From NCBI GenBank assembly GCA_044892525.1, contig CM097885.1, positions 31,994,001-32,058,000 on the forward strand: a stretch of DNA of 64,000 nt, in the 5' to 3' direction. The first letter of the stretch is position 1, and the number at the start of each line of letters is the position of its first letter. This DNA is from Schmidtea polychroa. Its lineage: Eukaryota. The notes below the pieces were generated by a model. That model saw nothing but the letters and a program-made list of their open reading frames with translations. It did no database searches and had not been told where the DNA came from. Made by a program: the position numbers and the translations under genes. This document shows, piece by piece, positions 1 to 64,000 of the stretch.

Positions 1-1
1 G

Positions 2-226
2 AAACAAGAATTTGCTCTTTATAAAAACACAGGACATCGAATAGAAAATTTGCAGAAACTTTATGATGCAATTTTGTGCATTAAACCAACTTCAACAGAT
101 GTTGAAAGAGTTTTTTCAACATGCACAAATGTTTGCACTAAAATACGCTCACGCTTATCAGATGCATCTCTCAATGCTCCAGTTTTTTTGAAATTTTATT
201 ATGGAAAATTTAATAAGATAAATTGA
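2..226 (+). mobile_element. hAT transposase C-terminus (dimerisation domain), truncated by window start
   Basis: Frame 2 reads KQEFALYKNTGHRIENLQKLYDAILCIKPTSTDVERVFSTCTNVCTKIRSRLSDASLNAPVFLKFYY, closely similar to the C-terminus of the 9514-11277 transposase. AAAACGG subterminal repeats follow at ~288-356. Confidence 0.9.
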
Positions 227-779
227 TTAAATAAATAGATTTAAAAAAATTTTGTGTTAAAAATTGCAGGGAAAATTTTTTTCTCGCAAACGGAAAACGG
301 CCGTTCCGTCCGGTTTTTAAAGAAAAAATGAAAAACGGCCGTTTTCCAGAAACCGTACTTGGAGATAATGCTAAAAATATTTTCTTTGGTTATGGGAAAA
401 CAGCTGATATTTACTTCATCCATATTAAGAGATATTGTGTAAGTCATATTTCCAAAAATTTTGAAAAACAAAACTCGTCAATAAAAGAAAAATTAAACAA
501 ATAACTAGAAATGTAGAGAAATAATAAAAGCGTTGTTGAAATTGAAAATTAATCGTATTTAATAAAAATCTAATTAATTAAATTAGACATTGAAAAATCA
601 ATAAATTATTGGGAGGTCAAAACATAAAAATGAAATTAATTAACTGATTAATTAAAAACTTAATTATGGTCATATTTTCCCTAAAATTTAGAGACCACCT
701 GAAAGCTGTTGCTATTGGCTTATTTAGGTTAGTAGTAAATTATTATTATTATTATTATCATTATTATTATTATTAGTAT

Positions 780-1380
<601 letters not shown>

Positions 1381-2399
1381 TGATAGTGAATACAGGGATC
1401 AAAATATGGAAATTTTCCAATAGAAAACATAATAAAACCTAACTGTATTGCGAAAAAAGTATAAATCATTGATATTTTTGTAACCATAGGTTGGTAAATA
1501 TAAACATTATTTCACAGAAAAACAAAATGTGGAAAATCTGTTTATAATAATTAAACAAAATATTATTTTCCCCAAATGAAGCAGATTTATTAATTGTTCA
1601 TTTTGAAGTTTCATATAAAATAATCAGTCTGAATAAATCCAATTTTGCAGCCCCATTGAATTTTACTACAACAATTTGTGTTCGAGGGATTAGTAAAATT
1701 CAAAACCTTCCGTATTATTCATTCAAGTATCCTTATTTTCAATTCTCGATAATCTTTTTCCATGGGGAAAGATTAAATAAATTAGGTGGATGATCTGTTT
1801 GTTTGCTTTTTGTTACGGAATTCTCCAAGATTCCTGCATTGCACCTGGATTTCAGATAATATTTTCATCAAACAACGCAATTAACAGACATCAAATACTC
1901 GTACGTGATATGTTAATCATGCGGTGACGCGTAAAACGACTTCAATAAAACAAGCTGCTGGATTTTCTCAAAACAAACTTATTCAAGTAAGAAATGTCTA
2001 AACATTTTTTTCATCTTCATCTTAATTTCTGTGAGTATCGAATAATTGAAATTTAAATCGATTTCTAACGATTATTGTAATAAATATGTTATTTAAAACA
2101 AATCATTTGGAATTAATTAAAATTTCATTAATGTTGCTTAATCGATAAATAAGATTAAATATTTTGATTAAGCATTAAATAATTTAATTTTCTGAATTTT
2201 TTTTTCAATATTTATTAAATTCATTTTTGATTCTGAAAATATCGAAATATTGTCGGTCTAAAATAATTTAAATTTGTTTAAATATTAATTTTTTTCATTT
2301 TTGTTATTAATTAAAATAATATTATAAAAACCTTTTTTCAATTTTCCTAATAAATAAAATAATAATAATACCATTAATAATGATTCTTCTACTTCTTCC

Positions 2400-2507
<108 letters not shown>

Positions 2508-3126
2508 AATAAAGAAATCTTAGGCCAGAATTATCCAAATTATTGCTGAAATAAAGTAAAACTTAATAAATCTACCTGATCACAATTACGAAAATTAATT
2601 ATCCCAACCAATTGAATTAATTAATAATTACATCGAGTATTTGTTGATAAAACCCAACGAATGGTTAACAAGTAGATAATTAATTATAAATTATGTACAT
2701 ATGATATTTAATGATCGGTTATTCAGATCTAACTGAAAGGCCAAAAACCCATATGAAACTCCACATTTGATTCCGAAGATTTTTTGTTTCATCATTATCG
2801 GTCCAGTCGATTCTCACAAAACATGATTTTCGATGAATATTACAACTTCTAATAAGTCATAGTTAAGTTGTTAAATGACAAATTACACAGTGGTAATTAG
2901 GTCTGTTCGCTTTTATCTTTTGAAACCATCTAGCACATTTAATGAAGTGAATTAATTTCTTTCCGAATTATACATAATGATAAATTTCAAGGTCAAGAAT
3001 TTTATTTTTGATTTCTGTTTTTGATCAAGTATTTGTAAATAAATTTATACTTTTTGTCGACAGTTGAAATGTTGGCTAGATATATCTACTAATTGAAACA
3101 AAATTATTGCAATAATAATAATAATA

Positions 3127-3175
<49 letters not shown>

Positions 3176-4899
3176 CTTGAAAATAAAATATTTAATTGGT
3201 TTTAGAATTTAAATTAAATAATTAATCGATTAATTTATTTAAATAGATTGTCAATGCGATCAAATCAATTTAAATGAATTTTTCTTTGACATTTATCTGA
3301 CATTGATTTTCAATTGAAATCAAAAAACTGAAGAGTTATTAAATATTACTTTAGGAAAATTGTATGAGAAATCAATTTCAAGATTTGACTGGCATAATAA
3401 TAATAGGGGACATTTTTGGCTCGTTTTATTAGGATTAATTAAATGTTATTTGGGATTCGAATTTCTGTTTATGCTTGGATTTTAATTAAAACTCTGACAT
3501 TCATTACTTTTTTGGATTATATTGATTTTTGTGAACAGGAATTTTTATTTTATAATAATATATTCTATTAAAAGATTTATAATAATCTGTCATCAAAAAA
3601 TATTAAAATCCTCAAACCATTTCAATTCTAATCTAATAAAATTTATAATATAAAAATAACGTCTGCAAAACTGGAATAATACAATAAGCACACACTATAG
3701 TGTTGATATGAATGGTTTTATTATTAATGTTGTACGCACAAACAACCAATCATATTTGTTGGATTAAAGGGTGCAGTTACGATATATTTTAGTATTTTTA
3801 ACCAGTCACTATTAATTAAAATTATAATATTTTAACGATAAATTTCAAAATACCAAAAAATTGTTACAAGAATTTTATTACAAAAACAAATTTTCACAGA
3901 AAATATTTCATAAAATTCATTCAATTTAAAATGTTGTGTGTTGGATGAAAATGACGAGAAATTTCATCCAAATTGTGTTTAAATCATTTTTTATCAATTA
4001 TATATATAATTCATTTCTTCTGTATCAATTAATGAATTTTTACTGAAATTTTATTTTTATTGATGTATTAAAAAACTTTGTCCCGTTTGGTGAGTGAAAT
4101 CAAAATGACATAATTTTTCTGTCAATTATAAAGTTATTAAAGTAAACTTTCTTAATTTCCTATTTAATTCTATTAATAATGTTGATAACTATACTCAATC
4201 AATGTCACAGAGGTCATAAGACTTTTAAGTGAACTTTAGGCCCAGGCAAATTTCGAATTTAAGACAATGTTGAATTCAGACAATTTTTCGGCATGAATTT
4301 CTAGGATTCGACACTCCCGGTGTAAATAAACTAAAGAACAAATTTAGATAAAATTTTATTATAAACAAAACGAAATGAGATACATAACATTTATGAACCA
4401 TTAAATGTAATCGCCAAACAAATTGATAAATAATATACTCCAGAAATCTAGACTCAAGATTTAAATTTAGATAATGAGCCTATGAAAGATTGACCCATGG
4501 CTTCTTCCTAGAGGGACACTGAGCAATTGTCCATAAGATAATGCGTGACAACAAGAAATTTACCAAAATGAGATTATCTGCACTGAAAACATTTACATCG
4601 ACATCTATGGGTTGAGTACTTATGCAACCCTTCGGGAGAAAAAGCACGTTTACAATAAAACTTGGAATTCACAACCACTTGACTATTATTTCTGGTTTCG
4701 ATCTAGTTGCTTTCTTAGCTTTAACTTGAATTTATTCGATAACTTTAATTTGTTTCTATCGTTTCTCCAATTTGACAATGCTTTCTACGATAACTTCATA
4801 ATTCCCCTTGTGTTTTGTTCAATACTGTTTTCTCGTCTGTTTTTTCTTATTTAAAATTGCGTCTCACTTTTATCTTTCCTCCACCTGCTTTATTACTTC

Positions 4900-5366
4900 T
4901 TTTTCAAATTCTGTTTCCTTTTTTTTCTTTACAATTTCTGTCCTTTGATTCAGGCTGTGTGTCTTTTTATAGTCTACAAGCTAATGGCACTTACTGGTAT
5001 TAACTTTAGTTAAGATTCCTTCCTCCAGTACATTTTCATCAGCCACCTTTCGAGATATATAATTTTTAGAAGATATCATCTCTCGGCTTCCCAGGTGATC
5101 TCTTTTCTTTATCTGAAACAGCCTATTGAGATTTACAAATTTTTTTCGATTTTGTTTTTGTTTTCTTCACTTTGTACTTGATAATGAAGAACGACCTTGT
5201 CGCATTGAATTAATGAGTCTATCATTTTTCTCTCATTTTCAATTTCATTTTCTCACTATTTGTTTTAGAGAATTCTGGAACAACCTATCCCTCAATTCAT
5301 ATATTTCCTCCTTCATTTTATTCATTTAATAATTATTGGATTTTATAATTTAGGTATCCTCAATAA
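4900..5366. repeat. Dispersed repeat (possibly LTR-derived), related copy at ~45900-46477
   Basis: TCGAGATATATAATTTTTAGAAGATATCATCTCTCGGCTTCCCAGGT (~5050) resembles TCGAGGTATGTAATATTTAGAAGATGCCATCTCTCGACTTCCCTGGT (~46123). Both copies end in TTTAGRTATCCTCAATA. Confidence 0.6.
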
Positions 5367-6401
5367 ATAGAACAAATTGAATGAGAAGTTTGTATATTTT
5401 AGTAAGAAGAAACCGAAACACTTATTTCTCCATTTACAATATTTCTTTATTCAACGTTTATTATTACACCTTAGTTTATTTTCTATATCTTTTTATGTAG
5501 CCAATTCTTTACAGCATTTATGTAGAAAACTTGAACCATATAAAAGACCTATATTGAATTTACTAATTTTATTACAATCGAACTACTTGAAGTATTATAC
5601 AAATTATTATTATTTTTGAAAGTTCCAAAATTCTTTTTATTTATATTTATGTTTTCATTGGAGGCAGCATCAAATGTTACAAATGTAACAATAGCAAGTT
5701 TTGTTGAAAATTTTTATTCAAAAAAATGTTTGATTATATTATTATTATTTAATATAATTTATTATACATTTTTATTCATCAGCATAACGAATTAACCGAA
5801 TAATTCAATGAGTAACAGAATGAGACAATGGGTTTTAATTTATGATTATTTAACTTCATTCTGATAGGTTAAAATTAAATTTTAAAATTTAATCAACCTT
5901 TTAATTTAATTGATTAGTTTATTTACTTACCAATTAGTAATCCATCATATATACAATCCGTATATACAATTGAGCATCATAGTATGACACGCTTCACATT
6001 AAGGTAAAGAAATTGGAAACATATTCAATTAACTGGGCTACAATTGCTTATGCCAATGGAAAAATATTTATGTAACATTCGAAAATTTAGATTTCCGTAC
6101 CAATGAAATAGTTACATCATTAATTTACTGTATATAATAAATACATATTACCAAATAATTTAATGATAATCTTGACAAAAAATACGTGCACGGTAAATAC
6201 ATGTTTCAAGCATTCAATCATTTGAAAAAAATTCATTTTAGACGTTACACTTTGTAACATTAAAACACCGAATTAATGCAAAAATGACACAATTTGTAAA
6301 TTTCTGACAAGTAAATCCTTTGAAAGTCCTCTATAAAGGATACTAATTTGACTGGGCTGATTTACGAACCATTGAGTCCGAGGTTTGATTGTTGCATCAA
6401 T

Positions 6402-6535
6402 AAGAGGATTTTTTTATGATAGGATTCGCGTATGATTAGGGATTACATATAATTTCCTATTCAGTAAAACAAAAAATCCGATTCAATATTTTAATCAAAC
6501 GATATCAAAAGTAGCTTAATGTACCATTTGGTTAT
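6402..6535. repeat. Dispersed repeat, second copy at ~17415-17547
   Basis: AGAGGATT...GATTCGCGTATGATT...CAGTAAAACAAAAA...AGTAGCTTAATGTACCATTTGGTTAT occurs at both sites. Confidence 0.8.
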
Positions 6536-7414
6536 AACATTATTTAGTTTTTTTCGTATTATTACGTTAATACGAAAATTTTATAATTAAATTATAATAA
6601 TAATTAATTATAATTATTATTATTAGTATTTAAAAATTATTTCTTTCACTACATCACACTGAAATTGGAAATACGCCTCCTACCACATGAAAAAATTGAC
6701 CTCAAAACAACTATTACCTCAACGAACTTTGAAAATAAAAAAAAGTTTATTACTAATTATTCAACATGTGACACCATGCTGCTAACTGTAAGCAACCCGA
6801 TGTAACTTCCTAGTCACCGCGATATAAAGTAAATTACAATATAGAGCAAACCTGCACAACATACGGCCAGTGAACACTTTCTAGGAAGCTCCTAAAAGTC
6901 AGAAGAAATCGATATATTTAAAAAATAAATCCAATCTATATTGCATATGATACCAATGTGATACCAAGAGGACTGTAGCTTATTCAGGAATTTTGGTTTT
7001 TCTCTTTTAACTATTTTCCTTGGAATTTTTGCCACTTGACATAAGTTGTGTGGTCCTGATAAAGAATATATTAAGAAAAAGTATGTACCCCGGCCTACCA
7101 AAAGTCAACCACAGCTTTCAGCTGCAAGGTTACCAACAAGGTTTAACAAATGTGTGGAACAATTTTGGCGGCTGTATGGCTATGTTTTTAATGCGATCTT
7201 GCAATGTTGTGTACTTCTTTGCAGCATTTTAAACTTCGGTTTATGTGAACCAAATGTAGTTAGCGTAAAAGAAGTTAGTGTAGATTGATTAAGTTTGAGA
7301 TTTCCAAATTGAAGAAATGAAAAACAGTAATGATGAATGACTGTCACCAGTATCATAATTAGTCAATGGATGAATTGAATAGCGTAGCATTGTTATAAGC
7401 ATCAACACAATATG

Positions 7415-8832
7415 CAGTGGTTCCCAACCTTTCTTACATCGCGGCACACTATTGAGTTCTTTAAATTTTCACGGCACACCTATCACAAAAATGTTGTTTA
7501 GGTATGAAAACTCCAGATCACATAGGTACGAAGTTGAGAATTGCAGTAAGGCTTTGATGGCTTTTTTACTAAGAGTTAGATACTCTTCCATAACAGAAAT
7601 CCAAAAGGCGTCGAATGACAGTTGTGCGCATTCACATTGAGTCACCGATCACTGAAAAGACTCACTAGTTCTTCCTCTTCACATAACTCAAATTTGGAAA
7701 GATTAATGACCAATAAATCTAGAAAAGAATTGCGAACCCAATCAAATTCTTCAATGCTGATTGAGGGGAAATATTCTTCAATTTTATTTTCCAAAATTGT
7801 TAAATGCTCACTAATAATGAGAATCATCTCGGTAACGCAGGTTTTGCGAACTGATGGAAACACATCCAAATCGTTTACCATCATTCTTTTCTTCCATATT
7901 GCAATTTTTTTTAAAGTAACTAATTTATCTGTTGCCGTAAGAATATTTTCATTTCTGCCTTGCATTTTCCCATTCAGACTATTCAGATGTCCAAATATCT
8001 CACTTAAGATCGTATGGACACCCACAATTCATTTTTAAGGATTTTCAAAAAAAAGAAAAGTTCTTTCTGAAGCTCAAATACGCGAGATAGCACCTTTCCT
8101 TTCGATAACCATCTTATGTTTGTGCGCAATAGTAAACAATTGTATCAAAAACACCTTTTGTAGTTGTGGGTAACTTTTTACAGCATAGAAATTGATTAAT
8201 TATTGCATATTCATCGATGACACGTATAAATGCAATTAATTGTGCATAGGTACCAATGTCAGTAGATTCATCGACTTGGAGAGCAAAGAGATTATTTTTA
8301 AATTTGGATAATACACTTTCCTCAATATTATCAAACAAGTCAATAATCCTTCTCTGAATTGTATTGTTTGAAAGAGGGATCTTTCTAATTTCATGTTTGG
8401 CCTTGTCACCAAGAATAATTTTCACCATCTTTTTGCATGCTGGAAGGATCACTGATTCTGCAAGAACATGAGACTTCGATTTACGAGGAAAAAATTCTGC
8501 CACCTCATATGAAGCCAATTGAGGTTTTTCGGATACAGTTACAGTTGCATTTGATTCTGACAACCGTCGGAAATAATCGACATTTTTAGTTTGAAGATTA
8601 GGATGATTGGTAGAAAGATGCCTTTTCATCTTACTTGAAACCATTGCTTCATTACACAGCGTTTGGTCACACACAACACACAGTACGGAGAAGGAATATG
8701 TGCATTTCCAGTCCAGTGAAACCCAAATTTCAAGTAATTATCCCTATACAACCGATGAACCTTTGGTTGTTTAAATGAAGTTATAGAATTATTCTTGTCA
8801 CCATCACCTTTTCTTTTGAAAAACTTGTCCAT
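7415..8832 (-). mobile_element. hAT (Buster/Charlie/ZBED5-SCAND3-like) transposon, fragmented transposase
   Basis: TIR-like CAGTGGTTCCCAACCT at 7415. Broken minus-strand ORFs carry YLKFGF, C..C...L.NEAM..SKMKRHL.TNHP, IPLSNNTIQRRI, FALQVDESTD and IFGHLNSLN..MQG; frameshifts separate the pieces. Confidence 0.9.
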
Positions 8833-8912
8833 TTTTAAAGGTGAATTAAATCTAAAATTGAAGAAAATAGATCTAAGAGAATTTTTATCATATTTTAAAT
8901 TCAATTTTAAAT

Positions 8913-11580
8913 TCAAATTTCAGGGCGCTGTCTCATGATTAAGAAATTGAATGTCCTCCACCTATTATCTCTTCTCGTAATTATTGAAGTTCTATTTTCT
9001 ATTACATTTCGAATTAATTTGAGACATATATTTTCCTCTTTCAAGTAATTGGCGATCGTTTGTAAGCAAATATTAATATTATAATTCTTTGATATGAAGT
9101 CCTTCATTTAGTTTAATGTTGCTAATTTGTTAAGGAAAATTTAATTCGATTTTAATTTCCGTTGTTGTGGCCTTGCTGTTTGTTTATTCCCGTTTTTTGA
9201 ATAAGTTTTTAAAATGCCTCTTGCAGCACTCCGAATAATATACAGCTAGGGTTTTACATTACTGTTAAACAGCAACAGTAAAACAGCTGTTTTTTTGTCT
9301 TAATCGGAAAACATTAAACAGCTGTTTTTTCGAAGCTGTTTATACTGTTTTTTAACGATCCTTTTTCAATTTTTTTAAAAAGAATTTTTAATATTATAAT
9401 ATAACTTACAAAAGTCAATATTTAATTGATATTGTTGATAAATATTTGTTTGATTATTTATATACTAACAAACTTCTAAAAACATAATTTTATATTTCAC
9501 CCATGTCTTCAGTTTGGGATTATGCTATAAAACGAAAAAATGTGTTAAAAAGGTGCTTGAAGGTCAATGCAAGCGATGTAATAAAGTTATAACTTGTTCT
9601 GGCAATTCTACAACAACTTTAAAAAATCATCTCAAAACCCATGGCATCGACATGGAAAAGCCAACAGTTAGTGCATCGAAAGAAGATACAATATCAGAGA
9701 AGAGAACAAAATCAATTTCAGATTTTCTAGTTAAAAAATCTCTCAAAGAAATAGTATCAGATCTTGCTACTGATGGTATAACTATTAGAGCTATTACAAG
9801 AAATAATTACATCAGACAATCTATTACTCGCGATGGTCTTAAACTTCCTATCAATGAACGCGATGTCATGAAACTGATTATTGAAGATTTTTTAGAGAAA
9901 AAAGCTAAAATGATAACACTTGTTAAACAAAAGATTGATTCTGGAACCAAATTTTCAATGACAGTTGATGAATACACAACAATTAGAGGTAGACGCTTTT
10001 TTGGTGTTAACATACATACTAGTGACGATAAAATGACAATGAAAACTGGCCTTGTTCGAATTTTTGGTTCTTGCACAGCAGAAGTTATGATAAATGCAAT
10101 GAAAGAACATTTAGCCGATTTTGGAATTGATATGAATAAGGATATTGTTGGATCTACTCAAGACGGAGCAGCAATTAACAAGAAATTTATTCAATTGCTA
10201 GATATTATAGGTCAGTTTTGTTTAAATCATGCTATTCATTTGGGAGTTTGTGATACTTTGTATAAGAAAAAAAGTATTGATGAAGAAAAGTCGTATTGGA
10301 ATAACGATGAGATTGAAGATACAGAATGCTATGATGATTGCCTTGGTTTATCAAATGATATTGATATTGAGAATGTTGATTTGAACTATCACGATCTGCT
10401 TCAAACATCTCGAAAACTTGTCAAATTTATAAAGAACTCAACAGTTCGCAATAATGTTTTCCTAACAAAAAACAAAGCTTTGACAGGCCGCAACAGTGAA
10501 TTATATCTGGATATTAAGACGCGTTGGAATTCAATTCCTACCATGTTGGATTCAATTATAAAATCAGAATTGGCTATTCGAGAAACGTTAACTGAATTTA
10601 ATGCAATATATCAAATAGATTCTGTTGATTTTGATGCTCTTAATAATCTTCTTTGTGCTATGGAACCGATTAAACTTGCTGTTGAACGCTTAAGTCAAGA
10701 TGATGCGATATTAGTAAGTGCTGAAATAATATTAGAGTTTATGTTCAAGAAACTTTCGATGATTAATAGTGAAATAAGTCAAGATCTGCATGATAACTTA
10801 AAGCAACGAATCGATGAAAGAATAAATAAAGATGTTATGAATCTTTTGAAAAGTCTCAAAGATTCATCAGTTGTTCCATCAGAAACAACATTAACATTTG
10901 CTGGACGTTTAGCTTCACGCATATTTGAATTTGATGATGGCGATGATATACGTGGTTCTACCCAAGAAGAATTTGAAAACACCAATCTTTCGCTAAAAGA
11001 AGAACTTAATATGCTTTTATATATGGATCAAACCCTGAAAGTACTTGGAGTAGATTTTAAATGGCTTAAGTCAGAATTCACTTTGTATAAGAATACTGGA
11101 CAACGAACGGAAAATCTTCAAAAACTTTACAATGCACTTCTTAGCATCAAACCAACATCGACTGACATTGAGCGTGTATTCTCAATTTGCACAAATTTTT
11201 GCACTAAAATTAGATCACGCTTATCAGATGATGCTCTTAAAGCTTTGGTTTTCTTGAAATTTTACTATAAAAAATAAATAAGTTTTCTGATGTTATATGA
11301 ATTAAGTTGTTATAAAAGATAATAAATATTTTCCAAGATATTAATAAATTGAAAAAAAATAAATATATACATTTTCAGTATTTTTTAAATATTAAAATTA
11401 TGGGAAAATTGAAAAAACAGTAAAAACAGCTAATATCAGCTGTTTTTTCGAAAATAAAAAACAGTAACAGCTTTTTTTTTATTATTAATAATGTATAATA
11501 CAGCAGTTTCCGTGAAATTCGTCGATTTTATTTTTCTTTAAATGATTGTATTACTCGATTTTTGTCGACAGTACTGGTCA
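8913..11580 (-). pseudogene. IS630/Tc1-like transposase N-terminal remnant split by the hAT insertion (pieces 11505-11580 and 8913-9246)
   Basis: Removing 9247-11504 joins MTSTVDKNRVIQSFKEK*NRRISRKLLY to IIRSAARGILKTYSKTG, followed by MKDFISKNYNINICLQTIANYLKEENI (HTH-like). Confidence 0.5.
9247..11496 (+). mobile_element. hAT transposon with near-complete transposase (ORF 9514-11277; true start probably ATG 9503)
   Basis: Left TIR TAGGGTTTTACATTACTG; AACAGCTG subterminal repeats at both ends; 8-bp TSD-like TATACAGC (9239-9246) / AATACAGC (11497-11504). Protein has BED finger CKRC...HLKTH, TVDEYT, TQDGAA, CLNHAIHL, TRWNS and TSTDIERVFS. Confidence 0.93.
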
Positions 11581-12796
11581 TATTATATATCCTAATTTTA
11601 TTAATAAAATAATTTAAAATTAATTAATTATTCTTTCTAATATTTCATTATTTTAAAAATTTGAAATCTTTTATTATTTTAAATTGCGTCAGGTGAATTT
11701 GATTGCATGCCATACAAATTGTTCTGCTTATACAAAATAGAAGTGGTGTAAATTCCTAAATTAAAATTACCAAGAATATATTTTATTATGTAGTGTTTCT
11801 GTATAATATGTTTAGTTTATTAATGTAAAGTTATGTATATATGTACTGTGAGGTGTTCTCAGATGAGAGTTAAATATTTCAAATAATTATTAAGATAATT
11901 TTAAGTGATAAATAATTGACTATTTAAAATAACTTTGAAAATAATTTTTAAACTGAAATTTTTAAATTTTTAAATTAAACGAGCTTTTTAACCGGATCAT
12001 TTTTAAATAAATATATTTTAAATATCGAAATTTTAATAAATGGTTTTTTGGAATATTTTATTCAACGCTGAAAATTTGTTTGGAAATTATACAAAATTTC
12101 ATGAAATAAAAACTTGGAATTATGTCGTTAACTTTTGAACCGGATTTAAAAAATAATTTAGAAGATGTGTTAACATCTTCTAAAATGTACTAAATTTGTT
12201 TTGTATGTTAATAACTTTGTTATAGTGACATAATAATGTGACAATTAATTCTATCATAGGAACAGGTGACAAATATATTCTAAATTTTTTGATATAATTT
12301 CTTTCAGTAATATCAAAATTTAGAGTATAGTGCAAAATTACCATTTGTTCTTGCAGATATTTTGTGAATAGATAGATTTGTTTCATTGTTAACAATCAAC
12401 GAATACTTGTTGGCTCCAAACTGTTTCATGGACAAAGAAAAATTTGTTCCATTTTTTATATCAATTTTATTTGTAAATGAATGCTCATCACACGATGTAA
12501 ATTTCTAATTGATTATTTATTTATGAACAATTTTTAAACTTATAATCAATATAAAAAGGTACAATAATAATGAAATTTTACTTTTCATGAAATTGTTTAA
12601 AATAAGTGTAAATTAAATAAGTTACAAAGATATGCAGACCATACGCATAGCTTTGTAGATAGATAGCGTACGTAGCACAACTGGGGCATGTCGCATCACA
12701 TCGGATTTTTGTTTGAATCTCGGAAGATTTAAATAAATAATAAAATATACATATGTGCGTGTATCATTACAATTTACTCATAATTTTCGGCGCTAA

Positions 12797-14130
12797 GAAA
12801 GTTTTATTGAAACCCCAAGATTACTAAGGCACTTAAGCTGTCTTATAAATGTAGTTAATAATGACCAGTTTTGCTTCTTGTATAGTTTCTTATCAATTAT
12901 TAAATATGACAGTATAAATAGACAATATAGAAATCGTCCTACTTTCTACAATCTTTCTGATATTAAATTTGACCCTAATAATATGCCGATGAAACTATCA
13001 AATATAAGTAAATTTGAGCAACAAAATCCATGTTATAGTATTAGAGTCCTTACTTACAACGAAAAGGCTTTGATAGATATTTCTGATGAAGATGCAGTTA
13101 TGAAGCATCCCTTTATTGATATAATATACAGGAGTAAAATAGTAGGAGTCATACCTATAAATTTATTATTAATTGAAAAGAAGGATAATTATCATTATCT
13201 TGCAATCACAGACCTAAATAGATTCCTTAATTGTAGGAATAGTTCAAACACTCATGTTAGGATTTGTAGCCAGTGGTGTCTTAGGTGTTTAAACGGTTTT
13301 AGGAATGATGACACTTTTAATAGACATAAGGGTCTTTGTTACACATTGCTTAAAAATAAATATTTAGAATTTACTGATTGGAGTAAAACCGTCACTCTTT
13401 CCTTTGTTATGTTTACCTTTGAGGATATCTTATCTAAGGACACTCTATACTTTCAACGTCACCTGCCTATTTCTGCTTGTATGCTTTTTATTAATATTTT
13501 TACCGGCGTAAAAATTTATAAATCTTTCGTCGGTTTAGATTGCGTCGATCAATTTCTTTCTGAATTTGAAATGAGAGGTAAATATATAGTAATACTGTAT
13601 TATTATAAAAATTATCAGAAGAAAATGATAATTACTGATGAACAGCAATTAGTTTTTGAAAACACCACATCATGTTATTTGTGCAATAAGCCTTTAATTA
13701 GTCCAGTCAGGGACTATGACCATTTTACCAGTCTATTTCTTGGTGCAGCTTTTACGACTTGTAATCTGTCAAGGCAAATTAAACATACACTTCCTGTCAT
13801 ATTTCATAATTTAAAGGGTTGTGATCTGCATCACATCTTGAAATTTGGCCTTTCAAAATATCATTAATGTAATATTAGTTGTATTCCTTTAACCAGCGAG
13901 AAATTCATTAATCTTTATGCTAGGATTGACTCATTAACCGTTAAATTTATAGACTCTTATCAATTTGTCAGCGAATCTTTAAATAATGCTGTCAAAACTT
14001 TATCATCTTTACCCTTAACCTAATCAGAATTTCAGGGTACAATAATCATGGCAAAGGGGATTTTTCCTTATGATACAGCAACTTCTTTAGATGTTTTGCA
14101 TAACATTCATCAGTTACCTGCTATATTTCC
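12797..14130 (+). pseudogene. Polinton/Maverick protein-primed DNA polymerase B, N-terminal/exonuclease part, disrupted
   Basis: SFIETP...INVVNNDQFCFLYS, FEQQNP, INLLLI...HYLAITDLNRFL, CLRCLNGF, CYLC...VRDYDHFT...CNL, LPVIFHNLKG, FIDSYQF, KGIFPYD. In-frame stops at 13865 and ~14021. Confidence 0.88.
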
Positions 14131-14759
14131 AATAGCTAATGGAAACATCCAAAAGAAAAATGTCAGAATCAAAGAAGCAATTCTCATCATAAACAGACAG
14201 CCGAAGATCAACACTAAAGAAGAAATCAATGAAATCATGAATTTGATCTGTTGTCATTGACCTTGAGAATAACTGACAATATATAAAGAAATTAATAAAA
14301 AAAATAAAAAAATATAATAAATTAAAAAGTAATAATTAAAATAATATAGAAAATTTTAGAAAATATACTTTCAAAAGATAGGATTTAAAAATCAAAATTA
14401 ACACATTTATTGAAATATTTAAATAGCGTATTATTATAGTTATTGGAGGCTTTATTTTAAAATATTTTGAAATATTTTATTAGGCTTCTAGAAGCTAATT
14501 ATAGAAGCTTTATAAAAAAATTTAAAAAATTTTAGTTTGTGTCATTTTGAAAATTTAAATGGTATTTATTTTATTTTATTGTAATTTTAATTTTCAATAA
14601 GAATTAAGAGAAAGGAAATAAAAGAAAGATTGAAAGGTATTTTCGGGAAGAGCATTGCTAAATTCCAGGAGATTGACAAGGACTATCTTATAGTCAAAAA
14701 TATTTTCATTAAATACATTATTTGCAGCCAAAGGCTTATATTATCATTTTATTGTTTTA

Positions 14760-14760
<1 letters not shown>
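14131..14760 (+). mobile_element. Penelope-like element 3' fragment (GIY-YIG C-terminus, AT-rich UTR, pLTR with hammerhead-like motif)
   Basis: ANGNIQKKNVRIKEAILIINRQPKINTKEE matches the GIY-YIG tail at 43970-44100(-) and 51810-51910. It ends in the TTGACAAGGACTATCTTATAGTC repeat, then (AAT)n at 14760-14854. Confidence 0.8.
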
Positions 14761-14855
<95 letters not shown>

Positions 14856-14929
14856 TGGTCGAGGGTAGAGAATAGAGCTCTTCAAGACCTTTCGAATGAT
14901 ACCCTTGGTTGAAGGTTTGACCTTATTTG

Positions 14930-15418
14930 ACCTTTGGAAATTCAAAATATGATGAGTCATATGTATTTGTTCATAAATGTCTTTGTTACGTCATACGCCT
15001 TTCTTTAAAACGATGAGTCATGTGTCTTTGTTACGCCATGTGTAGTTGTTATGTCATGTGTCTTTGTTTAAAATGATGAGTCAGATGTCTTTGTTCCGTA
15101 AGATGTCTTTATTACGTCAAATGTTTTTGTTTAAAACGATGAGTCATATGTCTTTAGTACGTCATATATCTTTGTTTAAAATGATGAGTCATATGTATTT
15201 GTTTAAAATTTAACCCTGGAATGGCCTAAAATCGACTTTAACCTCAGAATTTGACCTTAATCTGTCCTCAAAATGAAATTGACCTTAACATTTTCTATGC
15301 CCTTAAGTTGACCTTAAGGAACTTCTATACCCAGTGGATGGGCCCAGGGGTATATGCATTTATTACGTCATTGATTACATCATATGTCTTTGTTCCCGGG
15401 TCCACATTTTACCCTACT
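14930..15418 (-). mobile_element. Polinton-like terminal/subterminal repeat region (right end of relic)
   Basis: Repeated GATGAGTCATATGTCTTTGTTTAA is the reverse complement of the unit at 59381-59404. It terminates in CTACT (15414-15418), the reverse complement of the AGTAG terminus at 59258. Confidence 0.7.
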
Positions 15419-16099
15419 AAATAAATAATAAAATATACATATGTGCTTGTATCATTACAATTTACTCATAATATTCGGCGATGAGAAACCGTCTTTCCGC
15501 AAGTCAATTTTTAAATTTTCATTATTTGCTGAATTTCAGGTTAACTGTTTTTATATTGTGGATATTTGGCCACTGTAAGCATGTTACTTTCAAAAGTCGA
15601 CTGGATTATTATTTTTACCATCAATAATTTTCAGACTGCTAAATAATTATTATTCAATTTACGTTACAAATTAATCTCATTAGTTATAAATTAATTATAA
15701 TTAAAAAATATTAAAATATTTATGTGCCGATTTATAAATTTAGGCAATTGACAAGGACTATCTTATAGTCGAACATTTTTTCATTAAATACATTATTTGC
15801 AGCAAAAGGCTTAAATTATCATTTTATTGTTTTGAATATATAAATAATTCGAATATTTTAGAAACTTGAATTTATTGTAATAATAAACAAATAATTATTT
15901 ATTACTGCTTATAATTATGAGTAGTTTGTTTTTTAATTTGTTTAGAACATGTTCATATGGAATTACACTTTGCCACATAAATATAATAATTTAAATACCC
16001 AAAAATGTCAAGTGATTTTTAAAAAAGTATGATTTAAAAAAATATATAAATGCGGCTAATCTGCACGATTTTAGGGTAATTAAAAAAATTATTTTACAC

Positions 16100-17300
16100 C
16101 AAAATGTGTGCAATCCAAACCCATATAACTGACTTATTACGTGAGTATCTCGTTTCTAGTCCGTTAAAACAAAATTTAAATGAAAATTACACGAAATCTT
16201 CAAGAATGGTCACAACTTGTAATATGCTTGTATCTTTTACTATATTTTACTATTCTGTGGCGGCCGGTTTATTACCCATCTGTTGATTATGTATACTATA
16301 TAACATGTAAACCTTTGGGTACGGAGGATATAGGCTTTAAATAGGGAATCTGTGATTGGAAAAATGCCCATGCCCGGATTGTTTTCCATAAAAACAATAT
16401 TGATCACAAATATTGCATAAAAAGTTTGAATTAATTTTCTAAAACCACAGGAAAAATCTATTGTTTTTTTAGTTCAGCAGCTTCAAATGGTACAAAATTA
16501 TTGGCCCAATGTTCTTAAATGCGTTATTAGAACCATTAAATTTCTTGCTGACCGTGGTCTTACATTTCGCGATAATTATGAAAAATATTTGTTTGCCTCT
16601 AAAGGTACGCATAGATTGAGAAGTTAGGCAGCTCTGGTTTCGGTCACATTTCATACTTATCGAAAAAAACTTGTGAAAAAATTATTTGGATGCTATTGTC
16701 GCTGGAAGTAAAGCAACGAAGTATTTTACTAACAGTGTGGACTCGACTACTAATGGTTCTCGTGAAAATTAACTCACTATCACAACAAATAGGTAAGTAG
16801 AACGCTTTTTAAGATTCCTTAAACCGGGTGGCCATAGGGTTTAGAATACTCCAAGTCAAATCTTCAAATTTCATTTACGAACTTGGTTTTGATATGTGCA
16901 ACTGCCACGGCTAGAGTTACGACAATGCCATCAATATAGCTGGATTATATATAGCGGATTATAGGCACGAATTAAGGTAATGAATCCGCTAGCACATTTC
17001 ATACTATGACAAACACATTCTTTAAATTTGATTGGATCATCTACTGCAGAATCCTGCATATATAGTTACTTTTATGTTTGTGCAAACGCTATATAACTTT
17101 CTGTCTTCAATATACAGATGATGTAAACTAATGGATGCGTTTCCCTTGTTTAGACTTTATCATATATCAGATGGAGCGCAAGCGCTCATGCAATAAAGAC
17201 GAGAAAGCTTGTATAATATTTCAAATTTATTTCACATAGATATAATGTTAACATTTGCTAATCATGGATGGCGGTTAAATTATTCATAGCAATTTCATCA
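16100..17300 (+). pseudogene. Degenerate ZMYM1-type hAT transposase
   Basis: Broken reading frames give TVDSTT (~16732) and CHG*SYDNAINIAG...G..ARIKVMNPLAHFI...HSLNLIG (~16903-17040). Confidence 0.65.
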
Positions 17301-18077
17301 CTTAATTTGAAATTATAATTTTTATTTATTTTAATTATATATATATCATAAGGTTTTTCAACCTGTTGTACACAAAAAATATAGATATTATAATAAAAAA
17401 TTCTTTGGTATAAAAGAGGATTATTTTATGATAAGATTCGCGTATGATTTGGATTATATATAATTTTCTATTCAGTAAAACAAAAATCTCAATTCAAGAT
17501 TTAAATCAAGTGATATCAGAAGTAGCTTAATGTACCATTTTGGTTATTTTAACTTTTTTTCCTGATTAATCAAATTTTTGATCATTTTAATCAAAAATTC
17601 CCGAATACAAAACGGATTCCTCATATTTCTGAACGAATTCAGTCTAAATGCAGTAAAATTTAAAGCCTAACCTGACCCTGTGTCAGTATTTATCCCGAAA
17701 AACATGATAATATTTACTAGAATCGTAGTTTTGTAATGACTATTCATAATATATTATAAAGTATTTTAAGGTAGGTATTGCATTCTATTATTATTCATAT
17801 TATTGTATGTTTTCCAAGGGAGGGCGTCTAAAAGGTATCGTACTCCGTACCCCAGTTAATATTACACAATACCCGGTTTATATAACTTATTGAGTCCATA
17901 CTTACCTCATTCTCTACCAGGAAAATGGTCAGTCTAATTAAAGATTTACAAAACTTAAAGTCTTTTTTTGTAACTACTAAAGTAGACCTTATAATTTATT
18001 GTTGTTTGATAATTAAATTTCCCTCAATCATATTTTCTATATAGCTAACCGAATCATTCAGGAACCTTTTACAATTT

Positions 18078-20312
18078 CTATAAGAACCGTACAGACTTTT
18101 CTTGAATAAATTTCTCCTTGTCTTCTAACTTAGCTTTTTCAATTTTCGCTTTCTCTTCCTCTAAATTATGAACCGTCAAGTTGGAGGATAAATTATTCAA
18201 CTGAATAAAATAATTATGCCCGGCAATTTGTTTCTGGTGAATTTTGTCCAACAGCTTTTCATTATATGCTGAACATGGCTCATCGATTTTGTAATGAGCC
18301 TCCGCCTCATCAATCGTCATTAATGCGGTATTCCACGGAGACCATTCTGTAGTTTTAGACCAGCGGATAAAAATCAATTGTTCTAAATCGTCATTTGACG
18401 ACAGAATGCTTTTCGAATCCCAAATCTTCGTAATCAAATGCTTCATGTCGACTTCACTGAAAATGAAAGCCATTTTTGAGTTGTCTTGATATTCTTCTTC
18501 GGCTTTCTGTAGTAAGTAAAGAGCGTGTCTGTATGGGCTGAGCTCGTGACGTGGCATGGCGTGATTGAAGAGCTGAGTACAATTCCTACAGGGTCCTAAT
18601 TTCTTCGATTTAACACTGAACATAAATTGAGAATTCTTCAAATACTTATTGCAATATCTACACAACTGGAATGTGCCACGGAGGTCCAAGGGGTTCGAAG
18701 GGACTTTGAGAAATTTCTCAACGCCCGGATTAAATGACGGGAGTCGACATAAAATCAAAAATAAAGTATTGATTCTCGTACGAAGACCTTTCAAATGGGG
18801 CATGGCAACGTTTCTCATGATTAAATCCCCCTCTCGATTAATCAATAAAGTCAACTCGGTGCAAATCTTTTCCGGCCGGTTCGCTATCAGCCTTTTTAAT
18901 GTCAATAAAATATCCAATCGTTCTTCTTGATTGAAAAAATCCATACTCAAACTCTTATAGATTTCGTAGACTTCTTTTCCACGGGTTGTGTTCATCAGAT
19001 CCATTTGAATGAGTTCCCCGAATTTGTCTTTCCAGACAATTGGCTTGGAAACTTTGACCAATTTGTTTTTCTTCGCTCGGAAATTCAATATCTTATTCGC
19101 GTTGTTCTTCAATCGATCGACTGCCATTAACCAATTGTGCTGCTCGTCCATTATTCGACAGAGAATCGCTTTTCTGACACTTACCGGCACGCCGGGGGGG
19201 ATTTTCGATATTTGTTTAAGCCGCCACTTTTCAATGGCGTGATACAACAAATCGAAATCGTCATTGTACAACGGACAACGCCTTTTGTCAAATAGAGTTT
19301 CCAATCGCTTTGATAATTCATTTGATTTTCGGGTTTTTTCCCCAAGCTCGTAATCGAGAATCAATTGACGAATTTGTCGTAATTTTTCCACTCGCTTTTT
19401 TGCCAACCATCGGCGGAAATTTTTCTGGATTATTATCACTTTGGAAATGATATAAGCTTGCAATTCATCAGCTGTTTGGTAAATATGCGGAGTGACTACC
19501 CGATCGGTGACGTTACTGACGTAATAAGCGGTTTTAGACATTTGAGTACAAGTCGTAACGACATTATCTATGGTCCTATTGACTATTTTATGGGTTTGAG
19601 TGTCTCTACTGAACATTTCCAATGCTGGCATTGATTTGGCAATGGGCCTGGTCTGGGTTACTGCATGATGGTATTCAATCCCAGTTTTTTTGTGTTTAAA
19701 TCCACCGAGAAAATATTTCGAATATGCAATTCGATCGATATCAACGCGAGTTGTATAAACTTCATTCGTTTTTAAATTCCTACAGTGAACAAATAGGGTA
19801 TTTCTCATAGGCAAATTTCCATCATTTTTGATTATTCTAATCATATGAAGATTAATTAATATATCCATATCGTGTAATTTAACAATGGCTTCAGTTACTG
19901 AATTCGGTTGGAAATCCAAATCCAGAAAAGTAGCTGTATTGCTAGTTATGTTCATGTTATCGTCAAATACCAATTCAAATTCATAAGTTGGTACGTCGAA
20001 ATATTTACTGACTCTATCGGATAAATCATTAATGGTACATATAATAGGAATTCCATATAATATTTTAGTTTGATTTGTAATGATTAATGATATATAAATG
20101 TTTGGAATTATTTCGATTTCTTTCAATTCGTCTTTAGGACATTGGTGATTCTCACTTATTTGAAGGATATCAGATGATGTATTGCTAACATTTTGATCAT
20201 TCTTGTCATTTAAATAAACCTTTGGAGGAATTGCAGAATTGCTTCGTTTTACAGGAATTATTTGCGGTAATAAATTAAATTTGACATTATTTACTGACTG
20301 ACATCTAATCAT
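18078..20312 (-). CDS. IQUB: IQ and ubiquitin-like domain-containing protein (radial spoke FAP253 orthologue), single exon
   Basis: ~744-aa ORF (first ATG 20312) with N-terminal Ubl-like region, YFLGGFKHKKTGIEYHHAVTQT, SRDTQT, IQ motif IIQKNFRRWLAKKRV, ERLDILLTLK and WSPWN, all characteristic of IQUB. Confidence 0.92.
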   Translation of the reverse strand: MIRCQSVNNVKFNLLPQIIPVKRSNSAIPPKVYLNDKNDQNVSNTSSDILQISENHQCPKDELKEIEIIPNIYISLIITNQTKILYGIPIICTINDLSDRVSKYFDVPTYEFELVFDDNMNITSNTATFLDLDFQPNSVTEAIVKLHDMDILINLHMIRIIKNDGNLPMRNTLFVHCRNLKTNEVYTTRVDIDRIAYSKYFLGGFKHKKTGIEYHHAVTQTRPIAKSMPALEMFSRDTQTHKIVNRTIDNVVTTCTQMSKTAYYVSNVTDRVVTPHIYQTADELQAYIISKVIIIQKNFRRWLAKKRVEKLRQIRQLILDYELGEKTRKSNELSKRLETLFDKRRCPLYNDDFDLLYHAIEKWRLKQISKIPPGVPVSVRKAILCRIMDEQHNWLMAVDRLKNNANKILNFRAKKNKLVKVSKPIVWKDKFGELIQMDLMNTTRGKEVYEIYKSLSMDFFNQEERLDILLTLKRLIANRPEKICTELTLLINREGDLIMRNVAMPHLKGLRTRINTLFLILCRLPSFNPGVEKFLKVPSNPLDLRGTFQLCRYCNKYLKNSQFMFSVKSKKLGPCRNCTQLFNHAMPRHELSPYRHALYLLQKAEEEYQDNSKMAFIFSEVDMKHLITKIWDSKSILSSNDDLEQLIFIRWSKTTEWSPWNTALMTIDEAEAHYKIDEPCSAYNEKLLDKIHQKQIAGHNYFIQLNNLSSNLTVHNLEEEKAKIEKAKLEDKEKFIQEKSVRFL

Positions 20313-21018
20313 TATATACAAATCTAAAATTATTTACTTTTAAATTAATTTTAAAATATTAATTTCAACTTAATAAAAAACTATTTCAACAATAAACTTT
20401 GAACTTAATTTCAATAAAATAAGAATTAATAAATATAAAAATTCATTTCAACCTTATTTATTTAAAGATTAACAAACATATTTAGAAAAACAATAAATTG
20501 TGCCTTCGTTCTTATATTAATTATTAGATAAGCAAAACAAAATCATTTAATAACAACCCAAAATCTGATACTAATATATTTATACTAAAATATTAATCAT
20601 AAAATACAATTTTTAAATTTAATAAAAATTTGTTCGTAATCTCTTTATGAATTGAAAAAATTAATTTTATATAAGTGTGTTATAGTTAAAATTTTTTTAT
20701 ACATATTATGAAAATTACGACAAATCACCTGCACATTTGGTTTTTAAAATGATATAAAAAAATCAAACAAATAATTTATATAAATAGACTATAAAATTCA
20801 ATATCGTAAAGCTTGAAAAGTACAAAACCCAAACGAAATCATCTTGAGTCCATAATGTAACTAATTGACTCTGAAATTATCTTTTAATTATTTGTCTATC
20901 TGAAGTTTATCTGAACATTATTATTATACTCTATAAATAATATTAACATTAGGACTTGCTTTTCAATCCGTAAGCGCAAAGCAACTTACAATCCTACCAA
21001 ACTAGTTACCAGAATATA

Positions 21019-21312
21019 TTAGGTTGCCCTAAACATAAATACATTTAAAAAAATTTAGGTTCAAATAATTTTTTTTCTTAGCTCAAAGTAAACTTTATTT
21101 ATTAAAATAAAAACCACTAACACGCTGATATATTTCTGTTTCATGTAATTCTTGACTTTTGAAAGCGACGAACTATTCAAATCACATTGTGAGCAAAGAC
21201 TTGGGTTTGAAAGTTCTCCCTGAAAGAAATTGTTGAAATGCTTGAAGAAGGGATAATCAGTGGGCAAAAGGTTAGGTGAATATGATAAATTATACAAAGT
21301 CCTGTAGTTCAA
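21019..21312 (-). mobile_element. mariner transposase C-terminal fragment with TIR-like end
   Basis: YSPNLLPTDYPFFKHFNNFFQG resembles the mariner YSPDLAPSDY.LF motif; TTAGGTTG at ~21019. Confidence 0.7.
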
Positions 21313-21376
21313 CTATAGCGCCTAATAATAAAAAAACATACATAATATTAATGAGAGGTATATAAATATGAAGTAT

Positions 21377-23094
21377 TGTTGGGGTTGTAAGACTAAAATT
21401 ATCTTAAAAGATCGTAATTTCTAGGAAAATGAAGTATCATGGAAACAATCAAAAATGGTATAATTAAAAATTGAATGACGAAGAATGCGAAATTACAGAA
21501 AATCAAAAAACTTTTAAATTTGAATTTGAAAAACGAACCAGATATAGATTGGATAAGGCTCTTATCATAATGGGGAAGTCGGTAACCTCTGACTCCACGT
21601 GTCCCTTTAATCGTAAATAACAAAACAATAAACTACTCAACGTATATTTGAATCACAAATCTCTCAAAATCCAAAGATACAATCAACGACAGAGTTTTAC
21701 CAGTTTAATCAGTTCTCGGCTCGGCGCCGATGCTTTGCAAAATTCTTTATCAATATTCACCTTTTAATCGAACTTTTACTATTTGATCTGGCCCGCTTCC
21801 AATTCACTTTTCTTCTCACGTCTCAAATCTTTCCTAACTCTATCCATTCGTTTCCCTAACTTCCTGATTATCCTAAGCTCAGTTTCTTCGTGTCCCTAGC
21901 TGAGGCAGAATGTCGATTATTTTGAATTTCGACTTTGCTTTTATACTAAAATAATTCATTTGATTAATTGGTTTTTGACCGAATAGCTTCTATCTGACAA
22001 TGGTTTGACAACGGGTTCCTCGAACGTTGCTTGAACCGTATCGAGATAAATTGCCTCCCTTTGTTAATCCTTTGTAGTAGCCCTAAACTTTGTTTGTCTC
22101 CATTAATCACGCTGTCATGATAATGGCCTTCCGAAATTCTCATTTTGTTTATTTTCCATGTTAATCGAGCTCGGGTTTCCTTCATCTCTCGGTTCTCCAT
22201 TGGCTCGGTTTTCCTATTAACTCGGGTTTTCCATTAGCCAATTAATTAATTAATTAACGAATTTCTGTTTTAACACATTCGAATGCTTTTCGATCCTTTC
22301 TAACCATTTTCTGATAAATCCCTAATCACCCTCTTGTTGACCATTACCTTTGTGTCCTTTTGAAATTAAGTTAAACAACCCAACACAATAATCTTTATTC
22401 GAGACTAGTACAATAACACTTTTATCAATTATACTCTTTAATGAAACAACGACAACTTTAAATAACTCTTTTGCTCAGCACCTTTCAATCTTCCGATGGG
22501 AGATGTCCCTTTCTAGTACGCTCGATTCGAAACTATATAGTTATCACTAAGTTCAATTTTTCTTTGCTTCCTCTCGCAAGATTATTCCTTTACGTTTCTT
22601 TGACCTACTGACAATTCTGTTTACTTGTCGGTGGCTTTATACCCATTTTGTAATTTGATTTGGTCTTGTCAAATTATTTTGAATCCATTTTCCCCGGGCT
22701 TTCTCTTATTGCTCTAATTATTTAGGGAATTTGCTTGTCTTTTTCGATGGCTTGTCCCAATTTAATTATTCGTCGGCTGATTCAATTGCCTCTAGCTAAT
22801 TTGATTGACCATTCAGGTCTTCTCACGCTGTTCGGGTTTTCTATTAGCTAATTAATTTTTAATTAATTTTAGTTTTTTTGTAATTAGTTCCTTCTAGGGA
22901 CTTCTTGATCATTTTATTATATTTGAACTCGTTTCATTGTTCGGCATCCGTCCATACCTGTTTCCCCGGTAAAATATTCATTTTTAATTTTTTTGATTTT
23001 TAATTAATATTTTTATACTTTAAATTATTATTGTGAATTTGGTGTTTTTATTGATTTTTCACCTCAATTTTGTACCTCTCGTTGAACCCCAACA
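21377..23094. mobile_element. Putative solo-LTR-like sequence(s)
   Basis: Begins TGTTGGGGTT; complementary ends ACAACCCAACA (22385) and AACCCCAACA (23094). Non-coding, less AT-rich than flanks; target duplication imperfect. Confidence 0.45.
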
Positions 23095-24618
23095 TTATTG
23101 TATTCAATAATTTTTCTTTTAGTGAACACATATTTCAAGATAAAATATGTTAGTTTTTCGGATTATGAATGTCTTGAATATCTCACAATATTATTAATAA
23201 TAATTATAATAAGTTATGAGTTCAGTTTCTTATTTAAACAATTTAAAACTACATCATATAAATAACACATTAAAATAAATGATTGAAGATTTTTAATGAC
23301 AAGAATATTTAGAATGTTTTAGAAAATACAAAAGTGTAATTGAAAACAATAAACACGATTTCACAAAATATTGCCTAACTGATGTGCTCTAAACTTTAAA
23401 ATTACCCGTATATTGACATGTATAAATCAACTCTTAAAATTTAATCTGGAAATAATGGTTTACGACAGACCATGTGCATAGGTGAACCTCCTCCTTTCAA
23501 AATTGAAAAAATAAGAAATTATGCGGGTTTTTTCAAATGTGGAATTTTAAATATTCCATCCACAATGACATATTGTTAAAGAAGGTATTTGAAGAAAGTT
23601 CAATGATCATAAAGACGATATCATGAATACCACAATCCCTCTCTTTACGAAGTCTCTTTTTACGAAGTTTCGCTATAACGTAAAATTTAGAAAAAAATTC
23701 AGTCTCTGTTTACGAAAAAAAATTCGATTTACAAATTTTTGTTTTTTATTTAATTAGGGAAATCACACCGTACGAATATACAGAAATAGAATACAAAATA
23801 AAACAAACAAATTATGTATTTATTGTTATGATTACTTGAAAATTAATATTTTGTATAAATTAGATTTCCTTATTATTTAAACAATTTGTGTTATGTGGGA
23901 TATATTTGAGCTAATTTTTTAGAGTACATACACATGTGCTATGTACATAATACGTATAAGAATAATATGAATTTACTAAGTTAATTAAATGTTTAATGTT
24001 CCTTGAATTATTTAGATAATAGATATATATTTTTTTTTATGAATAAATAAAATACATACATATTATTTTTGTTTTTGAATTACGAATGTTTTCTTCAATA
24101 ATATGAATTGATTGGATTTTTTAATTTATAAATTACCGTTTATAATCAGAATTCTTGATTTATATTATCGATAATTAAAATAAAAATTCGATTATCGAAA
24201 TTTTGATTTACATTCAATTTTTGGGAACGAATTAATTCGTTAAGTTAGAGATGGATGTAATGTATTTTATTTGTTTTAATGGATATTGAATTTTTGTTTC
24301 ACTCAGATCGCGCTTCTTTTTTTTATGTTCAAACGCAATTAATAGAAATTAATGTTTAATTTCTAAATACAAACCTATGAAAAGGAAAGTCGACCATATT
24401 TATCTTGTCTTCCAATCGACTTATATATTAGTATCTACTGTAACTCATAAAACATAAAGTAAAACCTATTGTACAAATTTGAAATTTACCTGGATAAACT
24501 CATTTAAACAATAATGAAAGATAATTATAATAATAAATTAATTAACGCAAAGAATTTATATTAATGGGAAAAAAATATTAAAAATGAATTCTTCATAAGA
24601 AAGTCATTTGGTTCTTAT

Positions 24619-25077
24619 TTATTTACCTCTCTTCAACATAACTCCTTTGAATTCTTCAAAATTAATAAATCCATCATTATTAGAATCAGCTTCTTGCATC
24701 ATTGCATTAATTTCTTCTTCAGTTAACTTCAAATGTAAACTAGAAATTAATTCTCTCAATTCTTTAACCGTTATAGTACCATCTTTGTCTTTGTCGAAAA
24801 AATTGAATGTCTCTCTCATATCATCATCGAATGATCTCGACATTTTCGGCAGCATCATGTCAACAAATTCATCAAAATCTATAACACCGTTTTTGTTTTT
24901 ATCAACATGGGTCATTATTTCTCCCGCTTCTTCGGCTGTGCAGGGTCGGTTAAAAAGCTTCATCATGGATCTCAACTCACTAACAGTTATTTTGCCATCG
25001 TTATCTTTATCGAATAACCCGAAGGCTTCTCGGAGTTCACTTAATTGTTCTGATGATATTTTCACTTTTTTAGACAT
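24619..25077 (-). CDS. Calmodulin-like EF-hand protein (152 aa), single exon
   Basis: Four EF loops DKDNDGKITVSE, DKNKNGVIDFDE, DKDKDGTITVKE, DSNNDGFINFEE; ELREAFGLF start. Diverged from canonical calmodulin. Confidence 0.95.
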   Translation of the reverse strand: MSKKVKISSEQLSELREAFGLFDKDNDGKITVSELRSMMKLFNRPCTAEEAGEIMTHVDKNKNGVIDFDEFVDMMLPKMSRSFDDDMRETFNFFDKDKDGTITVKELRELISSLHLKLTEEEINAMMQEADSNNDGFINFEEFKGVMLKRGK

Positions 25078-25649
25078 TAAATCTACTTTGTATAATTATA
25101 TTTGTATAATTATAAATCAATGTTTAAGAATATAAATTTATAAAATCAAATATGTTATTAATATAAATAGATATAATTAATCTGTTCCGGCCTTAGACAA
25201 TTTTGTGCTATAGGCAAGGATAAAAATGCCGCACTTACTAGGTTCAGTTTTCTAAGAAAAATCTATAATTTCCTTTTATTTTGAAGTAAAAAATCCAAAA
25301 TATGAGAATATGAAAATGTGAAGCACAACAAATCGCAACAAATAATTTTCATAGCATTAAAAATATTTTCAAATTTTAATTTTTCATAATTTTGCCGCCA
25401 TTTGAAATAATGTCGCTCTAAACCGCCCCTTATGTCGCTTATGCCTAAAGCCCACACTATAATTAATCTTCAATATATATATTATATTATTTTTCACGCC
25501 TCAGCTCAATATCAGTACAGTAAATATTATACAGTGAAACCCACTTAAAACGAAACTACGTTAATATGGACATGTTTTGTATGCCATTTGAATTTGGGGG
25601 TTACACTGAATGAATTGTGATTTTGATAATCTACAGAAATGTAACTTGC

Positions 25650-26400
25650 TTCAGCAAGAAATGATTGAAATGGTCATGATTGCTAGTATGCATTAAAAAA
25701 ACTCCAAGGCAAGAACTTTAGAACGATCACAATCCAATGAAATGACTGTATTCAGCAATTAGAACAAGTTTCAGCACTAAATTCCTTCTAAAACAATGTT
25801 ATTGCATCAAATAAAATTCATCATATTAATGAGAAATTCGATGCATCTCAAGAACCGTTAAATATACTAACAATTCAAAAAGATTCTCGCATTTTACAAT
25901 TCGACTTCAACATCGAAATCCAAACTTTAGTCATGCTAAATCAAGGGCCAATATAGCATGTTACAAATGTCATAAACATGAAACTTATGCCGATATATTC
26001 TCCATTTCTGAGCATAAAATGGATGAAAATTTAAAAGAGATCTCATTAATAATAGATAGGAGAGAGTTCAATTTATTAATGCAAAATGATGCCGGTGCTC
26101 CATGCATCATTATTTACACAGAGACTTGACAATCATTAAATTGTCCCAGATTAATAAAGTATAAAGGAAAAGCTCTAGAACTACAATTGTACTGCTCTGA
26201 AAATTATTATCATGCATTATCACTAATACCAAATGTTAAACCAATTTTCAGCAACGCTAGAGAAGTTCTGATTCCATTACAAGAACAATTGGAAGATAAA
26301 ATACAAAAAAATAATTGACATTGGAATAATTTCAGAGGTTCTAGATGGTGGTACTGAATAGGCTTCAACCCTTTGTATTTGCTAGAAAATCAGATTTTCT
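25650..26400 (+). pseudogene. Degenerate Gypsy-like gag/protease remnant
   Basis: Zinc-knuckle-like ACYKCHKH (~25957), protease-like MQNDAGAPCIII (~26079) and KPIFSNAREV; many stops. Confidence 0.5.
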
Positions 26401-27586
26401 TTTAGATGCATTAGGTTAGTTTAATTAATTATGTAATATTTATTTATCATTCTTCCTTAAAGCCAATAACACTGATCTACTGTTGGCAAAGAACAATCAA
26501 TGTTGAATTCATTTAAAATACAAAACATACAAAACATATCTATCGATTCCAGACCTTATATAACTTTGTGCATCTTCCGTTAATCGTGGTGCTCTTGGTT
26601 GTCTCATAGTCTTGAATTCAATTCTTCCCGTCTTTACATTTAGTTCTAAGTCACCGAAAATTAGCTTGGGATTTTTTCCTTCTTTATAGTTTCGTATAAT
26701 TAATTATCCTTCATTGTTAGTGATTTTTCTAAATTCTACCTTTTGTATTTCCATGGCTTAATAAAGATTTATTAAAATTTAAATGGATTAAATTAAGTTT
26801 GTCCCACTATGGGTATTGCTCACAAGGGTACTGGTCACACTCAACATGTCGTAAGTTATTTTCAAAGTTTAATTATTATTATTTTTTTAATGAACAAGAT
26901 AATGAACAAGTACCAAAATTTCAGTTAAACTTTATTCGCAAAATATTTCAAAGTAATTCGATGATTTCTAAGCAGGAGGACGTTTTCTCGGAGTTCAGTC
27001 GATTCTGGGCCTGAAAAAATAACAATCATTTAATTATTTCAGGTTTTTTTTTGATCTCATTTATTAATTTCTAATATATAATTTAAATAAAATTTAAATA
27101 ATATTAATTTTGAAAGTAACAAACTTCATACAAATACTGGGAATTTATATTTTTCTAAACTCATATTTTTAATTAATATTTTAGAAATTTTTTTCAGAAA
27201 AAATATTTAAATCAGTAAAGAATGAAACACAAAATATTTCCAAATGAAAATGTTTTTCAACCAATCAATGCCTATTGTAACCATATGTATTTACAAACTG
27301 TTGAATAAACCACATTCATTCTTTTCTTTTTTAGAAATTATTTGCAGAAAATCAATACAAAATTTAATATAATAATTGAGATCAGGAAAATTCTGATAAA
27401 TATCAAAAAGAATGTTTAAAATTGGGGCAATTTTAGGTGAGATGTAATTTATAAAAATAAATTTTATGAGCTATTGTTCAAATTTTCTAATGAAGGTACT
27501 TTTATTATGTTAATTTTATTTAAAATAATTATAATAAAATAGTAATAATTCAAAATTTCCTATGGTCATGCTATTGTCTTAAATGT

Positions 27587-28471
<885 letters not shown>

Positions 28472-28495
28472 TTTTGATTAAATATCTTCGTTTAG

Positions 28496-47457
<18,962 letters not shown>

Positions 47458-48059
47458 CATTTTATAATGTTTGATCAGACAATTATTTGAGACTTTATTG
47501 GACTAATCTTAATAATTTAGAAGACAAAATTTTGTTTTGTTTTTATTTATATATGAGATATTAACATGACTTTATAGAAACAATTGAATAATAGTGTAAA
47601 TTTATTTTTTGGTAAATGAGAAGAAAATAGTATTTGAAAAATTAATTTTTCATTCAACTTTTTTGCAGTAATATTGACAATACTTTGTAAAATCACCAAT
47701 TTATGGTATTTTTTATTTGTTATTAGCAAGTTTTATAAATTTATTTATACACTGATAGAAAGATTTTGCAAAAAACATTCTCCGAATTGCCAGAGTTATT
47801 TTGTATATTCTGTGATAATACTTATATATAATTCGTATCCATTGAAATAATCTGAACTTGATATAAATAAAATTTGATTTATCTCAATCAGATTTTAAAT
47901 GATTACATTTTTTCAACCGTACAATCGCATTGCATCAAATTAAAGACGTCATATTATTTATTATATATTATATATTTATTATATAGATCACGCTATGTCA
48001 AATTATATTGGACGTATCGGGACTTGTTAATTTGGTAAGTTGCGCTTGGGAATTCAAAC

Positions 48060-48440
48060 GATTTTTCGGAGTTTTTATCGATATGGTCTCTGCATCCATA
48101 AAAGTAATAGATCAATCGACTTTACATTCTTGCTGGGGAAAGCTGTGGCCAGAAGTAGTTCCTGGAGGAACTGTTGTACTCCCAATAAAAGATGAATACC
48201 AAAGAATAATTGTCATTAGTGTGTTATTAGTGAAGAAGGATTTCATGATATGGATATTCAAGATATCGGAGAAATATTGGAAGATCGTACGTTTAACGAA
48301 GAAGAATTAGTCAAAATGTTGGATGAAGCAACCATAGTTAATGACTCAGAAAGAAGTTGCAGAGAAGTAGCTAAATGTTTCACATTAAAGTTTAAAGTTC
48401 AAGAAGGGATTACAGCAGAAAATTGGCTCCTTATACAAAA
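48060..48440 (+). pseudogene. pogo/Tigger-like transposase C-terminal remnant
   Basis: STLHSCWGKLWPEVV followed by a frameshifted EEGFHDMDIQDIGEILE..FNEEELV. Confidence 0.6.
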
Positions 48441-48544
48441 ATACGTAAAGATTTATATGCTAAAAGTAGATAATTGCTTATTTCAGATTTTTTACAGGTC
48501 AAATTCAAAAATACTCCAAAAAACTTTCGGATGAAGTATAGAAA

Positions 48545-49300
48545 TGATCCTATATATCAGTTGGTTTTCTATAAATCTCTGTCTCATAGTGTTTCTCTTT
48601 GCGTTGTATTAACAGATCCAAGAAAGCAAGTGATGAAATTTTCTCCGTTTCACATGTGAATACAATGTTTTTATGTAGACTATTCATATAATGCAAAAAC
48701 GGATCAGCATGCCTCTGATTTTCATCCACATACCGTTTATAAACAGTGGGTTTCATACATTGGAAAGATACAATTTTCTTTTCTAAGCTTGCTAAAAATA
48801 TATTGAAGCCATCATTGGTGCTAAAGGAGAACCTACAGCAACTCCATCTATTTGTTGATATCATTCATTAGTGAAAAGAAAATTGATTTTTGAAGTAGCA
48901 AATACAAGAAGTACACGAAATGCACTTCCATCTTAAATATAATGTTCAGAAATGTTTTCATTCCATAACAAGCAACATAATTCAATTGTTTCAACCAATG
49001 GTACATTAGTAAGCAAACTAAAAACATCAAACAAAACCATAATTTCATCCACATTTTGTCTATCATATTGTGCAATGCAGAAGACAAATTCAAAACTATC
49101 TTTACACTCAAATTCTGATTGTATTAATGGTTTCAAAAATCCATCCAAAAATTTGGCTATTTTATATTGGGCAGTGCCATTCGTGGATAATACAGGTCTC
49201 ATAGGCACGCCATCTTTATGGATTTTTGGAAGCCCATACATTTTTGCTGGTTGTGAATCCATTGGGCGAATAGATTTAAACAACTCTTCATCAATTTGCT
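48545..49300 (-). pseudogene. Penelope-like reverse transcriptase fragment
   Basis: PAKMYGLPKIHKDGVPMRPVLS, LFDVFSLLTNVP, YKRYVDE, FTCETE..SLAFLDL, YRKPT; frameshifted. Confidence 0.9.
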
Positions 49301-49562
49301 TATTTTTTTATTGTACCAATATAAAGATAAATAAATAATATGACATTCACCTCAACCATACCGATACATTTTTTACCGGATACTCGATTGGGCTCTAAAG
49401 CTTTCATACACGACTAACATTTAATAATAGCATAACGCAGCTAATAATAATACACATCACAAGTTATATATCATAAACCAATCACTACAGACAGGCGCGT
49501 ACGCAGGATGAATCCATTGGGGGGGTTTTATATATATTATTTTTATATATATAGAGGGGGGG

Positions 49563-49595
<33 letters not shown>

Positions 49596-49599
<4 letters not shown>

Positions 49600-50997
49600 C
49601 GCCGAGAGGACTTTTGAGGCCCGGGGATATACTTCTTGTGGGGGCCCCTGCCAAGAGCGTGAAAAAAGAATTTTCCCCTCGGACTTTGGGCTATTTATAA
49701 ATGAAGCGGGAAACCGAAAAATGTCCTAATTGCTATTGGAACAATGTATTCATCAAAAATTCTCTTACGAAAATGAAAACGTATACAACTCAAATTACAA
49801 AAAAAGTACAAAAAACAAATTATTTTTTAGAATGTTGCTTTCCGAACCTTGCGCCTAGCAAACAAAATAATTACGTCTTGAAAATCAATTTTCTTAGCCA
49901 TTTCAGATTCAATCGACAACATTCCTAAATCATTCAATCGGTGTTGTGACATTGTGGATCTCAAAACATCTTTTATCCTTTTTAAAACACTAAAGGATCG
50001 TTCTGCTTCAGCAACGGTTACAGGGATCGTATAAAATAATCTTATTGCTATTATTATGTTGGGAAACAATACATCCAGTTTCATTTTTTTAATGATGTTT
50101 AGTAACTCAATGGGCGAGAGAGATTTGTTTTGTATATTGGCATCATAAATTGATTTTAAATGGAGTATTTCTTCACCAAGATTATGGTCAATATTATTTT
50201 CATATACCTTTTGTAATTTTTCGGACTTCTTTTGTATTTCTTCATCATTAAGGTTATGAAATAACCATAATACATTAAATAACGAATCAATTTCTTTAGC
50301 CGCATTAAATCTTCTTGCAATATTTCCAATAATACAATCTAAGAAAACATTGAAAACATTTGTTCTGAATTCGTCACTTGGTGTCATTTCTAATTCATCC
50401 ACGTCGCGAATATCGGAGTCGATGGCGGTCTCCCATTGACTGCTAATTACTAATAATCGAAAATTAGACTTCAGCACTCCAGCACCGGTAAAGAAATGCT
50501 TTGTAGCCCAACGCTTAGGTTAATTTCTTATTCAGTTTCGGCTTAGTTCACAAACACGATTACTTTATCCGCTTCTTCCTGGAGATTTTCACATTGATCA
50601 AACAACTACACTTACTACACTATTAATGTTTGTAATTTTTCTTTTAGTTAAATAATAATAGAGTTTGTAAATAATGAAACAGGCTCAAAATGTCAAAAAC
50701 TAGTGATAGCAAGCACTTGACTCTTGACAAACAAAATATTGCCACATGTGCTTACCATTACTGCAAGATGCGTTTGTGCCGTGTAGACTTTTTCGCAACG
50801 GGGTTTCCGAAAGCAATCTTGGCAACGGACACTCTCCAGACGTACCCCACACACACGCACTACAAAAGGAGGAACATAGTTCCTACAAATTGAAATCATG
50901 ATTCTTTCATAAAAAAAATCAAGTCATTTAAATCATGATAGATTTTTTCTCCGGGGCCCCGGGTATTTTCCCCATCAAACCCCCCCTCTTGTCGGGC

Positions 50998-51000
<3 letters not shown>
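49596..51000 (-). mobile_element. Deleted ZMYM1-type hAT element within (TA)n; C-terminal dimerisation ORF 49827-50477
   Basis: LFPNIIIAIRLFYTIPVTVAEAERSFSVLKRIKDVLRSTMSQHRLNDLGMLSIE. GC-rich, imperfectly inverted ends abut TA runs on both sides. Confidence 0.85.
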
Positions 51001-51071
<71 letters not shown>

Positions 51072-51649
51072 GCATTCGGAATATTTCTTAAATTGTTTTA
51101 AGTTTATAAATTTATTAATTATAGTTTTTTATATTGTTGTTGGAATCATGGGGGGGGGGGGGAAACCCAGATATCACTCACTAAACTAATTAAAAATATA
51201 AGTTTATTTTAGTTTTTTAAAAATTGAAAAACTTGGTGTAATCGGAAATTTTATATCTTGTGCAATTGATGAATGCAATTGATTATAAACATTAATCAAA
51301 AAGTATTTTAACAAAAAGTAATTTTGTTTAAATAAGGAAAAGTTGTGGTAAAATAGATTTTTGAATCTCTGGATTTATCTTATAAATGTCAAACTATAAA
51401 TAAAGTTTCAATATTGTTGGATATTGGTGATTGAAAACACATACTTATAGCCATCTTTAAATTTTGTTCCTATCGACTAAAATGATTAATATCGTCAAAA
51501 TATTTTTGAAAATAAACAAAATTAGAAACATCTAATTCATTCATATACAAAACTCGTAATTTACATTAAATGTTAAAATACAAATTTTAGGTTAATTTCT
51601 GCGCTATAAATGCAACCCATGAAAGTTTCAAATTTTTACCTCGAACGAT

Positions 51650-52410
51650 AAACACTGAGTACCATACAATCCTTTGGTTTCTGCGCAAGATATATTGCAC
51701 AAAAGAGTTAAAGAATATTTAGACCCTGTTGGAAAATCCTCGGTATACAGACTTCTCAAACAATGTCAACCAAGGAAGGAAAAAAAAATATTTCAATCTA
51801 AATCATAGCCAATGGAAACATCTAAAAAAATGTCAGATTTTAGGAAACAATTCTCATCATAAGCAGACGGCCAACAATCAACACTAAAGAAGAGATCAAT
51901 GAAATCATCAGTTTGATTTGTTGTTATTGACCTTGAGAATAGCTTTTAAAAAAAATTAATTAAAAATCAAAATAGAAACATTTTTTAAAATATTGCGTGT
52001 ATAAATAGTTATTGGAAACTATATTTTATAAATATTTTAAGATATTATTTATTAAAATAGGTTTCCATCAGTTAATTATAGAAGCTTTAAAAATTAAAAA
52101 AATTTTCTTTTAGTGTTTCGTTTAGAATTTTAGAGAATATTTAATAAAAAAAATTTTAATTTATAAATTCTTTAAAAAAATGTTTATCATTATTTTTAAC
52201 GAATGAGAAGTAAGAAAAAGGAAATAAAACAGAAGATCAAAAAGTATTTTGAAAATAAAAAAAACAAAATTCCAGGAAATTGACAAGGACTATCTTATAG
52301 TCGAATATTCTTTCATTTGTATTAAATTTATTATTCGCAGCGAAAGGTTTAAATTATTATATAATTGTTTAAAATTTAATTAATGCTGCTACCAAGAAAT
52401 CATCATTTAA
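51650..52410 (+). mobile_element. Penelope-like element 3' fragment (same family as 14131 and 42332 copies)
   Basis: Degenerate GIY-YIG tail (CAAAAGAGTTAAAGAATATTTAGACCCTG ... CAACACTAAAGAAG), AT-rich UTR, hammerhead-like motif 52276-52314, then (ATT)n at 52414-52601. Confidence 0.82.
52276..52314 (+). ncRNA. Minimal hammerhead-like motif, repeat family A (U3:A8 core; this copy has GAAT for GAAA)
   Basis: GAAA-TTGACAA-G-GACTAT/CTT/ATAGTC-GAA(A)-AT-TC-TTTC; family consensus built from the 904, 14669, 15748, 42332(-) and 52276 copies. Confidence 0.6.
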
Positions 52411-52412
52411 TA

Positions 52413-53078
<666 letters not shown>

Positions 53079-53566
53079 ATACCTATTTTAATTTTACAGC
53101 CCTTATTGTGCTCACCAATATGGGTCAAAGACTTCTGTCTACAATGTTAAAATAGGTATGTCTGATTTTAAAATTTTATTAAAAAACTTCGATAATTATT
53201 GGGAACGTGTGATTTGTGAGGCGTTGTTGATAAAATCATTGAATCCGAAAATTAATGTGCAGAATGCTGTAAATACTTGTGTGTTGAGTGTTTTTAAATA
53301 AGCTTTTGTGTATTGTATGTATTGATTGTTGTGTTAAATTAAATAATTAATAAAATTTTTTTTAAATTTTTAAATTTGTAAATTATTAAATTAAATTTTA
53401 AATGTTAAAGTTTTAAAAAAATAATATTTTTTATAAAATAAAAAATTTTTTTATATATAATTAAATTTGTTTAAAATCCTTTATTTAATGAGTATTATAT
53501 CCCACCTGATGATGACAGGAAAACTGTCGAAATTAATCGTGAAAAAAATGTTTGATTGGCGTTATC

Positions 53567-53567
<1 letters not shown>
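53079..53567 (+). mobile_element. Second Penelope-like family 3' fragment
   Basis: NYWERVICEALLIKSLNPKINVQN GIY-YIG tail (~53194-53300); short inverted repeat CATACCTATTTTAA/TTAAAATAGGTATG at its 5' junction; canonical hammerhead, then (ATT)n. Confidence 0.78.
53503..53541 (+). ncRNA. Minimal type I hammerhead ribozyme (canonical core)
   Basis: CAC-CTGATGA-T-GACAG/GAAAA/CTGTC-GAAA-TTAA-TC-GTG: intact CUGAUGA and GAAA, 5-bp stem II, palindromic stem III, AUC cleavage triplet. Confidence 0.82.
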
Positions 53568-53631
<64 letters not shown>

Positions 53632-53835
53632 TCAAAACTAGGATACATAGCATTCATACAAAAATCGATTTTAAAATATTATATTTCTAGATGGTATTAA
53701 GGAGTTTCAAGGGATATTAATATTTAATGAAATATGATTGGCTATATATTATGTAAATAAACATTTTAGCTGCTTTATATAACTGACTAGTTTATATGTT
53801 AATTTTGTAAGAAAAAATATTAAATAAAATTATCT

Positions 53836-54173
53836 ATGGAGATTTTGATAGAGTCAATTTACAATAGTGGCCAATTGACTGTAGAATTAGTAAGAGGTAT
53901 TGGATTTCCCAATAATATAAGTATGGATTATTATATGTATTTTTCATTAATTTAATTTGATTTATTAATTAGGATATCGTGTCGAACTGTCACTAACTTA
54001 TAATTCTCTACTTCGGTCCAAAGCCAAGCGATCACTGGGCACATTTCATGGAGAAACCCCATATTTTCGGAAATCTGTCACTTTTAATATGGCAAATTAT
54101 GCGCAGGGTAATGCGGTTTTATCAGTAACTGTACATGGAGAAGGATTTTATAAAGTCTTATCCTTAGATATTG
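53836..54173 (+). CDS. Diverged single-C2-domain gene related to SYT14 C2B (exons 53836-53920, 53973-54173; 3' exon not identified)
   Basis: MEILIESIYNSGQLTVELVRGIGFPNNI / RYRVELSL...PYFRKSVTF...AVLSVTV aligns by eye with PELMIGLSHNSNTGRLTVEIIRGS / FYVKLSL...PVFKESFMF...TLMISV. Same phase-1 introns; open frame. Confidence 0.6.
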
Positions 54174-55539
54174 GTAAATAGTTTTATATTATTCATTTGC
54201 ATCGTGGATCCTTAATAATGAATATAACTGTTCTCGTAATTAAACCTAAGACTTTACAAATTTATGTATCGCAGCAATTGAAAGTAAGGTCTCAATAATT
54301 AAAACGAGAAAGTTATTCGGTGGGACACAGACAGGTAAAACCTTTTCATGTAGAAATATTTGCATGAAAAATCAAATGCAAATGTATATTATTAATGTTT
54401 TTCAAATAACAAATATTTGGATATAATCTCCAACGAGTTCAAATATCGACTTTTAGTGCTGTTATTGGTTTAAAGGTGCAACCATAACATATATCATGCA
54501 AGCACCCCAAATATCACACAAAATGTATCATAACAAAAAAGTACCTTCGAATGTCAAAAGTGGGTTTCATGGTCTCTCAAGCCATTGACAGTTATTTGCG
54601 CACTTAGAATTGGTTTTCAACAAGGATGTTCTCTATCGAATGCTTATTTTTTTTAATAACGGCTTCTCATAAAACATATAGAACCTGCAGCGACGAGATA
54701 TTGTTTTAATTTGCTGATACCATGTAGGACCACATTTTCAACATAATTATAAAAAATGACTAAGCAAGCCGTAAGCAGCCGTATTTGGGTTAGGGCTGCT
54801 CTAAATCTGTATGATCAATTAGTTCTTCTGAGTCCCGCTTAAACAGATCCAAATTATCACTAATGATTCCGTCGTACTGATGTTGATTCGGATTTAATTT
54901 TTCAAAATCTTATCTGGCCGTGATATATAAAGGATCCTTAAAATAAGAGAGCACAACATTTGTTTCCCCGATTTTCGTGGCTCTGATAAACACGACAGTC
55001 TGATCAATTGGAACAATAAAGAATTGTAGGTAAGCCAATTTTTCCTATTAAGGTTTATTAGCACAATACAATTGAAAATTCATGACTAAATCCTTCAAAA
55101 AGTTGATTCTGTATATAATAAAAATAATAATAAAAATTATTATTAAATTTTTTAATAATAATAATTTAATAATAAATGTTTTGTGGAATTTGAAGGAAAC
55201 ATTGATTATCTTTTTAATAGAAAATAATGAAAATAGGGTTATCAGATGTTAAAAGGGATTTAATAAGAAAAGATTAAGAATATTATGATTTATTTCGGAA
55301 AATAATTTAGTATAACGGTTTATAATTTAGGAGATTTTATACACAATTATATATTGTTCATTCATATATTTCCTAATTTTATATTACAATAGATTCACTT
55401 GATTAATTAAAAATTATGTTATCTGAAACCCAAAACTGCAAACTATCTTGATCTTTAAAACAAATATATATATATATATATATTATAAGAACTTTTTATC
55501 CAATTTTACCACTGATCATTTTATCCATTGAATTTATTA

Positions 55540-55700
55540 AACAGAGCTTGAAGATGTAAAGCAGTAATATATCGATGCTTTTATTGACACTCACGAATTT
55601 TCGGCACCGCCTATTCACTTGAAAAAGACAGTGCCGAAAATTCGTGAGTATCAAAAAACATCGATATATAATACTGATTTATATCTTCAAGCTCTCTTTT
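55540..55700. repeat. Head-to-head inverted pair of hammerhead-bearing family-B repeat
   Basis: 55540-55612 is an imperfect reverse complement of 55626-55700; complete motif TCAC-TTGAAAA-A-GAC/AGT/GCC-GAAA-ATTC-GTGA at 55615-55647. Confidence 0.8.
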
Positions 55701-57299
55701 TAATATATTTATATATCAATTACAAATGCAGAAATTTGCCACTGAAAAGCAGGAAAATAATTTTTTGAAATAAAAGAAACCAAAAAAGTTTTTTTTTAGC
55801 TAATTATTATAAAAACCTTTATATTTATGTTTAAAAGCTTTAAATGTACACTTTGTCTTTAAAAAATTAAACCAATTATTGTAAAGTTTTTGTAAATTTA
55901 TAAAAAACAAAAATATTTACAGTCCTACTAGACCTTTTCCATAAAAAATAATCTTGTGGCCAACATATATTGTCAATATATATTGTTAAACAATTGCTCG
56001 AGTAAATATTTACTGAAGAGCAATCTAGCATCAACTGGAACATTTGAACATCAGAAGGATGTATAGTAAATTAGTTTCACGTTTTTCAATGATTGAGAGG
56101 GTGGAGAGAGAAATCATCTCCATCTGTTTGATAAAAATTTCTCTAATTTTATCTAAATAAAAATGCTTATTTATTCGAAAACAAAACCACAATTTAATTT
56201 TTGAGAGTAAATTAAAATTGATTAAATATAAATTAATTTATGTATTCAATAAAACAAATTATTCATTTTATTAGAATCAATAAAATTACTGAAATTTTGA
56301 ATTTTGTTTCATTCCTTGCATGATTTGTTTATGTAAGATGAGTGGCAGATTTGTTTATCTAAATAGCTTGAATCATTTCATAATATTTACTGCATAAAAA
56401 TTGCAGAATTATTAGAATTTATTTATTATTATAATTAGGTTCAATGATTTTGTCATCAAATGGTTATTTTTCGAAAACAGTCACTTACACTTTTTCATAA
56501 GACAAGCTTTGGTACAGCTTTGAAGTTATATCAACTGTATGTTTATTTTATGTTTATTCTCGATCCTAAATGTCACTTATATTTATATTTCTAATCATTG
56601 CTATTTGCTCAGTAATTTCCAAGAATGTGATTTTTATATGCGACTTTATTTTTTACTTGAAATATATTTTTTCTAATTCAGAATTTATTTCATTGAATAT
56701 TTTATTCGTTATATTGATGGGTTTCAGATCATCTCCGTAGAATAATTGCCAATTTTGATTCGGTTATAAGACCCGATAAATCTATAGATTTATTTCCATC
56801 AAATACTCACACAATATGGTATACATTTATATCCACGCGCCCACAACCGCGTTGTTAAAAAACGCACGCAAACAATACCGCGACCTTGAAAATCGCGACT
56901 TGTGAGCAGAAAGATAACATAACAACAAAATACATACAACTAAAATACTTTCAATCGCAATCATAGTGATTTAACTATTTTAATATATTATTATTAATAG
57001 TTTTGCTTAAATAATGGTAGGTTTTATTTTGTTTCATTTAATAGTAATTCTTTTTGATGATGTTTTTATAGAGTTTGGGGAGAGATATAATTAGTATATC
57101 GGAAAGGTTAAGAAAGACAAGTTAAAACTAAAAACTTAAAAATTAAAAAGGTAAAAAAATAGAAAAAATGAAAATGAAAGTATAAAAATAATTCATTTAA
57201 TACATTACTATGACGCGCGGTTATTAAGGTAAACCACACAATATATTCTAAATTTCAATTAATTACAAAAAATATTTTTGATTCAATTTAACTGTATTC

Positions 57300-59257
57300 T
57301 CACAAAATTTCTTTCAAATCAATAACGATTTTAAAAATTTTGTTCTCATCAATCAACGTCGGATATATTCTTTTTTCTCCAGTTTACTGATGAAAATCGT
57401 TTAAGTTTCCAACTTGATCTCTTTTAATCTTAGAAGTTTCAAATTCAACATTTTCATCTTTTCAACATTTCTTTGAACTATTTTCCCACTTTGGTCTTGT
57501 AGCAGATATCAGCGATCATGGATCTTCTGCATTATTCTGTATGGCTCTTCGTATCTTTCCTTGTCTTTTGTTCTTGATTCGACTTTTACTAGAACCTCAT
57601 CTCCAATATTGAATGATCATTTTGTCTGCGTTGTTTCTCGTGTATCTTCTTTTTGTGAAATCGGTGCTTCACTATGAAATTGTTCTTGAGCTATTTTTCT
57701 TCCAAATATTACTTCTGCGGGACTTCGCCGAATTCATGGTAAATTCAATTTCTGGTATGATCTCTGCCCAATCTGTTCTACTTTTTTCTTTTAATGATGT
57801 ATTTATATAGTCTCTTATTGTCCTGAATTGACGTTCTATCACACCATTTGTATTATGGTGGTATGGACTGGAAAACCATAGTGTAATTCCCATTGATTTT
57901 GTAAATTATTTCATCGTCTTAGATTCAAATACTTTTCCACAATCTGTGTGAATTTCCTTTGGTGCTCCAAATCTAAGAATCCATTTTTGTAGTATTGTTT
58001 CCTTCGCCGTTTTCTCATCCTGTATAGCGACAGCAGTCAGAGAGATATATCTGCTAAATTGATCAATCTTTGAAGTAGCAAAGTAGCAAAAAGTAGTAAA
58101 GACTATATATCTTTTCTTTCTGAATGTTTCATGTAATGCGCAACATATATCAATGTACACTTTCTCCCACGGCTCCTCTGGTGTCAGTTTTATTGTCTCT
58201 TCCTTCATCTTTGTTGTCACAAATTTCGTTCTTTGACATGCCTCGCATTGTCCAATTGTTTCTTTTACTGATGTCTCCCATATCATAATTGTCCGCTACA
58301 TATTTTGTCACCTTTTCTGCTTCTGCTTGTGATAGCAAAATATGCATACTCTTTATCATTTCTTGTCTTTTGTCTCTAGGTATCCATATCTTACCCTCCA
58401 TAGTTTTCACCACGTTGTCTACCAGTATAAATTTCCAACTTTCTTTTTATATTTGTTCTATTTCTGTTTTATCTTTTTGCCACTTACAATCTTCAGCCTT
58501 TTCCATCGTGGTTATTCTTCGGGTTTTCATTCTTTCAACATTCCCGTCTTCGTGTACCAATAGACATTGTGTACATGTTCCACATGTACTTCTTGACAAT
58601 ATATCTGCATTTGTATGATCCGTACCTTTTCTATACTCTATTTTAATATCCAGACTACTAAGGTATTTAATGCATGTCTGAAATTGCGTTGTTATTGGTT
58701 TCTTTGTGGATAACATAAGCGTGATAGCTTTATGGTCCGTTCTCAAAATGAACTGTTTTCCATATAAATAATGATTGAAGTGTTGACAAAAATAATAGAT
58801 TGTCACCAACTCTTTCCTTGTTTTGCAATATCCCTTTTCATGATTGTTCATTGCATGAGAACCTTTTCGCACCCGTTGTCGTCTTTCTGCAATAATATTG
58901 CTCCAATCGTGTCAAAACTCGTATCAGTATACAAAATGAATTCTCTTTCGAAATCTGGGAAACCTAGAATAAGTGAGGACATTAAAGCATTTTTCATATT
59001 TTCGAATGCGATATTGCATACGTCAGTCCAAATTAATTTTTGTTATTTAACCCGTATACCACTTCTAAAACTCTTGCTTTTTTTGCGTATTCTTTTATAA
59101 ATCTTCTGTAGTAATTGCATATTCCTAGGAAGCTTCTCAGATTCTTAACACATTTTGGCTTTTCAAGTGATTTAATCGTGTCTAGCTTTGACGGGTCAGT
59201 CTGTATTCCATCTTTGTTGATTATGTGACCTAAAGATTTGACCTCCTCTTTAAGGAT
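57300..59257 (-). mobile_element. Ty3/Gypsy LTR retrotransposon pol (RT end, RNase H, integrase), frameshifted
   Basis: LGHIINKDGIQTDP, LRSFLGICNYYRRFI, YCKTRKEL, FILRTDHKA, HTNADILSR, CEACQ, FGAPKEIHTDCG, SPYHHNTNGVIER. Confidence 0.95.
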
Positions 59258-59367
59258 AGTAGATGGATTGGGCACCGCTGGCACAGGGCACCGCTAGCAC
59301 AGTACCCCCCCTCCCCCCCCGTCGGTAAGATTTTCAAAAATATTCTAAGTCTAAAAGTACATTTTTT

Positions 59368-59982
59368 TTCAAGGTCAAATTTAAACAAAGACATATGACT
59401 CATCAAGGTCATTGAAACAAAGAACATGAGTCATCCTATGACTCATAAAAATTTTCAAGGTCATTTAAACAAAGACCATGACTCATCCGATGACTCATCA
59501 AGGTCATTTTCAAGGGCATATGACTCATAATATGACTCATCAAGGTCAAAAAAATTTTCTCAAGGTCATTTAAACAAAGACCATGACTCATCAAGGTCAT
59601 TTCAAGGTCGTATGACTCATAGTATGACTCATTTGACCTTGAAAAATTTTTTTCAAGGTCATGTGACTCATCCTATGACTCATCAAGGTCATTTTCAAGG
59701 TCATATGCCTCATCCTATGACTCATCAAGGGCATTTTCAAGGGCATATGACTCATAGTATGACTCATTTGACCTTGAAAAAATTTTTTCAAGGTCATATG
59801 ACTCATCCAATGACTCATCAAGGTCATTCTCAAGGTCATATGACTCATCCGATGACTCATCAAAATTTTCAAGGTCACCTGAGTCATCCTATGACTCATC
59901 AAGGTCATTTTCAAGGTCACGTGACTCATCCAAGGTCATTCCCAAGGTCATATGAGTCATCGCGATGACTCATCAAGGTCAT
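59368..59982. promoter_or_regulatory. Subterminal array of AP-1 (TGA[C/G]TCA) and CAAGGTCA nuclear-receptor-type motifs
   Basis: Manual count about 24 TGASTCA and about 20 CAAGGTCA (either strand) in ~615 bp, plus repeated TAAACAAAG. Confidence 0.7.
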
Positions 59983-60137
59983 ATTATTATTTTTAAAAAA
60001 TATTATTATTTTTATTATTATTTTTAAAAATATTATTATTTTATTTTTAATTTTTTCAAAGTTCCCGCCAACGAAAATTAATAATCGATAGCTCATTTTA
60101 AAGCTCAATCCAAGACCTTTCGAATGAGCCATATATC

Positions 60138-60305
<168 letters not shown>

Positions 60306-60430
60306 GTATTAATCTATATACACCGAGTCTATATACTCTGAGTCTATTCGACAAAATATTTTGTCCCCCTATGGGTAATGCTCACAAGGGTACTGGTCAC
60401 GCTCAACAAATCAACAAAACATACATTTAT

Positions 60431-60931
60431 TTAAACAATAAAATAATGTAAAATTAACAAAGGTAAACTAAATATTGATGCACTTCTATTCGCAGCATTA
60501 TTGTTAGAAATTGGTAACGTTGAATTGATTTTCAGATATTCTATTGATCCTTTGATTGTTTGAATTTCTCTTAATAATAATTCAATCTTTTTTAACAAAT
60601 AATCATGCTTCTTATCAATAATCTTCATATTCTTTTTATTTTCAGTAATAGAGTTATTGAAAACCTCAATATGATCAATCAATTTAATTTTTATATTTTG
60701 TATATATTCAAATGTTAGTTCATAACTGTTTTCTAAATTCTCCAATCTTTGAGATATTCTTTTTCCTGGATGCTTTGACCATTTTGGTTTATCGAGAATA
60801 TATAAAATATCCATCAACTTGGCTGTATTCGGACAAACACATATTGATTTATTAAAAGACTCCACCGTTATTGTTGTATTGTGTGAGCACACACTCGTTA
60901 TAATAATTAGCAATATGAATAGAGTTTTCAT
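60431..60931 (-). CDS. Putative surface glycoprotein: signal peptide, coiled coil, GPI-like C-terminal signal (166 aa)
   Basis: MKTLFILLIIITSVCS leader; N-X-S/T sequons NTT, NKS, NNS, NST, NRS; heptad-rich middle; small-residue stretch then hydrophobic tail IFSLPLLILHYFIV. Confidence 0.7.
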   Translation of the reverse strand: MKTLFILLIIITSVCSHNTTITVESFNKSICVCPNTAKLMDILYILDKPKWSKHPGKRISQRLENLENSYELTFEYIQNIKIKLIDHIEVFNNSITENKKNMKIIDKKHDYLLKKIELLLREIQTIKGSIEYLKINSTLPISNNNAANRSASIFSLPLLILHYFIV

Positions 60932-61036
60932 GGTGTATCAAATCAAAACCTTTCTTTTACATTTATAGTCTATCAACCAATCAAAATCATCCGGTATTAG
61001 TATAAATAAAACATCATATTTTAAATTATTGTAAAA

Positions 61037-61557
61037 ATGTCTCAATTTATGGAAAATCTTTTAAGAGAACTCGTCAACAGGAATATTATGGAAAGCCTAT
61101 GTTTCCTGGTCGATGGGACCGAAAAGATTATAGAAGGTAATCACATTGATTATGACGATGTGATCAATTCTGATTGTCTCGAAACCAAAAAATTCTATTT
61201 TAATAGAATTTTTAACTGTCTATGCGACGATCAGATGAAGTGGACCCGAATACTAGTAGGGTTCGCTTATATGAAAATAATAATCCAAAGAAGTCTATGG
61301 GACTCAGAGCACTATTATCAGTGGTCTCAAGAAGTAATACTTTTATAATTTATATTTTATTAATATTTATTTTCTAGATAATCAAGTCAAAGTTTCAACC
61401 ATGGATTGAAGCCAATGGCGGATGGGGAGTACTCAATCAACTCGCCAGAAATGCAAAAGAAATAGACGATCAGAAAAGAAAATTTAAAAACTATGTAAAA
61501 CTTGCAACAGGTGTTGCTATTTTGTATATTTTAACCAGATTTTTAAATAAAAATTAA
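61037..61557 (+). CDS. Bcl-2 family protein, two exons (61037-61333, 61378-61557; 158 aa)
   Basis: BH1-like IFNCLCDDQMKWTRILVGFAY; after a 44-nt GT-AG phase-0 intron, BH2 FQPWIEANGGWG and C-terminal anchor LATGVAILYILTRFLNKN. Confidence 0.85.
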
Positions 61558-61640
61558 TATAGTTATTTTTGTTTGATTTTTAAATAAATTTTTAAATAAC
61601 ATTTTAAATAAATTTACAAACACTAATTAACTAAGATTTA

Positions 61641-62030
61641 TTAATTAACACATTCGCAGTCGTCATCTCCACATTTCATTATATTTTCAACGACATGATC
61701 AATACAATCATTCGTAATATTATCTTTAGATTCATCTTTAGGTTCCTCTATAGGTTCCTCTATAGGTTCCTCTATAGGTTCATAGATTTCCTCTCGAGTT
61801 TCTTCCTCATCAATTTCTTGAGTTTCTTCCTCATCATCAAATCCTGTATCTTGACTCTCAACTAACCAGCCGATATTTAAGGCATTTGTAATAGATAATA
61901 TATCCTCCATTTTCACACCAGATATTTCTGCTAACTTTTCCAACAAAAAGTTGATTAAAAATTCTAAATAATAAATAATTCGGTAATTAATTAATTAATC
62001 ATGTTAACCTTTTTCTACAGTCATTTTCAT
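61641..62030 (-). CDS. Small acidic protein, two exons (62030-62009, 61963-61641; 114 aa)
   Basis: ATG 62030 and a 45-nt GT-AG intron give in-frame MKMTVEKEFLINFLLEKLAEISG...; EEPI tandem repeats and a Cys-rich acidic tail. Confidence 0.65.
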
Positions 62031-62158
62031 CACTTTAAAACTAAATTATAAGTTTGTTTATAGATTTTCTTTGTTAAATTTGCATGTCATTTGCATTTAT
62101 GTTGCAATTAATAAAGAGAAAAAAACAAATCTGACTAATACATTTATTAAATATAACA

Positions 62159-62569
62159 TTAAAATATTTGTGAAAGTCTAGCAGACATAATTTTCCAAAT
62201 AGGAGAATATACATCATTATTATCAACTTTATATCCCTGGATTGCAATTGTTATATACCAATTTTCATTTTCTTTGAAAGCGATTTCATCAAAGGAATCA
62301 TAAAATCTTGCATATTTATTGTTGAACCATGCATGTTGATTACACGATAGATTCGAATCTATCCGTTTAAAAACATCATCAATAGTTTTGACATCAATCA
62401 TTGAAAGCGTGCCGGATAAGAATTCAAATTTAGTTGGAATTAGCTTGACTGGTGCAACCAATTTCATATTGATTTCTTCTTTCAAAAAATACATTTTGTA
62501 GTTGTGGAACATTTGAACTGGTTGTACCATTTCTTTAGGTTTTTCGGTGCTTGAAATTTTCTTGGTCAT
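62159..62569 (-). CDS. Hypothetical viral-type protein (136 aa)
   Basis: Clean ATG ORF with upstream TATAAAAA, TGACTCA and CCAAT motifs; family not confidently recognised. Confidence 0.65.
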   Translation of the reverse strand: MTKKISSTEKPKEMVQPVQMFHNYKMYFLKEEINMKLVAPVKLIPTKFEFLSGTLSMIDVKTIDDVFKRIDSNLSCNQHAWFNNKYARFYDSFDEIAFKENENWYITIAIQGYKVDNNDVYSPIWKIMSARLSQIF

Positions 62570-62917
62570 CGTGAATAATGAATAAATTTAAATGTTACAG
62601 GGTTTTTATACCTTTGACTCATGCCTATCAACCAATCAGATTATAGCATGTCTTTGTTTAAATTGCATTCAAAATGCATTGATGTTGCATTGTCACATGT
62701 TCTATTTACAGATTTATTATTAATGTTTAAATTATTACATGTTTTGATATATGTACAGATTTATTATTAATATGTTTCATTATTATTAATGTTTTTACTA
62801 TTATTACTATTCATATTTCTATTACTATTACTATTACTATTATTATTATTATTATTTCAAATATAAAACACAATAAAACACAATAAAAAAGATAAAACAC
62901 AATAAAAAATACATTTA

Positions 62918-63382
62918 TTAATAACCCAAATCTACAATCTTGGAGTAGTGAAACCTTCTCAGAGTTTTCACTAACTCCCATTCGACATATCGCCGATATC
63001 GATCGGCGCAACATGAGCATCCGATGATGCACTGGTACTCTGGCTCCATTTGTTTGATGGTTCTGTTAATCTTTATATCCCACAGAAACTGGTGAAATAC
63101 ATCCATGATTCGAATTTGAGTCGCATAGAATATCAGATCTGGAATGATCTCAGGTTCGCGATCCTTGATAATTTCAATAATTTGAGGATAATAATATTTT
63201 ATCCTTTTTATCATAACTTCTAAATATTTCTCTAAAATAATAAATAGTAAATAATGTGAAAAAAAAATTTTAAATTTACCGGAATCGTCGATATCTTTCA
63301 TGAGGGTTGCAGAGCTTGGTAATTTGTACATAGTGTTGAAAAAATGAATTCTAAACAAAAACCGTTTGTTTAAATCAATCAA
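62918..63382 (-). CDS. Hypothetical protein (up to 154 aa; likely ATG start at MYKLP)
   Basis: Open ORF packed between neighbours; contains CIIGCSCC; no recognised family. Confidence 0.55.
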   Translation of the reverse strand: MIDLNKRFLFRIHFFNTMYKLPSSATLMKDIDDSGKFKIFFSHYLLFIILEKYLEVMIKRIKYYYPQIIEIIKDREPEIIPDLIFYATQIRIMDVFHQFLWDIKINRTIKQMEPEYQCIIGCSCCADRYRRYVEWELVKTLRRFHYSKIVDLGY

Positions 63383-63404
63383 TAACCAATTAGAAATTAA
63401 CCAA

Positions 63405-63842
63405 TTAGAAATCGACCAATGAAATTATCTCATTTCGAACATTGTCAACAAATTCTCTATACTCCAAATTTCTCAACCCCAACATGACAACCTTTCCACT
63501 AGCAAACACGTTGACACATATAGGGTTATATTTTAATAGTCTTAGTGCCGGAAACAATTCCGGTTCAAACATACAATCACATTTTTTCGACATGTTATAT
63601 AGATTGATACTATGTCCCATATCCATAGTAACGGTAATTGATTGGATTTTAATATTATTTATTCGATATTGTAATTTATTAATATCCAAAGGTTTCTTAC
63701 ATCCCATGATTCTGCATTTACCAGTCTTGAAAAATATTATCGGATATTTCCCACTTCTATCGATAATTTGCTGGGGTTTCCCTGGTGGGAACCTCATATT
63801 CGATACATCAAAATTTCCTCGATAATTTATATTTGCTAACAT
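63405..63842 (-). CDS. TATA-binding-protein-like protein (145 aa)
   Basis: Two TBP repeats: IIFFKTGKCRIMG and NIKIQSITVTMDMGHSINL...FEPELFPAL...VNVFASGKVVMLG (cf. TBP YEPELFPGL, IFVSGKVVLTG). First repeat shortened; no introns. Confidence 0.88.
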   Translation of the reverse strand: MLANINYRGNFDVSNMRFPPGKPQQIIDRSGKYPIIFFKTGKCRIMGCKKPLDINKLQYRINNIKIQSITVTMDMGHSINLYNMSKKCDCMFEPELFPALRLLKYNPICVNVFASGKVVMLGLRNLEYREFVDNVRNEIISLVDF

Positions 63843-63941
63843 TATTAAATCATTTATGAAAATTAGTCTTTATATACAAATTGAGCACGAGTTCATTAAA
63901 TCATCGAATATAAACAAATACACATTTATAAAATATTTGAA

Positions 63942-64000
63942 ATGGAATTAAGAAATGATGCTGTATACCAAATCGTTGGTCCGAGTGGTAGTGGAAAAAC
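63942..64000 (+). CDS. P-loop ATPase N-terminus, probably Polinton A32/FtsK-like packaging ATPase (truncated by window end)
   Basis: MELRNDAVYQIVGPSGSGK(T): Walker A within the first 20 residues, as in Polinton packaging ATPases. Confidence 0.7.
   Translation, partial: MELRNDAVYQIVGPSGSGK

Follow-up and report, generated by a model that had tools for sequence, protein, structure and literature searches.

Structure of the Bcl-2-like gene

The window analyzed here is a 64,000-nt stretch of the Schmidtea polychroa genome (GenBank assembly GCA_044892525.1, contig CM097885.1, positions 31,994,001 to 32,058,000 of the forward strand; source assembly of 781 Mb with four very large contigs and ~25% G+C). 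Near its right end, a plus-strand open reading frame (ORF) of 103 codons (61037..61348) starts with an ATG at 61037 and ends at a stop that lies 15 nt beyond a GT at 61334, inside a 44-nt intron (61334..61377, plus strand; GTAATA...TTCTAG, with GT at 61334-61335 and AG at 61376-61377). With the intron removed, exon 1 (61037..61333, plus strand, 99 codons) and exon 2 (61378..61557, plus strand, 59 codons followed by a stop ending at 61557) form a frame of 158 codons that is open throughout. Exon 1 encodes a BH1-like KWTR motif (residues 68-71 of the spliced protein), while exon 2 supplies the BH2 motif WIEANGGW (residues 108-115), a linker and a predicted C-terminal tail anchor, so that a BH1 Trp/Arg is followed by BH2 (W..[ND]GGW) as in the Bcl-2 family. 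The predicted anchor is a hydrophobic stretch (residues 141-155, mean Kyte-Doolittle value 1.81) with basic residues on both sides, and it lines up with the tail of the Schmidtea mediterranea 'Bcl2-like protein' P0002 (UniRef C9WPR4). A sequence-only reading of the locus had held that the 103-aa ORF contains BH1 alone and that removal of a 44-nt GT-AG intron adds WIEANGGW and a tail, and the 158-codon open frame bears this out. The same is true of its observation that KWTR occupies the BH1 position in place of NWGR; the canonical BH1 glycine is absent from the window gene, which has Thr instead. A chance ORF was considered and rejected, because Pfam PF00452 (Bcl-2) matches are colinear in the two exons and the same gene structure recurs in diverged element subfamilies.

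The coding region is framed by conserved signals. On the plus strand 5' of the gene there is a CCAAT motif (60977..60981), visible in six of the eight upstream stretches compared, and a TATAAATA box (61001..61008) located ~30 nt 5' of the ATG, at the same distance in all eight subfamily representatives. An AATAAA signal (61546..61551, plus strand) lies over the last codons; it was found in 8/8 representatives and overlaps the end of the frame in seven of them, the first AATAAA of the eighth (L073) being situated ~25 nt past the stop. The window copy also carries a private change, G for C at 61115 (Arg27 to Gly), which was found neither in 29 other sampled copies nor in any read-run contig aligned at that position.

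The Maverick/Polinton element and its other genes

The Bcl-2-like gene is the second gene from the left end, in the accessory arm, of a Maverick/Polinton element of 18,738 bp, the left 4.7 kb of which falls within the window (59258..64000, continuing to 77995 in coordinates extended past the window end). From 59258 to ~14 kb past the window end, the window copy is matched by two other copies at 97.5-99.4% identity. The element begins and ends with AGTAGATGG...CCATCTACT, inside inverted repeats of ~1.5 kb, and all three copies examined are flanked by 6-bp target duplications (AAGGAT, GTTGTA and CATTAA). The left terminal inverted repeat, ~1.5 kb including tandem repeats, occupies 59258..60857 and matches the reverse complement of 76471..77995. 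An ORF of 166 aa with a hydrophobic N-terminus (60431..60931, minus strand) lies within this repeat and has a second, shorter copy in the right repeat; it gave weak coiled-coil-type Pfam matches only.

To the right of the Bcl-2-like gene are three accessory ORFs of 101, 136 and 154 aa that belong to no known family according to the ORF list and Pfam (61641..63382, minus strand), and homologues of the 136- and 154-aa ORFs adjoin the Bcl-2-like gene in another Maverick family. These are followed by a TATA-binding-protein-like (TBP-like) gene (63405..63842, minus strand; PF00352, E = 1.6e-15, 57.1 bits against a cut-off of 22.9) and by the start of an A32/FtsK-type packaging ATPase gene (63942..64000, plus strand, extending to 64568; PF04665, 30.3 bits against a cut-off of 22.8). 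Elsewhere in the element we identified an adenain protease (PF00770, 26.9 bits against a cut-off of 21.3) and an rve integrase, for which the PF00665 match (E = 1.1e-5, 26 bits) is below the cut-off of 32.6 and is accompanied by a hint of a chromodomain and by a match to the NCBIfam IS481 transposase core (E = 1.4e-12). An ORF of 1130 aa had no match in Pfam, NCBIfam or PDB sequences; inspected by eye, it contains ADFES, NLRGYD, YLKLD, DINNLYG, KLYNNSLYG and GDTDS in this order, which we take to be the Exo I-III and Pol A-C order of family B polymerases. ORFs of 351, 121, 265 and 147 aa between integrase and protease, considered with jelly-roll major and minor capsid proteins in mind, had no Pfam or NCBIfam match and are conserved at 52-80% in another Maverick family. 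The element is thus a Maverick/Polinton of the adintovirus type. The proposal that the gene is borne by an element is supported by the inverted repeats, the 6-bp duplications and the Maverick genes around it. The alternative of a host gene that happens to lie inside a repeat was rejected.

Copies and subfamilies

The gene is present in this genome in many near-identical copies. All 150 places scored (of 2338 first-look candidates) carry exon 1 at a protein identity of 95-100%, 149 of them free of stops, and the complete 521-nt gene matched at ~100% in 40/40 scored places (of 1442 candidates). In all 30 copies fetched the GT..AG intron is present and the spliced frame is open; 25 of them have one and the same sequence. 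Such intact, near-identical copies, together with perfect target duplications, suggest recent and perhaps ongoing transposition.

Twenty further loci gave a more varied picture. Both exons were located by script in six, and exon 2 proved by eye to be open in three more (L054, L059, L064); four have a stop or a lost motif in exon 2 (L055, L058, L060, L061), and four have lost exon 2 (L056, L062, L063, L072). Judged by these frames, older subfamilies decay while young ones are intact. The remaining three (L067, L068, L069) are members of a family in which the Bcl-2-like gene has no intron and forms an open frame of 152 aa, with at least eight copies and a PF00452 score of 33.5 bits. The Maverick family that carries this intron-less gene is well separated from the window element, the two being 59% identical in polymerase, 70% in integrase and 54% in TBP.

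Evidence for splicing

Comparison of element subfamilies provides the main evidence for the intron. Introns of the GT..AG type were found at the same codon in eleven loci, the window included, whose subfamilies share 36-87% protein identity. Every one starts with GT and has TAG at its 3' end, and their lengths range from 38 nt to 54 nt: 44 nt in the window and in L057, 45 nt in L065, L044 and L066, 51 nt in L042, 48 nt in L045, 54 nt in L049, 43 nt in L070, 52 nt in L071 and 38 nt in L073. The intron is out of frame in five of the eleven loci and in frame in six. In L044, L042, L045 and L049 the sole stop within the Pfam match is the TAG located at the acceptor; the in-frame intron of L065 is likewise closed by the acceptor TAG, and that of L066 by earlier stops as well. 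Since every intron contains a frameshift or a stop, exon 2 and the tail cannot be reached without splicing in any of the eleven loci. In alignment A2, moreover, the cDNA-type host protein P0002 crosses the exon junction without a gap (YFEWSVE/LILTKIYPW versus YYQWSQE/IIKSKFQPW). Compared in this way across subfamilies, the intron is real.

Substitution patterns agree with a functional spliced frame. Among three subfamilies dN/dS was 0.07, 0.17 and 0.13 (Nei-Gojobori; pS 0.61-0.69, pN 0.115-0.188), ratios that are rough because synonymous sites are nearly saturated, although pN is still far below pS. Differences between the window and L044 in exon 2, counted by codon position in the spliced frame, were 8/3/19, a third-position bias. 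On these substitution counts, the Bcl-2-like gene is under purifying selection between subfamilies.

The junction 61333/61378, which the sequence-only reading had named as the place to look for spliced reads, was recovered in RNA, if weakly, in one contig of one run. This contig of run X1 aligns from 61378 onward, and directly before that point it has GTCTCAAGAA, which equals window positions 61324-61333 and occurs once within the 1.6 kb from 60400 to 62000; junction support thus consists of 10 letters on the exon 1 side, in a run whose RNA label is guessed. Four contig runs were aligned, and the RNA labels of three (X1-X3) are guesses with which their small contig totals and the A/T-tailed contig ends of X2 are in keeping. 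The joint was not found in X5, which is probably genomic judging by its size, although contigs drop rare variants.

If the gene were not spliced, the 103-aa BH1-only product alone would be made and the downstream BH2 frame would be a relic. Contigs of X1 do cover the intron as well, so the run must also contain unspliced RNA, antisense RNA or DNA, and public protein collections contain only the unspliced ORF of 103-108 aa. Against this stand the codon-position-specific constraint on exon 2 in the spliced frame, the shifts of intron length out of frame through which both exons stay open, and the existence of the X1 junction contig, and we consider an unspliced gene highly improbable.

Membership in the Bcl-2 family

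The window gene was scored against PF00452 as two separate pieces, one per exon, each of which falls below the Pfam cut-off of 31.4 bits. The exon 1 match covers profile positions 12-66 (E = 0.0086, 17 bits); that of exon 2, colinear with it, covers positions 86-100 (E = 0.34, 11.9 bits). Sister subfamilies that can be read through an in-frame intron scored 32.1-34.5 bits; these are 62-69% identical to the window gene by tblastn and 68-77% over the spliced proteins. The Pfam search proposed for the locus therefore succeeded for the sister subfamilies and fell short for the window's own two pieces. Profile-profile comparison was more decisive. Nine spliced element proteins aligned by hhalign to P0002 plus host gene L039 gave 99.65% (E = 4.8e-25) over 144 columns including the tail, and the same nine against five other host Bcl-2 genes gave 95.5% (E = 1.5e-8) across BH1-BH2. 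A profile made from element sequences only, and from exon 1 only, was also compared with PDB sequences: all 39 sequences at E up to 1 were Bcl-2 family members, the best matches being pro-death BAK (E = 0.0017). Alignment A2 matched Bcl-xL in PDB at E = 1.5e-18, a result that we do not count as independent evidence since A2 includes host Bcl-2 rows.

Single-sequence searches were far less informative. A phmmer search with exon 1 against 1.84 billion representatives returned one relative (104 aa, 63% identity) and no named Bcl-2 protein; a protein homology search with exon 1 returned only the unspliced 103-aa ORF, with nameless cluster members; a single-protein query of a viral contig collection found no relative; and the ESM Atlas gave no usable match. 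The gene escapes ORF-based annotation, and public protein collections carry only its truncated 103-aa form.

Structure prediction was applied to two sister copies, in each of which the in-frame intron was translated with X at the TAG. The first AlphaFold model (L044, 11 alignment rows) is of low confidence (pLDDT 58.5, pTM 0.49); its top 50 Foldseek matches in PDB all belong to the Bcl-xL/Bcl-2 family, the best with E = 2.8e-3 and TM 0.49/0.54, and TM values among its PDB matches reach 0.58. Against viral structures the top five matches of this model were viral Bcl-2 homologues (E of 0.057 and above), and rank 37 was 'Bcl2 [Branchiostoma lancelet adintovirus]' (UniProt; E = 2.6, TM 0.39). The second model (L065, whose protein shares 87% identity with that of the window; 26 alignment rows) reached pLDDT 67.7 and pTM 0.47, with a helix that runs on through the intron-coded residues, and matched the Bcl-2 family only (E of 0.02 and above, TM ~0.3). 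The structure check put forward with the original reading thus yielded Bcl-2 family chains as best matches, from two models of low confidence and with no Foldseek match of either at E < 0.001. Fold evidence points weakly toward the Bcl-2 family; it is the sequence profiles, above all the 99.65% hhalign match to the S. mediterranea protein and the host gene, that support the proposed homology and by which the gene is assigned to the family.

Host relatives and the BH1 variant

A whole-genome PF00452 scan (150 scored of 909 candidates) detected host-type Bcl-2 genes well above the element genes, namely a tandem array on C4 (68 bits) and single-gene loci (58, 56.7, 53.8 and 46.7 bits), along with frames of the Burro type at ~29 bits. 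The nearest non-element relative of the window gene is host gene L039 (C1:268.54 Mb), with 28% identity by tblastn; its product is 89% identical to P0002, which carries PF00452 in precomputed annotation and is 26% identical to the spliced window protein over 146 residues. L039 is a single-copy gene with a 3-kb intron directly after GGW, and no element genes occur within 10 kb of it. The possibility that the window gene is itself a resident host gene was accordingly dismissed, the nearest resident gene being 26-28% identical and outside any element.

A GT directly after the BH2 GGW is shared by host genes L035, L039, L052 and L053. This canonical intron is absent from the element gene, in which the exon reads on past GGW and the gene's own 44-nt intron lies 16 codons upstream. 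The comparison suggests that the element gene descended from a host Bcl2-like paralogue and that the mini-intron was acquired later or separately; the direction from host to element is favored because gain of an intron at exactly the family's canonical place would be unlikely. Phylogeny against the host Bcl-2 genes, another proposed check, was carried through to a tree built by maximum likelihood from 20 Bcl-2-like proteins encoded in this genome; its deep forks stayed open between one capture and two (intron-bearing and intron-less), for the placement of the Burro domain and for the direction of transfer.

The BH1 glycine is important in Bcl-2 and Bcl-xL, and its replacement by KWTR had been read as a sign of altered binding specificity. 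The distribution of the motif does not support that reading as stated. BH1 is KWTR in subfamilies MavA-C, KWSR in MavD, TWSR in MavE and CWSK in the intron-less family, and host genes L028 and L035 have NWGR, whereas the nearest host gene and its S. mediterranea counterpart P0002 have RWSR. With the glycine also replaced in these host proteins, its loss characterizes the clade of host and element genes and did not arise as an adaptation of the element; we rejected the idea that the change originated there. Nor does the glycine define the family, since P0002 has RWSR and is annotated with PF00452.

Relation to known Bcl-2-like genes of viruses and mobile elements

Genes of this kind have precedents. 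Starrett et al. 2021 (PMC8502044) state in one passage that homologues of Bcl2 and IAP were observed in adintoviruses, and Bcl2 is also named on a supplementary map of that paper. Those genes and the window gene are alike in being accessory genes of elements that also encode polymerase B, integrase, adenain and a packaging ATPase and have inverted repeats. The window gene differs in that it is flatworm-borne, is split by a tiny intron, probably goes back to a Bcl2-like lineage of flatworms and occurs in several diverged subfamilies, a first look yielding more than a thousand matches; the comparison is one of kind, plus the single weak structural match to the lancelet entry. According to a passage in Arkhipova and Yushenova 2019 (PMC6431247), which cites Grohme et al. 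2018, the polyprotein of the planarian giant Gypsy retroelements named Burro contains a BCL2-like motif. Burro is thus also a virus-like mobile element with a Bcl-2-like module, and frames of ~3050 aa are present in this genome; there, however, the domain is part of a giant retroelement polyprotein, without the BH1 tryptophan (GVNRDK), and not a separate spliced gene, and its similarity to the window gene is confined to BH2 (35% over 48 aa).

Herpesvirus, iridovirus and African swine fever virus Bcl-2 homologues resemble the predicted product in being small, tail-anchored and encoded by DNA viruses, and they provided the top matches in the viral structure library. These matches are weak, the viruses are not integrating transposons, and the functions of the viral proteins have been tested. 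With P0002 and L039 the element protein shares 144 colinear columns (BH1, BH2, linker and tail anchor) and the replaced BH1 glycine, but identity is low and the single-copy L039 has the long intron after GGW that the window gene lacks.

Our literature search found no report of a Bcl-2 gene in planarian Mavericks; for Dugesia, a 2026 preprint reports Maverick abundance only. With Bcl2 known in adintoviruses and a BCL2-like motif in Burro, the gene described here is another such gene, in planarian-type Mavericks. Added here are a contig that spans the junction, the variation in intron length, the estimates of selection, the difference from host gene structure, the intron-less version in a second Maverick family and the finding that the BH1 change is inherited.

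Proposed function and alternatives

We favor, at a probability of about 0.6, the reading that the locus is a two-exon Bcl-2 family gene of a Maverick whose product is likely pro-survival. The tail-anchored product would sit in the outer mitochondrial or endoplasmic reticulum (ER) membrane and would bind BH3 segments of host death effectors, thereby delaying the apoptosis that the element's own enzymes, the polymerase by replicating and the integrase by cutting, would otherwise set off, and the host cell would be kept alive during replication and integration of the element. It is from the precedent of viral Bcl-2 homologues that we infer membrane targeting, BH3 binding and the pro-survival direction. 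To our knowledge, insertions in planarians are heritable only in stem cells, and since stem-cell insertions alone would be inherited, survival of such cells would be the selected outcome.

A different use of the same fold would be a task such as the damping of innate immune signalling, autophagy or calcium handling, the kind of work to which several poxviral Bcl-2-fold proteins have been turned. The loss of the canonical BH1 glycine would fit such a change of task, as would the high divergence of the sequence from canonical members and the single relative in the global search, but the BH1 Trp/Arg, a canonical BH2 and the tail anchor have all been kept, and the 144-column colinearity is with a host Bcl2-like protein that has the same glycine replacement; the repurposed poxviral proteins, as far as we know, have neither these motifs nor the anchor. 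We regard another task as unlikely. Slightly less probable still is a Bax/Bak-like member that promotes death or permeabilizes membranes and is used late to break the cell and release particles. BAK is the best PDB match of the element-only profile, the multi-BH, tail-anchored form is that of Bak, and the capsid-morphogenesis genes of the element (ATPase and adenain) make release from cells conceivable. The nearest relative, however, is a host 'Bcl2-like protein' and no Bak-type gene; the BH3-aligned region varies, with VDG/VDR in MavA versus INR/VNR in MavB and MavC; the viral homologues among the structure matches are annotated as cell-death inhibitors; and multiplication in surviving cells is required of an element whose heritable copies number in the hundreds.

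The gene could finally be a passenger, a captured copy of a host gene that brings the element no benefit, and the stops in exon 2 among older subfamily copies (L055, L058, L060 and L061) would be expected of one. That reading is already disfavored, and we give it very little weight: dN/dS is 0.07-0.17 across subfamilies with synonymous sites near saturation, the gene has been retained across Maverick families with no more than 59% identity between their polymerases, 30/30 sampled young copies are intact, and promoter and poly(A) signals are conserved.

Implications

Large DNA viruses make classic use of Bcl-2 homologues, and a selected, spliced and intact homologue in hundreds of young Maverick copies supports a virus-like view of these elements, in which they must manage the death response of the host cell. 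For genome annotation, thousands of such loci may also muddle tallies of 'host' Bcl-2 genes. The function proposed for the pro-survival product can be tested directly, since planarian stem cells, apoptosis and regeneration are much studied and RNA interference is routine. A broader proposal, which we hold only as a long shot, is that Mavericks and Burro elements, two unrelated classes of virus-like elements, each took up a Bcl-2 module, and that the Maverick module came from a host Bcl2-like gene, gained a mini-intron of its own, diversified into six subfamilies or more and is held under purifying selection in copies that are active today. If this were true, blocking mitochondrial apoptosis in stem cells would be a general requirement for heritable transposition in planarians, and element-encoded Bcl-2 proteins would have a measurable share in how these animals control cell death and turnover.

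Contig ends and a private change in the Bcl-2-like gene

Contigs of the run X2, when placed on the window sequence, terminated in A or T runs at positions 60633, 60760, 61037 and 61355, and the site at 61037 came after an AATAAA at 61006. These ends hint that both strands near the Bcl-2-like gene give rise to polyadenylated transcripts, or else that internal priming took place. At position 61115 the window copy carried a private G, with C found in 29 of the 29 other sampled copies and in all contigs placed there; the change from C to G replaces Arg27 with Gly in the Bcl-2-like protein of the window copy. A TATAAATA box upstream of the gene was common to all subfamilies.

Other content of the element

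Because it is located inside the terminal inverted repeat, an ORF with hydrophobic N- and C-termini was present at both ends of the Maverick/Polinton element, at 60431..60931 (minus strand) on the left and as a shorter copy at 76514..76897 (plus strand; window numbering continued past 64000, as for all later positions of this size) on the right. The inverted repeat also held tandem repeats that translate as MSHRMSH-type peptide repeats on both strands (59400..60350) and a long ATT/ATA-type run (60124..60306). A TBP-like gene on the minus strand (63405..63842; PF00352, 57 bits) encoded a short protein with a 54% identical homologue in another Maverick family. The polymerase ORF (72506..75898; L027:3506-6895) had an N-terminal extension of ~330 aa and an insertion weakly matching Endonuclease VII (PF02945, E 0.0011). 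One further genomic copy of the element (copy B, G000:C1:5.05 Mb) lacked ~520 bp (64160..64682) that were present in the window copy and in another copy, C; the missing stretch falls where the ATPase gene ends and the following ORF begins.

Bcl-2-like sequences elsewhere in the genome

At G000:C4:89.95-90.83 Mb, an interval of 0.9 Mb contained seven Bcl-2 genes of host type (L028-L034; 68 bits, NWGR) that were nearly identical to one another; they form a tandem or segmental array, unless the region was duplicated in the assembly. Open frames of ~3050 aa occurred in many copies, at L046 (G000:C1:6414985-6424263) and at about 80 other places among the matches listed; each carried a Bcl-2-like stretch scoring about 29 bits, with the BH1 tryptophan missing, followed by a membrane segment, an arrangement in keeping with the BCL2-like motif known from published descriptions of Burro retroelements. 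Finally, an intron-less Bcl-2-like gene (L040/L041 and L067-L069) of 144 aa, with CWSK and 48% identity to the nearest host gene, L039, was carried by a second Maverick family, in which the order of the genes is rearranged (context in L076 and L077, G000:C1:15396000-15415999). This intron-less gene may represent a separate capture or may have lost its intron.

Follow-up and report, generated by a model that had tools for sequence, protein, structure and literature searches.

Location and structure of the element

The window analysed here is the whole 64,000-base stretch of Schmidtea polychroa contig CM097885.1; loci beyond its right edge are given as window equivalents. Near that edge lies an intronless 145-aa open reading frame (ORF), running from ATG to stop, that encodes an intact TATA-binding protein (TBP) homologue. 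A 113-aa ORF on the opposite strand of this gene (plus strand, 63484-63825) was taken to be a shadow frame. As the original prediction had proposed, the gene is carried by a mobile element, specifically an 18,738-base Polinton/Maverick with inverted repeats and a target-site duplication (Table 1), which is itself inserted into LTR-retrotransposon remains. The predicted divergent ATPase gene about 100 bp away was also found: it starts 99 bases from the TBP start codon, in head-to-head orientation.

Table 1. Coordinates of the features discussed, in the window and elsewhere in the genome
Feature	Position	Strand	Remarks
hAT transposase remains	9652-11277 and 49827-50387		
IQUB-like host ORF	18078-20312		
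Calmodulin-like EF-hand host ORF	24619-25077		
Target-site duplication AAGGAT	59252..59257	plus	6 bases; recurs after right end
Polinton/Maverick, left part	59258..64000		whole element 18,738 bases; right end at window equivalent 77995
Left terminal inverted repeat	59258..60857		about 1.6 kb; begins AGTAGA
166-aa ORF	60431..60931	minus	hydrophobic ends, coiled-coil-type matches; partly within inverted repeat
103-aa ORF	61037..61348	plus	sub-threshold Bcl-2 match (E-value: 0.0086); TATA and CCAAT upstream
Acidic ORF (61641-61910) with possible short first exon	box 62055..62062	minus	ATG 32 bases after TATAAACA box
136-aa ORF	62159..62569	minus	TATA, CCAAT and TGAGTCA words upstream
137-aa ORF	62918..63331	minus	follows TBP; without Pfam match; CCAAT words precede it
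TBP homologue, compact, 145 aa	63405..63842	minus	from ORF, Pfam and predicted structure
Canonical TATA box TATATAAAG	63868..63876	minus	34 bases before TBP start codon; predicted early promoter
TATAAACA box	63909..63916	plus	33 bases before ATPase start codon; predicted target of element TBP
A32-type packaging ATPase, 5' end	63942..64000	plus	208 aa; ends at window equivalent 64568
Six further boxes, beyond window	window equivalents 64555, 65038, 65117, 66203, 67170, 67591		
Small ORF, MGANPS start, CC pair	window equivalent 65124-65351 (L031:7124-7351)		overlaps integrase start
Host TBP set / TFIIB-family clusters	L115-L124; G000:C1:23.8-24.2 Mb, C3:38.2-39.1 Mb		
Second Polinton family	G000:C2:104939934-104955102 (L226, L227, L221, L222)		second copy L228/L218

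Genes for A32 ATPase, integrase, C5 protease, polymerase B and double jelly-roll capsid protein identify the element as a Polinton/Maverick. The gene order in its cassette is ATPase, 177-aa ORF, small Met-Gly ORF, integrase, presumed minor capsid, 121-aa ORF, major capsid and protease. Pfam matches were obtained for the ATPase (Pox_A32, E-value: 3.6e-7), the protease (Peptidase_C5, E-value: 4.6e-6) and, below the curated cut-off, the integrase (rve, E-value: 1.1e-5). The 1130-aa polymerase ORF gave no direct PF03175 match in the Pfam scan; it is 52-72% identical to 30/30 fetched PF03175 matches in the genome and by this identity is assigned as a protein-primed polymerase B. This copy has a split capsid frame; two other copies that were examined have an uninterrupted one of 406-407 codons. 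The model predicted for a relative (L042, 54-61% identical) matches the capsids of PBCV-1, an iridovirus and mavirus (E-value: 1e-13), and judged from this model the major capsid protein is of the double jelly-roll type. The 351-aa ORF, for which there was no Pfam match, is presumed to encode a minor capsid protein from its position alone.

A predicted GT-AG intron of 81 bases in the integrase gene, called from sequence alone, points to nuclear transcription. The in-frame (ATT)n stretch of this gene (window equivalent 65570-65650) is bounded by GT/AG, varies in length among copies and is missing from the proteins of relatives; it is likely a microsatellite intron. The small ORF that overlaps the integrase start is a candidate myristoylated virion protein with its own promoter box at window equivalent 65038, and similar Met-Gly starts were seen at the matching place in several relatives.

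To the left of the TBP gene, the 137-aa ORF is limited to some subfamilies of the element. Homologues of the 136-aa ORF adjoin TBP in 21/80 metagenome loci (the best 80 of 182); its Pfam and Atlas searches were blank, and it may be SSB-like. The first 976 bases of the left repeat (59258-60233) contain 24 TGASTCA and 17 TCAAGGTCA words, compared to 0.15 and 0.02, respectively, per 976 bases of host background. We assume these to be AP-1 and NR5A/FTZ-F1-type sites, and their presence in the repeat suggests that the element carries an enhancer of the wound- or germline-responsive kind.

Fold and extent of the TBP homologue

The 145-aa protein matches the Pfam TBP family PF00352 with an E-value of 1.6e-15 (57.1 bits; curated cut-off 22.9), and its PDB matches (35 distinct sequences, E-values 2e-11 to 4e-6) are all TBPs or TBP fusions. 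An AlphaFold2 model built from a 96-sequence alignment (pLDDT 95.9) aligns over 145/145 residues with human TBP (5fur_A; Z 13.3, rmsd 2.4 Å), the first unrelated structure in the comparison having a Z of 6.6, and Foldseek agrees with the TBP fold (E-value: 3e-9). Rather than failing to model as a TBP, the protein is predicted to form the two-repeat saddle.

The signatures of both TBP repeats had been expected in the sequence. Repeat 2 is recognized by Pfam, the match being confined to residues 63-125; repeat 1 has no such sequence match and is established by the predicted structure. In the model, the strands of repeat 1 are present, helix H1 is absent and H2 is a mere turn, while repeat 2 is complete, which agrees with the shortened first repeat originally described. 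The N-terminal extension is missing, as noted before, and this is a property of the family: 79/96 members have only 3-4 residues ahead of the first conserved Asn. Contigs from presumed RNA runs span the TBP gene and were rejected as evidence of expression because their RNA origin was guessed; four A-run loose ends were likewise rejected because they sit at A-rich genomic spots.

DNA-reading surface and predicted TFIIB contact

We take the phenylalanines F99, F116, F190 and F207 of TBP to be its four intercalating residues. To number residues as in yeast TBP, the FPGLI motif with F190 was assumed as the anchor, which is consistent with the numbering in PMC1636458. When 58 family sequences were compared with 18 cellular TBPs, the intercalating residues proved to be preserved in part: F116, F190 and F207 are kept in 58/58 members, and F99 is missing, its place being either an alignment gap or, if read ungapped, a near-invariant Pro23. 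Loss of F99 could weaken DNA bending by the element TBP. Replacements on the DNA face include three that are invariant (V122>R, T124>M and L205>N, each 58/58) as well as N159>S/T (57/58), V161>T (54/58), V203>C/H/S (53/58) and I194>R (35/58), and V71 and T215 are mostly replaced too. According to the text of PMC1636458, the mutant TBPm3 owes its altered specificity to changes at three of these positions, I194, V203 and L205. The DNA face thus appears to be remodelled with conserved new residues, not decayed.

According to the text of PMC7221094, two C-lobe glutamates of TBP touch TFIIB, and a basic N-lobe patch serves TFIIA, TAF1, Brf1, Mot1 and NC2. We equate the two glutamates, by our own mapping, with E186 and E188; they are kept in 52/58 and 58/58 members, respectively, so that the TFIIB-binding stirrup singled out for checking in the original prediction is preserved at the sequence level. 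The basic H2 patch is gone in the 145-aa protein (the R141 and K145 positions are gapped and K133 is Asn). Loss of the N-lobe helices would free the element TBP from TFIIA, TAF1, Brf1, Mot1/BTAF1 and NC2. This release, read from the helix loss, would not be family-wide, because a distant branch (L093, L103) retains H2.

These surfaces bear on a second function that had been offered for the protein, that of a decoy of host TBP. A dominant-negative TBP, sequestering TFIIB of the host or obstructing its promoters, could be expected to keep the TFIIB stirrup and might lose an intercalating Phe, and the element has another candidate host modulator in the ORF with the weak Bcl-2 match. We consider this function quite unlikely because the part lost is the N-lobe surface that binds host regulators (that used by TFIIA, TAF1, Brf1, Mot1 and NC2 in the text of PMC7221094). 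It is further opposed by the new invariant residues on the DNA face, where decay might have been seen, and it leaves the promoter box described below unexplained.

Distribution, phylogeny and selection

The genome contains at least 150 dispersed copies of the TBP gene at 99-100% protein identity (150 scored of 4173 candidates), together with at least three further TBP subfamilies that are 53-63% identical. These subtypes adjoin ATPases that are mostly 87-97% identical (L125, L126, L135, L139), a contrast that suggests exchange of the early-gene block between subfamilies with the box unchanged. The dN/dS of the TBP gene is 0.10-0.19 in 8/8 pairs of natural copies or subfamilies, synonymous sites being near saturation in four distant pairs, and these ratios indicate purifying selection.

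Database searches identified 109 homologous proteins (39-97% identity, mostly 145-165 aa). The family forms 61 clusters at 50% identity (E-value ≤ 1e-30), and an Atlas search with the TBP query returned TBP clusters only. When the best 80 of 182 metagenome loci were fetched, another Polinton core gene was found at 38/80, and at 18/21 of the loci of at least 4 kb; the 29 fetched loci (again the best 80 of 182) that have no shared gene measure 1.0-4.4 kb. The gene belongs to the element, as predicted, and is not peculiar to this copy: it represents a widespread Polinton gene family. A scan of viral contigs with the TBP alignment gave one distant match, in a giant-virus-like contig; the same contigs searched with the L034 TBP returned L034 itself only, and with ATPase and capsid queries they yielded no Polinton controls. 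One frequent neighbour of TBP (L111:2851-3330 and 22 other loci) is a 160-aa ORF that carries a DFEG motif close to its beginning. It has no Pfam match, is presumably DEDD-nuclease-like and is preceded by the box in 13/18 cases.

In a tree of 61 rows (after thinning by 23 rows and omission of three half-length host exons), the split between 41 family rows and the remaining 20 is supported at 100/100; the latter comprise 12 TBPs of eukaryotes, three paralogues from the host, an archaeal-type TBP, a giant-virus-type TBP and three unassigned sequences. The family, on a long branch, is separate in this tree from host TBP and its paralogues, and the grouping with a host-locus paralogue that would have spoken against an element gene was not observed. 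These data also address whether the gene is a captured retrocopy of host TBP or TRF, a passenger without function for the element. The gene is intronless and intronless TBP paralogues exist in the host, both as expected of a retrocopy. The 100/100 branch sets the family apart from the 12 eukaryotic TBPs, the three host paralogues and the archaeal-type and giant-virus-type TBPs, dN/dS is below 0.2, and the 109 homologues are of similarly compact size. This origin is almost certainly incorrect; it is already refuted by the tree and by selection, barring wider sampling that places the family inside a host paralogue clade.

A predicted promoter box ahead of core genes

The 99-base divergent spacer carries TATATAAAG for the TBP gene and TATAAACA, a TATA variant, for the ATPase gene, and both are present in 30/30 fetched near-identical copies. 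The 5.4-kb cassette of this copy contains seven such boxes on the plus strand and none on the minus strand, and no exact box precedes its protease or polymerase gene. Scored as ATAAACR at 10-110 bases before the start of seven core genes of TBP-carrying elements, the box was found before 78/95 distinct starts: ATPase (25/29), 177-aa ORF (10/13), integrase (12/15), presumed minor capsid (10/14), 121-aa ORF (7/7), capsid (11/11) and protease (3/6). Shuffling gave an expectation of 0.2-1.4 per gene, and none was observed on the opposite strand. The box is also found ahead of three lineage-specific genes (13/18, 10/12 and 10/10). Its presence before the 136-aa neighbour gene in 4/21 cases, like the lack of an exact box at the protease and polymerase genes of this copy, counts against the function proposed below. 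The preceding base is T or C in 77/79, giving YATAAACR, and the distance from box to ATG has a median of 37, with 54/65 within 30-50 bases.

The TBP genes themselves follow a different pattern. The box occurs before 4/75 of them (2.3 expected), which is chance level, and a canonical TATA before 29/75 (9.8 expected). TATA boxes ahead of TBP and two neighbour genes lie at a comparable median distance, 41.5 bases (n=40).

Some boxes fall within the coding end of the upstream gene, and we considered whether they are a by-product of conserved amino acids. Ile-Asn is coded ATAAAC in 27/45 gene tails versus 13/109 gene bodies (p 3e-9), and [YHD]-K-[QH] is coded ATAAACA in 37/39 tails versus 4/10 bodies. 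This explanation was rejected because synonymous alternatives are avoided inside the upstream coding ends.

The box might instead be read by the host, through a Forkhead protein, its own TBP or a TBP paralogue, with the element TBP directed to its own promoter, to host promoters or to another target. Both TATAAACA and ATAAACA fit what we take to be the Forkhead word, RYAAAYA, the host encodes about five divergent TBP paralogues next to the canonical protein, and TBP gene and box may be linked by descent alone. Such a reader is nevertheless unlikely: the box is fixed in strand and lies at TATA distance, unlike an enhancer site; it is identical across elements from varied metagenomes whose ATPases are 35-40% identical; and a second Polinton family of the same host does not have it (see below).

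Polintons without a detectable TBP gene

Control contigs were chosen by ATPase or polymerase, not by TBP. Six Polinton-like contigs (L175-L180) were found by ATPase among MAG contigs. In one of these (L176), which has a TBP, the box precedes five genes. In the remaining contigs no match to the TBP profile was obtained, and the box stands before 0/24 core genes; a single box, in L180, lies ahead of an unassigned ORF. The six Polinton-like eukaryotic contigs had been binned into bacterial MAGs, and TATAAG-like words precede some genes of those that lack TBP.

The second Polinton family of the same genome is a distant one, complete at 15.2 kb, with capsid, integrase and ATPase recognized by Pfam. 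It has no TBP match and the box before 0/8 genes; its start codons carry TAAAATG, TAAAAATG or TATAAAATG instead, words that presumably resemble poxvirus late initiators. A phospholipase A2-like domain is part of its integrase ORF. This TBP-less family may depend on a helper virus. A search of the genome with a distant ATPase gave TBP-carrying copies in 30/30 fetched.

Altogether, the six elements without a detectable TBP have the box before 0/32 core genes, with 0.46 expected by chance; five of the six are partial contigs, so that a TBP gene may lie off-contig, and they are more GC-rich (0.39-0.56). In the ATPase tree, TBP carriage changes twice, with long branches, and one origin is compatible. 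TBP-carrying elements may be one lineage, and TBP and box may be traits of one clade; their co-occurrence consequently counts as one or two events, not as 95 versus 32. Given this and the chance expectation of 0.46, the contrast with the controls amounts to few independent events.

Proposed function

The core genes share a box that is lacking in the TBP-less Polintons examined; with this box and its TBP, the element probably supplies a promoter switch of its own for host RNA polymerase II. The element TBP is likely an early-made Polinton factor for late promoters. TATA/CCAAT promoters, read by host TBP, would first drive transcription of the TBP-like gene and the genes next to it. The element TBP is then predicted to bind the YATAAACR box ahead of the genes for packaging, capsid and integrase and to recruit host TFIIB and RNA polymerase II, which would turn these genes on. 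The two promoter classes would fire early (TATA) and late (box), a timing that, like box binding itself, is inferred. In the best reading, the element TBP would prefer TATAAACA to TATAAAAA. The N-lobe of cellular TBP contacts the 3' half of the TATA box; the reshaped lobe of the element TBP is the N-lobe, and the C of the box falls in the 3' half. The remodelled and conserved DNA face, the kept TFIIB stirrup and the matching promoter box are in keeping with the element-specific promoter factor, possibly a late-gene switch, that had been predicted.

Host TFIIB is the presumed partner because both stirrup glutamates are kept and no TFIIB gene was recognized in the element; the Pfam scan of the element ORFs gave no TFIIB match, although a very divergent TFIIB could escape it. 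PF00382 has 32 candidates genome-wide versus thousands for element genes. In the host, the part of the TFIIB gene that encodes the contact region is divided between exons. The host basal-factor set is expanded: in addition to the canonical TBP and about five divergent paralogues, some of them intronless, there are 13 clustered TFIIB-family matches with open frames of 301-310 aa.

Virophages depend on giant-virus promoters, and the box might similarly serve the machinery of a co-infecting large DNA virus, with the TBP-like protein as an adaptor or competitor. Beyond the virophage precedent, TBP-like folds are found in giant viruses (27 BFVD matches at E-value ≤ 0.001). We think this very improbable. 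A box-bearing gene, the integrase, has a predicted spliceosomal intron, and the sole giant-virus-type TBP in the tree stays outside the family. Furthermore, the eukaryote-type TFIIB glutamates are kept, and these are changed in giant-virus TBPs according to the text of PMC7221094.

For the lineage as a whole, we lean towards two-step transcription by a re-specified TBP of 145-165 aa that reads YATAAACR, ignores host TBP regulators and uses host TFIIB and polymerase II, a composite reading whose odds we put somewhat above even.

Comparison with known systems

Like cellular TBP (human 5fur_A, yeast 7o4i_O), the element TBP has a two-repeat saddle in the model and keeps F116, F190, F207 and N69, both glycine turns and the EPELFP stirrup. 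It differs in being 35 residues shorter than the 180-aa core and about 25% identical, in lacking F99 and most base-reading residues, which are replaced, in having lost N-lobe H1 and H2 in this branch, and in forming a separate tree branch.

The beta/gamma-herpesvirus TATT-binding proteins (EBV BcRF1, KSHV ORF24 and HCMV UL87) offer a functional parallel in the texts of PMC4893493 and PMC7498053: a viral TBP-like protein and a variant TATA box before late structural genes act with host polymerase II. According to these texts, they are large and work within a complex of six members, and ORF24 makes direct contact with the polymerase CTD. In contrast, the element protein consists of a 145-aa core on its own, with the TFIIB stirrup retained, and its box is TATAAAC / YATAAACR, not TATT. 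Fold similarity to BcRF1 is weak (E-value: 0.024), and beside TBP only Polinton core genes and a few small ORFs recur, with no six-protein set of the herpesvirus type. By analogy, the best reading is that the element TBP would work like a minimal version of the TATT system without being a member of it. According to the text of PMC7221094, giant-virus (Nucleocytoviricota) TBPs have similarly lost the N-lobe regulatory signature; their TFIIB-contact glutamates are changed and the proteins co-evolve with their own TFIIB, whereas the element family keeps the glutamates and has no TFIIB gene recognized in the element.

The element shares inverted repeats, a 6-base duplication, polymerase B, integrase, A32 ATPase, protease and double jelly-roll capsid with the Polintons/Mavericks/adintoviruses and MELD viruses described in the text of PMC8502044. 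A TBP-like gene is labelled in the Fig. 5 legend of that paper and its preprint, on a map of related viruses; the label is known from the legend text alone and may not refer to this family. The text of PMC8502044 gives no function, family range or promoter box for it, and one supplement (text) has no mention of TBP or TATA. As transcription genes of such elements, other Polinton literature mentions VLTF3-like factors. The text of PMC11296320 contains nothing on promoters, and neither there nor in further papers searched by word did TBP or TATA occur. In the Polinton/Maverick/adintovirus literature searched, in which subscription papers, Repbase reports and bioRxiv supplements are scarcely represented, we found no paper on this TBP family or box.

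Implications

The question addressed is when Polinton capsid and packaging genes are expressed and whether Polintons still behave as viruses. Since there is now a named factor and a 7-base box, this question can be tested on short promoters with a single small protein. The family is a natural TBP experiment, in which the TFIIB contact is kept and the DNA face is rewritten at the specificity-changing positions known from yeast TBP, and it therefore bears on the minimal needs of TBP and on orthogonal transcription tools; if the proposal is true, a ready-made orthogonal TBP-promoter pair would be at hand. With thousands of candidate copies in the genome (4173 at first look, 150 scored), the factor could also act on host ATAAACR sites. 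The two-step Polinton programme would, if true, be the smallest viral late-promoter system known to us, and integrated Polintons would still keep a virus-like gene cascade.
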